From the NCBI GenBank assembly GCA_951406725.2, contig OX597826.1, positions 55,552,001 to 55,616,000 on the forward strand: DNA of 64,000 nucleotides, given 5' to 3'. This document shows positions 1 to 64,000 of this stretch, piece by piece. The position numbers and the translations under genes were made by a program. How positions within the stretch are numbered: the stretch's first letter is position 1; each line of letters starts with the position of its first letter. Origin of the DNA: Octopus vulgaris (Eukaryota). Under the pieces are notes generated by a model. That model was not told the origin of the DNA, ran no database searches, and saw nothing but the letters and a program-made list of their open reading frames with translations.

Positions 1-151
1 AAGGGAGAGGAGAAAGAGTGGGGCGAACTGAAAAGTTTGAAGGAAACAGAATAGGAGGCAGACAAAATAAAGAAGAGGAAGAAATGGAAGAAGAAGAAGA
101 AGAAGAAGAAGAAGAAGGGTCGTATGATTACGTTGCTACCAGTGAGTATTG

Positions 152-183
<32 letters not shown>

Positions 184-950
184 ATTAGTGGCGGTAATGC
201 TGCTGGTCTTAGTGTTAACGATGTGTATATATTTTTTTGTCTTCCTGTCAGTATCTATGCGTGTATATAAGTGTGTGTAAATGTGTGTTTGTATGTGCTT
301 CTGTGCGTAGCGTCTAGCCAGAATAAAGAGAATTCTACACGTTCTACAAGAGAACCAATACTGATGAAATCGATAAGAATGTGAAATGCTTATCTAAAAT
401 TCTGCAGTTCGTGCCCAGCAACTGTTTCTGTGAAGTACCCATAAGCCGAGTCTGGTTTTCACTTAGATGTATGCAACGCATAAAGAAATACAGCTCATGG
501 AAGGGCGGCTCGATGTAAGTCGGTTGATGGATGGATAAATGATGGCTAACACAGTTGTGGTGATTCTACGGTCAATAGAATCGAATACACTATTCTGAGA
601 CCGTAGACTATCAGGAATACTAGCTTCAAAATGAAATATGCTAAAGGCGACCTGGCAGTATTAAACTGTGATGCCGATTGCTTATTGTGTAGTGGAACAC
701 TTTTCAAATTTGTTCATCAATGCTGTTTGATGAGGAAGTGCATGCAACAACCAATGAGGGTGCCTCGAGGCGATCATACACCACAAGTGTATAGATCGAC
801 CACGGAGGTAGCCCTTGGATAATCCGTTCAGTTGTAAGGTGGAAGTAGCAGCTAAATATGATTTGAATCAAAAACCAGTCTGAAGTATATAAAGAGACAT
901 AAGAGAGCTGGACTATCAACTGAACAGGCTTTGAATATCACTGCCATATA

Positions 951-1198
951 TGTTCCTTCTCGAGCCATGCCAGGCTCATAAGGGCCAGTTTCCCGGTTTC
1001 AGTGGTGTAGAAATTCCTCACCTGTACAGAACGCCGGTCCGTTGCAGGATTACTAATTTTTGCCAGTTGAGTGGACTGGAGTAACGTGAAACGAAGTGTT
1101 TTGCTCAAGAACACAACGCATCGCCCGGTCCAGGAATCGAAACAACAACCCTGCGATCATGAGCTCAACAACCTAACCACTAAGCCACGCGCCTCCAC
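951..1198 (-). mobile_element. tRNA-derived SINE with CORE-like central domain (SINE-C, tail 1), copy 1
   Basis: Minus strand: GTGGAGGCGCGTGGCTTAGTGGTTAG (A box) ... GTTTCGATTCC (B box), then TGTGTTCTTGAGCAAAACAC...CCAGTCCACTCA (CORE-like), ending GGCTCGAGAAGGAACA; near-duplicate immediately downstream. Confidence 0.9.
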
Positions 1199-1205
1199 AA
1201 ATAAG

Positions 1206-1454
1206 TGTTCCTTCTCGAGGCATGCCAGGCACATAAGGGCCGGTTTCTCGGTTTCAGTGGCGAAGAAATTCCCCTGCTGGATGGAACGCCAGTCCATCGC
1301 AGCGTTACTTATTTTTTCCAGCTGAGTGGACTGGAGCAACGTGAAAATGAAGTGTTTTGCTCAAGAACACAACACATCGCCCGATCCAGAAATCGAAACC
1401 ACAACCTTACGGTCATGAGCTCAACACCTTAACCACTAAGTCACGCGCCTCCAC
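1206..1454 (-). mobile_element. SINE-C, tail 1, copy 2 (head-to-tail with copy 1)
   Basis: Colinear with 951-1198 over its full length; 7-bp spacer. Confidence 0.9.
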
Positions 1455-1799
1455 TCACTGCTATATATACATACACAAAAATGCTCACACACACACATAC
1501 ACACATTCACACACATGTGTATGTATATGTGTGTGTGAGTGGTATGTGTGAACCTAACACATTTTCTTTTTCCTAACACGCTTGCCTCTTTAGTTGTTTA
1601 CTTATATCTCTTCTGCTGTGCATCGACTCCTCCTGGAATTCTTTTTAGTACTCGAAGAAAGACAATATTCGAAACGTTATACTTGTACTCTACAAACGTT
1701 ATTCTTTTTTCTATTCTCTTTGAGCGCCGGCTTAATAATACTGTGGCCACCGCTTGGACATTTGTCGTATGTTATTTTGTATATTCGATTTACTTCTCA

Positions 1800-1853
1800 T
1801 ATATGTATATATATGAGTGTATGTGTGTGTGTGCGTGTGTATGTGCGTGTAAT

Positions 1854-1927
<74 letters not shown>

Positions 1928-1950
1928 GAAAGACAGATAGACAGACAGAC

Positions 1951-2015
<65 letters not shown>

Positions 2016-2052
2016 TAGATAGGTAGACAGTCAGACAGTCAGATAGACAGAC

Positions 2053-2105
<53 letters not shown>

Positions 2106-2108
2106 TAT

Positions 2109-2185
<77 letters not shown>
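1800..2185. repeat. Compound microsatellite (TG)n/(TA)n/(GA)n/(GATA)n
   Basis: Directly visible. Confidence 0.98.
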
Positions 2186-2692
2186 CAGGGTGTTCGGGTT
2201 GCATTTGACTATTTTTTATGCCGTCTATTTTCAGGAACAGCTAGATATACTGGTTAATAATTAACGGTGATGGCGTTGAGAAAAAGTTAGCTGACATATA
2301 GCTCTGGCAGTTATCTGAATATTGGAATAGCTACTTATATCATGAGGATTCGCCCCGAGTACCGAAATGCTGGCATCATGATTACTACTCGATGCTCTCT
2401 GAACATTGTAAAGGCTGTAACATATGACATGGACAGATACAACGTAGAGAGCGAAGCCATACTATAACGGCCAAAGACGTTCTACTTCTCAAGCCACCTA
2501 ATTCCCGCAATTGTAATAGTATAGATTACTAAATGTGGGGCGCGGTCGAGAAAGACACCAAAAGCACTGGCTGCAACGGCAAGTCCAAGCTTTGTGGCCA
2601 ATATCAAGGAGGTGTCCGAAATTCTTCTCGGGGACAGAGTGGTGGACACAAGTGCCAGATTCCGGTATGGTGGAAGTAAAGGGCAAGTACTT
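2186..2692 (+). mobile_element. Internally deleted Tc1/mariner (DD37D maT-like) transposon relic
   Basis: Starts CAGGGTGTT (TIR-like); from 2494 translates PPNSRNCNSIDY*MWGAVEKDT...ARFR...MVEVKGKYF, matching the WPPNSPDLNPLDY.VWG C-terminal transposase block; cut at the 3' end by SINE-A. Confidence 0.75.
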
Positions 2693-2896
2693 TACTCTTT
2701 TACTTGTTTCAGTCATTTGACGGCGGTCATGCAGGATCACCACCTTTAGTCGAGCAAATCGACCCCAGGAATTATTCTTTGTAAGCCTAGTACTTACTCT
2801 ATCGGTCTCTTTTGCCGAACCGCTAAGTTACGGGGACGTAAACACACCACCATCGGTTGTCAAGCGATGTTGGAGAGATAAACACAGACACACAAA

Positions 2897-2976
<80 letters not shown>

Positions 2977-3145
2977 CATATATACGACGGGCTTCTTTCA
3001 GTTTCCGCTAACCAAATCCACTCACAAGGCTTTGGTCTGCCCGTAGCTATAGTATAAGACACTTGCCCAAGGTGTCACGCAGTGGGACTGAACCCGGAAC
3101 CATGTGGTTGGTTAGAAAGCTACTTATCACACAGCCACTCCTGCA
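2689..3145 (-). mobile_element. SINE-A: tRNA-derived SINE with internal (TA)/(TG) microsatellite, near full length
   Basis: Minus-strand head GCAGGAGTGGCTGTGTG...GGTTCAGTCCC; tail ...TCAAATGACTGAAACAAGTAAAAGAGTAAA; many homologues in window. Confidence 0.95.
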
Positions 3146-3794
3146 TTGTTATTTCATAGCTGTAATCCAGTTGATATTTTCTGATTTTTTAAAACACTTT
3201 AAATTTGGGATGGGATATTGTGATTGTTTTATTTTCCGTATATGGAAACAGTGGGATTTAACCCTCTCAACGTGTGTGTGTGTTAGTATGTGTGTGTGTG
3301 TGTGTTAGTGTGTTTGTGTGTGCGTGTGTGTGTGTTTGTGTGTGTATGTTTGTGTGGAGCTGTACAAGGGTTTTGAAAACTTACTTGAAAAGGAGTTGAA
3401 TTGCACCAGAGGTGAATTACAATAACAAAAATGCCGATAACAACCTACAATAACTATGACAAATAACAATGACGAATAGAAAAAGAGGAAGACGAGAAAA
3501 AGAGAAAGAAAGATAGAAAGAAAAAAGAATAAAAACCAAACTAATATTGAATATCACTTTGTAGAACAAAAAAAAACAGAAGAAAGAAATGCGAGAGACA
3601 AGGCAATATAATTTAACGTGATGTACCATTAAATAGCCAATAAATACCTGATCACATGTCAATCGATCAACACAAGAAAAGAAAAAAACAACACAGAAAC
3701 TCACACAGTCAGACTCACCAACACATACACGCATCCATACAAGTAAAGACAAAGGAAGAATATAAAAAAGATAACTTCACACATTTAGATAAAG

Positions 3795-3826
<32 letters not shown>

Positions 3827-4184
3827 CGGTGTAGCCATATAGCTCCAGCTGAAAACATAATGAACTATATTGTTCAGTTTTATCTTCTGACTTCAAAACA
3901 TTTGTCATTACTAATCGTCTAAGACAAGAGCCTATACCTATTTATCCCTCACTACACATTCGGTTATCATCTCTGTTAGACGATGAAACGAACGGGCATA
4001 ACCTACGTGTGTATATTATCCTTACGTACGTGTGTTTGTATGTGTACGTGTAAGTATGTATGTTTGTATGTATGTGTGCATATATTCATAATTAAATATA
4101 TATATATATACACACTCGTAGGTATGTAAATATACATATACATGCACATAAAATTATTTGTATATATGCATGTGTATATGCGTA

Positions 4185-4230
<46 letters not shown>

Positions 4231-4602
4231 GGTAGGCGTGGTGTTTTATGTGTATGAATGTTTCTGTTATCATACATATATACATGTATATACTTATACA
4301 CAAGTTGATGTGTATATATATATATATACATATAAACTTATATGTATATATATATATGTATATAAATACACACACACACGTACATACTCACACATATACA
4401 TACATATATATGTGTGTATGTTTGTGTGTTTGTGTGTGTGTGTGTGTGTATGAACTCGCTGGCATTCTTTCTATCTACCTTTCAATCACACTACAAATGT
4501 TTTTTCCCGTCTGTTAAATAAAAGCTCTATGTTAAAATAGTTGTTTGATGTCAGCTCTGACAAATCTTTTTAGTATATTTGTTTGTATACTTATATATAC
4601 AT

Positions 4603-4654
<52 letters not shown>

Positions 4655-6182
4655 TCTATTTTGTATAATTTGTTTGATGATGGCTCCTTTGTGGCTCACA
4701 TTCATCGTTGAGTGCTAAGGAATAATACATCTATTGATTTTATGACTTCCGGTTGACGGAAGGGAGACAACTCTGAGGACTAACATTTCTTTTGTATTCT
4801 TCATGACAAGGTAGGAACGGTTTCTGATTATAGACGTTAGGCCATCACTTTTAAGGAAGGGTGTTAGTCGATTATTTTGACCACAGTTCTTCACTGGTCC
4901 TTTATCGTATGTAATCAATAATGATGAAGAAAATCAAAAGTGAACTCGCAGAACCTTAAGACATATCACCAAGCCTTTCTTGCGACGCGACGCTTTAGTG
5001 ATTCTTACAGCTCGCTGCATTGATGTTGGGTAAAAAATGTGAACGAAAATCTAAGAAAAACAACGGTGAGAAATAAATCATTGTTTAGATGTACATGATG
5101 CCTCTGGAAAACCTTGACGATCACAGTTATCTCCCTGTAGCTTTCCATCGTTTCTTTCTGCAGGAAAGCGTAGAGAATATAAAGCAGTATGGTGTTTCGC
5201 GATTTTAGTGTGTGAATCGAGGAAGATTTATTTGCTATTTCTAGCATATCGTGTGACTCTGTAATGCACCTGTTGCTTGGATAGTATGCATGTGAGGTTG
5301 CATGTGAATGATATAACACCAAGCGAACGTTTAATAGTAAGTTTTATTTCACTGCACAAGTAATATAGAGGTTGGTCGTAAATTGTAAATTTCTGCAACC
5401 AGCCGACGTAATTGAAGGAATAATTCAATAGTGTTCATAAATAGTTGATTTCTAAGTTCTGTACTGAAGTTTGTCAAGAAAGGAGAAAAAATACACAGTA
5501 GGTTCATATTGGCCAACTATATCGGCTTATTGAAGCTGAGCAGAGAGTCGTCAAAACGACTATTATAGGCGGCAAGAGTGTATTTGCAACCGGAACGCAG
5601 GTTATCAAATTTTATGGATATTGACGCTAAAAAAAAGTCGCTAGCTAAACTTTCTATGGCAATGCTCTAGGGCTTTGTAGAATGACCTTTCACGGAATGT
5701 TTTACAGGTGTCTCCTCAATAACTCGAACCCGTGCATGAACAAGGTTGTGTTATGTCGTGACTTAAACTTCGTAACTTGCCAACTGTGTTTTGAGTCTTG
5801 CTACACGTCGCTCTTTAGCTCACTTCGTTATCGTCGTACCGGTCGCTAATGCTTTTGTTTAGACATAGGCCATACTTAGGATCAAAAATATTTCAACCGG
5901 TACACTTCCCTCTAAGTTATACCGGGTATTCAGGGCTACACTATACATTAAGTACTTTCATTAAGGCGTCCCTGGATGTGATTTGGTATTTCTTGCATAT
6001 CATGTAACCACGTAAGGGTTTCGTCGTTAGTTCGCATTGCTGTACTCGTTTTGACCGAAAACAGCTGTGCCCGTCTCGTTTTCATAATAGTATTACACAT
6101 TAGTATCATATTGAGTGTCCCTGGCCTGTATGAGATGGTAATGGATGATTGAAATATATATATATATATATATATATAATAA

Positions 6183-6417
6183 ATATTAGGGAATAAATCC
6201 AAACTTACATGGAAAAATCAGATTTAGGATTGATTCCAATTTTATAGTAAAATATAATATTATATTAAATTAGAGACAAAACTATCTATATATTAATTAT
6301 ATATATTTTTTTAATAATTTTGTTATATATTTAAATAATATTAATTAAATAATCTTATGTATTGGCTTAAGTTTTTCATTGTTTGATTTGCCTAATAGTG
6401 GTTTTGTCTCTAATTTA

Positions 6418-6426
<9 letters not shown>
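6183..6426. repeat. Interspersed repeat pieces in inverted arrangement (26-bp perfect inverted repeat)
   Basis: 6257-6282 ATATTATATTAAATTAGAGACAAAAC is the reverse complement of 6401-6426; flanked by (TA)n on both sides. Confidence 0.7.
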
Positions 6427-6467
<41 letters not shown>

Positions 6468-6716
6468 CAAAGGAAGATGACTGAGGGAGAGAGTGTGACA
6501 GAGTAATAGGATAGAATAGTGGAAGAAGAGGAGGTAAGAGAATAAGAGTGAGAAAGAGAGAAAAACGAAAGAGTAAAAAGATAGTATAGAGTGCGCATCA
6601 GAATTACTAAGATAAAACTTACTTAGAAGAGGATGTGTGGCGTTCAATCATATGATAATGTAATAAATATATATATGTATATACACATACGTATATGTAC
6701 ATACTTACATCTAAGC

Positions 6717-6756
<40 letters not shown>

Positions 6757-6761
<5 letters not shown>

Positions 6762-6970
6762 ATCCAAACAAGAAAGCACAAAAAAAACACAACAACGCGA
6801 GGACGTGGAACAAATATAGTATTATTGGACGCTCAGGAAAGAAGGAAAGAAGGAAAGAAGGAGGGTTTAACGTTTCGAGCGGAGCTCTTCCTTGGAAACA
6901 TAGGAGAACGAAAGATCCAGAGAAGGGAAGACAGAGGGAAAAAATCGACAACGGTACACACGCGGTCTGC
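6757..6970 (-). mobile_element. Penelope-like terminal repeat fragment with degenerate minimal hammerhead ribozyme
   Basis: Minus strand 6899-6865: GTTT-CCAAGGA-A-GAGC-TCC-GCTC-GAAAC-GTT-AAAC; stems I and II pair, two core substitutions. Confidence 0.6.
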
Positions 6971-7735
6971 ATATGTGGGCACAGGGCATCACGAAAGGTG
7001 TACATCAAAAAAATACGAAGTACGTGTACATGGAATATGAACTATTTTTTCGAACAAAGAAAGTCACAAACGGAAATCAAAACAAATAACATAAAGAACG
7101 ACTCTTCATCAGATGTTAGCGGTTTTTCTACTCTCGTATTTCCCGAGTTTAACAACAATATACGCCTTGAATAAAACAGTTGCTCCTGCAAAGCAAATTA
7201 AATAAAATTTGGGATTTTGCGATCTATACATATATTTTATATATTTATAATGTAGTATATAAAAAGCAAGAACGTATATACACCTACACACACGCAAGCA
7301 CACATATATATACATATATATATGTAAGGATCTATAAATATATTAAATAAATATATATATATGCGTATGTGGTATATTATGTATATATATATTTATATAT
7401 ATATACTAGAGAATACAGAATATACAGCACTTCATTTCACATAGTTACACATGCACACACATATACACAAATACAAATACACACACGCACATATGCATGT
7501 ATATATTCATACATACAAATATATTCACGTATATCTATACTCGATTATAATGTATAGGAAACGCTAAGTTTGGTACTTAATTTAAATATTTCACATTTAG
7601 AATATTCTCCATTTTTAATATATTCTTTAAACGTTCCGATATTTATTAGTTGTTTATGTCATAAGTGACCAGTCATAATAATATTCGTGGCGACATTTCA
7701 ATAAACGCACTACCACCTTTGTTTACTATTATTGA

Positions 7736-7750
7736 TTATTATTATCATCA

Positions 7751-7820
<70 letters not shown>

Positions 7821-7846
7821 TATTATCATTGTTGTTGTTGTTGTTG
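7736..7846. repeat. (ATT)n/(TTG)n microsatellite
   Basis: Directly visible. Confidence 0.97.
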
Positions 7847-8108
7847 AGATAATATATATGCTTTTTATTTAGGTATTTAATATTGTATTTTATTGTAATT
7901 ATCGTCTTATATTTTAGAGTCTTTCACTATAAATTGTTGTAAGCAAATTCTGTTGAAGATATATTTTCAGCGAAGAGATGGCAACGGCCATATTAGACGC
8001 AATAATACCTAATATAAAAGAAACATTGCAAATGTGATAAAATGAAATAGTGTTATTTTTCATCCCTCTCTGCACCTCCTTCTTTCGATTTAAAAGGAAC
8101 GAAGATCA

Positions 8109-8272
8109 TTTCTTCTTCTTCTTCTTCTTCTTCTTCTTCTTCTTCTTCTTCTTCTTCTTCTTCTTCTTCTTCTTCTTCTTCTTCTTCTTCTTCTACTACT
8201 CCTTCTTCTCCTCCTTCTTCTTTTTCTTCTTCTTCTTCTTCGCATTTTTATCATTATTATTATTATTATTAT
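8109..8272. repeat. (TTC)n/(TTA)n microsatellite
   Basis: Directly visible. Confidence 0.97.
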
Positions 8273-8721
8273 TAATATCATTTTTGTAAATATATTTTTA
8301 TATTCTGTTTCATGCGTATTGAGAGTCATTTATATTTGACAGAAATAATTTGTGTTAGAGGAAGTTTTCGATGAGATAAAAATTAAATAAAATGACGAAG
8401 ACAAAAGTTCGATAAAGGCAAATTCAAAGAACTATTTTTCTTCTTATTGGTTTTTTTGTTGTTGTTGCTGTATTTTTGTTTTTTTTTAATTAGAAGCGCA
8501 CGTGAGATCAGTTGATATGGAAATGTGCAAAATATTATTGATATGGAGGTAAAGACAAAAATATTTCCTAGCATTTAATATATATATGTTTTTTTTTTAT
8601 ATATTTTCCTTATTTTCTGGCATTAGCGAAATATATCGAACACACAAAATATACACACATCCACAAACATATTTATGTGCATGCCTATTTTATATATTAC
8701 TATATATATAAATATGTATAT

Positions 8722-8782
<61 letters not shown>

Positions 8783-8855
8783 CGTACGTATATACATATA
8801 TATACACACAAGCACATACATATATACATATATATAAATATAAATATATATATAC

Positions 8856-8911
<56 letters not shown>

Positions 8912-9257
8912 AGCCGTTTCAAAAATATCCATATGTTACAACATTTTCATTGGAAGTTCAAAATAACGTCGAAGATGATAATATCTTCCTATTTTGGCAT
9001 CGAGAAGTTTCTGTTCTTTTAAAATCATATTTGCTGGTTTTGACGGAGTTTAATCTTCTCTTCGAGAATATCTAGAATCGTTATTGTTGTTGATGCTGCA
9101 CTTGTTGTTGTTTATTTGTTTGTTTGTTTTTTATCCATCCTTTTGATCCTCATCTTTTTTTGTTTTATATTTTTCCCCCTCGAAATATATAAATATCTGT
9201 TTGCGATCAGGATTATTGCATAGTCAAAGAGAAAAGGTCAGAGATAAAAAAATCATG

Positions 9258-9288
<31 letters not shown>

Positions 9289-9328
9289 ATGTATATGTGT
9301 ATAGGTATATATATACATATATATATGC

Positions 9329-9359
<31 letters not shown>

Positions 9360-10038
9360 CATATATACATATACATACGTATATATATCCATATATATAC
9401 ATATATATATATGTATTGAGAGAGAGAGATAGCTAGATCGATACATAGATAAATAGATAGGTTTGTAGAAAATATATATGTGTATATATATACATGTATG
9501 TATGTATGAATGTCAATATGTACATGTATATGTGTGTGTGTCTGTCTGTCTGTCTGCGTCTGTGTGTATTCACGCACGCACAAACACACAGACCCTCTGT
9601 TCTATATAGTTATGTTAAATATGTATTTTAATATACGTTATTTATATTCCTGAACATTTAATATTGCTTCACATCTATTCTCAAACTTTGAAACATACAG
9701 TTTAAGATAGAGGATATCACGGATATTAAATGTCTGCTTAAGGATCCTGAAAGGCCGATTCTTGGCTGGCTCGATCATATCGATATCTCACATGCACAAA
9801 ATCCATCAGATTCTATGTGAAATATCTAGGTACGCTCTACACGCTCTAATGATGTCGTATAGGGCGTTTTCGTCTGAAAACTTTATATTAATGATTTATT
9901 TGTAATTAATACAAATGAGATTCTTTAAGAAAATCTGCATAACCTTGTGGTACTTGCTGATAAATTTTTTTAAAGAAATGCAGCGAGAAAAACTGGTCAA
10001 TAAGCGAAACACTAGAATTTTGCCATTCAAAATAAATA

Positions 10039-10192
10039 TTTACGTCCCCGTCACTTAGCGGTCCGGCAAAAGAGACCGATAGAATAAGTACTGGGCTTAC
10101 AAAGAATAAGTCCCAGGGTCGATTTGCTCGACTAAAGGCGGTGCTCCAGCATGGCCGCAGTCAAATGACTGAAACAAGTAAAAGAATAGAAA
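10039..10192 (+). mobile_element. SINE-A 3' half (5'-truncated)
   Basis: Reverse complement of about 2690-2841. Confidence 0.92.
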
Positions 10193-11009
10193 GAAAATTG
10201 ATTTTGTCCTTATCCTTTTATTTTCTAAGCTTAAATCACAGCGGTTTCAATTTCGCTGGTGGTGGGACATAGGCTGTTATTTTATATGGCTGTGCATTCA
10301 ATACTCTGTAAACTGAACTGCTTACAATGGCGTGTTGTACAACCTTATATCAACTACTGAAAGCGTGCAAGGGTTAATGGAAAATAAGTGAAACACCACT
10401 ACTTTAAATTACATTATGTAGATACGTATCGGTACGTTTTTAAATGAAAGCTCACTGGAGTCACTTTTGAGCAGTATCATTTACTGATAAATAAATCATA
10501 TCTGAGTCAATTTATTTGTCTCCGTATTTGATATCAACTGATGGTAGATAAATAAATGATATCAGGCAATGCCTAGAATCTATTTTCACTTCACACAGAA
10601 CTCATTTACTGATAGATAACTATGAAATCCAGGCTTGGACTGGAGCCAATATATTTGACTCTACATGTACACTACTTTTTAATCTTTTTGTCTGTAAGAA
10701 AAGGTGAGCTCATTATCATTTAGAGGGACCTCTGAAACAGATGGGTGGTAGAGAGGAAAAGGATTTGAAGTCGAAGACTTAGAGCAAAAGCTTGATATAT
10801 ATTCTTTCTTAAGAGAATAATGTATAGCCTGAGAGATTTGGATGCTATTTCTAGCATTTGTCGGGCCACATATCCATTTTTGTCGTCCAACATTAAATAA
10901 ACAGACCTATCTATTTAGTATTTTTCAAGATGTAAAAGCCAAGTAGAATGCTGCATGGTTTTATTTCTGACGCAGTAAAGATTCTGCCAGCTCGCCACTT
11001 TTTAATAGT

Positions 11010-11160
11010 TTGTGATTTGGGCAGAAAGCCAGAAGTTTTGAGGGAGAGATGTCGATACCATTGACTCTCCATTAGTAAGTTGATCCTTTATTTTATCGAC
11101 TCCGAAAGGATGCAAGAAAAATTTGGCTCCAGCGGCATTTGAACTTAAAACGCAAAGAGC
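11010..11160 (-). mobile_element. SINE-B diverged fragment
   Basis: TTTATCGACTCCGAAAGGATG...GGCATTTGAAC matches better-preserved copies at 14447 and 30411. Confidence 0.7.
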
Positions 11161-11515
11161 ACCGAAAACTCCCTCACACTGCTGTCTTAAAAGAGAATAT
11201 ATTTGATAATAGTCGTCAATCTATATTCTTCCTACAAATGCAGAATGTATTCCTTACCTGAATAGCTTTGATTATTGGTATCCGATTTAAGCCAAGTTTG
11301 AACTAAACTGCAAAATTACCTACTTTGAAATATCCCCTAACTGCATTGTCCAAAATGTTCTTCCTTCATCAATCCAGCAGCATGAGCTTTTGCAAAAATT
11401 TCGTTGTTGTGAGACGCCATCAATATTCACGCGTGCATTTAAATTGTAACAGCAATAGATGCATTTCACTACTTTCATTTTAGAACATATAAAGCAGAAT
11501 TAACAAAACACGATA

Positions 11516-11830
11516 AGGTGGCAGAAGTGTTAGAGTTTGGGGAAAATAGGTTTTGCAGTAATTAGTTACGGGGACATTAACATACTAGCACAGGTCGGGA
11601 AGCGGTGGTTGGGGACGAGAGCCGCCGAATTAGAATCATAATGGTCCCGTCGGTCAGCGAAGAGCATCAGCAACCTACAGCTCTTTACGTTCTGATTTCA
11701 AATTCCACTGACGAAATTGCTTTTCATCCCTCCAGGATCAATAAAATAAAGTACCAGCCTAATACTGGGTTTGACGGTATTCACTAAACCTCAAACCCAC
11801 AAAACTGCTTGCCTTGGCCTTATATCAGAA
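11516..11830 (+). mobile_element. SINE-B diverged copy carrying a ~110-bp composite insert
   Basis: GGTGGCAGAAGTGTTAG head, resumes at AGCTCTTTACGTTCTGATTTCAAATTCC...CTTTTCATCCC; compare the uninterrupted copy at 46657. Confidence 0.7.
11616..11678 (+). pseudogene. Short 28S rRNA-like fragment (paralogous to 16316-16378)
   Basis: 53/63 identical (manual count) to the segment directly preceding the LSU conserved motif in the 16316 copy. Confidence 0.55.
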
Positions 11831-11862
11831 ACCATAGTTTCAAGACAACTTTCGAGTATGTC

Positions 11863-11959
11863 ATATTATCTTCGGTTGTACTTCTACTAAAATTGGAACA
11901 AGATTAGCAAGGCCTCTGCGCAAGGAAGATACGCAAATTTGTGAAACATTCCACATTTT
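11863..11959 (+). pseudogene. U6: U6 snRNA pseudogene lacking the ACAGAGA box
   Basis: CTTCGG...TACTAAAATTGGAAC[deletion]AAGATTAGCAAGGCCTCTGCGCAAGGAAGATACGCAAATTTGTGAAACATTCCACATTTT aligns to canonical U6 through its oligo-U end. Confidence 0.93.
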
Positions 11960-11985
11960 ATCTTTATGGTATGTAACAGGCAGAA

Positions 11986-12288
11986 TGTGGAGGCACATGG
12001 CCTAGTGGTTAGAGCAGCGGACTCGCGGTCGAGGGATCGCAGGTTCGAATCTCAGACCGATTGATGTGTGTGTTTATGAGCGAAACACCTAAGCTCCAGG
12101 CGGCGCCGGCAGAAAGTAATGGTGAACTTCTGCTGACTCTTTCGCCACAACTTTCTCTCACTCTTTCCTCCTGCATCTTGCACCTCACCTGCGACGGACC
12201 GGAGTCCCGTCCAGGTGGGGAACCTATACGCCAAGGAAAACGGGAAACCGGCCCTTATGAGCCAGGCATTGCTCGAGAAGAAGGAACA
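11986..12288 (+). mobile_element. SINE-D: tRNA head, non-CORE central domain, tail 1
   Basis: A box TGGCCTAGTGG, B box GGTTCGAATCT; central CACAACTTTCTCTCACTC shared with 31757-32082; tail GGCCCTTATGAGCCAGGCATTGCTCGAGAAG shared with 951-1454. Confidence 0.9.
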
Positions 12289-12495
12289 GGCAGAATCGTT
12301 AGCACGCCCGACAATATTATTAACGATATTTCTTCCTGTTTAAGTTCTGAGTTTAAATTCCTCAAAGGTCGACTTTGACATTCATCCTTTCGGGATCGAT
12401 AAAATAAGTACGAGTTGAGCACTGGGGTCGATATAATTGACTAGCCCCCACCTCATTACCATAAATTCCAGTCCTTGTGCCTATAGTAGTAAGAC
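12287..12495 (+). mobile_element. SINE-B
   Basis: GGCAGAATCGTTAGCACGCC...GGTCGACTTTGACATTCATCCTTTCGGGATCGATAAAATAAGTAC...CTGGGGTCGAT. Confidence 0.85.
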
Positions 12496-12968
12496 TTATT
12501 TCCGAACATGGATTACGCCCCCTTATTTTCCGCTTCACCTCCTCTCTCGTCCAGCCTCCTTGTTGTGTCGCTGAACATACTTGAAAATGTTTCACGTATT
12601 CCATAACTATTGACTTGTAAACGTACTAATGTTTTTTGGCTTTATTTTACATTATTCTTCTGCTATTTATTTAAGTAAACCAACAATGGCGATTTTATTG
12701 CAATTACAATTGAGTAACCCTGTTATTCTTTTGTCTCTTGAGGGTAAGATAGAATTTATCAACCTCTACTGATATTCTCGATGATGTCATTAATTTTCCT
12801 ATCTCTCTATTCAATCTTATTAATCTTTTCACCTTTCAATTACGTTAAAACAAAAACATTATTACAGGCACAGCAGATACATTAATATCTATTAACTTTT
12901 TCATCACGTTTAGTTACACCGTAATACGATTTTACTCTTGTCTGAGTATTGATTACCGTCTTCTTCAT

Positions 12969-13046
<78 letters not shown>

Positions 13047-13139
13047 ACACAAACATATGCCTAAGTATATGTACAAATATATACACGCAGCTAGAGCTGT
13101 ATACATATACATCCACATGTTTATGTATGTAGATACATG

Positions 13140-13184
<45 letters not shown>

Positions 13185-13509
13185 CTATATCACATATATA
13201 CATACATATGAGTACGTACATATCTATGCACATACACACAAACACATACATACATATATATATATATATCTACTTGCTTTCTAATTCATTATTTTCTGAG
13301 TCTGAACATATTCATCATTTTTTCTACTGTTGCCATCTCTCTCCCCTCTTCTTTCTCTCTCTCCATCTATCTATCTCTTTTTTCATTGTAGTTTACACAT
13401 TTATCTATTTACATTTTTTGTACACACACACACACATTTACATATATACATATACATACATATATATGCATATATATATGTGCATAATTATATATATATA
13501 TATATTGTG

Positions 13510-13541
<32 letters not shown>

Positions 13542-13551
13542 CGTTTGTGTG

Positions 13552-13591
<40 letters not shown>

Positions 13592-14446
13592 AAATATATG
13601 TCCGTAATAAACCTTTTCCTATTTGTAATACGATCTCAAGCTGACAACGACTTTTAAGTCGTTCACATATTCGATATATACGAGCCAAGAGAGTGGGGAC
13701 AAGACCTCATTGAGAAAAGTATTGATATATAGCGTGATTTCGCTTGTTATCAGAACATAAATAAATGCAGGCTCTTAGTAAGCATGCGCATATCTGGAGA
13801 CTGAATTCCTTTTTCGTGCAACCATTGCTCTGCCATACGTCCATTCAAATGCACGCCCCTCCATAAAAAGCGAACCGGGTGATGTGTTGCATTCTAGAAC
13901 ATTCTACGTTTCACGATGCTCCCGTCCACTCAGCTATGATTGAGTAAAGCTTTGTTGTGGAAGGATCCTGACCACCTCGACTGACCAAAGGTGAACTTAC
14001 GCATTTCAATAAAATAAAGAACGAGCAGTTGACCTCGAGTAGTTAACAGCATTGGTCGTTCGTATTGGATTATTGTGTTAGTTTAATATCGTATCTACGT
14101 TTTGCGTAGTACGGAGCGCGCTGTGTGAACATATTAATTCTGCGAAAGGTTATCCTGGATAACCATATCCAAATATTTATTTCAATAATACTATCCTACA
14201 CCCTTGTGCACACCCCAACGTCGTCATAACTTTACGACGACGAGATGTTCAGACACCCCACGACACAGCAACATTTAGTGAACCGGTACTACATACAGGA
14301 GAACTATTCTGATTTTGGTCACGCATGCGTCACTAAACCGAGTAGTTGGCCCTATGATCCCTTGGATTGTAGACGGTAATGGCCAGGGTGTTGATGTTGA
14401 TGATGAAAGGAGGAAAAGCAAGGTTGATCTGGACAGGGTTTTAACT

Positions 14447-14604
14447 CATCGACCCCAATGCGTAACTGGTACTTTATTTAACGACTCCGAAAGGATGAAA
14501 GGCAAAGTTACCCTCGGCGAAATTTGAACACAGAACGTAACGGCAGACGAAATATCGCTAAGCATTTCGCCCGGCGTGCTAACGTTTCTGCCAGCTCGCC
14601 GCCT
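14447..14604 (-). mobile_element. SINE-B 5' part
   Basis: Minus-strand GGCGGCGAGCTGGCAGAAACGTTAGCACGCCGGGCGAAATGC...GTTCAAATTTC. Confidence 0.9.
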
Positions 14605-15289
14605 TGTTAACGCTTTTTATGTTACTAGTAACTCATCCTATGGGCTTCTGTATTTCTTTTCTGTCAATCTAGTTTCTACAGTCGAGCTACAATCATTTAA
14701 ATGGTACGTTAATTCATGAAATTAAATTAAGTATCATATATTGTAGACAATGCAGCTTAACTCATTTTTTACCAACAAAATATTATATATTTAGGCTTTT
14801 TCTAAAATAATTTTGTGTTCACGACACTCAGAATGAAGTTCGGTCCTACTGAAATCTGCCGAAGCTAAATTTATCCATGATCTTTCAATGACGTTACCTG
14901 TGTGTGATTACAGGATCTGATGAGAAATAGCAGTTAGCTCTCCCCCAAAACATATAAAAAGGAAACACTGCATAAAGTTACCCAGAATAGACAATTTCTG
15001 AAGACGAAAATCAAAAAGATATAGTGAGGTCCAGAATGACCTTTGACACTTGGTCTCTCAGCTTCAAGAGGGCAGACCCGAGGTTACACAGCAACAGCTA
15101 TAACAACAACAATAACAACATGCTGTTTCCCAGTCGGAATATTTATGCATCTGTCACTATACAGAATAAATCATCTGGTAATGTAGAGTTTGCAATTACT
15201 GCACAAAAGATAATTACGAAAACTCACACCTCAGAACATAGGAATTAATTAAATCCACATAACGCATTGCGCCTATTACTTTGCACAAG

Positions 15290-15305
15290 TAATAATAATA
15301 ATGAC

Positions 15306-15367
<62 letters not shown>

Positions 15368-15390
15368 TGATGATGATGATGATGATGATG

Positions 15391-15451
<61 letters not shown>

Positions 15452-15520
15452 GATGAAGAAGAAGTAGAAGAAGAAGAAAGGGAATAAGAACGACAACAGT
15501 AACAACAATAGTAGTGATGG

Positions 15521-15578
<58 letters not shown>

Positions 15579-15588
15579 GGTGGTGATG
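15290..15588. repeat. Compound trinucleotide microsatellite (AAT/GAT/GAA/GGT)
   Basis: Directly visible. Confidence 0.97.
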
Positions 15589-16315
15589 AATTCAGTGGCA
15601 ACAATTTAATAACAACAATAATAATCCTTGTTATAATCACTTTACCTTGTCAATGCAAATATGTTAATGAAGGCTCTCCATCCATCACCTTTTCTCATAG
15701 AAGTGAAATCTCACACTGCTTCTAACGACGGCCATCTTTCCTGAAGAAATAGATTCACTTCTATCTTCTTTTGCTTCTATTCTGAAGATATGAAACTGAA
15801 AGTGTTATGATAAAGGAAGAGAAAGCTATACATTGGCAGACGTGTTTGTTCAACAGTCAACTAAACATAGTCGCTCGACCTGCTGGAAATAGCAGCCAAA
15901 TCTGTCATAAATCAATCACACTGTGCATCTTTAGTTATTATGTGTTTCTGATGTACAAAATGTCAGGACAGTCATGACTAGAACGCCTTTGATCATAGCT
16001 GTTTTCCATACGATTGATTTGGAACTACACAGCAAGAATCACGTTTGCTTCGCGGCAACGAAAGAAAGGCGCCATAGTAGTAACTTGTCCTGCCAGTTAT
16101 CGCTTCACTACGGGAAACCTCATGTGAAGAAGTTGCCCTGTTAATCGATTGGTCAATGAATACTCTTCTACAAGCCTGGAACGAGCCAAATATGATGGCA
16201 CCAGGAGAAAACGGATTGGCAGCAGTTGAATGTCCGCGAACCCAAAACACAGTGCATGTTCTGCTCAGGAATTTTTCAATTTGTCAAAAAGGGTCAAATG
16301 GAGTTAAGACACAAG

Positions 16316-16502
16316 CGAGAGCAGCTGAATTAGAATCATGATAGTCCTGCCGGTCAGCGACGAGCACCGGCAGCCTACCCGACCCGTCTCGAAACACAAA
16401 CCGAAGTGTCCCAGTCGACTGCGAGTCGTCGGAGCCTTTCACTGCGCGAACTCCGGTGGCATAGCGAAAGGGAAAACGTGACGCGTCGTTGCCCTCGGTG
16501 AT
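16316..16502 (+). pseudogene. Degenerate 28S (LSU) rRNA fragment, end of D2 into D3
   Basis: ACCCGACCCGTCTCGAAACAC (16377-16397) matches the universal eukaryotic LSU motif ACCCGACCCGTCTTGAAACACGGACC, followed by GCGAGTC and GGCATAGCGAAAG resembling the D3 stem; GC-rich island. Confidence 0.8.
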
Positions 16503-16699
16503 ATAATGTTTTACCTGTCAGTTTTATAGAGTTACTCATTAACATATATTTATTCTAAACTTTTCCTTCTATCTCATACAGGAAAAGCTAGCTGAGACAA
16601 AGCACAAGCAATCCCGTTACATCCAAAAACTGAATATTGAAGGAGGTATACCTCAAGCTAGACTGCTTCGACGTTGATGGGAAAAAGGAGGAATCTTGG

Positions 16700-18195
16700 A
16701 AGAGATAATATCTGTCTGATTTGGCTCACGCCTTACAGAAATTTTCCGAATATCCTTCTTTACAGAAATTTTCTGAATATCATTCTATCATAATCTAGCA
16801 TTGTGGAACAGGTACAAGTTAGTTGAAGACATCGTGAAACCGAAAAAGTAAAGGACACAGATGTTGAAACATCGTGGTAAACAATTGGTTCTTCTTAAAC
16901 TTAGGGTATAATCCGTAACTCGATTTACTGCATCTACTTAACAACTTTGTGCTACCGTAGCTAGATCTAAACATTTTTCAATTGACTTAAGTGTTAAGCA
17001 TACTCAGGCAAAAGATGGAGTTTGACGTAGTGTGGCTAAAACTGCACGTAAAACAGTAATTGCTAAAACTGAAAACTATCAGCATTTGATTTCTGAATAA
17101 GCATGGAAAATATTTTGCTTAAAGACAAACAGTAACACCAAAATGACATACAGCGTCAAGATAATGTTTGCTTGATGTGTTTTCAGAAAAAGATTGCTCT
17201 CATTACAGAAGTGCCAGGGCTTATAAATATCATCCTGTGCTAAGTATAATCGACATTTCAGAATATTACTGATGATTGAATATTTTCCCTTCTCCGGAGG
17301 AAATGCGTCTGGAAAGTTGATGAGGCCAGCTGGTTTATTGGCAAGTGATGAAATGATCCCGAATTATAGGCAGATTTTCGAATACCATGATTATAACCCG
17401 GACGACACCAGAGGCAGTGACTATTCGGAATGGTGATACTACTCCAGTGCAATTAGGGGAACAGATTTTGCCAGTGATTAATGAAGAAATCCACGATACA
17501 GTTGTACAGACATTTGTGAATCTATGCGATATTGGAAGCAAAGTGAAAACCGTGAAGTTTAAGGTTAATCAGTGACTGAAGAGGATCAACAGTGGTGAGG
17601 ATGTGACATTCATGAATTAATGTTTGCGGGACATTGGAAGCAGATACGATACAGAAATAGATGGTGTCAAGATCAAGGCAGTTCTACACGCAATTAGAAG
17701 CGGACTATTTGGACGAGTAGATGACAAGATGTTTTCTAACCCAGGTGTGACTTTGCAAGACATTTCAGAAGTGGACAAGAAGACTCCCTACCTGGAAAAA
17801 TAAAATGAATCAATCGCTTCACCCTAGAGCTGAGCGATGGTTGTTCCAACGGTTCACAGTATATCATAACCAACTTTCTGGACCAGGTAATTTATGGTAA
17901 AATTCATTCTTTGTGCTATACAGTGCATCAGCTGTGCACTTTAGAATATTTCATATCAGTCAAGATTTGGAACTTTTCTTTGAAGTTTGGAGGAAGAAGT
18001 TTCCCGCGAAGAAGTTTCTATTTGTCATGACTGCCAACAATGCTCAGGATAAAATTGGGGTGTGTCTACTGATTCTCCTATTCAAACGTGGGCAACTCTG
18101 AGTGACATTGTCGAGAGAATATTAATGTTATAGTATCAAAAGGCGAGAAACAGATGGATTGCCTCCATAACACGGTATTCATAAAACTTCAATAA
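16700..18195 (+). mobile_element. Highly decayed PIF1-family helicase, probably a Helitron RepHel relic
   Basis: Ordered motifs across frameshifts: CGTGTS (16802, cf. GGTGKT), PFSG...NYRQIF (17287-17379, cf. PFGG..GDFRQ), GCSNGSQYII (17839, cf. GLCNGTRL), FVMTANNAQ (18021, cf. FAMTINKAQ), GQL*VTLSR (18090, cf. GQLYVALSR), HNTVF (cf. T.N.VY). Confidence 0.8.
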
Positions 18196-20374
18196 TTTAA
18201 ATGATTCAAGATAGCCACTTCCAAATGCATGCACCCATCGATTTGGATAGAGGGCGCTTCGAACTGACCATAGTGTGTTTACACCTTTGTGAGTACAGTG
18301 AAAATATTTTTCTATAACAAACTGCAATGAAAAGTTATTTTGCAGGTTCGAATAAATCTCAGTCATCCTCGAACTGGTAACAATTTGACACATGTGCAAT
18401 ATTTCATGGCATCTGATTCCCTCAGCAAGGTAAAAAAAAAACAATAAGAGATTAGGGAGGCGGTGAAGCAGTTATGCTTTCCTGAAAAACTCTTCCTTTC
18501 TGTTACGGTATTGCCAAATGGGGAAGATTTTCGTACTTCCGTGACTCAGACGACTATACCATTGGGGAGGGGGGGGGGGCTTCATATACCTAGGTCCTAC
18601 ACAACAAAGCCAAGAACGTGTCAAGTTAGAGGCCGGATGAAAATTAGCTCCTGGCTCTCAAAGCTGGGTGTTGTACATTAAAGGTAATTTGGGTTAATCA
18701 TTTGAAATTCATCTTGATACAAAAACCACAAAATATGTGATCCACATGGTAGCAGAGAGTCTGTATGTGTAAACAATTACTGCAAGTTCTCTACCTAATT
18801 CATTTCATACCACCCTTTACAGAAAAGAACTGTAAATCGAGCTATTACAAATAACAGCAAAGTTTTCTTCAAATCGAACGATACCGTCTTTAAAAAGTCA
18901 GATAACCTGGCTGGAATACTTTTCATTAGTGTCTGCTTGATATTAGCTTACCAGCGGATAAAGATCCTGATAAACGAGATTTTGAACTTGTTACTTCTAA
19001 TTCCGTTTTGGTGAAGTCGGAATAACATACAACCGCTCGTTCTCAACCGGCACTCAGTCATTATTTTGTATAAATAATTTTGTGATATACATATACATAT
19101 AGTTATTGATATACGAGGTCATTTAAGCAAACCTCCATACAGTATACGAAATAATAAAAATTCAAACATTTTAGAGACCAATATATTTATTAGAAAGTAT
19201 TTCTGCCCTTTTGTGTTGTCATAACAAATCTAATCTATATTCTGTCAGTCACGAGAATACACGTTTTTTTTCTGCTTCACAGAAAAACTTAACGAAATCT
19301 TTGAAATATCTTCACATTGTATTTTCAGTAAAGCTGTCTATACATAATGACGGGGAAAGTTTTACCTTAGCCAACCTCTGACTGTTACCGTGATGTTGAA
19401 TCAAAGCTAAGAATTAAAAGTAAAAACAAATACCAAGTAATCTATAGTGGTGCCTTCCTCGAAGTTATTTCTTTTTCTCAGGGTATGTTCAATGAGATGA
19501 CTCCATTTCTCTCGTAGACTTATATTTAGCCTTTACACAATACTTAAGATATAATAACAGGCCATTTAAGTTTCATCAATACACAGTAATCTACACTCCG
19601 TCTAAAATGCAAATAGCTGTTGTGTATGTATTTAGTTCTGTTTATGTGTGTATGCATGTGCGTTTTTCTGTGTGTGTCTGTGTGCGTCTGTCTGTTTATT
19701 ACCTAACCCCTTGGAACTTTTCAGCACCTACTCACTACGTTTCTTTACAAGCCATTCCCCTCATCCCTTCGTCTCTGGCCCTTGGCAATTCCTCTATTAT
19801 TAACACACTTTCCGTCTGGTTACTCTCTCTCTCTTTTATTCTCTCTTCCTTTCTCTCAATCTCCCATATTATCTCTTTCCTACCCATCACACTTTTCAAA
19901 CCTATGTTCTTAGCGCAATTTTAAAAGCATTATTTAACCTCCAACGCAGGAATTTTACTCGAAATCTAAGTACTCACGCCTTCCCACGACGTACGAATCT
20001 TTCCTCGTTTCGAACTATAATTAAGAACTGTTAGAGTTTGTCGACCAAATATCTCGTGCTTCTCTGTAAAATTATTTCTTAAAGAATGCCTGACTATAAA
20101 GGTTTATTTTGCTGTTTATATTCAACGCCATCATCGCCACTTCCTATTATCACATCTTCGTATTCGAAGTCTTACTTTACGAGTTTCTTCTTGCTTCATC
20201 GCATCAAACATAGAATGCAAAAGACAATTCTTTAAGATGCATGAGATAGCAGAAACACCACCTGTCATCTAATTGAGGAATTAACAAGTCAAAATCTTGA
20301 CATTTTTATTCCATTTGGCTCTTAACGGGAGAAGAAGAAGAAAAATAAAAAAAGAATGGAAGCCAAGGAGTTTT

Positions 20375-20850
20375 CATTCTGCAGTTTCGATATCTACGAA
20401 CTTTGTTCAGTGTCATTCAGATATATTTTACTAAAGATTAGACATATCAATAAGGCGTAAAGTTTGACATTCCGCGCTATTAACCTCGTATTATAAAGTC
20501 CAGAGTTTACGCAGCCCAAAACACAGTGAAAGGTATTGAAACGCGAATAAAGAGATTTAATTGTCCATGAATGTTAAACTCTTGGCCATTATTCATCTCA
20601 AGAATTTACATATGTATCATAGACATAATCTCTCATTTCAATTCCAGCTGATTGCTAAGGCTTCTCTTATCGACATCCTTCAAGCTTATTTACATCTTAA
20701 CTTCTTTTATTCTTTCATTTTTTCTTCTTACATCTACTCAGCGTTACTATACTATCACTGCTTGTATAATACTGTTCTATCATGTCGCCTAAACACTCAT
20801 GTATCAGATACACCACTGCATTCTCGACACTATGTAATATATCTAAGGCA
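20375..20850 (-). mobile_element. Possible Penelope-like 3' relic (GIY-YIG remnants plus degenerate hammerhead motif)
   Basis: Minus-strand peptides ENAVVYLIHEC (~20826-20794) and SIREALAI (~20673-20650), followed by CTGAACAA...GATATCGAAACTGCAG at 20410-20379. Confidence 0.4.
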
Positions 20851-21167
20851 AGTCAACTTGAATTTATCAAACTCCACTTTTTAAGGTGAACTGAATGGGT
20901 CTCCGTCGATGTCGGCGTACCTGAAGGTAAAGTGTTTGCAGCCGTTATAATGAAATCCAAATTTCAATACGTATCTGGATGTTAAGACATATCAGATAAT
21001 ATATTCCAAAGTAGCCCGAAACAGAATGCATTGTCGATACGGTTGACTAAACAGATGCAGCGAATGTAAAAATATTGAATCAATTTTCTATATAAGAAAG
21101 CAGAGGCGACTACCAATATAGAATTTTAACCAAGTCGAAATGTTTCGTACCATAGAGTTGAATATTT

Positions 21168-21600
21168 GTTTATTGTTTTATCTGTTTCAGTCATTTGACT
21201 GTGGCCATGCTGGAGCATCACCTATACATTTTTTTTTTTCATTAGTCGAAGAAACCAAGCCCGGGACTTATTCTTTGTAAGCCAAGCATTTATTCTATTG
21301 GTTTCTTTGCCGAACCGCTAGGTTACGGGAACGTAAACACACCAACATCAGTTTTCAAGCGATGATGGTGGGGTGGGGATGCAAACACAGACACAAAAAC
21401 ACACACACGCATAAATACATGCACACACAGGCACAAACACTACGGGCTTCTTTCAATGTCCATCTAAGAAATCCACTCACAAGGCTTTGGTCGGTCTGAG
21501 TCTATAGTAGAAGTTTAACTAAGGTGCCACGCAGTGGGACGGAACCCGTAACCACGTTATTGGGAAGCAAAATTCTTATCTCACAGCCACGCCTACGCCT
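21168..21600 (-). mobile_element. SINE-A full length, diverged
   Basis: Colinear with 2689-3145. Confidence 0.92.
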
Positions 21601-22078
21601 ATACATATTATGTTCATATATTTTGAGCTCCCTTTGAGTAAGATTAATAACTCATGAATTATCAGTAACATCTTATTATGAACCAAAAGGTGGGGCATTG
21701 TTGTAGCTCAACCTGCTAGAAATAGCAGTCAACTCTCCATCAAATAACATTCTAATGTTTTTGAGGGCCAGTGACAACTTTGTCTACGAGGGTGAATTTT
21801 AATACATCCTACATCACTCCCACCTCTACCGTCATCATAATCACCGAGAAAATGTCCAAGGATGAGCCAAGTAGACTAATCGTTGTAGCTTGACTTGCAA
21901 GAAATAGCTGTCATAGGCTCTCTCAAATCATTAAATTACATGATTCTGTCATTTAGTATATAAAGGTGAACGGCTCATTGGAGAACATAGGCCAAAATAA
22001 CTCTGAGAAACGTCATGGCCACAGCTGGGTTCCATCATACTTTGGTCTCGCGAGAGTTTGAAATGGAGGCCGATACTA

Positions 22079-22152
<74 letters not shown>

Positions 22153-22639
22153 ACTATTACTACTACTACTACCACTACTGCTCAGTACAAAACTAAAAAA
22201 GAGAAAAGTAGCAGTGAAGAGTCTACACATATATCGATTTAAAGCAAAAAAAAAAAAGATATATTGTGAAAGAACAATACATAAAATAATAAAATAGAAA
22301 TAGAGAATACCTATAAAGACAACAGCAACAATGACAAGAAGATGTAATATATTGTTTCATTCTTTACTTGCCTTCCATTTCGTGCCGTCATTATTGTTGT
22401 TATTGTTGTTGTTGTTCTTGCTGGTGGTGGTGGTGTTGGTGGTGGTGGTGTTGGTGGTAGTGGTGGTGTCTTGTTTTTGAAGTTATGAGTCTGTGTGCAA
22501 CAGAAGGATCCAGGAATAACAGCAAAGGATCAATCAATAAGAGAGAATAATACAGCTTCATCATTAGGGATAGATGATGATTTGACTTCAAATACACGCT
22601 ATTGGTTTACACCTATGGAGAGAGAGAAAGGAAAGTAGG

Positions 22640-25900
<3,261 letters not shown>

Positions 25901-26112
25901 ACTATAGAAAAGAAAAGATAATGCGATATCAATTTTAACCAATTTATTCCAATATTAAATCTCATTTCGAGCTGACGATGATAACCCTCGAATATTCCAG
26001 CTTTGATCATACCGATTCCACCCTCTGCCAATCCATACTCTTTTTGCGTATATATTTGACGCTGTTAAGCAAATGCAATATTCATAACAGAGACGAAAAA
26101 AATATCCCCCGC

Positions 26113-26153
<41 letters not shown>

Positions 26154-27861
26154 TAATAATAATAATAATAATAATAATCAATTCAAAAGTAAAAAGAAAG
26201 GGAAGAAAATTTTAGACAGAGAAAAATAGCTAAATGATAAAGATACGTATAAGACAAGACAAAGTATAAAATAAATCTCGCCCAAACTCTCGCGTCAGGT
26301 ATTTACGGTTGTGAATCAATTAAGGGGGTCAGCTACGATTAAAAGCTTTTGTATCACTATAATTAGTCGCTGAGAACATTATGTGAACCTTGAGTTGAGT
26401 AAATGTTGTTAGAATCGATTGGCTACTTGTAATAGAAATATATCTGTTTATTTCATTTTCAAGAGGAATCAGCAGCTAAGAATTCTTTTGTGGGAATTAA
26501 AAAAAAATTAAGAGACAAAAAAAGAAAAGCAGTTTTAAATGAATATTTACAAAAGATGGAAAAGTTAGTGGGGGTGGGGGGAAAAATAGAACTAACTACA
26601 AAGAAAATTTAATGATTTAATTTTCATTCTGTGCTTTTTTGTTTTTAGAGTTGCTTTTGCTATTAGTTTTGTTGTTATTGGTGTTGGTGTTGGTGTTGGT
26701 GGTGGTGGTACGGTTGCTTTTATAACAGTAACTCTTTGAGGTAGATATTTTCTAAAGAATATTAATGAAAGAACTACTTTCCTTTCTTTCAAAATAAAAA
26801 AAAAGCGGAACCTTATACTTATACTATATGCGTTTTCTTTATACAAATATAAAAAAAAAATTTGCAAAAATGAAAACGATATAAAAACGGAAAGAAAACA
26901 ATATTACACAGGCGGTACAACAACAGTAATAACAACAATAAAAACAATAAAAGCATAATGAACTAATTAAGAAAACGTTCTCTGTGGTACGAGCAAAAGA
27001 TCAATTATTTTGAACAGTGTTTATGGCGACATACTTTCACGTATAAAACGGCCATTTTTTTCCTTCTTTGTTTGGTTACTGTGTATGGATGATCAAAGGG
27101 TCAAAGGTCATGACATTCCCTCAAATACTTCCTTAAACATCATTGACATTTCAGTTTCCCTTCTAGAGAATAAGGTAAGTGATTTTGCTGTAGATCACCT
27201 CCATACTGTTGCTCCTGCTACTCCTACTGATGATGGTGACGATGATGTTGCCTCTACTGCTGTACCTTCTATCTAGCACCTCTTCTCTCATTAGGTCAGT
27301 CTTAATCGAAAAGATAAAAGCACACTCACCATGAGCTCCGATTCATTTCTATATTTGTGACTGTATCGTCGAAGGCGTCCTTCTCTTTGTAAGACTGCGC
27401 GGTATGATTTGAAGAAAATATGCTGTTGTTGATACCGTAGAAAGGTCTCTTGGTTGCTTCTCCAACACATTTGATCGATACATAGACTTACATTGATTTC
27501 TCCCTATCAAACAGCAGAGATTCAGCTCCAATGGGAAATGTGTAAAGAAAGAAGGGAGATTTGTAAAGTTCAAGACTTATTTTCTGTAAAGTTCCGACTG
27601 TAACAATCAGAACTTTACAGAAAACATAGGAAATATAATGGAATCGTGAGGTGCGTGTATTGGCCTTCTCACTTCATTTTTGCTGATAGCGTTTGTTGCT
27701 TTATTCTATTGAACAAAACTCTAAGAGTAAAAGATGTTTTATATGACACATTGTACCAGCGTCCGAAGTTTGAAAGTGTTTAGTTACAAAAATTTATTTT
27801 GAAAATCTGTCGGTCAAAAGGTAAAGATCCAGATGAAGTCTAGGTCAGGTGTGGTCAGTGG

Positions 27862-27980
27862 TCAGGCGGGGCTGTGTGGTAAGAAGCTTGCTTCCCAACT
27901 ACATGGTTTCGGGCCCAGTTCCACTGTGTGGCACCTTGGACAAAGTGCCTTTGCTATAGCCTCAGGCCGATCAAAGCCTT
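27862..27980 (+). mobile_element. SINE-A 5' fragment
   Basis: GGCTGTGTGGTAAGAAGCTTGCTTCCCAAC...GGCACCTTGG...AAAGCCTT. Confidence 0.85.
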
Positions 27981-28419
27981 CGTTTTCGATTATACATCGG
28001 TTTCCAAAGATATTATATGGAAAAATAAAAATCAAGTTGTCATTTTACTCGACTTTACGTTGGTCCACCACAAATATTGGAATCGTAAAATCACTACAAA
28101 ACCATTAAAAGCACATAAAATCATATTACTGTACAATAAATAAGAATAAAAGCATATAAAATCATATTAAAATACGTTCAGTAAATGTTAAGACACACCG
28201 CATCAAGTAGTGTAGCCTAGTGACAGAAATCATGCAATCAGCTGTGTTGCCTTACTTATCGGTCTTTCGGAGCTCATATTGTACTGTCGTTCCAAAATCT
28301 ACTGTTAGGCGTCGTTGTCACTCGTGATTCCTGCAATTGTTTTGAATTCAGATTTTTTTACGTCTGTTTATCGGCTACTTTCTCATTCTCATTCATTTGT
28401 GACTTTATTTTTTGCCTCC

Positions 28420-29455
28420 ATGGCTCCTAAGAAAATTCATAGTGAAAGTGCTAAGCGTCGTGCTGTAACGCTGGAAGATAAACTGGCTATGATAAAACAA
28501 TATGTAAAAAATGAAAAAGTGGTAGCAATTGCACAATATTTTGGACAACTGTATCGACGATTGTACATAATAAGGGCAATATTTTGGCACATATAAAATC
28601 TGAAGCCCAAGGGATGAAGAAGACTGTCGTCAATAACAAAAGAGGTAAGATCTTTGAAGAAATAGAAAGCCTTCTTTCTCTTTGGATTGTTAGGTTGAAT
28701 CGTCAGCGTGCTACTATTAGTCAAGAAACCATTGAAGAGAAAGCGTTGTCTTTGAGGACCTGAAGAAAAAGTATCCAGATGCGAAAGATATAGAATTCAA
28801 GGCAAATCAAAGATGGTTCATGACATTTAAGGAGCGAAGAAGTTGTCACTCCATTAAGCAGCAATGTGAAAGTGCATCAGCTGACGAACAAGCAGAAGCG
28901 GAATTTCCTAATGCATTAAAGAAAATCATTGAAGAAAACGGGTTTCTTTCCAAACATATTTTTCAACGTAGACGAAACTGGATTGTATTGGAAAAAATTG
29001 CCAGACCGTTCATTCATTTCCAAGGAAGAGAAAACTATTTCAGGCTACAAGGTCTCAAAAGAACGTGTGACCATTATGTTGGGAGGTGCAGGAGATTTTG
29101 AGTTAAAGCCATTGCTTGTGAATCGCTGCACACAACACTCGTGCTCTGAAGAACATACCCAAAGCATCTCTCCCTGTTATATGGATGGCTAATTCAAAAG
29201 CATGGGTTACTGTTGTTTTTGAAGATTGATTCCTCAATCATTCTATCCCAGCAGCAAAGAAGTACTGTAAGAAGAGACTTACTTGTAAGGTTTTACTTAT
29301 CTTAGATAATGCTCCTAGCCACCCGCAAAACATCGTAAATTTTGACCCCATCGTTACCGTCGTATACCTCCCTCCGAATACCACGTCTCTTCTGCAGCTA
29401 ATGGATCAGGGAATAATTGCTACCATCAAGCGATGCTATATGAAGCGTACACAAT
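28420..29455 (+). pseudogene. Tigger/pogo transposase (CENP-B-type HTH + DDE_1), frameshifted and 3'-truncated
   Basis: MAPKK..KRRAVTLEDKLAMIK; FKANQRWF..FKER; ESASAD; FNVDETGLYWKKLPDR; KERVTIML; KPLLV; NSKAWVT; VLLILDNAPSHP; YLPPNTTSLLQLMDQGII. Element probably extends upstream to ~27981. Confidence 0.95.
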
Positions 29456-29726
29456 AACTGCAACACTTGCCTAACATGCTACGCAGTTGAACTGAATCCG
29501 AAGCTAGAAGATGCAATGCGAGCTTTGTTAAGTGCACAACTATGCATACGCTTTATATCCTCGCTTTTCCATATTAATAACTACTATCTTTTATCAATAA
29601 AACAGAGTTGTGACATAAGAGTTACGTGTACTTGCTGTTGTTATTTAATTTCATGTCAGCTGACTGTACAAACTTTGAAAAATGTATTCCAGCTTATTAC
29701 TGATTCTTTTCTGGATATGGGGTTAA

Positions 29727-29950
29727 TTCTTTTACTCTTTTACTTGTTTCAGTCATTTGACTGCGGCCATGCTGGAGCACCGCCTTTAATCGAGTAACTC
29801 GACCCCGGGACTTATTCTCTATTGTAAGCTCAGTACTTATTCTATCGGTCTCTTTGGCCGAACCGCTAAGTGACAGGGACATAAACACACCAGCATCGGT
29901 TGTCAAGCAATGTTAGGGGGACAAACACAGACACACAAACACACACAACC

Positions 29951-29983
<33 letters not shown>

Positions 29984-30148
29984 TACGACGGGCTTCTTTC
30001 AGTTTCCGTCTACCAAAGTCGCTCACAAGGCTTTGGTCGGCCCGAGGCTATAGTAGAAGATACTTACCCAAGGTGCCACGCAGTGGGACTGAACCCGGAA
30101 CCATGCGGTTGGTAGACAAGCTACTTACCACACAGCCACTCGTGCGCC
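29727..30148 (-). mobile_element. SINE-A full length
   Basis: Colinear with other copies. Confidence 0.95.
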
Positions 30149-30264
30149 AATCCCGGTATCACGTTGTATCCTTAATTGTTCATATGATTTAAACTTATTT
30201 CATATACATCATTAACATAAATTATCTTTACAGTTCCTCAATTTATTATATCTATTAAAGTTAG

Positions 30265-30700
30265 TGAAAGCACGAGGCTTAGGGGTTAGGTTATCCGATT
30301 CACGATCGTAAGGTCGTGACTTCAATTCCCGGTTATCACGTTGTATCCCTAAGCAAGTCACTTTACTTCACGTTGCCTCAGTCCACTCAGCTGGCAAAAA
30401 TGAGTAGTACCTATTTCTTTATTACCCACGAGGGGCTACACAGAGAGGGGACAAACAAGGACAGACATAGGTATTAAGTCGATTACATCGACCCCAGTGC
30501 GTAACTGGTACTTAATTTATCGACCTCGAAAGGATGAAAGGCAAAGTCGACCTTGGCGGAATTTGAACACACAACGTAACGGCAGACGAAATACGGCTAC
30601 GCATTTCGCCCGGCGTGCTAACGTTTTTGCCAGCTCTCCGCAGGCTATACCGTTCATCGGATCAATTGGAATCCTCGTCGTCGTAAGTGACGGAGTACCA
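30265..30700 (+). mobile_element. SINE-C (CORE-like) with tail 2, interrupted by SINE-B
   Basis: Head and CORE-like part 30265-30410; resumes 30642-30700 with AGGCTATACCGTTCATCGGATCAA...CGTCGTAAGTGACGGAGT, the tail of the 31757 element. Confidence 0.75.
30411..30641 (-). mobile_element. SINE-B full length
   Basis: Reverse complement of 37911-38110 including tail ...GTGGGTAATAAAGAAATA. Confidence 0.92.
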
Positions 30701-30814
30701 GTTATTAAAGATAAGAGACATCAGTCAACTTATTTGCATGTTGTATTTACCGAAAAATGAATATAGTTACTGGAGGAAGTCATAAAATGTAAAAGAAAAT
30801 AATAATAAAGAATG

Positions 30815-31632
30815 ACGCTTTCCCAAATAAAACTTTCTCAAACCGGGGATTGGAAGAGGTTGTCAGGTTCCATGGCTACCAGTCACAAATATAATCCCTC
30901 GAGATTTCTTATAAGGTTATATTAAAGACAGAGTCTATTACTGTTTTACTGTTTTACTTGTTTCAGTCATTTGACTGAGGCCATTCTGGAGCACAGCCTT
31001 TAGTCGTGCAAATCGATCACAGGACTTATTCTTTGTAAGCCTAGTACTTATTCTATCGGTCACCATTGCCGAACCGCTAAGTTACGAGGACGTAAACACA
31101 CCAGCATCGGTTGTCAACCGATGTTGTGGCAACAAACACAGACACACACACATACACACACACACATATATATATATATATGCATATATACAACGGGCTT
31201 CTTTCAGTTTCCTTCTACTAAATGCACTCACAAGGCTTTATTCGGCGCGAGGCTATAGTAGAAGACGCTTGCCCAAGATGCCACACAGTGGGACTGAATC
31301 CGGAACCGTGTGGTTGGTAAGCAAGCTACTTACCGCACATCCACTCCTGCGTCTATTGTGCAAAAGTTCAAGACAACAATGATTTCAAGGAAAAAATACG
31401 CCAAGTCATCCAACGCTTATGAAGGGATGCTGCAACGCACTAGGTCGGAAATTGAACGACGTCTAGATGTGCTGCGTTCAGCCAATGGACTCCACGCGGA
31501 AGTGCTCTGATCTCTCTAACACATCATTATTTGTTAACCTATATTTTTCAAGTAAACTCTACTGAGCTATCTTTAGTTTTCATTTCCTGCTGAATGTTTT
31601 AAACCATAAATGTAATTTATGGGCACTCTGTA
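30815..31632 (+). mobile_element. Tc1/mariner (DD41D rosa-like) transposon 3' part, split by SINE-A
   Basis: NKTFSNR.IGRG..VPWLP...IIPRDFL*GYIKDRVY | CAKVQD..DFKEKIRQ...MLQRTRSEIERRLDVLRSANGLHAE*; ends GGGCACTCTG|TA. Confidence 0.85.
30940..31352 (-). mobile_element. SINE-A full length with candidate TSD GTCTATT
   Basis: GTCTATT at 30933-30939 and 31351-31357; removing the insert restores the transposase frame. Confidence 0.93.
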
Positions 31633-31756
31633 CATTCGCTAACATCAACGTACGTCTGGTGCATATACAGACAATGCTCATTACTGAACATACTGCGCAC
31701 CAAACACCAGAAACAGCTGTAAAGGAATACCCATATGTTCCACTATATTATTAATG

Positions 31757-32082
31757 GATGGAAGCACTCCGTCGGTTACGACGATGAGAGTTCCTGTTGA
31801 TCCGAATCAACGGAACAGCCTGCTCGTGAAATTAACGTGTAAGTGGCTGAGTACTCCACAGACACGTGTACCCTTAACGTAGTTCTCGGGGATATTCAGC
31901 GTGACACGGAGAGTGAAAGGCCGGCCCTTTGAAATACAGGTACAACAGAAACAGGAAGTAAGAGTGAGAGAAAGTTGTGGTGAAAGAGTACAGCAGGGAT
32001 CACCACCATCCCCTGCCGGAGCCACGTGGAGCTTTAGGTGTTTTCGCTAAATAAACACTCACAACGCCCGGTCTGGGAAATC
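31757..32082 (-). mobile_element. SINE-D central domain with tail 2 (head truncated)
   Basis: Minus strand GTGTTTATTTAGCGAAAACACCTAAAGCTCC...CACAACTTTCTCTCACTC as in 12070-12165, then a different 3' body. Confidence 0.85.
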
Positions 32083-32869
32083 TTATTAATAATACGTTTC
32101 ACATATGAACTCTGGATTATTAGCAACGTATACTAAATAAAAAACAATATGAAGAGCTACTCTCTTTTATCTGTGACATTATAGCATTAAATTTCAAGTT
32201 ATATATTCCTCTATGAAGAATTACTGAGAACTCTCGTTTTGCCGATTTTCCTGCCTTTTTTCTGCATAACATATCTATTTATCTACCTAACTATCTCTCT
32301 ATCTATCTATCTATCTTTATACTAACTTCTGAATAGTTACTCTAGAAATGGTTCGGTGCCATTAACAGCCGCCTGGTCATCTGTTTCTTTTTGTTGTTAT
32401 TATTTCATTGTACTTCCAACCTAAACCTATTATTAATAACATCGACACCAGAATTTAATAGTTAAATAGTTTCTCAACATTAGAAGAATTAAAAGCAAAA
32501 GTTGATGCGAGTTAAAACTCCACAGAGTTTTCTTGCAGGTATGGTAATAGGCGAAGTTATAATTAAATCTTTGGCGCGGGTGGGTGGGGTGAAGGTGTGG
32601 GTAAAAATAAATGAGAAAAAGCTTGCATGATAAGGCAGGCGTTTGGGAACTGTTTATCGAGAAAGATATACACATAAATCAGTTGATTAAATTGATTATC
32701 TCTAGAGTCGGCATCTTAACGAAATGCCATCTATGGCCGATGAAAATAAGAGAACTGAGCTAGCTGAAGAAATAAATCGAATTATAATCATTCAAAAATA
32801 TCTGTCTTAACATCTAACTTTGACAGACGGAAGCACTGTCTTAAAAATAACAGCCTACATGTGTGTGTC

Positions 32870-32933
<64 letters not shown>

Positions 32934-33112
32934 TATATTATGTTATATTATATTATATTATATTATATTATATCATATTATATTATATTATATATTGTAT
33001 TATATTATAACATATTATATACACTGGGAGAGAGAGAGAGAGAGAAAGAGAGTGTGTGGGAAATATAATCTGCCAATCTTTTCAGTCTTTAAATCGACGT
33101 CTTTAATCACAG

Positions 33113-33188
<76 letters not shown>

Positions 33189-33948
33189 AATGTCTCACTA
33201 CCGTTGTCTGTCTGTCTGTCTGTCTGTCAGTCTGTATCAATTCATATATCACACATTTTCCTATCTTTATTTTTATCGCTATATCTTTACATCTCGCGCT
33301 CTTTCCTTTTTAATTCTTTCAATCTTTCGTTCTTTTTCTTTTCCTTCTTTTATATTAAATTCATGCGAATTTCTTTCTTTCTTTATCGTTTTCCTTTTTA
33401 ATTCCTATTCTCTTTACCTTCTTCGTTTCCTTCAAAATTTGTCTTTCTTCATGAGTTACTCTGCTGATTTCTCTTCAACTCTTTTTGCTCTCTATGTCTG
33501 TCTTCTATTTCTTACTTTGGTACTTAATCTTACTTCTCTCTCAGTGCAGTGCCTCTATCTACTGTTCCGTTTATTCGTCTTACTTTTTCTCTTCTCTTTC
33601 GATCTACTGTCATTCTCCCTCCTCCCATCTCTACGTATACATCTTTCGGTATGTCTGTCTGTCTACGTATCTATCTCTCTATCTCTATCTATCTGAGTAT
33701 CTATCTGTCTGTTTGTCTGAATGTCTTTCTATATGCTGCCTATTTCTCTTTCATATACAGCACTATCTATGTATCTGCGTATGTATGTATGTATGTATGT
33801 ATGTATGTATGTATGTATGTATGTATGTATGTATGTATGTATGTATGTATGTATGTATGTATGTATGTATGTATGTATGTATGTATGTATCTACCTACCT
33901 ATCTATCTATCTATATATCTATCTATCTATCTATCTATCTATCAATCA

Positions 33949-34568
33949 ATGGACACGCATCTAAACTATGTGGGGAGAGACAAAAACAGAAGGGGATGCA
34001 AATGCCTCAGAGACCTGCTCAGACGATTCCAACTGTCTGACAGGTACCGACTCGACCACCCAAATGCACCAACGTGGACATGGAGCAACCGCAGTGGGTC
34101 GTCGAGATCGTATCTAGATAGGATACTGTGTAGGACAGTAGACAGGGATAACTTAGGATGTCCACAATTCCACACAGTCAGCTACACGGATCACAAATTC
34201 GTGACGTGTACGCTAGACTTAGATAAGGCACATAGACAGGGTCCTGGTTACTGGAAATTGAACGCATCTTTCTCGTCTAGACAGATTTTCAGAGACAGAA
34301 TCAACACGTTAGTAAAAGGGCTTTAACGGGAGCCATTGTCAACAACAAATGGTGGTTCGCCCTCAAGAGAGCAGTAAAAGCGGAAGCAATTAGATATAGC
34401 CAGGCACTAGCCGTAGATAGAAATAGAGTGGAGGGTGAGTTAGTTAAGAAGTTAGAAGAGGCAATAAGAAGCGGCATCACATCCGACGTTTTAGCGGTGA
34501 GGTTGGCCCTTGACCAACACCCCAACGCCAAACACGAAGGGTGTGCTGTCAGGGCTAGAATGCGTGCT
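33949..34568 (+). mobile_element. Tx1/L1-clade LINE ORF2 fragment (APE endonuclease C-terminus + linker)
   Basis: LSDRYRLDHP..TWTWSN..SRSYLDRIL..SYTDHKFV..GPGYWKLNAS; after one frameshift WWFALKRAVK..IRYS..EGCAVRARMR. Confidence 0.92.
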
Positions 34569-34574
34569 ATACAT

Positions 34575-34753
34575 ATATATACGTATATACGACAGGCTTC
34601 TTTCCGTTTCCGTCTACCAAATCCACTCGCAAGGCTTTGGTCGGCCCGAGGCTATAGCAGAAGACTTTTGCCCAAGATGCCACGCAGTGGAATTGAACCC
34701 GGAATCATGTGGTTGGTAAGCAAGCTACGTACGACACAGTCACTCCTGCGCCT
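34575..34753 (-). mobile_element. SINE-A 5' half
   Basis: Matches 29985-30148; ends in the internal microsatellite. Confidence 0.9.
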
Positions 34754-34869
34754 AGTGTATTTTTCATTTTATTTATATATACATACACGCACATACAAAC
34801 ACATATACATAAAGATGGGAATGGTTAGTTCTGGAGAAACTTTGATCAATGTTCTGCTTAATCAGAGAT

Positions 34870-36390
34870 GGTCTACCACTAACCAACAACATAACGTAAA
34901 AAAGCATCAATATATCAATATATCCACCACCACCACCACCACAACCCGCCATAAGTCAAACAATTTCTATTACCACAGTTCAATCTACCAATATCAAAAC
35001 TACCTCAACTACATTGGCAACCATCACAACCACCATCATGATCATCATGATCATCATGATCATCATGGCCATCCATCAGTACCACCATCATCCACTCCCC
35101 TTTTCTTTCTCCTCTTCTTCCACATCATCATCGTCATCCATCAACATCACAATCACCATTTTGTTCGCCCTCCTCTTCCTCACCATCATCCTCACCACCA
35201 CCACCGTCATCATCATCAACACCATCATCTTCATCATCCTCACCACCATCACCATCATCATCAACACCATCATCTTCATCATCCTCACCACCACCACCAC
35301 CACCACCATCATCATCATCTTCATCATCATCATCATCAGCAGCAGCAGCAGTGTACCCACCAATACTGCAAACATCATCTGCACCGTCACCATCACCAAC
35401 GTATACTGTCAACACCAGCACCACCATCAGCTACGCTACCACCACCACCAACGTCCTTATGAATTTCACTAGTGCCAGATCAGCTCTTATATTAATAACA
35501 ATACTGTCACTTCAGTCGCAGCCACCAAAACCCTCGGCTCACCTCGGCAATAGGAATAGAAGGAAGGACCATCTCTATTGCTGCAAGTACCATCGCCTAA
35601 ATGGTTTACCAAAGCTGCCATCACCAACGTCGTCATCATCATCATCAACAACATCATCACCATCACTACCGCAGTACTACTAACACCACCACCACCACCG
35701 CCGCCGCTACTACCACCACCACCGGCGCTACTACCACCACCACCACTACCACCACCGGCACCGCCATTGCCGCTGCCGCCACCGCCACCGTAGTCGCCGT
35801 CGTCATCGTTGTCGTCATCATCATATTCATCATCACATTCATCGTATTTATAACCACCACCGTCATAACCCCCACTGTCATCACCACCAACACCACCACC
35901 ACCAACGCTGCCGCTACTGCCCCCACCACCAACGCCGCCGCCACCACCACCACCACCACCACCACCGCCGCCGCCGCCGCCACCTTCACCACCACTACCA
36001 CCATCACCACTACCACCACCACCTCCATGATCATCATCATCATGAGCCTCATCATCCCTTATGGTCATTAAATCCGACACACTAAACATAAATACCGTTA
36101 TATCAAAACCACCAGCGTCGTTACGATCCTTCAGAAATGCCGTCACCACCAAAACCAACTCCAAAACGACTACAACGAGCACCAATAACTGCAACACCAA
36201 CACGAATATCCGTACCAAAACAATCACTCCCACTACCACCACTGCCACGTCATCATTACAACCATCACGACCAAAGCCAAAACGATATAACCAGCGTTAT
36301 CACGACCACCATTGCAACAATTCCTGTAACAACAAAAACAACATCAAAAATAATAATAACAATATCAACAACAACAACAACAACAGCTAA
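34870..36390. repeat. 1.5-kb degenerate (CAC/CAT/CCG/CAA)n trinucleotide tract
   Basis: Directly visible; low complexity in all frames. Confidence 0.93.
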
Positions 36391-36999
36391 TACAATTGAT
36401 CAATAATAAATGTAAGAGAGATTTCTACTGGCGAGGAAGCTGGTTAATTTTCTCAGCACACAATACAATCTTTTCCAAAATGATTTATGAACCAAATGAC
36501 TAATAATGCAACCGCAAAAACACGGAGGGGAGAAACCAGCGTACAAGAGTGCGATTATTGAGTTGAATGGTTGCAGTTTTCTAATAAGAAACTATATGAT
36601 TCCATCAGCTCGTACAATGCCGATACGGTTCTTCAATATACTTAACTTGTATACTCGTTTTTACTTTCACCCTAGTTTCATTTTCTTGTTCCATCTCCTA
36701 GATAGATTTGGGATCCATTTTATTACTTATTCTTCTTACGCAATCAACCTGAGAAAATATACGCCATTAAAATGTATGCGCATGTGCGAAAGGAGAAACG
36801 TCTATGAAATTAACTGACGTGGTAAAAATAACAAGCATGTCTTATTAATTGAAGCTCTCCTCGCTCGTAACTTAAAATAAACGAAATCTCTTTTGGAAAA
36901 TATCTTCGCTAGGCGGGCTTTGATTGAATATTAAACGGGATGGTCAGAGACGGAATGATTTTTAGCATTGGTGTGAGTGTGACCGACTTCGATCGATGA

Positions 37000-37202
37000 A
37001 GACGCGTTGACCTTGTGGTTAGAGTATTGCACTCGCGATTAGAAAATCGTGGTTTCGATTCCAGAACAAGTGGTTGCATTGTGCTCAAGAAAAAAAGAAA
37101 AAGAAAAAAGCTTTATTTCTCATTGGTTTAACTCTGTTTACAGCCCACCGTTCCGTTCCGGTAGTATGTTGTGATCTCGGTCACCTATACGCCATGGAAA
37201 CT
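37000..37202 (+). mobile_element. Old SINE-C-like copy
   Basis: GTGGTTAGAGTATTGCACTCGCGAT...GGTTTCGATTCC head; ACCTATACGCCATGGAAAC resembles tail 1. Confidence 0.65.
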
Positions 37203-37887
37203 GTCGTCATCATCATCATCGTCGTCATCATCATCATCGTCGTCGTCGTCGTCGTCATAATCACCACCACCACCACCATCATGATGATCATCATCATTAT
37301 CTTCACCATAACCATCACCATCTCATTACCGTCATGATAACCATCACCATCTCATTACCGTCATGATGATCAGCATGATGATAATGATGATCATCATCTT
37401 CGCCAGCAGCAGTAGCAGCAGCATTACTTCATCATCATCATCATCTTCACCAGCAGCAGCATTATCGCAACAACCACCACTACCACCAGCACCGCTACCA
37501 CCATCATCATCATCATCATCATCATCATTATCATTATCACCTTTCATCATCACCCGACGAGCCCTAGGAGTCGCAACAGGATACATACCTACTGATCGAT
37601 CATAGCTAGGTTGTCAGTTAAACAATAATACCAAGAGCAACAACACTCACACTGTTTCAATCGACACTTCAATCGGACTTCCGGTTCAAATCCCGGTAGT
37701 TCTTATACTGACGTAGATATTTTAGCGAGCACAGAATACTGTTACTAATCCTCTTGTACCTAACTCCGATTAAACCGTTAAAAGAAAACAAAACAAAAGG
37801 AAAGAAAGAAAGGAAATGAGGAAGGAAGGAAGGAAGGAAGAAGGAAAGAAAGTAGGAAAGAAAGGAAAATATACAGGCATGATTGTT

Positions 37888-38331
37888 GAGGCGCAGGTAT
37901 GGATGTATGGGGGCAAAATGCTTTGCGGTATTTCGTCTGCCGTTACGTTGTGAGTTCAAACTCCGCCGAGGTCGACTTTGCCTTTCATCCTTTCGAGGTC
38001 GATAAATTAAGCACCAGTTACGCATTGGGGTCGATGTGATCGACTTAATACCTATGGCTGTCTTTGTTTGTCCCCTCTATGTTTAGCCCCTTGTGGGTAA
38101 TAAAGAAATAGGTATTGATGTATGGATACGGAGATCGCTTCGCAACTGCATGGTTTCGCGTTCAGGCCACTACGTGACACCATGGACATACGTCTTCCAT
38201 TGAAGCCACGGGACGACAAATGTCTCACGACTGAATTCTTTAGACGGAAACTGTGTGGAAGTCCATATCCTGTATATATGAATGTGTGAGTATGTGTGTG
38301 ACTGAATACGTGTGTATGTGTGCTTGCGTAT

Positions 38332-38364
<33 letters not shown>

Positions 38365-38365
38365 A
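37888..38365 (+). mobile_element. Old SINE-A 5' half interrupted by SINE-B
   Basis: GAGGCGCAGG head, resuming after 38125 to AGACGGAAACTG and (TG)n. Confidence 0.7.
37911..38110 (+). mobile_element. SINE-B, slightly 5'-truncated, with 16-bp TSD
   Basis: AGGTATGGATGTATGG (37895-37910) / AGGTATTGATGTATGG (38110-38125). Confidence 0.93.
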
Positions 38366-39243
38366 TTAAGTCAATAGATGTGACTTGAGGATGATTTCGT
38401 TATGTCTAGCAGGTCAAACGATCGCGCAGTCTCCCTCGCCCACTTGGGTTTTATTTATGGTACACTAATCTTGTCACTCCGTTTAACATCACCTTTAGCG
38501 GGATCTCTTCTCCGGCAGCCGTTCAGGGGTATATCCTCTAATCTAGGATGATCTCCTCTCGAGACATTACCCTTTCACCATTCACTATGCTATTAAAATA
38601 AAAAGCTAGACGAAGAATAAGACACCCCTGCAGAGGATCCCAGGACTGTAGTAGGAGAAACATACCCAATATGCAACGTAACAGAACTGAAGCCACAAAC
38701 AGGTGGTTGAGAAGGAAGCTTCTCACCACACAGCCTCACATTATTTTCAAGTTATGAATTGAGAAAAAGACTTTTCTTCCAATATTAGCAATTAGAATGA
38801 TCTCATAGTGGGATCCTCGCTCCCCGACTCGATCGGTGGTTTTTATTTTATTTATTTATTTATTTATTTATTTTTGTTTTGCGCATCAATATAAATTTTG
38901 AGAATATCTTTTACACACTTCTTGTTGGTTTATTATATACAGGGTATATTTATTTGTTTAAAATATTATTGGTATTTTGTTATGATATCCGCCCTGGACA
39001 CGCAATACTATGCTGAAATGAAGCGTTTTCAAGCCGAGATCAATTTGTAATTTATTATCAGACGTGTGAATAATTCTTATTCCAAATCGTAACCACGTCG
39101 TTTATCTACAATGTCACCTATTTACAACTAAGTGGACTGGGCCAATAACAGCTAAATGAAACCACTGACGAAGACATATTTCCGTAGAATCGGCAGGATA
39201 TTAATAATAACCATCCCTGCAGATAGGCCGCTGACATCTCTCT

Positions 39244-39990
<747 letters not shown>

Positions 39991-40031
39991 TATATATATG
40001 AGAGTGTGTGTGTGTGTGTGCATGCACACAA

Positions 40032-40064
<33 letters not shown>

Positions 40065-40093
40065 GATAGATATATATATATACGTATATACTA

Positions 40094-40305
40094 TTTACTC
40101 TTTACTCTTTTACTAGTTTCAGTCATTTGACTACGGCCATGCTGGAGCACCGCCTTTAGTCGAGCAAATCGACCGCAGGACTTATTCTATCGGTTTTTTT
40201 TGCCGAACCGCTAAGTTATGGGGACGTAAACACACCACCATCGGTTATCAAGCGATGTTGGGTGGACAGACACAGACACAGACGCGCACACACACATACA
40301 CATAG

Positions 40306-40370
<65 letters not shown>

Positions 40371-40543
40371 CATATATACGACGGGCTTATTTCAGTTTCC
40401 GTCTACCAAATCCACCCACAAAGCTTTGGTCGGCCCGAGGGTATAGTAGAAGGCACTTGTCCAAGGTGCCACACAGTGGGTCTGTACCCGGAACCATGTG
40501 GCTGGTAAGCAAGCTACTTAGCACACAGCCACTCCTGCGCCTA
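40094..40543 (-). mobile_element. SINE-A full length
   Basis: Colinear with other copies; small internal deletion near 40185. Confidence 0.95.
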
Positions 40544-40551
40544 TATATATA

Positions 40552-40701
40552 GAGACAGGTGTAGCTGCGTGGTAAGTTTCTTACTTTCCAACCGCATGGT
40601 TCCGTGTTCAGTCGCATGGCAACTTGAACAAGTATCTTCTACTAAGTCCGACCATAGGCTTGTGAATGGATTTGCTACATGGAAACTGAAAGCAGCTAGT
40701 C

Positions 40702-40776
<75 letters not shown>

Positions 40777-40967
40777 TGCCTTCGTTTGTCCCACATCACC
40801 GCTTGATAACCGGTGTTGTGTTTACATCCCTGTATCTTAGCAGTTCGGTAAAAGAGGCCGATAGCATATGTACGAGACTTTAAAAATAATTCCTGCTAAA
40901 ACCCTTCAAGGCGGTGCACCAGCATGGCCGCAGTCAAATAACTGAAACAAGTAAAAGAATAAAAGAA
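40552..40967 (+). mobile_element. SINE-A full length, diverged, head-to-head with previous copy
   Basis: CAGGTGTAGCTGCGTGGTAAG head to CTGAAACAAGTAAAAGAATAAAAG tail. Confidence 0.92.
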
Positions 40968-40976
40968 TGTGTTTGT

Positions 40977-41024
<48 letters not shown>

Positions 41025-42777
41025 ATACATAAAATCAGGAAGTGTGACAAGTGATGACCGATAAATTTTTTCATATAAGCTCCATCTAATTACGTACGTT
41101 TCATAGCCTAATTCACGTAACATTAATTTCAGTGTGCAAAACAAATTGTGCGTACATTTATGTACCAACATGCATGCTAGGCATTATACACCACATTCTA
41201 TATTCACAAATTGATGTAAATAAAGAGAGCTAACTCATCCTATGCATATTTATGCACCTATGTACGACTGCATAAATAAATAAACATGTATATGAATATA
41301 TATCAGTCTATGTATGTATATAACGGGAAGCTTTATGAAAATAAACAAAAGACGGAGGCAGGTGGAATACAAACAAACAATTGTATTAGTATGGCGCTCA
41401 GAAATATATGTATGTATGTATATATGAATGTATCTTTTTATGCATGCATGTCTAAATGTATATATGCATGTATGTATATATGTACATATGTCTACATATG
41501 TGTGTGTATGTGTGTGCGTGTAGTGTACTGTTACCTGATCGTGAAATCAACAAAAAAGTACCCCATTGGTTAGAGATAAATATTATTTAATAAACGCAAT
41601 ATATATTTATATATATATACATGTGTGTGTTTGTGTGTGAGTGTGTATGTGTGTGTGCGTGTGTGTATGTATATATGTATGTAACGTGTTGCCTCACTGT
41701 TATCCACATTCCAGTAACGGTCCATTGTTTTCTTGTTAGAAACCAGCTCCTACCTTGTAGAAAGGATTCAATTAATTGAAAAGAAGTAGAAACTATTCAC
41801 ACATACGAGATGGCAGTGGAATCTCTATGGAAAGTAATCATTTTCTGCACTGTCGTCCTCTTACCATTTAAGATGATGTGTCCTTTTGACTCGGGTTCCC
41901 ATGCTGGTGAAGACATACATTAATATGGCAAGACCATGACGTTAACATTTAGACATCGAAAGCACTCTTGCAGTGGACGCAGGCATATACATACAAATAC
42001 GTGAATACATACAGGCGTTTCTATGAGTGTGTTTGTGTCTATGTAAGTGTGTGCATACACAAATGGATACGTAGCGATACGAATATAATCACATACGCGG
42101 ATACGTAGATAATGTTATCGTCTGGCGTGAGCACATACATCCACAGAAAGACATACACACACCAGAAGAATTATACCCAAACTCCCAAAAGAACGTCAAA
42201 TCATGACAGTTAATTAATTAAATAATTAATAAATTAATTAATGCTAACTATTAGCCTATCACAGAGATCCTCGTATCTAATTAACGTTACATATAATTTC
42301 GCTGGTAATTTTCTCAACGAAAGTGAAAGTGAAACTAGAATGATATAGAAATCACCAAGAACAAAAAAAGAAAAAAGAAAAAAGAAAAAAGAAAAGAACA
42401 CCTACATATGACGCACGAATCGATTCGAATACATAATAAAACACAAAGGAAATAACTCCCAAGATTCATAGCGTAATTTGCAGGTAATAGGAAACAAGAT
42501 CGCGCGACCAAGAAACACATCAGCAAGATATAAAATATATATTCAAGAGAGAACATTAAATATCTTCCCTCTTACATCTCTTAATCATCTCTGCTAACTT
42601 TTCATCGCGTTCCATTTCATTTATTTATCTATTTTATAATTATTTTATGGAATTTTTTGTTATTTTGCCTTCATTCCTTCATTTACTTCTAGTTGTGTTT
42701 CGTGGATTTGATTTAATAATTTTTGCTTTGTTTTGTTGTTGTTGTTGTTGTTGTATGAATATGTGCATGAGTGTTTA

Positions 42778-42813
<36 letters not shown>

Positions 42814-42971
42814 TGTATGCACGTGTGTATGTTGTGATACTTTTTAGTATTTTTTTTTTCGTTTTAGTTTTCATTTCTGCTTTTGTCAAGGTATTTTGTA
42901 ACTGCAGTTACTTATGGTGTGTATGTTCGCAAGTGTTTATATATATATATATGTGTGTATATAGACTTACA

Positions 42972-43022
<51 letters not shown>

Positions 43023-43147
43023 GTATATATAAGTATATGTATAAGTATGTATGTATATCTATCTATTCCTCTATATATATATATATCTATATCTGTATAT
43101 ATCTGTCTATCTTCCTCTCTATATATATGTACAAACAGATATATACA

Positions 43148-43205
<58 letters not shown>

Positions 43206-43605
43206 CACATACATACATAGACACACATACATGCACACTTAGAATTATTCCTTTCATATTACATACATGCAGAGATAGATCTACATGCTTTAGTTTATAC
43301 ATCTGTGTATATATATATATGTAAGTATATGTGGGAATGTATATGCTTGTAAGTGTATATGTGTGTGTATGCGTGTGTTATGAGCAATATTAAATTGCAT
43401 TCAAGTTAAGTAACACATATAAAATACAAATGATTTCAGTTAAATTTGTGTGTGTGTGTGCGCGCGCATGTGTGCATTCATGTGAATGTGTATACCTGTG
43501 AACGCGTTTGACTATGCATGTGTGTATGACTGTATATTTGTATGCGTCTTTAAACATTCCATTACAATGAATATATATATATATAAGTGTGTGTGTATGT
43601 ATGTA

Positions 43606-43644
<39 letters not shown>

Positions 43645-43675
43645 ATATATATATATGTATATATATAAACATATA

Positions 43676-43728
<53 letters not shown>

Positions 43729-44649
43729 TGATATACATGTATATATATATATATATGAATATATATACATAATATACGTACATGCATATATGTAATGTGT
43801 TTGTGTGTGTGTATGTACAAATGTATGTATGTATGTATTAAACTATTATATATGCGTATGCGTGTGTTAAAGTGTGTATGAATGTATATGCATGCATATG
43901 TGTGAGACACGAGTAATTATTTAGGAAATTGTGGCTTTCGTGTCTCTGTATTGTATGGCATTAATTATTATATATCATGGTGTGCTATTTTCTTAAAATT
44001 TCAATGATCATTGATTTTTCACGCATAAACATTAGGCTGTTATCAGTGTACACATCTCCTCTCATTTCCATTCATAACGAAGCTCATTGTTCATTATATC
44101 CTTGTATATTTTGTGTAACTGTGTAGTTATGTGTTGAGATCGCTGCGTAGTTGTTTCGTTATGTAGTTGTGTTGCTGTTTGGTTATGTCGTTATATAGAA
44201 GCGGAGTTATGTCGTTGGGTGGCTGTGTGCAGTTATGTAGTTATGTAGCTATGTCGTTGTGCAGTTATTCCATGTAATTCCTTCTTCGTGAGGAATTAGA
44301 CGTAAAAGACTCTGGAGACCCGCTAAAGCTTTCACAATTTTAGAATAAAATTAAGTTATGCACCATTTATAAGAATTCTCTTGAGGAGGAAAGAATATTG
44401 AGAAGAGTAAGAATGAGAAGATGCAGAGGAGGAATTTTTCAAGCGTGGGAGGGAGAGAGACAACGGCTGAAAGATGACATAGAGAGGGTAAAAGAACTTA
44501 CAGACAAGAAACAGATATCGTTTTGAAAAGTCCTTCATTCTACAATGTTCATCCGTATTTTCTAAAGAAATATTAGAACGAACAGTTTGTTATTGCCAGT
44601 AAAAATCTAACACGGGGTATGCTTGAGGGGATTTAGTTAGCAAAGGAAT

Positions 44650-44735
44650 ATTTATTGAAATTCTCAAATAATTCTGTGTGTCTTGACGAAAGCGAATGCA
44701 GACGTTTCGATCTAGTTCATTCATCAAAGCCTCTT
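44650..44735 (-). other. Degenerate Penelope-type minimal hammerhead motif
   Basis: Minus strand GCT-TTGATGA-A-TGAACTAGATC-GAAAC-GTC-TGC, with AATAAA ~40 nt downstream. Confidence 0.45.
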
Positions 44736-44821
44736 CGCGACTAATATTAATATTTATATTATTCCATTCACAGACTTCAGTGGTGTTCCCTCACCGTAGA
44801 TAAATTATATATATATATATA

Positions 44822-45206
44822 AGTACTGGGCAGCATTATAGCCATGTGTTGACAAGATTTCTTTGGGATGTGAATAATTCACTTCTGGAAACATGGGTAT
44901 TTCGTTCAACATCCTTAAAAACCCTTAATTGAGGCGCCTTTTGAGCAGGATGGGTTACTCGAAAATTCTAACCGGGCCACGCGCTGTTTATCTTGATAAG
45001 AGATCACCACGTCGCGCAGATATCATTGTGATGCATGTGCTTGATGTAACTTTATCATATGGGTACTCATGATGGGTATACTAGGCTTCGTTTATTTGTA
45101 CCCCAGTGTCACTTTGATGGTAAGCACTGCTCTATCCCATACTACAACTACTACTACTACTACTACTACTACAACTACTACTACTACTAGTACTACTACT
45201 ACTACA

Positions 45207-45265
<59 letters not shown>
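44822..45265 (+). mobile_element. Probable retroposon 3' body ending in (CTA)n/(ATA)n
   Basis: GC-richer 320-bp block between (TA)n and a trinucleotide tail; only one copy in window, family recognised from memory only. Confidence 0.45.
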
Positions 45266-45266
<1 letters not shown>

Positions 45267-45472
45267 CCTTTCTACTATAGGGCTTGAAGTCTTGGTGGGA
45301 GGGGACCAGTCGGTTACATCGACCCCAGAATTTCACTGGTACTTAATCTATCGACTCCGAACGGATGAAAGGCAAAGTCGACCTCGGTGGAATGTGAACT
45401 CATAACGTAGCGACGGGCAAAATACTGCTAAGCATTTTGTCCAGCGTACTAGCGACTCTGCCAGCTCGCCAC
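45264..45472 (-). mobile_element. SINE-B
   Basis: CATCGACCCCAG...GGATGAAAGGCAAAGTCGACCTCGG...TCTGCCAGCTCGCC. Confidence 0.9.
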
Positions 45473-45659
45473 ATTTTTATAATAATAATAATAATAATGA
45501 TAATGTTTTCAGATTTTAACGCAAGGCCAGCAAGTTCGGAGGCAGGAGAAAATCGATCATATCGACCCCAGTTCTCAACTGGTATTTAATTTATCATGCG
45601 AATATCTAGTTGCTATTAACAGACTTTGTTCTCACTAATGTTAATATTAACATTAGGCC

Positions 45660-45810
45660 AGCGTGCTGGCTGAATTCTTATCATGCCGGGAAAAATCTTA
45701 GCGATATTTCGTCCATGTTTGCGTTCTGAGCTCAAATTCAACCGTGGTCGATTTTGCTTTTCATCCTATTGGGATAGATAAATTAAGTACCGGTGAAACA
45801 CTGGCGTCGA
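45660..45810 (+). mobile_element. SINE-B diverged
   Basis: GTTCTGAGCTCAAATTC...GTCGATTTTGCTTTTCATCC...GATAAATTAAGTACC. Confidence 0.8.
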
Positions 45811-45944
45811 CAAGGATTCTAGATTATTTTTCCGTTCTTTTTACTTAATTCTTGAGAGCAGTCGGGTTCATTTTTAGCATTATCGTCTGTGAGAGCAGTC
45901 GAGTTTATTTCAGATATTCTCATTTTAAAGATCACAAGCACACA

Positions 45945-46120
45945 TACCCACGCGCGCATGGCAGGCTTCCACACAGTATCTATCAACCAAATTTACTCAT
46001 TAGACATCGGTCGTCCCGGTGCCATAGTAGAAGACGTTTGACCAGGGTGCCGCGCTGTAGGACTAAACCCCAAACCACATATTTTCAAAGTGAGCTTCTT
46101 AACCACACAACCATTCCTGT
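45945..46120 (-). mobile_element. Old SINE-A 5' half
   Basis: GCCATAGTAGAAGACG...GGACTAAACCC...AACCACACAACCATTCCTG. Confidence 0.75.
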
Positions 46121-46656
46121 ATATAATATCTTTTCAGAAAAACATCAAATAGCTTTCGAAGCCAGTAATTTAACAAGTTATATACGTATAGAATCTATAC
46201 TTCAACTATGACTGAAAACACTGCCGGAGATTTCAAAGCATGTCATAGATTATTTCCTCTCTTATTATGAAGTTGACACCTGTCATTCGCCTTATCTGCT
46301 TGGTATTCTGGAAGAAAAAAATACTGTCTTTACTCGAGGCATCTCAGCTTCAGTTAGAATGAGCCGTGCATATCATTAATCAATGACAATGTTTAGAGCG
46401 TTGTACAATCTAGACGTCAAGACCCAACCTTTGTTCAAGCAATAAATGAATTAAGTCAAATAAACCCAGCACCTTGAAACTAGACACAGAGGACTTCTCT
46501 GCTAATTAGTCAAGCAGGGAAGGGCAGCGTCCAAGGACCTTTTTCCTTCGATGTCTCTGGAACTGATGGGAGAAGACTGGAAATTATCCACAAAACGCTT
46601 ATTCAATCTAAATGCGTTCAACAAACTGAATTTCGGTAAATGTATCCATTGTGCAT

Positions 46657-46875
46657 CGGTTGGTGGCAGAAATGTTAGAGCGTCGGAAACAAAACTCTTT
46701 GCCAATATTCTTCCAGCTCTTTACACTCCGAATTCAAGTCCTGCTGAGGTCAATTTTAACTTTCATTCCTCTGGGGTCGATTCGATGACCCAAGCTATCA
46801 GTTGTGTTACTGGAGTTTATGATATCGACTCACCTCTTCCCTCAAACTTTATGGTCTTGTCACTAAATTTGAAAC
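46657..46875 (+). mobile_element. SINE-B diverged
   Basis: GGTGGCAGAAATGTTAGAGCG...GAGGTCAATTTTAACTTTCATTCCTCTGGGGTCGAT. Confidence 0.7.
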
Positions 46876-47029
46876 AGCTAGGAGGGTGAGAGAGAATAAG
46901 AGAGAGAGAGTCAGACAGAGAGACAATTCAGTGCCGTTATAATGGTTTCACTCAGTAATGATCACCAGAAAAATGCGCAGTCAAGTCTATACCAGTTTCA
47001 AAGTGTCCAATAGAAAATCCTTGCTATAT

Positions 47030-47041
47030 TGTCATTATTAA

Positions 47042-47116
<75 letters not shown>

Positions 47117-47130
47117 CATTATTATTATTA

Positions 47131-47218
<88 letters not shown>

Positions 47219-47271
47219 TCTTCTTCTTCTTCATCTTCTTCTTCTTCTTCTTCTTATTATTATTATTATTA

Positions 47272-47362
<91 letters not shown>

Positions 47363-47379
47363 CATTATTATTATTATTA

Positions 47380-47449
<70 letters not shown>

Positions 47450-47480
47450 CATTATTATTATTATTAGTATTAGTATTATT

Positions 47481-47515
<35 letters not shown>

Positions 47516-47532
47516 CATTATTATTATTATTA

Positions 47533-47593
<61 letters not shown>

Positions 47594-47633
47594 TATCATT
47601 ATTATTATTATTATTATTATTATCATTATTATT

Positions 47634-47704
<71 letters not shown>

Positions 47705-47708
47705 CATT

Positions 47709-47770
<62 letters not shown>
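47030..47770. repeat. 740-bp (ATT)n/(ATC)n/(TTC)n microsatellite
   Basis: Directly visible. Confidence 0.98.
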
Positions 47771-48002
47771 CTTTCTCTTCTCTTTATCAATGATCTTTTT
47801 CTTCTCTTTATTTCCGTTCTTATCATTATCATATATTTCTGTTTAATCCAACAGTCTTCGATGCTGAAGCCTGCGACCACCTCTTTTGTCCAATGTTATA
47901 GCAGTCGTTTTAAGTGTAATTGTAGATATGTCACATGATCTTACTCAACACACTCTGAAAAATGAAGAATGTTCCTCGCCTGCAAAACATGGTTGTAGCT
48001 TA

Positions 48003-48217
48003 CGTGAGAGTGTTGAAAAGATCCTGGCTTTAGGTAAAAGAAAATACAAGAGGATCAGTCGATTGTGATTTCATTCAACGTATTCCTCTCTCAGGTTCAC
48101 ACACAAATTGAAGCGATCTTTCAGTTATTCTAAAACCCTGTAAAAGAACTCGAAAGTTTGGGCCTCCAACCAGGCCTTTCGAAATAACCTTAAAGCCAGG
48201 AACTTTTCAGCATCTCC

Positions 48218-48221
<4 letters not shown>
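48003..48221. mobile_element. Mariner-type MITE copy 1
   Basis: TIRs GTGTTGAAAAGATCCTGGCTTTA / TAAAGCCAGGAACTTTTCAGCA; TA flanks. Confidence 0.85.
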
Positions 48222-48257
<36 letters not shown>

Positions 48258-48401
48258 ATGCAGCACGGATTTTTGTCAGTGAACAGGTCGCGGATTTTAG
48301 CGACGAAAATATTTTGACTAATTAAACTTAAATGTTGAAGTGAATCGAACGGCTTTTGTGTGTTTCTTAAATGGCTTACAAACACCTTCCACGCTGCAAT
48401 T

Positions 48402-48449
<48 letters not shown>

Positions 48450-48454
48450 CTGTG

Positions 48455-48539
<85 letters not shown>

Positions 48540-48544
48540 GTGTA

Positions 48545-48762
48545 TAGGGAGTGCTGAAAAGTTCCTGGCTTTGGATAAAAGTAAATACAGGAGGATCAGT
48601 TAATTATGATTTTATTCAACATATGTCTCTCTCACATTTGCACACTTATTGCAGCAGTCCTTCAGTTTTTCTCAGCTCTGTAAAAAAACTCGGATGGTTG
48701 GGCCTGCAACCAGGCCTCTCGCGTTACCCTTAAAGCCAGGAATTTTTCAAACCCCCACCTCC
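48545..48762. mobile_element. Mariner-type MITE copy 2
   Basis: GTGCTGAAAAGTTCCTGGCTTT / AAAGCCAGGAATTTTTCA; internal sequence colinear with copy 1. Confidence 0.85.
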
Positions 48763-49847
48763 TCCTATAAAAGCTATAAGCATGTTGAATCCCACTACAC
48801 AATCCAAAATTTTTACAAAGCATCTACAGGAACATCTTCAGTGGCTCCCTCTACAGGTGACTGAATGTTTTACAAGTCGTTATAAAGCAATAGCTTGCAG
48901 GAATTTCATAATACTCCCCACCCCAATGAGATACAATATATAGGTCACTATCGATGTGTTCAACATGAAAGCCTTAAAGCAACCGAATCACTTATTAAAT
49001 ATAATTATAGAAGGGAAATAACTCAGGTGGATCATTGGCATGAATTTAGATCAGATGCCGTAGGGGAAATTTTCTTTTCAATTTATTTGAAAATTTTCAG
49101 CAAGCAACAAACAACACAACAATTAACAACATCAGCACACAAAACAACTTGCCTGTGTGTATATGAGTGAGTGTGAGTGTGTGTGAGTAAGCGTGCATGT
49201 GTCTATGTGAATGAATCTTTGTATATCTGCGTAGCACTAGTTAAAATATACATACACGTGCATATGCAGGTATGCAAAAGCCCAGATGTATACATATATC
49301 ACATATGCACATATACACACTTCTTATTGACTGTACATTAAAAGTGTGTCATCCATAAAAAGGAAAGCAAGTTGCGTGAATTAGAGGCATACGTGGATAG
49401 AGTTTATGGTTTCAGCTGTTTTCTGAGGGCAGACAACCACTCCTAGGAAAACTTAGTGACTTGTAGGGATGCAGTATTTCGTTATGCAAACGTAATCTAT
49501 ATATTAAAAACACAGGATCAGTGTCAGCCTGTGTTTGTCATGTCGTGAACACTGGAGATTCAATCAACCGATATTAAATGAAATTTTACACATGCATTAC
49601 ATAGGGTCTATGGAGTGTCTTAGGCCTACAAAGTTTCACCCTCTTGCTTAATGTGGTCCTAGGGGCAGATAAACCACATTTTTAAAGCATTTTGGCAACG
49701 TTAGGGTCCGTAAATTGAAGAGTATTCAGTCGCTTTCCTCCAAATTTGCAACAAACATTAATCAGGCTCCTCGTATTGCCCTTGGCTAAAACAAATATTC
49801 CAACGCTGACTATGCGCACCTCCCCAAATGCGGATTAATTATATTTG

Positions 49848-50744
49848 AGTAATTTTCAGCCATCCATTCCTGTGGTACTAGAGCCATGTGTGATAGTGCA
49901 GAGGCTTACTAAAACACATATCACCTTCCATTGTATGCACTGTCTATCCAGGACTTAACAATTATTTCCAGGACCTCAATGTAGGCGGCAGAGTTAACCC
50001 TAAGTCCTTATGGAAAGAAGTAAAGGGGCATCACATGCCTTTCATTGCTGGCAATACCTAAAACCATGACAGTTGCAGGAAATTTTGTATGCATAACACT
50101 TGGAACTTCAGAAAGGTCTGTACCTAACCATCTGTCATTTCTTCAATTAACTTTTTGATCATAGTCGAAGTTTTCTCGTTTGAGAAAAACACATCCAATT
50201 TTCTTCTCCTGGAATTTTCTGTTTGTGTAAGAGCCTTTCAGATCTGGTGTAATGATTTTCTTTTGCTTTTTCTGACAAATTAACCTTTCCTCGACATATA
50301 AGACTGATATATCTGATATCTTCGTGGATAATATTTCTAACTGTTCCTTCTGGCACATGGAGATCTTTTTCAATTGACCTCATAGATTTTCTGGGATTGT
50401 AATCAATGGTCTGTTGTACTTACTGGATAAATTCAGGTGTTCTGATGATTCCAGAGCATTTAGAATGTTTTTTTATGCTTTGATACTGGTGATACCTTTC
50501 CATCTTCAGTCTCTAACTCCTTACAAACTTTGTAGACGAAAAACCTGGTAAATTTTAAAACTTGAGATATTTCTAAATCACTATGCTCAGCCTTTATAAC
50601 TACAATAACAGCATGCCTCTTCATTTCTTGAGTAAGCTGAAGGTCTGCCACTATTATTTTCTGAAGCAAAGATTATACAGAGTTAGGAAAAAAATGCAGC
50701 AATGACCCAAAAAACATATGCCCTCAAATACCTTACGCCCCCTG
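49848..50744 (-). mobile_element. DD37D maT-like Tc1/mariner transposon, decayed, 3'-truncated
   Basis: TA|CAGGGGG end at 50744; MKRHAVIVVIKAEHSDLEISQVL; NPRKSMRSIEKDLHVPEGTVRNIIHEDIRY; QKVN*RNDRW; MHTKFPATVMVLG; GLRVNSAAYIEVLE..VKSWI; QEWMAEN. Confidence 0.93.
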
Positions 50745-51278
50745 TATATACGACGGAATTCTTTCAGTTTATCTATCCATATCGTGTAATTTAATTATCA
50801 TAAGGGCAATCTTTGATAATAGCGTTTCACTTTCGTTTTCCCATTTCGGTTTTTTAAACTACAAATGGTATTTCTTTGTTTAACAATGTCGGAATGGTTC
50901 TTTATCTCTCCGATGCTGCTCTACGGCCAACTGTATTTTTTTTCTAACAGTAACTTTTTGGCTTCGATAAGAAGTAGTTTCCGTTTAGCTACTGTTGTTA
51001 TTGCTGCTATTGTTGTTAAAATTTATTGTTGTTCATTTCTGTGTTGTTGAATTCTTTTGCGTTTGAGTTGTAATTTTTTAAGTTATCATTCTGAGACGGA
51101 TTTTGGTATGATTGCGTAAGACAGTTTACATTTTTTTTTCCTTCTTTAGCAGCAACACATAAATAATTCAATAGCGATAACAATAAAAGTGATAAACAAC
51201 AATACCACACAAAATAATTTTTAATTGCGCCAAAAAAATTATTGCAGATGACAAAATGCTGAACTTAGCACTGCGTCA

Positions 51279-51310
<32 letters not shown>

Positions 51311-51339
51311 GCAATAATGATAACGATGACGACGTCGAC

Positions 51340-51397
<58 letters not shown>

Positions 51398-52125
51398 TAA
51401 AATAATAATAACAACAACGATAATGACAATAACGGTAATTCTTCCTTGGCTGCCGAACAAAATTGTACCAACTACTGCTTGACAAAGTGAATATGTCACC
51501 ATATTATCAAAGATCGCTATAATGAGCTTTCTTATTATCAAAATTTCAGTGGAAAAACTAATTAAAACTAATTAAATATTAAAGATTAAATTTCATTGAC
51601 CAGCGACTCTATTTGTTTATTTTTTATGTCTGTTTTATTTATTTTTTATTAGTTTTAATCTCACAGTAAAATTAATGCCATTATACACTAAATTAGTGGG
51701 TAATAAATTATTTAAATCTGTAAAAGGATAAAAAATAATCTTTATCAAAACAGATTAAAACGATTCACCGGTGACTATTTTATAACAGCCGGTATAAACC
51801 TTCATTGTAATTTAATACCATAATTGGTGGACCTCAAGAATCAACACGTAGAAACTGAGTTTATATTTCTTTAAGACGTTTTTTTTTTTCATTTATTTCA
51901 TTTTATTTTTTTTTACTTTTACTCGTGGTGACTTCCGTTCTTTAAAAACTTTCTCTTTTGAATACTTTCGGGAGCTCTTTAATTATAAGTCTGATAAACA
52001 TAAACTTCTAAATCCTTTTAATCATGAATTCAAATTTCATCTTGATAATGAATAAATATTAAACATGATGACATCATTGAATTTCTACTGAAAAGCTAAA
52101 ACTCTCTCTCTCTCTCTCTCTCTCT

Positions 52126-52178
<53 letters not shown>

Positions 52179-53058
52179 CGTGAAGTAGGAATCAATTGGT
52201 TCTATTAAGATTAATGCGTTTATAGGAATTAACTTGATTTATTTTTAAAGAATATATTGTTACATATTATTATAATACAATATATTTCATGTTGTTTTAT
52301 TAAAATACACAATTAAATATCATTCATGAAGAATATGTTTTAGTTATTTTAATAGTATGAACTATCACATAATAATATAATATAATATATTTCACTTTAT
52401 TATAATAGAATATACTATTATATATGGTAGAATATACATGATGGTTTAATAGAATATGCTATTACAGGAATTAATATCGTTTTCTAAGCCATAGCTATGT
52501 CTACTAAACGTCAATAAATATAAAAGTAGGAAAATATCGAACAATTAAAGTATTATAATCATTTCTTAATTTCTTTATATTTCTGTCAATTTCCGGATAA
52601 TGGATTTTGATTTAGGCACAAGGGCAACAATATTGAGAAGATGAGGCTAGTCAATACAATCGATCCTGGTGCTTGAGTGGTGCTCTTAAATACAGGGTGT
52701 GATGGTATCGACCCACCTCCTTCCCCCAATATTGCATCTCTTGTTCCTAAAATCAATTATTTGGAAGTTGACAAAAATATTTAGAAATAAATAAAAATGC
52801 TTTCGCTTTCTCTGCGTGTCGATACTTAAGGTCTGCTCCATAATTAACTTGATTACACCGTGTAATTATTTACATTTAAATCAGCATAAAAGAAATGTTT
52901 CTCAATTTACGCCAGATAATATTCATTTGAAACTAGGACGTTATTTTACATTGGTCTTTCATTAATTTTTTTTTGTGTGTGTAAATATTGTTACGGTTAG
53001 CGTCGTACAAAAATGAAAAATAAAACAATTGTAAATACTTAAGTAAATATTTAAAATA

Positions 53059-53437
53059 CACTACCGTCAGAAATTAATTAGCACCCTTGATTTGCTCTTC
53101 ACTCAAGGTATGTGCTGTCACCTAGTGGCCATATCTCGAACTATTGCTTTGTTGCGAGTTCACTGTTGCGCAGAACGATGACGTAACTTTGTTTGCAGAG
53201 CAGTTTGAGAGTCTACAGCCTTATGATGTTGACATAGCAGTGCAACAACAACTTGGAGTGCGGATGTAGACAAACTACCTTTGTTTAATAGATATAGGTA
53301 GCGCCTCGCAAGGACCGAAATCACACCATACTAAGTTTTCTCATCGCGTAAGACGTTTTGAACAGCTCATAGATTAATTGATTTAACCTATTTAATGTAG
53401 AAATTTGAGAAGTGCTAATTAATTTCTGACGCAAGTG
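53059..53437. mobile_element. Tc1-like MITE (379 bp) with TA target duplication
   Basis: TA|CACTACCGTCAGAAATTAATTAGCAC ... GTGCTAATTAATTTCTGACGCAAGTG|TA (24/26 complementary). Confidence 0.92.
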
Positions 53438-54137
53438 TATGATGCTATTCCAGCTTTTAGTGATGAGAAATTACTAATTAGATTATGAGAAAAACTTCCA
53501 CAAAAGAAATATGAAATCTTCAAAACATTTGAAAACAAATCTTCCATATAAAATTGAAAGGGGATGTAGGCTACGTTTGTGACGAAAATAAAAGAATTAA
53601 AGATCGATCTACAGTTGGGGACTAAATTGTTAAACAAAGGTGTCAACTGGAGAAAGATTTTGTAACATTGTTGAAAATTTCATTACTTATGGTGAACTGT
53701 GAAAAACTTCATACCAATGGTGAAACATATTAGGCTGCATCTGGTGTTGAGGAGGATCCAATTATGAAGTCTAGAAATTAGGAGGAATTATGGGGTTACT
53801 CCTTAGTCACGTCTGTTCCCATGCCTGTCTCGGGCTGTGTTGATAGCACATGTCAAACTCCCCCCACTCCCCAGTTAAAAGTGCAGACAATATTCTTGAA
53901 GCTAAAATATAGAGGACTGGAAGGGGACTTGTATGTGTCACAGAGATCCAACGGATTATGGAGATGTCTTAATGTCACGTGAACCAGTTCCCATGCCAAA
54001 GGGTTAAATAGGCCCTCAAGTATAATCTCGGTAAAACAGAAGAATAGCAGAGAAAACACTAGATAATCCAACAGACGATGACATGTAAACTCTGCCGCAT
54101 GTTCGTAATCAAAATCATGAATCTTCAAGCTTTGTCA

Positions 54138-54252
54138 TGCTCGGCCCGAAGTTATTGTAGGAGACACTTGTCCAAGCCGCAGCGTAGTAGGACTGAACCC
54201 CGGGACCATGTTGTTGGGAAGCAAGCTTCTTATCACACGGCCACGCCTGCGC
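54138..54252 (-). mobile_element. SINE-A 5' fragment
   Basis: TCGGCCCGAAG...GGACTGAACCC...GCCACGCCTGCGCC. Confidence 0.85.
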
Positions 54253-55044
54253 CAAAATCTGCGAATATGTTATTCAATTAGCATTCCTTTCGTAGTGCGA
54301 TAGGGTTTGATTTTTACGAGATGTGGATAAGTTTCCAGCAAAAATTGAGTCAACATGGTAAATTTGAATGCTTATAAATGTAAGGGAACACAAAGATAAC
54401 AACAGCGTCTCGATAAAGAACAACTGAACTTTTCTAATTGACTGAAGACCATTAAAAATCTGGCCGAAAGTTTTCTTTGAATAAACATCTGACGTCAACA
54501 ATAAACTGGCCAACTAAAGCTGTTTATGACAGGTCCAGTATAATGTGTTCAACTCGATAGAGGACAGCAGATTACAGAGTAGACCAAAGGACAGTAGAAT
54601 AGAGAGGAAATCAGAGGATAGAACCCAGTCATTTATTCAGTATAAACAGATGTCTGGATATCAGTCAAAGATGAAGAGTACCACATAAAGTACTTGATCT
54701 GTTACTATCTTGAGTGTAACACAATAGCAGATAAAATATGTATTACATTCCCTATCTCCACCCCCAACCTCTCCTTCTTTCTCCTCCCTCTTTCTCTCTC
54801 CTCCCTCTTTCATATTCACTTCACTACGGTAGCAGATCACAACCAAATCAGTGTATGAAAAGACCCTTGCACCACATCACATCTTCTCTTGTTCCCAACC
54901 GGATTGTCGTATTTGTTTGAAACTTTCAACAGTAAAGTTGTGCTATAGTGGTGCAGTCCTGATGAAAAAGTTGGTGCTACTGTTTTCTCTCTGGTATTAT
55001 GATGTGTTCAGAAGTGTTTTAAAATTCATAAAAATATTAATTAT

Positions 55045-55294
55045 ATTTTACATTATTTACATTATTTACAATTGACGGATTTTGTCCTCGTCTTGTTTGT
55101 TATTAACACAACACTACGGCTGATATACCCTTCAGCCTTCATCAGGTGTCTTGGGGAAATTTCGAACCTGGATTCTCATTCCTAAGGTATTTTTCGATGT
55201 TGTTATTGTTATTGTTATTATTATTCAGGTCACTGCCTGGAATCGAACTCGGAATTTTGAGGTTAGTAGCCCGCGCTCTTAACCACTACGCTAT
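55045..55294 (-). mobile_element. SINE-E: tRNA-headed short retroposon with internal minimal hammerhead fold and (TGTAAATAA)n tail
   Basis: A box TAGCGTAGTGG, B box AGTTCGATTCC; GACAC-CTGATGA-A-GGCTGA-loop-TCAGCC-GTAGT-GTT-GTGTT at 55150-55105; 9-mer tandem tail. Confidence 0.75.
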
Positions 55295-55431
55295 AAATTT
55301 TAGTTAATTTCAATTGGGAAAAAATTATTTGTAAAACGAGTAAATCTTAACATGAGCTCGGTCATGGAACGAATTAAACTCTTACTGCGATATCTCACTG
55401 TACTAGAGAGAAACATTTATCACGACAGTCT

Positions 55432-55770
55432 TAGCTAAGTGGTTAGAGCGTCGAGCTTACGATCGTGAGGTTGTGAGCTCGAATCCCGGACCGGGCTGCG
55501 TGTTGTGTTCTTGAGCAAGGCACTTTATTTCACGTTGCTCCAGTTCACTCAGCCGTAGAAATGAGTTGCGACGTCACTGGTGCCAAGCTGTATCGACCTT
55601 TGTCTTTCCCTTGGATAACACTAGTGGCATGGAGAGGGGAGGCTGGTATGCATGGGCGACTGCTGGTCTTTCATAAACAACCTTGCTCGGACTTGTGTCT
55701 AGGAGGGTAACTTTCTAGGTGCAATCCCATGGTCATTCATGACCGAAGGGGGTCTTTACCATTTACCCTT
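55432..55770 (+). mobile_element. SINE-C (CORE-like) with tail 3
   Basis: TAGCTAAGTGGTTAGAGCG...GCTCGAATCCC, CORE-like block, body reverse-complementary to 60435-60768. Confidence 0.92.
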
Positions 55771-56376
55771 ATTACTGTTATGCACACGGTAATACTACAG
55801 AGAATATAATGAAAGCCAATAGAGCCAATATTAAAGAGAAGATAGTAGAGTCAATCTTTATCCGGGCAATATCCTCAAAAACACCAGGGAATAAGATGGT
55901 ATCAACGGTGTCATCACAGCTATATCAACAAAAACACTACCGAGCAGAAAGTATTACTAACAATGTCATCGCAGCTATATCGATTATGTTGCGATTATAT
56001 AAAGGACAAATGGATTGGGTAATGAACTTCATTAACTAACAGCTGTTTCTGCTATAAGATGCCATGCGCTCATAGTTGAGTGTGTGTGTATCACCTTATC
56101 GCTTCGTCGGAACATGAGGTTATCAATATCGCTATGCGTAAGCGAAATGTTAAATTTCAACTATAATTTGACAGACATGACGGTCTCTGAGAGTGTCATC
56201 ATTACTATACTTATACTCAGTATATTACTACCGGAAAGACAGTTATCCTGACGCTGTTATGGCTGTTATGCACACTGTAATTTAGTATATATAAGTCACA
56301 GTATGTCTGTGTATAATGACTAATGCATACATTTCCACAATTCTCAACCGATTTTCACCACACTTTACACACACGA

Positions 56377-56517
56377 ACCAAGCGGTTCGGCAAAAGAGAC
56401 CGATAGATAAGTAATAGGCTTACAAAGAATAAGTCCTGGGGTCGATTTGCTCGACTAAAAAGGCGGTGCTCCAGCAAGGCCACAGTCAAATGACTGAAAC
56501 AATTAAAAGAGTAAAAT
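56377..56517 (+). mobile_element. SINE-A 3' part
   Basis: AGCGGTTCGGCAAAAGAGACCGATAG...CTGAAACAATTAAAAGAGTAAAA. Confidence 0.92.
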
Positions 56518-56529
56518 AGTATTACTGTG

Positions 56530-56817
56530 ATGGCGTATGGCCTAGTAGTTATGATGTTGCACTCGCGATTGCGATATTGTGGGTTCGATCGGCGAACAGG
56601 GAGGTGCGTTGTGTTCTTTAGCAAAACACTTCATTTCAGTTTACTTTATGTCCACTTCGACATCTGATCTGTGGCATACCGTACACCTTTACAGGTGTTA
56701 TCGACATGATGGAGGAAGCGAGCTAATGCGCATCACATACATTTGATAACAATAAGCAGATCATTTGTGCCGATTGTTCAACAAGAAATTGTAGAATAGT
56801 CTTCCTCAGATTCAACA
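56530..56817 (+). mobile_element. SINE-C-like head and partial CORE with a fourth 3' body
   Basis: TGGCCTAGTAGTT...GGGTTCGATC...GCGTTGTGTTCTTTAGCAAAACACTTCATTTC then unrelated sequence. Confidence 0.7.
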
Positions 56818-57354
56818 TAATGCCATTACTATGTAATATTTCTACAGGGAATACGCTGACAAGAACAATGTCATCACAGCGATATTCACAGAAATACTAC
56901 AAAGAAGATGACAATATCACCAACAGCGCTATCACGGCCATATTCGATACAAGAATATAGAATCATATTCCTGAGTAGCTTAACAACTTTGGTAATGCAT
57001 TATACAACGAGTGTTTCGTTCAAATATTTGCCAGGAATCGTATAACATATCATTGTTATCGTTTTTTATTATTTCTTTAAGATAACTATTCACTATAATT
57101 CTAACATATTGATAGGTCTGTCAATTTTTTTTCTTTCTATGTTTCAACAATTAATGCCAAACAAAATTGCCATTAATGACAGAGAATAATAAAAATGTCT
57201 CCAGTAAGGTCAATTTAAAACGATTCCTTTCCTATTCAAGCTGTAATCTTTTTTACTAAATGAGTTCTCTATTTTTCTCTTCATCCCTCCACGTTACGCG
57301 CACACACTCTCTCACACACACACATACACACACACACAAATTCGTACACATATT

Positions 57355-57419
57355 TTATTATTTTATTATCATCATTATTATTATCATTAGTATCATTCTT
57401 TCTCTTGTTCTTCTGTTTC

Positions 57420-57459
<40 letters not shown>

Positions 57460-57548
57460 TTTTATTTTTATTTTTATTTTTATCATTACTATCATCACTA
57501 TTATCATTGCTATTATTATTATCATTATTATCATCATCATCATCATCA

Positions 57549-57582
<34 letters not shown>

Positions 57583-57660
57583 CATCATCATCATCATCAT
57601 TATTATTAGTAGTATTATTATTATTGCTATCATTATTACTATTATCACTATTATTATTGC

Positions 57661-57707
<47 letters not shown>
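57355..57707. repeat. (ATT)n/(ATC)n microsatellite
   Basis: Directly visible. Confidence 0.97.
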
Positions 57708-57709
<2 letters not shown>

Positions 57710-58393
57710 AATCCCATGATAGCTATATAATTTTCTTCTGTTTCGTTTTTCACTTTTCATTCATTTTTTACGGGGGGTTTTTTTCTTGTCTGTTTCTTTC
57801 TTGTTATTTCAAGATTTAAAAAAAAAAAATTTTTATGTTGAATCGCTTGACCTCCTTCGTTTAAGTGAACTGATAGAAACCTTCCATATTTTACGAGCGT
57901 CTTTAAAATTCCCGACTCATAGAGATGAACTTCTTCATTGTATTAAGAAACTACTTTATGACGTTAAGAATAATAAACAAAACTAAAAACAAACGAGGTA
58001 AGAGACAAAAAATTCCATTAGTAGTTCATAGGACAGATTATATAGTTTTAGATCGTATCTCCCCGGTATATGTATAATATATTATAAATAAAATAACTCT
58101 TTGCTGTCACCTAGAGATATCGTTGAGAATTAAATAAGAGAGGAGCTTACTTTTAGAAACACATAGTCGTTTTCTTTTAAAACTGCTTCTCATAAAGAAA
58201 GCTATTTACTGCCGTGTCGTTTTATCTATATGATTAAGTAAATAAAACAACAATAACGACAACAAACACTCGTATTTTATAAACGTGTGTGTGTGTGTAT
58301 GTGTGTATGTGTGTGTGTGTGTGTGTGTATTAAATGTATATACATAAATATGTAATATTTATGTATGCATAAATGTAAATAAATATGTATTTG

Positions 58394-58449
<56 letters not shown>

Positions 58450-58732
58450 AATAGGGGAAAGAGAGAGGGAGATACATAACACAATCATATATATATATAC
58501 AATTATGGATGTGTATATATATATATATATATATATGATATATATATATATAGATATACAATATATATATATATACAAACATATATATATATATTTATAT
58601 ATAAATATATATATATATGATATATATATATGAATATATATATGTACAATTCTATATACATATACAAATATATACACGTGTATATATATATATATATACA
58701 TATATATGATATATATATACAAATATATATAC

Positions 58733-58772
<40 letters not shown>

Positions 58773-59279
58773 TCGTATATATATATAAATGTATATATAC
58801 ATATGCGTAAGTGCGTTTGAGTGTGCATGTGTGTGTATAAAGGTGTGTGTGTGTGTGTGTTTGTGTGTGCATGCAGGTGCGTGCATTTGTGTGTGTTAGT
58901 TTTCAGAATATGTTAGACACGGTAATGTCGAAATGTAGATATTAAACAGGTTCAGTTCATCCGGGTAGAGTTTTTATTAAAATTATAACTACAAAGACTG
59001 TTTATACATCATCACGAGGTCCCCGACTACAACAGAAACAACCAATAATTTGAAGGACTGTCCAGTTTCGGTTTTGTTGTTGTTGCTTTTTGTTGTTGTT
59101 AGCTTGTGGATGTTTTTGTTGTTGAGTACTTTTTTTCGTTGTTGATTTTTTCTTCTCCTTCCTCGTGATTAATGCGGTGAATGTAAGTAAAAAGCAAAAC
59201 GAACAAATGGCGTATGTTATCTGTTGGCATGGAAACTGAAATAAACATGTAATAAGTCTGCTTCCAAGGGAAAAAGAAC

Positions 59280-59312
59280 AGAGAGAGAGAGAGAAGGAAA
59301 AGATGATGATGG

Positions 59313-59362
<50 letters not shown>

Positions 59363-59853
59363 TTGATGATGATGAAGAAGGAGGAGGAGGAGGTGGAGGA
59401 AGAGAAAAAATAAAGATGATGATGGTGGTGAAGAAGAAAAAGTAGAAGAAGATGAAGAAGAAGAAGGAATAGAAATGATGATGGTGGTGAGGATGATGCT
59501 GATGGAGGATGCGGGCGACGAAGAAGGAGGCAGAAGAAGATGAAGAAGAAGAAGATGATGATGATGATGATGAAGAAGAAGAAGTAGAAGAAGGAGGAGG
59601 AGGAAGGGGAAGAAGGCGGAGGAGGAGGAAGGAGGAAGGAGGAGTAGGAAGAAGAAGAAGAAGAAGAAGAAGAAGAAGAAGAAAAAGAAGAAGAAAAAAG
59701 AAGAAGAAGAAGAAGAAGAAGAAGAAGAAGAAGAAGAAGAAGAAGAAGACGAGGACGACGACGACGAAGAAGAAGAAGAAGAAGAAGAAGAAGAAGAAGA
59801 AGAAGAAGAAGAAGGAGAAGGAGAAGAAGAAGAAGAAGAAGAAGAAGAAGAAG
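59280..59853. repeat. Compound (GAT)n/(GGA)n/(GAA)n microsatellite
   Basis: Directly visible. Confidence 0.97.
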
Positions 59854-60434
59854 ATGTTTTGTAATGACATAAGAGATATTGTAGAGTAACTATTCATTGA
59901 GGTTGTTCCTATTTGTAGCAAACAGGACTGGGAAAAGTTAAACTTTATTGGCAAGTATTGGGTCTATTTTACGATACAAACCGTTTAAACGTAAGTTCGT
60001 AACTTGCAGCCGAGTGTCTCTACAGTTATTATGATTTGATGATTCGTTAAAATATCATTCATACTAAGGTAAATCGTTAGATGAAATGCTTTGAGCTGAC
60101 ATCAAATTCCGTCAAGGTAAACTTTTCTTTTCATCGTTCTGTAGTTGATAAATAACTACTATTAGTCATGCAACATCAACTGGTGTCACTAAGAGGATCA
60201 GAACTCCATAGTGCTTTGAAGTAGCGCAAGTGAGTTGATGGATCACCAGTTGTATCAACAAGCAGTAATCCGCTACCTGGATTGGTTTAAGAGGATCTTC
60301 CGCCCAGACTCTACCTTGTAGTTTCACGGAATGAACTTCATACATCGAATGAATATCAATACGTCCAATTTCACATCCATCATGATTTCGCCGTGACCTT
60401 TGCTCGAAGATTTTTTCGTCATTGAGGTTGGGGA

Positions 60435-60768
60435 AACATCTTCGGTCAGGAATGACGATGGGATTGCATCTAGAAAGTCACCCTCCGAGGTACAAGTCCG
60501 GGTAAGGTTGTTTATGGAAGACCAGAAGTCGCCCATGCATACCAACTTTCCCTCTCTACGCCATTGATGTTATCCAAGGGAAAGGCAAAGGGGCCGATAC
60601 AACTTGGCACCAGTGACGTCGCAACTCATTTCTACAGCTGAGTAAACTGAAGCAAGGTGAAATAAAGTGTCTTGCTCAAGAACACAACACGCAGCCCAGT
60701 CCGGGATTCGAACTCACAACCTCACGGCCGTAAGTTCGACGCTCTAATCACTGAGCCATGCGTCTTCA
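60435..60768 (-). mobile_element. SINE-C (CORE-like) with tail 3
   Basis: Reverse complement of 55432-55770; A box TGGCTCAGTG, B box AGTTCGAATCC. Confidence 0.92.
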
Positions 60769-62977
60769 TTGAGGTTAAAATCTCTATATACACACTGTTC
60801 GATGGCCGTTGATTCATACGAGTTTTTCCACACTTTGACGGGTTACGAGTTTTGTTTTTCATCCCTCGGGTTGTCCAAATCATTCTTCTCATTAAGCAAG
60901 TTCGGTAGGGTTGCCGGTTTAGTCACCGACGACCCGACTATGCGACAGGTTGTACTGGGTTAGATGTTACCAGTAACATTTGAGAGGGACCTGAGATGAA
61001 TAAAGTAGCAGCAGTCAAGTATTAAAATAAATGTATCTCTCTTTCTTCCTCTCTCTCTTTCTTTCTTCATCCCCCCTCTCTTTCGTTCTTTCTTCCTCTC
61101 TCTTTTTTCTCTCTGTCACTCTCTTCTCTCTGTTTCCTTTTTGTCGCTCTTTCTCAGTGACGTTGCACCGTGATAACAATGCCAAGCGACTACTCACATA
61201 TCCCATTTCTCTATGAATAGTTTAAAGTCAATCGAAGAGCCGGCAAATCCCTTGCATAGAAAAATAAAAATAATACGGCAGTGAAACCTGTCGATGATGA
61301 CTCGATGCGCGGCGGAGTACAGAACTGATATAGCAGAATAGAAATAGAATATTCAGATTAATTCTACATGTCTAAGAGATTTAGTAGGTCTTTTAGACCT
61401 GCTAGACCGACACCATATTTTACGTGTACATAATGAAGAGATATTAGTCTAATTAATTCAATGGGGGAAGACATAAAGAAGCAGTACTAAGCCTGACTGT
61501 ATAAACTGCAATACTTTATTCTCAGACCTCTTGATACTGAGTTCAAATAATTCTTGCTTGGACATTTTCGTTATATCTCCTGTCGTAGGGGTCGATAAAA
61601 TAAATGCCAGTTCTCTAAATAGAGTTGATTTAATAAACTGTAACCTTTTCGAGCAACAATCTCATATGTCATTATTAACATGTCTCAGTTGTTGGAATAT
61701 AAACATGTAACATTTTTTAATAAGGCAATAATTTAAGACAAGGTTATTCCTGGAATAATTTCTAGGCTATTAATTAAAGGCTAAATTTTTTTCTGTCACT
61801 AAGTTTTAAATCTTTATTTAATTTCGCTCAAATTACAAACTGTTATAATTTTTATGTTCTATCTACAAAATTATGCTTCAAATAAATGCTGTAAACGGTG
61901 TGTTTTTTACTTATGTTTAAATGTTTAAATATCTTCTCGATGTGGAATCTATTTCGCATTATAATTTAAGAGGATATAATCATACACCCGCCACCAACAC
62001 ACAAACAACCACTCACGCGCATATCTACTACATATGTGGGAACTTCTATCTGTGGGTGTGTTTGTGGAGTTGTTAGCTAACTCCTCCTAAATCGTTTTAT
62101 CGATATTTATGACACTTGACACGAGACTAGAACTCATGTCCGGAGACCTCGTGGCATACTAAGATTGTCGGAAAAAAATCTATAATAGGGCCCTTGAAAG
62201 GATCCTTATATATATCTAATATATTTTATTTAAAAAACTAAGGGAAATAACACATTCGCCCCTGGAAGGGATCCTTAGATATAGCCAAGGGAAATAACCC
62301 ATTCATTTTCCATAATTATTTGGTAAGTATGAAATTGAGTATGCTTATTTCTTAGTATTTGAACTGTTAGAGTTATTTTCGCAATTTATCCAGTACAACT
62401 CTTAAACAAGTAAATAGTATTTTCTTAAACAATAGATCCACTTATTTCGGTTAGTGATTTATTCACGAATATAACAACACTAGCGCTGCTGAGGGTAATA
62501 TTTTCTGGGAACGCACAAAAGCCATTTTCAGAGTTATTTACTTAAATTATTATTATCTCATATCTGATTAGACTCTTATTACGTATGCTTCACGACTTTA
62601 GTATAGATATCTTATTAGCATTTCCTCCTATTTTCCATATACTCTGAGAACGCATTAAAGCCCCTTTCGGAACTACTTTATTTGAATTCTTATTCTCGGG
62701 TAACTAAATGCATGTTATTACAGATAAGACCTACGGTTTCAGAATGAGCTGGGTCTTATTTACTCATCGTTTTCCTCTACCCGTTACTCAGATTATGTTT
62801 AAGGACCGATAGCTCTGCTCTTTCTTTTTCTCTGAAAATACCTTGAGATAATCAACATGTACGTTTCCTTTAGCAACAAAAAACAAACAAACAAAACAAC
62901 TAAGAGGTGAAAAGAGAATTTAGAAAGCAGAAGGACTGGCCAAAGTCTCTGAATCCCATTTAGAAATATAAGAAATA

Positions 62978-62994
62978 TAGTGGTAGTGGTGGTG

Positions 62995-63037
<43 letters not shown>

Positions 63038-63273
63038 CAGCAGCAGCAGTAGAAACAGCAGCGGCAGCATCAGCAACAACAGTAGCAACAGTGGCAGCAG
63101 CAGTATTACTAGTAATAGTAGTAGTATTAGTAGTAATAGCAGCAGCAGCGCCAGCATCAGCAGAAATAGAGGCGGCAGCATCAGCAACTGCAGTAGCAGC
63201 AGTGGTAGCAGCAGAAGTGGCAGCAGCAGCAGCAGTAGTACTATTAGTAGAAGTAGTAGTAGCAGTAGTAGTA
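62978..63273. repeat. (GTG)n/(GTA)n/(GCA)n degenerate microsatellite
   Basis: Directly visible. Confidence 0.95.
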
Positions 63274-63292
63274 GGTGTTTTTGTTATTGTTC

Positions 63293-64000
63293 AAACCAGT
63301 TCAAACTGGTTCAAATGTCAGGAATGTCTGGAATATCAGGAATATCTGGAATGTCAGCAATGTCTGGAATGTCAGAGATCAAAGACGGTGCCGACAAACC
63401 GGTTCAAACCGAATCAAACCGGTTCAAACCGGATCAAACCGGTTCAAATGTCAGGAATGTCTGAGATCAAAGACAGTGCCGACAGAGATCAAAGAGTGTG
63501 CCGACAAAGATCAAAGACGCTGCCGACAAACCGGTTCAAACCAGTTCAAATGTCAAGAATGTCTGAGATCAAAGACGGTGCCGACAGAGATCAAAGAGTG
63601 TGCCAACAAACATCAAAGACGGTGCCGACAAACAGGTTCAAACCGAATCAAACCGGTTCAAACCGGTTCAAACTGGTTCAAACCGGTTCAAGCCGGATCA
63701 AACCGGATCAAACCGGTTCAAACCGGTTCAAACTGGTTCAAACCGGTCCAAATCGGATCAAACCGGATCAAACCGGTTCAAATGTCAGGAATGTCTGAGA
63801 TCAAAGACGGTGCCGACAGAGATCAAAGAGTGTGCCGAAAAGATCAAAGTCGGTGCCGATTAACCGGATCAAATGTCTGGAATGTCAGGAATGTCTGGAA
63901 TGTCAAGATTGTCTAAAATGTCAGGAATGTCACAGATCAAAGACAGTGCCGAGAGATCTCAAAGAGTGTGCTGACAAAGATCAAAGAGGGTGCCGACAAA
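63293..64000. repeat. Complex three-module satellite (10-mer AAACCGGTTC, 9-mer AATGTC(A/T)GG, 22-mer AGATCAAAGA(CG/GT)GTGCCGACA(G/A)); runs off the window end
   Basis: Five visible cycles in fixed order 10-mer block, 9-mer block, 22-mer block, with variable unit numbers. Confidence 0.95.

Follow-up and report, generated by a model that had tools for sequence, protein, structure and literature searches.

The window (the whole stretch of 64,000 nucleotides of Octopus vulgaris DNA analyzed here) carries on its minus strand a short repeat copy in which a tRNA-like segment, here called the head, is followed by an AAT/AAC array, an ATG and a type I minimal hammerhead motif (Table 1). The original prediction had described this copy as a tRNA-promoter SINE containing a Penelope-type hammerhead ribozyme, and each part that it named, the A and B boxes, the AAT/AAC spacer and the pieces of the hammerhead, was confirmed on the minus strand where it had been placed, with the box assignment resting on the general box consensus. 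Its statement that the expected GAAAC reads GTAGT in this copy, three changes that leave the core broken, is likewise borne out. RNAfold recovered stems I and II (z -1.9, weak when taken alone). ARAGORN at default settings reported 0 tRNA in the 64-kb window, and relaxed settings returned noise. Neither a tRNA nor a hammerhead occurs among the matches that Rfam listed for the window (150 of 284), and a 291-base stretch of a typical family copy also gave no tRNA and no hammerhead match in Rfam; these blanks for both motifs indicate that Rfam is unable to judge such degenerate sequences. The 3' end of the copy falls in the upstream one of two 3'-end clusters of the family and lacks a tail of about 30 bp, and neither an inverted arm nor a TSD was detected at the copy. 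To judge from its sequence, the window copy is a degraded end fragment of an abundant protein-coding Penelope-like element (PLE), derived from the pLTR of that element.

Several other small-RNA-like sequences lie in the window. A different tRNA-headed SINE-like repeat occupies positions 55431-55780 (+), about 135 bp from the window copy and head to head with it. Further tRNA-like heads are found at 60702-60760 (-), 30277-30332 (+) and 30080-30122 (-), and another at 11995-12054, just after a U6 snRNA-like sequence at 11864-11960 (+) that scores 65.4 bits, above the Rfam gathering score, carries a 9-nt deletion and is probably a pseudogene.

Table 1. Features of the window copy (window coordinates) and pLTR blocks of the metagenome element L320.
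Feature	Position	Strand	Basis or remark
tRNA-like segment (head)	55233..55296	-	nhmmer, own-genome tRNA profile, E 2.3e-6; 5' end missing ~10 nt
A-box-like motif	55283..55293	-	sequence
B-box-like motif	55239..55250	-	sequence
(AAT/AAC)n array	55199..55225	-	length range among family copies 4-225 bp
ATG	55177..55179	-	PLE ORF start in coding copies; reading frame crosses hammerhead
Type I minimal hammerhead	55105..55150	-	5-bp stem I, CUGAUGA plus unpaired A, 6-bp stem II
Hammerhead GACAC (stem I strand)	55146-55150	-	sequence
Hammerhead CTGATGA	55139-55145	-	followed by unpaired A
Hammerhead stem II	55132-55137/55118-55123	-	sequence
GTAGT at GAAAC site	55113-55117	-	3 differences from GAAAC; followed by GTT
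Hammerhead GTGTT (stem I strand)	55105-55109	-	sequence
Predicted hammerhead cut site	between 55110 and 55109	-	
Post-hammerhead ORF codons	55046..55104	-	include 9-bp repeat (3 codons)
9-bp repeat	55050-55070	-	sequence
L320 pLTR blocks	1505-1760 and 4296-4551		exact 2,791-bp repeat (tandem or circular assembly)

The genome searched comprises 2.8 Gb in 227 contigs, in which the family query gave 4,313 first-look candidates, 40 of them scored. The supposition that the family behind this broken copy might carry an intact hammerhead core fared well: the majority of the 30 best copies reads GACAC-CTGATGA-A-stem II-GAAAC-GTT-GTGTT, and GAAAC after stem II is kept, together with a palindromic ACGU, both in those copies and in a genome-wide exact-core search. 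The exact gapped form of the intact core has 2,911 matches in the genome, against 0 for a reversed-pattern control, so the motif is more than a product of chance. At the GAAAC site of 29 other best-matching copies, 13 read GAAAC, 9 read GAAAT (CpG decay), 5 read otherwise and 2 were unparsed; across the core boxes, N7 is the sole frequent non-CpG variant. With CUGANGA, an extra base before stem II, G10.1-C11.1, GAAAC, a palindromic 15.2-16.2 and a short stem I, the predicted family structure is a complete minimal type I hammerhead as defined in the available text of PMC4209133. When two copies were cofolded, the minimum-energy structure was not the hammerhead dimer, a result that says little for a 4-bp helix.

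The head was recognized by a profile built from 8 tRNA genes of the same genome (E 2e-6), and it shows 38-47 identities over 74-79 columns to each of 10 tRNAs (a set without Asn, Tyr and some further isotypes), which singles out no isotype. Head and hammerhead go together, as the prediction required, in 24 of 30 loci selected by the head, and the remaining 6 stop within or right after the AAT array. In coding copies the head starts about 25 nt downstream of the ORF stop codon. The roughly 10 nt that precede it there (for example, in copy L064 near 2200-2230) form a near-perfect inverted copy of the first bases of the head, as if the tRNA-like segment itself came in through a Penelope-type fold-back.

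The idea of a separate SINE or retrozyme found no support in what lies upstream of the head, which in several copies is common coding sequence rather than flank. The order of the unit is ORF end, stop, about 25 nt, tRNA-like segment, AAT array, ATG, hammerhead and ORF start; the block of head, AAT repeat and hammerhead is thus read as the pLTR of a protein-coding PLE of about 2.7 kb. A query from the EN region gave 3,071 first-look candidates and one from the 5' region of the ORF gave 594. Among 30 fetched loci selected by the endonuclease region, with a query that ended at the head, 27 adjoin a pLTR match directly downstream (four loci are duplicates of one event). An RT domain is present (Pfam RVT_1, E 5.8e-8), and the majority frame built from 27 copies runs to 791 codons, with the RT motifs SLD, GLAMG and YVDD in a single ORF and, after the RT, a GIY-YIG-type region with the motif YSIPC..YKGET. 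Pfam gave no GIY-YIG endonuclease match for two natural fragments; the homolog P0015, 27% identical, bears PF01541. No CxxC occurs in the majority frame, unlike that of a Neptune-type control, and the family looks most like the Penelope/Poseidon clade, which is without the Cys linker. Its closest homologs are ENA proteins 54-69% identical, plus a cluster that contains barnacle proteins. Membership of the family among PLEs is near certain. A PDB sequence search gave nothing useful, and no relative turned up when viral and prokaryotic contigs were scanned. Searching the genome with the proteins P0005 and P0015 mainly recovered the octopus family itself, and the sole in-genome PLE control is one Neptune-type family.

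Individual copies fill in this arrangement. In L232 the block stands on either side of the ORF, a partial tandem, and the pLTR or partial-tandem arrangement is also found in L249 and L211. In L221 a frame stays open across the pLTR-ORF junction, from the ATG upstream of the hammerhead through the ribozyme and the 9-bp repeat, and a peptide of this type from the N-terminal end can be aligned to the start of homolog P0005 (43/90 identical, E 5e-18); the supposed tail is therefore the coding start of the ORF. The prediction had taken it for a terminal simple repeat, and here it gives way: the repeat is in frame, and other copies extend beyond the block on both sides.

Three observations concern particular copies and neighboring families. 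A copy at G000:C13:28571000-28578500 (minus strand; L250) starts at the head, extends 180 bp into the ORF and is among the few short copies that might act as template. The Neptune-type PLE family (L311-L318, for example G000:C3:36468000-36474500) appears young and possibly active, its copies being about 95-97% identical, with RT-EN frames that are intact over 617-898 codons and long ends rich in CA/TA. The AAT array often takes up insertions of other elements; other retroelements lie inside it and split copies L041, L048, L070, L076, L077 and L087, consistent with an (AAT)n-targeting element; an apparent second head in L041 and L048 was rejected, the DNA upstream being another retroelement that ends at the AAT array.

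The suggestion of Penelope-type mobilization is upheld by the insertions themselves. Our sample was the first 100 arms with an exact core listed for contig C1, picked regardless of their ends; they yield 94 bounded insertions, of which 52 have an inverted arm; within these 52, the tail of about 30 bp is present on one arm only in 38, on neither in 14 and on both in 0. A stricter count gives inverted arms for 39/100, against 6 in a control. Measured from the ATG, 3' ends fall at +120-129 in 44/100 arms and at +150-169 in 45/100, two clusters about 30 nt apart, and while 1/100 carries on into the ORF, 99/100 end by about +170. Flank repeats of at least 8 bp accompany 25/94 insertions, compared with 2.4% of shuffled pairs. 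A direct head-to-tail repeat was seen, by eye, at 1 of 60 loci. This signature agrees with the PLE features given in the available text of PMC8557442, and the two clusters match the two internal RT start sites that the accessible part of PMC11167929 describes for Poseidon_Ac.

Are the thousands of short copies, then, a lineage of their own? We classified 128 pLTR instances as long (28), short (81) or other (19). Non-CpG divergence is 4.5% for long and 4.2% for short copies, and none of 16 polymorphic sites differs between the classes after correction (lowest P 0.017); a haplotype-linkage regular expression matched just 22 copies, 2 of them long. Since all but one of the 100 arms stop by about +170 and alleles are common to both classes, we take the short copies to be by-products, mostly of the coding element's transcripts and not of their own lineage, with the caution due to a small sample, in which a minor lineage made up of short copies alone may have gone unseen. 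The competing view, in which short copies are transcribed by Pol III, recopied in trans and form a true Penelope-dependent SINE, can point to short head-start copies that exceed read-through copies several-fold, to A and B boxes that short copies retain, with no TTTT in their aligned majority, and to the one nominal difference, an allele in 15/65 short and 0/21 long copies (P 0.017 uncorrected). That difference does not outlast 16 tests, however, and the short set includes copies chosen for likeness to the window copy, which itself bears the allele in question; the equal divergence of the two classes also weighs against a separate lineage. As far as the available text of PMC11167929 goes, the RNA template of Poseidon_Ac requires the first 172 nt of the ORF, past its priming sites, whereas nearly all sampled arms end by about +170. 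We consider such a SINE quite unlikely. In SINEBase terms, the head is a short tRNA-derived one with A and B boxes, but the family shows no non-autonomous lineage with a head absent from its partner, no LINE partner and no simple-repeat 3' tail. What stands of the original description is the tRNA-like head with its boxes and the Penelope-type hammerhead; the free-standing SINE is not supported, as the head belongs to a coding PLE, short and coding copies have alleles in common, and the tail is coding.

Far less probable still is a non-LTR retrozyme-like unit that self-cleaves out of tandem arrays and spreads through circular RNA. Thousands of copies with an intact minimal hammerhead would suit it, as would the proposal, in the literature as available here, that retrozymes originate from PLE pLTRs, and the combination of Pol III promoter and hammerhead in a Schistosoma element (PMC6765202, available text). 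The octopus copies, however, are solitary or inverted, tandem units being confined to the one direct repeat in 60 loci, and their ends lie between +120 and +169 or at the head rather than at the cut site (+70).

The by-product reading makes the 5' ends of the copies informative. For 100 arms, 22 ends lie between the array and the core, 32 in the AAT array (a class inflated by the 5'-end classifier, which assigns some head-bearing copies there), 9 within the head and 28 at positions 0-13 of the head, while the other 9 arms extend further upstream. Put otherwise, of the 37 copies extending as far as the tRNA start, 28 terminate no more than 14 nt from it, against 9 of 46 that stop at head positions 14-55. 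The per-base rate of stopping is about 12-fold higher at the head start than inside the head, with a binomial P of 3e-25 that assumes independence, an assumption that the arms do not fully satisfy. Across the genome, a 21-mer that spans the upstream junction of the head, and contains an unprotected CpG position, has 473 exact matches, against 3,286 for one just inside the head. That most head-reaching copies start at the head suggests that RNA polymerase III probably transcribes the element, and the simplest reading of the pile-up is an RNA whose 5' end lies where the tRNA-like segment begins.

At a probability of about 0.55, we favor a model in which transcription is initiated by a tRNA-type Pol III promoter that the element has captured, and internal priming near the Penelope 5' end gives the SINE-like copies. 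Transcription would start about 0-6 nt ahead of the tRNA-like +1 in the upstream pLTR and then enter the ORF. The RT/GIY-YIG protein of the element would nick AT-rich DNA, and the RT would prime internally at two sites about 125 and 155 nt past the ATG, in the manner seen for Poseidon_Ac in vitro. From the first pLTR-ORF junction, such priming would copy only about 250-290 nt back to the RNA 5' end and leave SINE-looking copies, and from a downstream junction it would yield coding copies. Short copies without ORF sequence past the priming site would, on the basis of one in vitro system, be dead on arrival. Cleavage by the hammerhead would be weak, in a dimer or with the aid of protein, and insertion would not depend on it; in the available text of PMC11167929, the Poseidon_Ac hammerhead cleaves only with protein, and insertion does not require cleavage.

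Two further lines of evidence bear on the polymerase. The sense strand of the majority ORF contains 0 TTTT runs where three shuffles lead one to expect 2.7, 3.1 and 4.1 (P 0.04, for synonymous shuffling, 0.026 and 0.014), whereas eight copies of a Neptune-type PLE from this genome hold 5-7 each, at or above expectation. Few T runs are also seen in A-rich fragments of another retroelement, with 1-3 TTTT per 1.2-1.4 kb. Among 25 metagenome relatives, 9 have open frames of at least 250 codons; six of these hold 6-28 TTTT runs, and two short ones hold 0 (1.3 expected). The depletion is a modest signal, suggestive only. RNA-seq reads (3 raw runs from one study, under a related label) were placed on one coding copy, where they number thousands, in equal orientations, with no pile-ups of ends and a depth step at the head of just two-fold; their joints mirror genomic inversions. 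The pattern fits copies lying within host transcripts, uninformative as to Pol III use or cleavage. Counted against a Pol III transcript is the translation of uncapped RNA that it would entail.

The pile-up could instead come from cDNA fold-back at a palindrome just before the head, the tRNA-like segment being no more than the passive remnant of a tRNA or SINE once inserted into the pLTR, and the element being transcribed by Pol II or by read-through. A hairpin of -9.6 kcal/mol does lie across the head start, and inspection by eye puts fold-back junctions at it in about 13 of the 28 copies that start at the head (a script flagged 7), so structure may contribute part of the 5'-end peak. The RNA-seq data, with no start pile-up, suit this view, and the D. 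virilis Penelope is reported in the available text of PMC2377424 with a LINE-like TATA-less internal promoter. Yet about 15 of the 28, again by eye, are not fold-backs at the palindrome and join flank or other fragments, and fold-backs past the outer arm of the hairpin are rare (2 of the first 100 listed junction matches). Inverted arms in long insertions stop at the head start in 6/14 cases (manual de-duplication) and go past the hairpin in 8/14, compared with 9/37 overall (Fisher P 0.045, with 17 rows reclassified manually). A passive relic also leaves the absence of TTTT from the ORF standing against it. We judge this account unlikely, and continue with the captured promoter.

One PLE outside the octopus family, L320 on metagenome contig JGI1357J11328_10009043, is 42% (RT) and 32% (EN) identical to family fragments. 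After the stop, each of its pLTRs has an A-box/B-box segment ending in CCA, an AAT repeat and a minimal hammerhead crossed by the ORF. The box pattern, composed after the L320 sequence had been viewed, occurs in 0/12 other metagenome relatives scanned and in 0/2,000 shuffles. The segment matches the tRNA profile at only E 0.28, Rfam gave no match for L320, and its ORF has 2 TTTT runs (4.1 expected), which speaks against strict read-through there. L320 may be regarded as a lead for recurrence of the same layout. A fuller version of our model, in which Pol III would make the whole RNA of about 2.7 kb of an autonomous coding element from a captured pLTR tRNA gene, with an ORF purged of T runs, thousands of SINE-like copies shed from its own 5' end, and a design arisen more than once in PLEs, is put forward tentatively, as a doubtful but possible extension. 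If true, it would provide a direct path from PLE to SINE-like repeats.

The general view is that autonomous retrotransposons rely on Pol II and that Pol III promoters are limited to short non-coding parasites (PMC10886601 and PMC3531059, available text). A tRNA-type promoter would be out of the ordinary in a protein-coding transposon, and a coding PLE driven by one would, if true, break this split and raise the questions of how uncapped RNA is translated and whether a hammerhead overlapping the ORF start has a role in this. For annotation, the by-product reading carries a warning: thousands of apparent tRNA SINEs in the octopus genome would be pLTR by-products. With internal priming, short copies could map PLE transcription starts using DNA alone.

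Reportedly, tRNA-derived SINEs of octopus were described by Ohshima and Okada in 1994. These SINEs and the 190 Penelope-like consensus families of PMC13282606 possibly come from the same kind of host, and the present family may already stand unnamed in such libraries. No PLE with a tRNA or Pol III promoter was found in the literature searched, and subscription papers, Repbase or Dfam may hold the family; the available portions of PMC7229834, PMC13282606, PMC6685494, PMC3531059, bioRxiv 2026.07.22.740005 and PMC2377424 describe no PLE with a tRNA-type promoter. Hammerheads in pLTRs and truncated or inverted stubs are already known for PLEs, as are, elsewhere, Pol III promoters in TRIM terminal repeats and a promoter plus hammerhead in a Schistosoma repeat, so far as these sources were available. 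What would be new, at odds slightly above even, is a coding PLE with a tRNA-type promoter in its pLTR.

The metazoan PLE hammerheads of PMC4209133, as its available text describes them, have in common with the octopus family CUGANGA with an unpaired base, G10.1-C11.1, a 6-bp stem II, a 5-bp stem I and a palindromic ACGU, and likewise occur mostly as solitary copies with some opposite-strand pairs; the octopus family differs in promoter context and in its predicted GUU cut triplet. Poseidon_Ac of Anolis carolinensis, in the Penelope/Poseidon clade (PMC11167929, available text), also has a single ORF with RT and C-terminal EN, pLTRs, a hammerhead that overlaps the ORF start, and a tail of about 30 bp defined by its two internal RT start sites. 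The octopus family is unlike it in the tRNA-like segment, none being described for Poseidon_Ac in that text, in an ATG upstream of the entire core, and in 5' ends heaped at the tRNA start. The TRIMp3 elements Cassandra, Helenus and Ajax (PMC10886601, available text) similarly captured a small-RNA-derived Pol III promoter within a terminal repeat, but they are short non-autonomous LTR elements whose autonomous partners are expected to use Pol II, whereas the octopus repeat sits in a coding PLE. In the Schistosoma Sm-alpha SINE-like repeat (PMC6765202, available text), a Pol III-type promoter likewise lies upstream of a type I hammerhead, with an upstream unit driving the downstream one; Sm-alpha consists of non-coding tandem repeats, whereas in octopus a minimal hammerhead lies inside a coding PLE that leaves insertions with inverted arms.

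What the first reader, a model, noticed from the sequence alone, without database searches (positions are those of the whole stretch)
63293..64000. Satellite built from three modules that each spell a signalling transcription-factor site (Grainyhead, TEAD, TCF/LEF) in fixed cyclic order
Seen: units A (AAACCGGTTC), B (AATGTC[A/T]GG) and C (22-mer) always run A>B>C>A, with manual counts of about A2B7C1, A5B2C3, A2B2C3, A15B2C3, A1B7C3; B and C each alternate two variants. Established: AACCGGTT is the Grainyhead/GRHL-CP2 consensus, [A/T]GGAATGT (formed across B junctions) is the TEAD/Scalloped consensus, and A[G/C]ATCAAAG is the TCF/LEF consensus; GTCT(G) and GCCGAC also resemble Smad/Mad elements. 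Roughly 10 sites of each of the three main types lie in 700 bp, the A sites at near-helical 10-bp spacing. Inference: it looks like a natural multimerised reporter, i.e. a copy-number-tunable enhancer, a TF sink, or the regulatory array of a large mobile element sensing Wnt/Hippo/epithelial state. Short motifs can match by chance, but three of three modules matching is striking.
Basis: partly seen in the sequence, partly recalled or inferred. Interest (0 to 1): 0.85.

Follow-up and report, generated by a model that had tools for sequence, protein, structure and literature searches.

The report
Octopus repeat resembling Wnt/Hippo reporter
This is one ageing copy of a many-copy, octopus-type repeat whose three short units spell binding sites for Wnt, Hippo and Grainyhead/CP2 transcription factors at or near the spacings those factors use, like a natural lab reporter; only the Wnt unit resists a chance explanation, and binding is untested.

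Summary
New here: C is a two-part TCF site, an HMG site plus a C-clamp Helper (12 of 13 units), laid out like the synthetic POPHHOP reporter. B's 9-bp period equals the cooperative TEAD double motif. A's 10-bp period fits the CP2/LSF tetramer site. The array is multi-copy in runs of three organism labels, and an Octopus vulgaris gene model translates another copy. The family-majority B bases give perfect TEAD doublets, while this copy carries rarer, site-breaking changes. No host element or gene was found, and no genome was held. Best reading (0.45): the enhancer tract of an unidentified mobile element, decaying at this locus. Rivals: neutral compound minisatellite (0.27), host-selected platform (0.15), transposase-binding repeats (0.10). 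New variant of a known kind.

The parts
63293..64000 (+). Compound A/B/C minisatellite, five cycles, open at the right end
63293..63312 (+). A x2 (10-bp GRH/CP2-like units, both with a CpG-type transition)
63314..63375 (+). B x7 (9-bp TEAD double-motif period); three site-breaking changes (63335, 63344, 63358) that most family copies lack
63376..63395 (+). C x1 (TCF HMG site + 5 nt + Helper-like GCCGAC)
63396..63527 (+). Cycle 2: A5 (63396-63445), B2 (63447-63463), C3 (63464-63527)
63528..63629 (+). Cycle 3: A2 (63528-63547), B2 (63549-63565), C3 (63566-63629)
63630..63860 (+). Cycle 4: A15 (63630-63779), B2 (63781-63797), C3 (63798-63860)
63861..63999 (+). Cycle 5: A1 (63861-63870), B7 (63872-63933, holds the only two perfect TEAD doublets), C3 (63934-63999, includes the one C unit with both halves broken, at 63956)
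63275..63292 (+). 18-bp linker between microsatellite and array; a TG at 63276 could be an element end, but no shared terminus was shown
62978..63274 (+). (TAG/AGC/AGT)n microsatellite flank; its junction with the array lies on one contig of ordinary depth in run X1

Best explanation
The array is one copy of a dispersed, multi-copy modular repeat of Octopus. Most likely it is the enhancer tract of a mobile element not yet identified (LTR U3, 5' UTR or Helitron-type internal array). SHOWN: structure, multi-copy state, motif matches and spacing, motif-sparing change in C, drift of this copy. INFERRED: (1) one ABC master unit was amplified, with slippage setting the number of units per module; (2) C binds TCF through HMG box plus C-clamp, B binds TEAD/Scalloped as cooperative dimers, A binds CP2/LSF tetramers or Grainyhead dimers; (3) together they switch the element on in Wnt-active, Yorkie-active proliferating cells, so selection acts on the transposing source copies; (4) copies such as this one land in microsatellite-rich DNA and decay.
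For: C: 12 of 13 units keep ASATCAAAG followed 5 nt later by GCCRAnW, the C. elegans Helper consensus (PMC3916239). Orientation is that of the POPHHOP reporter unit and the spacer is one base shorter; 19 of 23 positions match by eye. I infer this is 'AK4'; AK6 is a best binder and AK2-9 is preferred by human TCF1E (PMC4154663). Helper beside HMG in shuffles: 4.6%. Distinct changes that break the motif: 2 of 15 for HMG alone (39% expected, p=0.03), 4 of 15 for HMG+RCCG (p=0.02), 3 of 15 for HMG+GCCRAnW (p=0.0007); those three all lie in one unit. B: the period equals CATTCC-NNN-CATTCC, the functional cooperative spacing (PMC4546604). Its spacer (A/T)GA resembles the CGA of a high-affinity site (bioRxiv 2024.02.22.580842). 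Across the family the consensus base holds 94%, 76% and 98% of depth in X1 at the three places where the window breaks the site. A: the 10-bp period equals CNRG-N6-CNRG (PMC5829564); 14 such pairs. Multi-copy: all modules are covered by many contigs in 4 of 4 runs laid, three organism labels; summed depth in X1 is about 47x (A), 2150x (B) and 200x (C) the junction contig (not a copy number). P0001, an O. vulgaris gene model on a 147-Mb sequence, is a translation of A and many C units.
Against: No host element, terminus, target-site duplication or ORF was found; the window ends inside the array and no genome was held. A and B show no motif-sparing in the window. A-like runs of 3-7 units occur in 9 loci of prokaryote MAGs. 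The Helper misses the fly and human GCCGCC consensus at one base, and I chose the worm consensus after seeing the data. Family-wide C is not clean: a G>T at the last HMG base has 4%, 37% and 19% of depth in X1, X2 and X9 (possibly mis-laid A>B junctions). Three of 6 Helper instances in loose-end consensuses break the Helper, though the HMG half is intact in 3 of 3. Units are related by descent, so the p-values are optimistic. CpG transitions fall on tolerated positions of A and of the Helper. No binding, chromatin or expression data.
Confidence: 0.45

Rival explanations
1. Neutral compound minisatellite. Three slippage-prone, partly self-complementary units were joined once and spread by unequal exchange or passive capture. 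The motif matches are coincidence, even if factors bind incidentally.
For: A- and B-type runs arise where the animal factors are absent or beside the point. A-type runs also appear in many other genomes: 30 of 154 translated hits, including a 162-bp mussel satellite. The strand folds far better than shuffles (z=-7.1). With some 300 motif families (recalled figure) a match of B's strength is expected for any 9-mer, and of A's or C's strength about one time in five. Fixed order follows from a single origin.
Against: C was found nowhere outside Octopus: 0 of 89 B loci, 1 of 154 proteins (P0001), and 2 lone viral matches at chance level. C carries two linked half-sites and its changes fall between them. 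All three periods fit published cooperative spacings. Rough joint figure 2e-5, or about 1e-2 if A and B are granted free.
Confidence: 0.27
2. Host-selected platform. The family is kept by the octopus as copy-number-tunable enhancers, a factor sink, or an rDNA/heterochromatin platform like human HSat3.
For: Present in three organism labels with the same majority sequence. Precedent: HSat3 binds TEAD/YAP (bioRxiv 2024.10.22.616524).
Against: This copy has lost sites relative to the family (9 intact TEAD cores in 20 B units, 2 perfect doublets). The 150 longest complex ORFs of the window gave only transposase relics above Pfam cut-off, though short exons would be missed.
Confidence: 0.15
3. The modules are binding sites for an element-encoded protein (transposase subterminal repeats, foldback-type modular inverted repeats, or a replication-origin array), not for host factors.
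For: Modular short repeats at an apparent element end are typical of foldback and hAT/CACTA elements (recalled). The array starts 18 bp from a microsatellite. One X9 loose end shows B followed by an inverted HMG half.
Against: One transposase would not need three unrelated units, each matching a different host-factor grammar. No terminus shared by copies appears in the rows shown (tables were cut).
Confidence: 0.1
4. Protein-coding repeat, assembly artefact or synthetic reporter contamination.
For: Open frames of 213 and 281 aa cross the array. P0001 is annotated as a protein.
Against: Periods of 10 and 22 shift the frame at every unit. No Pfam match reaches cut-off. P0001 mixes all three frames. 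The array is degenerate and is held by public runs of several studies.
Confidence: 0.03

Closest known systems
Human Satellite 3 as TEAD/YAP platform (bioRxiv 10.1101/2024.10.22.616524; abstract and Discussion read)
   Same: Tandem repeat holding dense TEAD and other signalling-factor motifs.
   Different: HSat3 is a megabase pentamer-derived array with shown binding. This is a compound array of three discrete modules with 9-, 10- and 22-bp periods; binding is untested.
Caenorhabditis Helitron-borne heat-shock-element arrays (PMC6927752; passages read)
   Same: Dispersed repeat copies carrying tandem sites, up to over 100, for a signal-responsive factor.
   Different: One factor there, three here. 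No Helitron termini or Rep/helicase shown here.
Synthetic 6xHMG-Helper (POPHHOP) and TOPFLASH Wnt reporters (PMC3916239, PMC4154663; passages and one section read)
   Same: Tandem HMG+Helper pairs in the same orientation; 19 of 23 positions match unit C by eye.
   Different: Natural, one base shorter spacer, worm-type Helper, interleaved with TEAD and CP2 modules. [quoted passage not shown]
TEAD double motif (PMC4546604; bioRxiv 10.1101/2024.02.22.580842; passages read)
   Same: CATTCC-NNN-CATTCC, 9-bp period.
   Different: Here in runs of up to 7 inside a repeat family. The same unit also arises in unrelated microbial DNA.
CP2/LSF tetramer and GRHL dimer sites (PMC5829564; passages read)
   Same: AACCGGTT and CNRG-N6-CNRG are both present.
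   Different: No motif-sparing in the window, and similar 10-mers occur in prokaryotes.

Membership tests
Bipartite TCF Wnt-response element (HMG + Helper) | HMG consensus site | tested here: met
   ASATCAAAG in 12 of 13 C units
Bipartite TCF Wnt-response element (HMG + Helper) | Helper within about 1-11 nt of the HMG site | tested here: met
   GCCRAnW 12 of 13; RCCG 11 of 13 at that place
Bipartite TCF Wnt-response element (HMG + Helper) | Fly/human long Helper GCCGCC(R) | tested here: not met
   one fixed mismatch, A at unit position 19 in 13 of 13
Bipartite TCF Wnt-response element (HMG + Helper) | TCF binding and Wnt-dependent activity | not testable with these tools
   needs EMSA, CUT&Tag or reporter
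TEAD double motif | Two same-strand CATTCC with 3-bp spacer | tested here: met
   2 perfect doublets in the window; family-majority bases restore them in the first run
TEAD double motif | Substitutions spare the core | tested here: inconclusive
   window: 5 of 6 break; family rows: 2 of 6 variant types in the core against 67% expected, read by hand
GRHL/Grainyhead site array | AACCGGTT kept against mutation | tested here: not met
   10 of 25 exact; 8 of 9 distinct changes break it
CP2/LSF tetramer site | CNRG-N5/6-CNRG | tested here: met
   14 pairs; no depletion of breaking changes, 2 of 9 against 27%
Dispersed repeat family | Many copies at more than one locus | tested here: met
Transposable element (LTR, Helitron, foldback, LINE) | Shared termini, target-site duplication, element ORFs | not testable with these tools
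   window ends in the array; no genome; tables cut, no shared left end in the rows shown
HSat3-like satellite platform | Very long homogeneous array with in vivo factor binding | not testable with these tools
   length beyond 64000 and binding unknown
Protein-coding repeat | Frame-preserving units and a protein family | tested here: not met
   periods 10 and 22; no Pfam match at cut-off

The most novel reading that the evidence does not exclude
An octopus mobile element carries a natural, copy-number-tunable three-input enhancer (TCF with C-clamp Helper, TEAD dimers, Grainyhead/CP2). It has scattered hundreds of such reporters through the genome, and some now tie host genes to Wnt plus Hippo plus epithelial state, for example in wound epidermis and arm regeneration.
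Probability: 0.15. Interest if true: 0.85.

Novelty: new variant of a known kind. Interest (0 to 1): 0.6.

Why it matters
The Wnt literature states that dense clusters of perfect TCF sites are not found in natural Wnt elements (PMC4154663, PMC3916239). A natural tandem HMG+Helper array, interleaved with TEAD doublets and CP2/Grainyhead runs, would be a counter-example and a ready-made record of the binding grammar of lophotrochozoan TCF, whose Helper preference could be read from the repeat. It would give cephalopod biology a candidate native Wnt/Hippo reporter. It also makes testable whether selfish repeats evolve multi-pathway enhancers to target proliferating cells. If neutral, it is a caution: two of the three 'perfect' modules also arise in microbial DNA.

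Tried and rejected
No whole genome was held, so nothing beyond 64000 and no copy map could be read. Earlier findings: five look-ups gave nothing that bears on this. Viral scan for C: 2 lone matches without neighbouring units, taken as chance. Metagenome scan for the B-C junction: 0. Exact A x2.5 in viral contigs and A x2.7 in GTDB: 0 each. Searches for longer or shorter proteins that might link the array to element ORFs gave only a mussel satellite translation and nothing. RNA: no RNA holder on record; run X12 is only guessed to be RNA, and its contigs hold all modules, which is no evidence on expression. No junction-spanning contig was listed for X2, X9 or X12; a hole proves nothing. Smad reading: GTCT/AGAC is a 4-mer common in the window and was set aside. 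A recalled TFCP2L1 motif could not be found in print (0 papers) and is not used as evidence. The inverted-repeat scan of 58-64 kb listed only AT microsatellites among the 25 longest of 609 pairs. No matrix library was available, so consensus strings replaced a PWM scan.

Full report
OBSERVATION. The window is AT- and microsatellite-rich animal DNA. It begins 18 bp after a (TAG/AGC)n tract and runs off the window. Junctions are near-constant (A>B 4 of 5 alike over the last 9 bases, B>C 4 of 5 fit one pattern, C>A 3 of 4), so the fixed order reflects a single ABC origin and is not independent evidence.

MOTIF GRAMMAR. C is more than a TCF site. In 12 of 13 units ASATCAAAG is followed 5 nt later by GCCRAnW, the Helper consensus of C. 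elegans POP-1 (PMC3916239, passages). The same paper gives the synthetic POPHHOP unit, which has the same orientation and a spacer one base longer; by eye 19 of 23 positions match. PMC4154663 (passages and section 7) calls the earlier construct AK5, finds AK6 and FF0 bind best, and cites AK2-9 for human TCF1E; I infer C is AK4. The fly/human long Helper is missed by one fixed base. B has the 9-bp period of the TEAD double motif (PMC4546604, passages), with a spacer like that of a high-affinity site (bioRxiv 2024.02.22.580842, passages). A holds the GRHL palindrome (10 exact) and, through its 10-bp period, the CP2 tetramer site (14 pairs) (PMC5829564, passages).

DO SUBSTITUTIONS SPARE THE SITES? 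Counting distinct changes: in C, 2 of 15 break the HMG site (39% expected, p=0.03), 4 of 15 break HMG+RCCG (p=0.02) and 3 of 15 break HMG+GCCRAnW (p=0.0007; consensus chosen after the fact; all three in unit 63956). The free Helper position shows all four bases. In A, 8 of 9 break AACCGGTT and 2 of 9 break CNRG (no depletion). In B, 5 of 6 break the core. Units share ancestry and CpG transitions fall on tolerated positions, so these p-values are optimistic.

COPIES ELSEWHERE. Of 24 runs listed, 20 hold part of 62300-64000, from 10 studies; the best may be the source sample. I laid 63240-63420 (128 of the 708 array bases plus flank) on 4 of the 24 runs. All modules are covered by many contigs in all four. 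The microsatellite-array junction lies on one X1 contig of depth 46, while summed depth over A, C and B is about 47, 200 and 2150 times that; the tool warns this is no copy number. Where the window's first B run breaks the TEAD site (63335, 63344, 63358), the consensus base has 94%, 76% and 98% of X1 depth, with similar majorities in X2, X9 and X12. So the family majority is a perfect doublet array and this copy has drifted. Against a clean picture: G>T at the last HMG base has 4-37% of depth in the three DNA-type runs, and 3 of 6 Helper instances in loose-end consensuses are broken, with the HMG half intact in 3 of 3. No shared left terminus appears in the rows shown, but 224 loose ends and 6933 pieces were not shown. 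Translating the array as a pseudo-protein found P0001, an Octopus vulgaris 'hypothetical protein' made of A and many C units (26 HMG-half peptides). This places the family in Octopus; the window's own species is inferred, not shown.

CONTROLS AGAINST THE READING. A-type 10-mers are not special to this family: 30 of 154 translated hits carry them, among them a 162-bp Sinanodonta satellite, and 9 loci in prokaryote MAGs carry runs of 3-7, although exact longer runs were absent from GTDB and viral contigs. B-type runs occur in 80 metagenome loci (capped) and 9 viral loci; 36 of 89 lie in Met-Ser-Gly frames of 150 aa or more, and 0 of 89 have a C unit. C is the distinctive part: strong in 1 of 154 proteins, with two lone viral matches. 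Shuffle probabilities are 8e-4 (A), 1e-2 (B), 6e-4 (C) and 0.046 (Helper given HMG). Multiplying by about 300 motif families (recalled figure) and rough period factors gives 2e-5 jointly, or about 1e-2 if A and B are granted free. This is suggestive in a scan of this size, not conclusive.

CONTEXT. Of 440 ORFs of 55 aa or more, 201 passed a complexity filter and 150 were scanned. Only pogo/Tigger-type transposase pieces at 28.5-29.5 kb passed Pfam cut-offs. Short exons would be missed, so a host gene is not excluded. Frames across the array are by-products (periods 10 and 22).

MECHANISM. I favour a mobile element's enhancer tract (0.45): selection on source copies keeps cooperative sites for TCF, TEAD and CP2/Grainyhead, slippage tunes their number, and inserted copies decay. 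The element itself was not found. A neutral minisatellite (0.27), a host-selected platform (0.15) and transposase-binding repeats (0.10) remain open. 'Works like a multimerised Wnt/Hippo reporter' is plausible from sequence; 'is an enhancer' is untested.

NOVELTY. Repeats that carry factor sites are known: HSat3 with TEAD/YAP (abstract and Discussion), Helitron HSE arrays (passages), C. elegans TEs in general (abstract). Four searches (listings and abstract openings only) showed no paper describing this octopus repeat or a natural HMG+Helper/TEAD/CP2 compound array. The library lacks most subscription journals, repeat databases could not be searched, and no supplements were read; a repeat library in a genome paper's supplement may already hold the sequence. 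Verdict: new variant of a known kind, interest 0.6.

Noticed in passing
window 28309-29454: Broken pogo/Tigger-type transposase: CENP-B_N (below cut-off), HTH_Tnp_Tc5 and DDE_1 in separate frames.
   Followed up: partly
window 33721-34500: ORF pieces that read like a LINE endonuclease/RT relic (Tx1-like by recall); no Pfam match.
   Followed up: no
P0005-P0008, P0010, P0098 (unnamed sources): A repeated element in another genome has 3-4 A-type units between a peptide pattern consistent with AGGTCA repeats and, in three copies, one consistent with a TATA box; a promoter-like layout inferred only from translation.
   Followed up: no
P0011, P0012 (Sinanodonta woodiana gene models): Gene models are translations of a 162-bp satellite that holds several A-type 10-mers.
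   Followed up: partly
window 63368-63386, B>C junction: The junction is a quasi-palindrome centred on GATC; in run X9 a loose end shows B followed by an inverted HMG half, possibly a template-switch product.
   Followed up: no
A variant with A at position 8 (8 of 25 units): The variant creates GATCAAA across the unit border, seven bases of the HMG site, so C may have evolved from an A dimer. Speculative.
   Followed up: no
L010, L016, L041, L046, L068 (metagenome contigs): Related loci, apparently non-coding, with variable-length B-type 9-mer arrays; four of the five share one flank; no A or C module.
   Followed up: no
window 62180-62300: Two imperfect copies of a short block in the left flank, seen by eye.
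   Followed up: no
window 60660-60770: SINE-like stretch of the kind common in octopus DNA (recalled, not tested).
   Followed up: no
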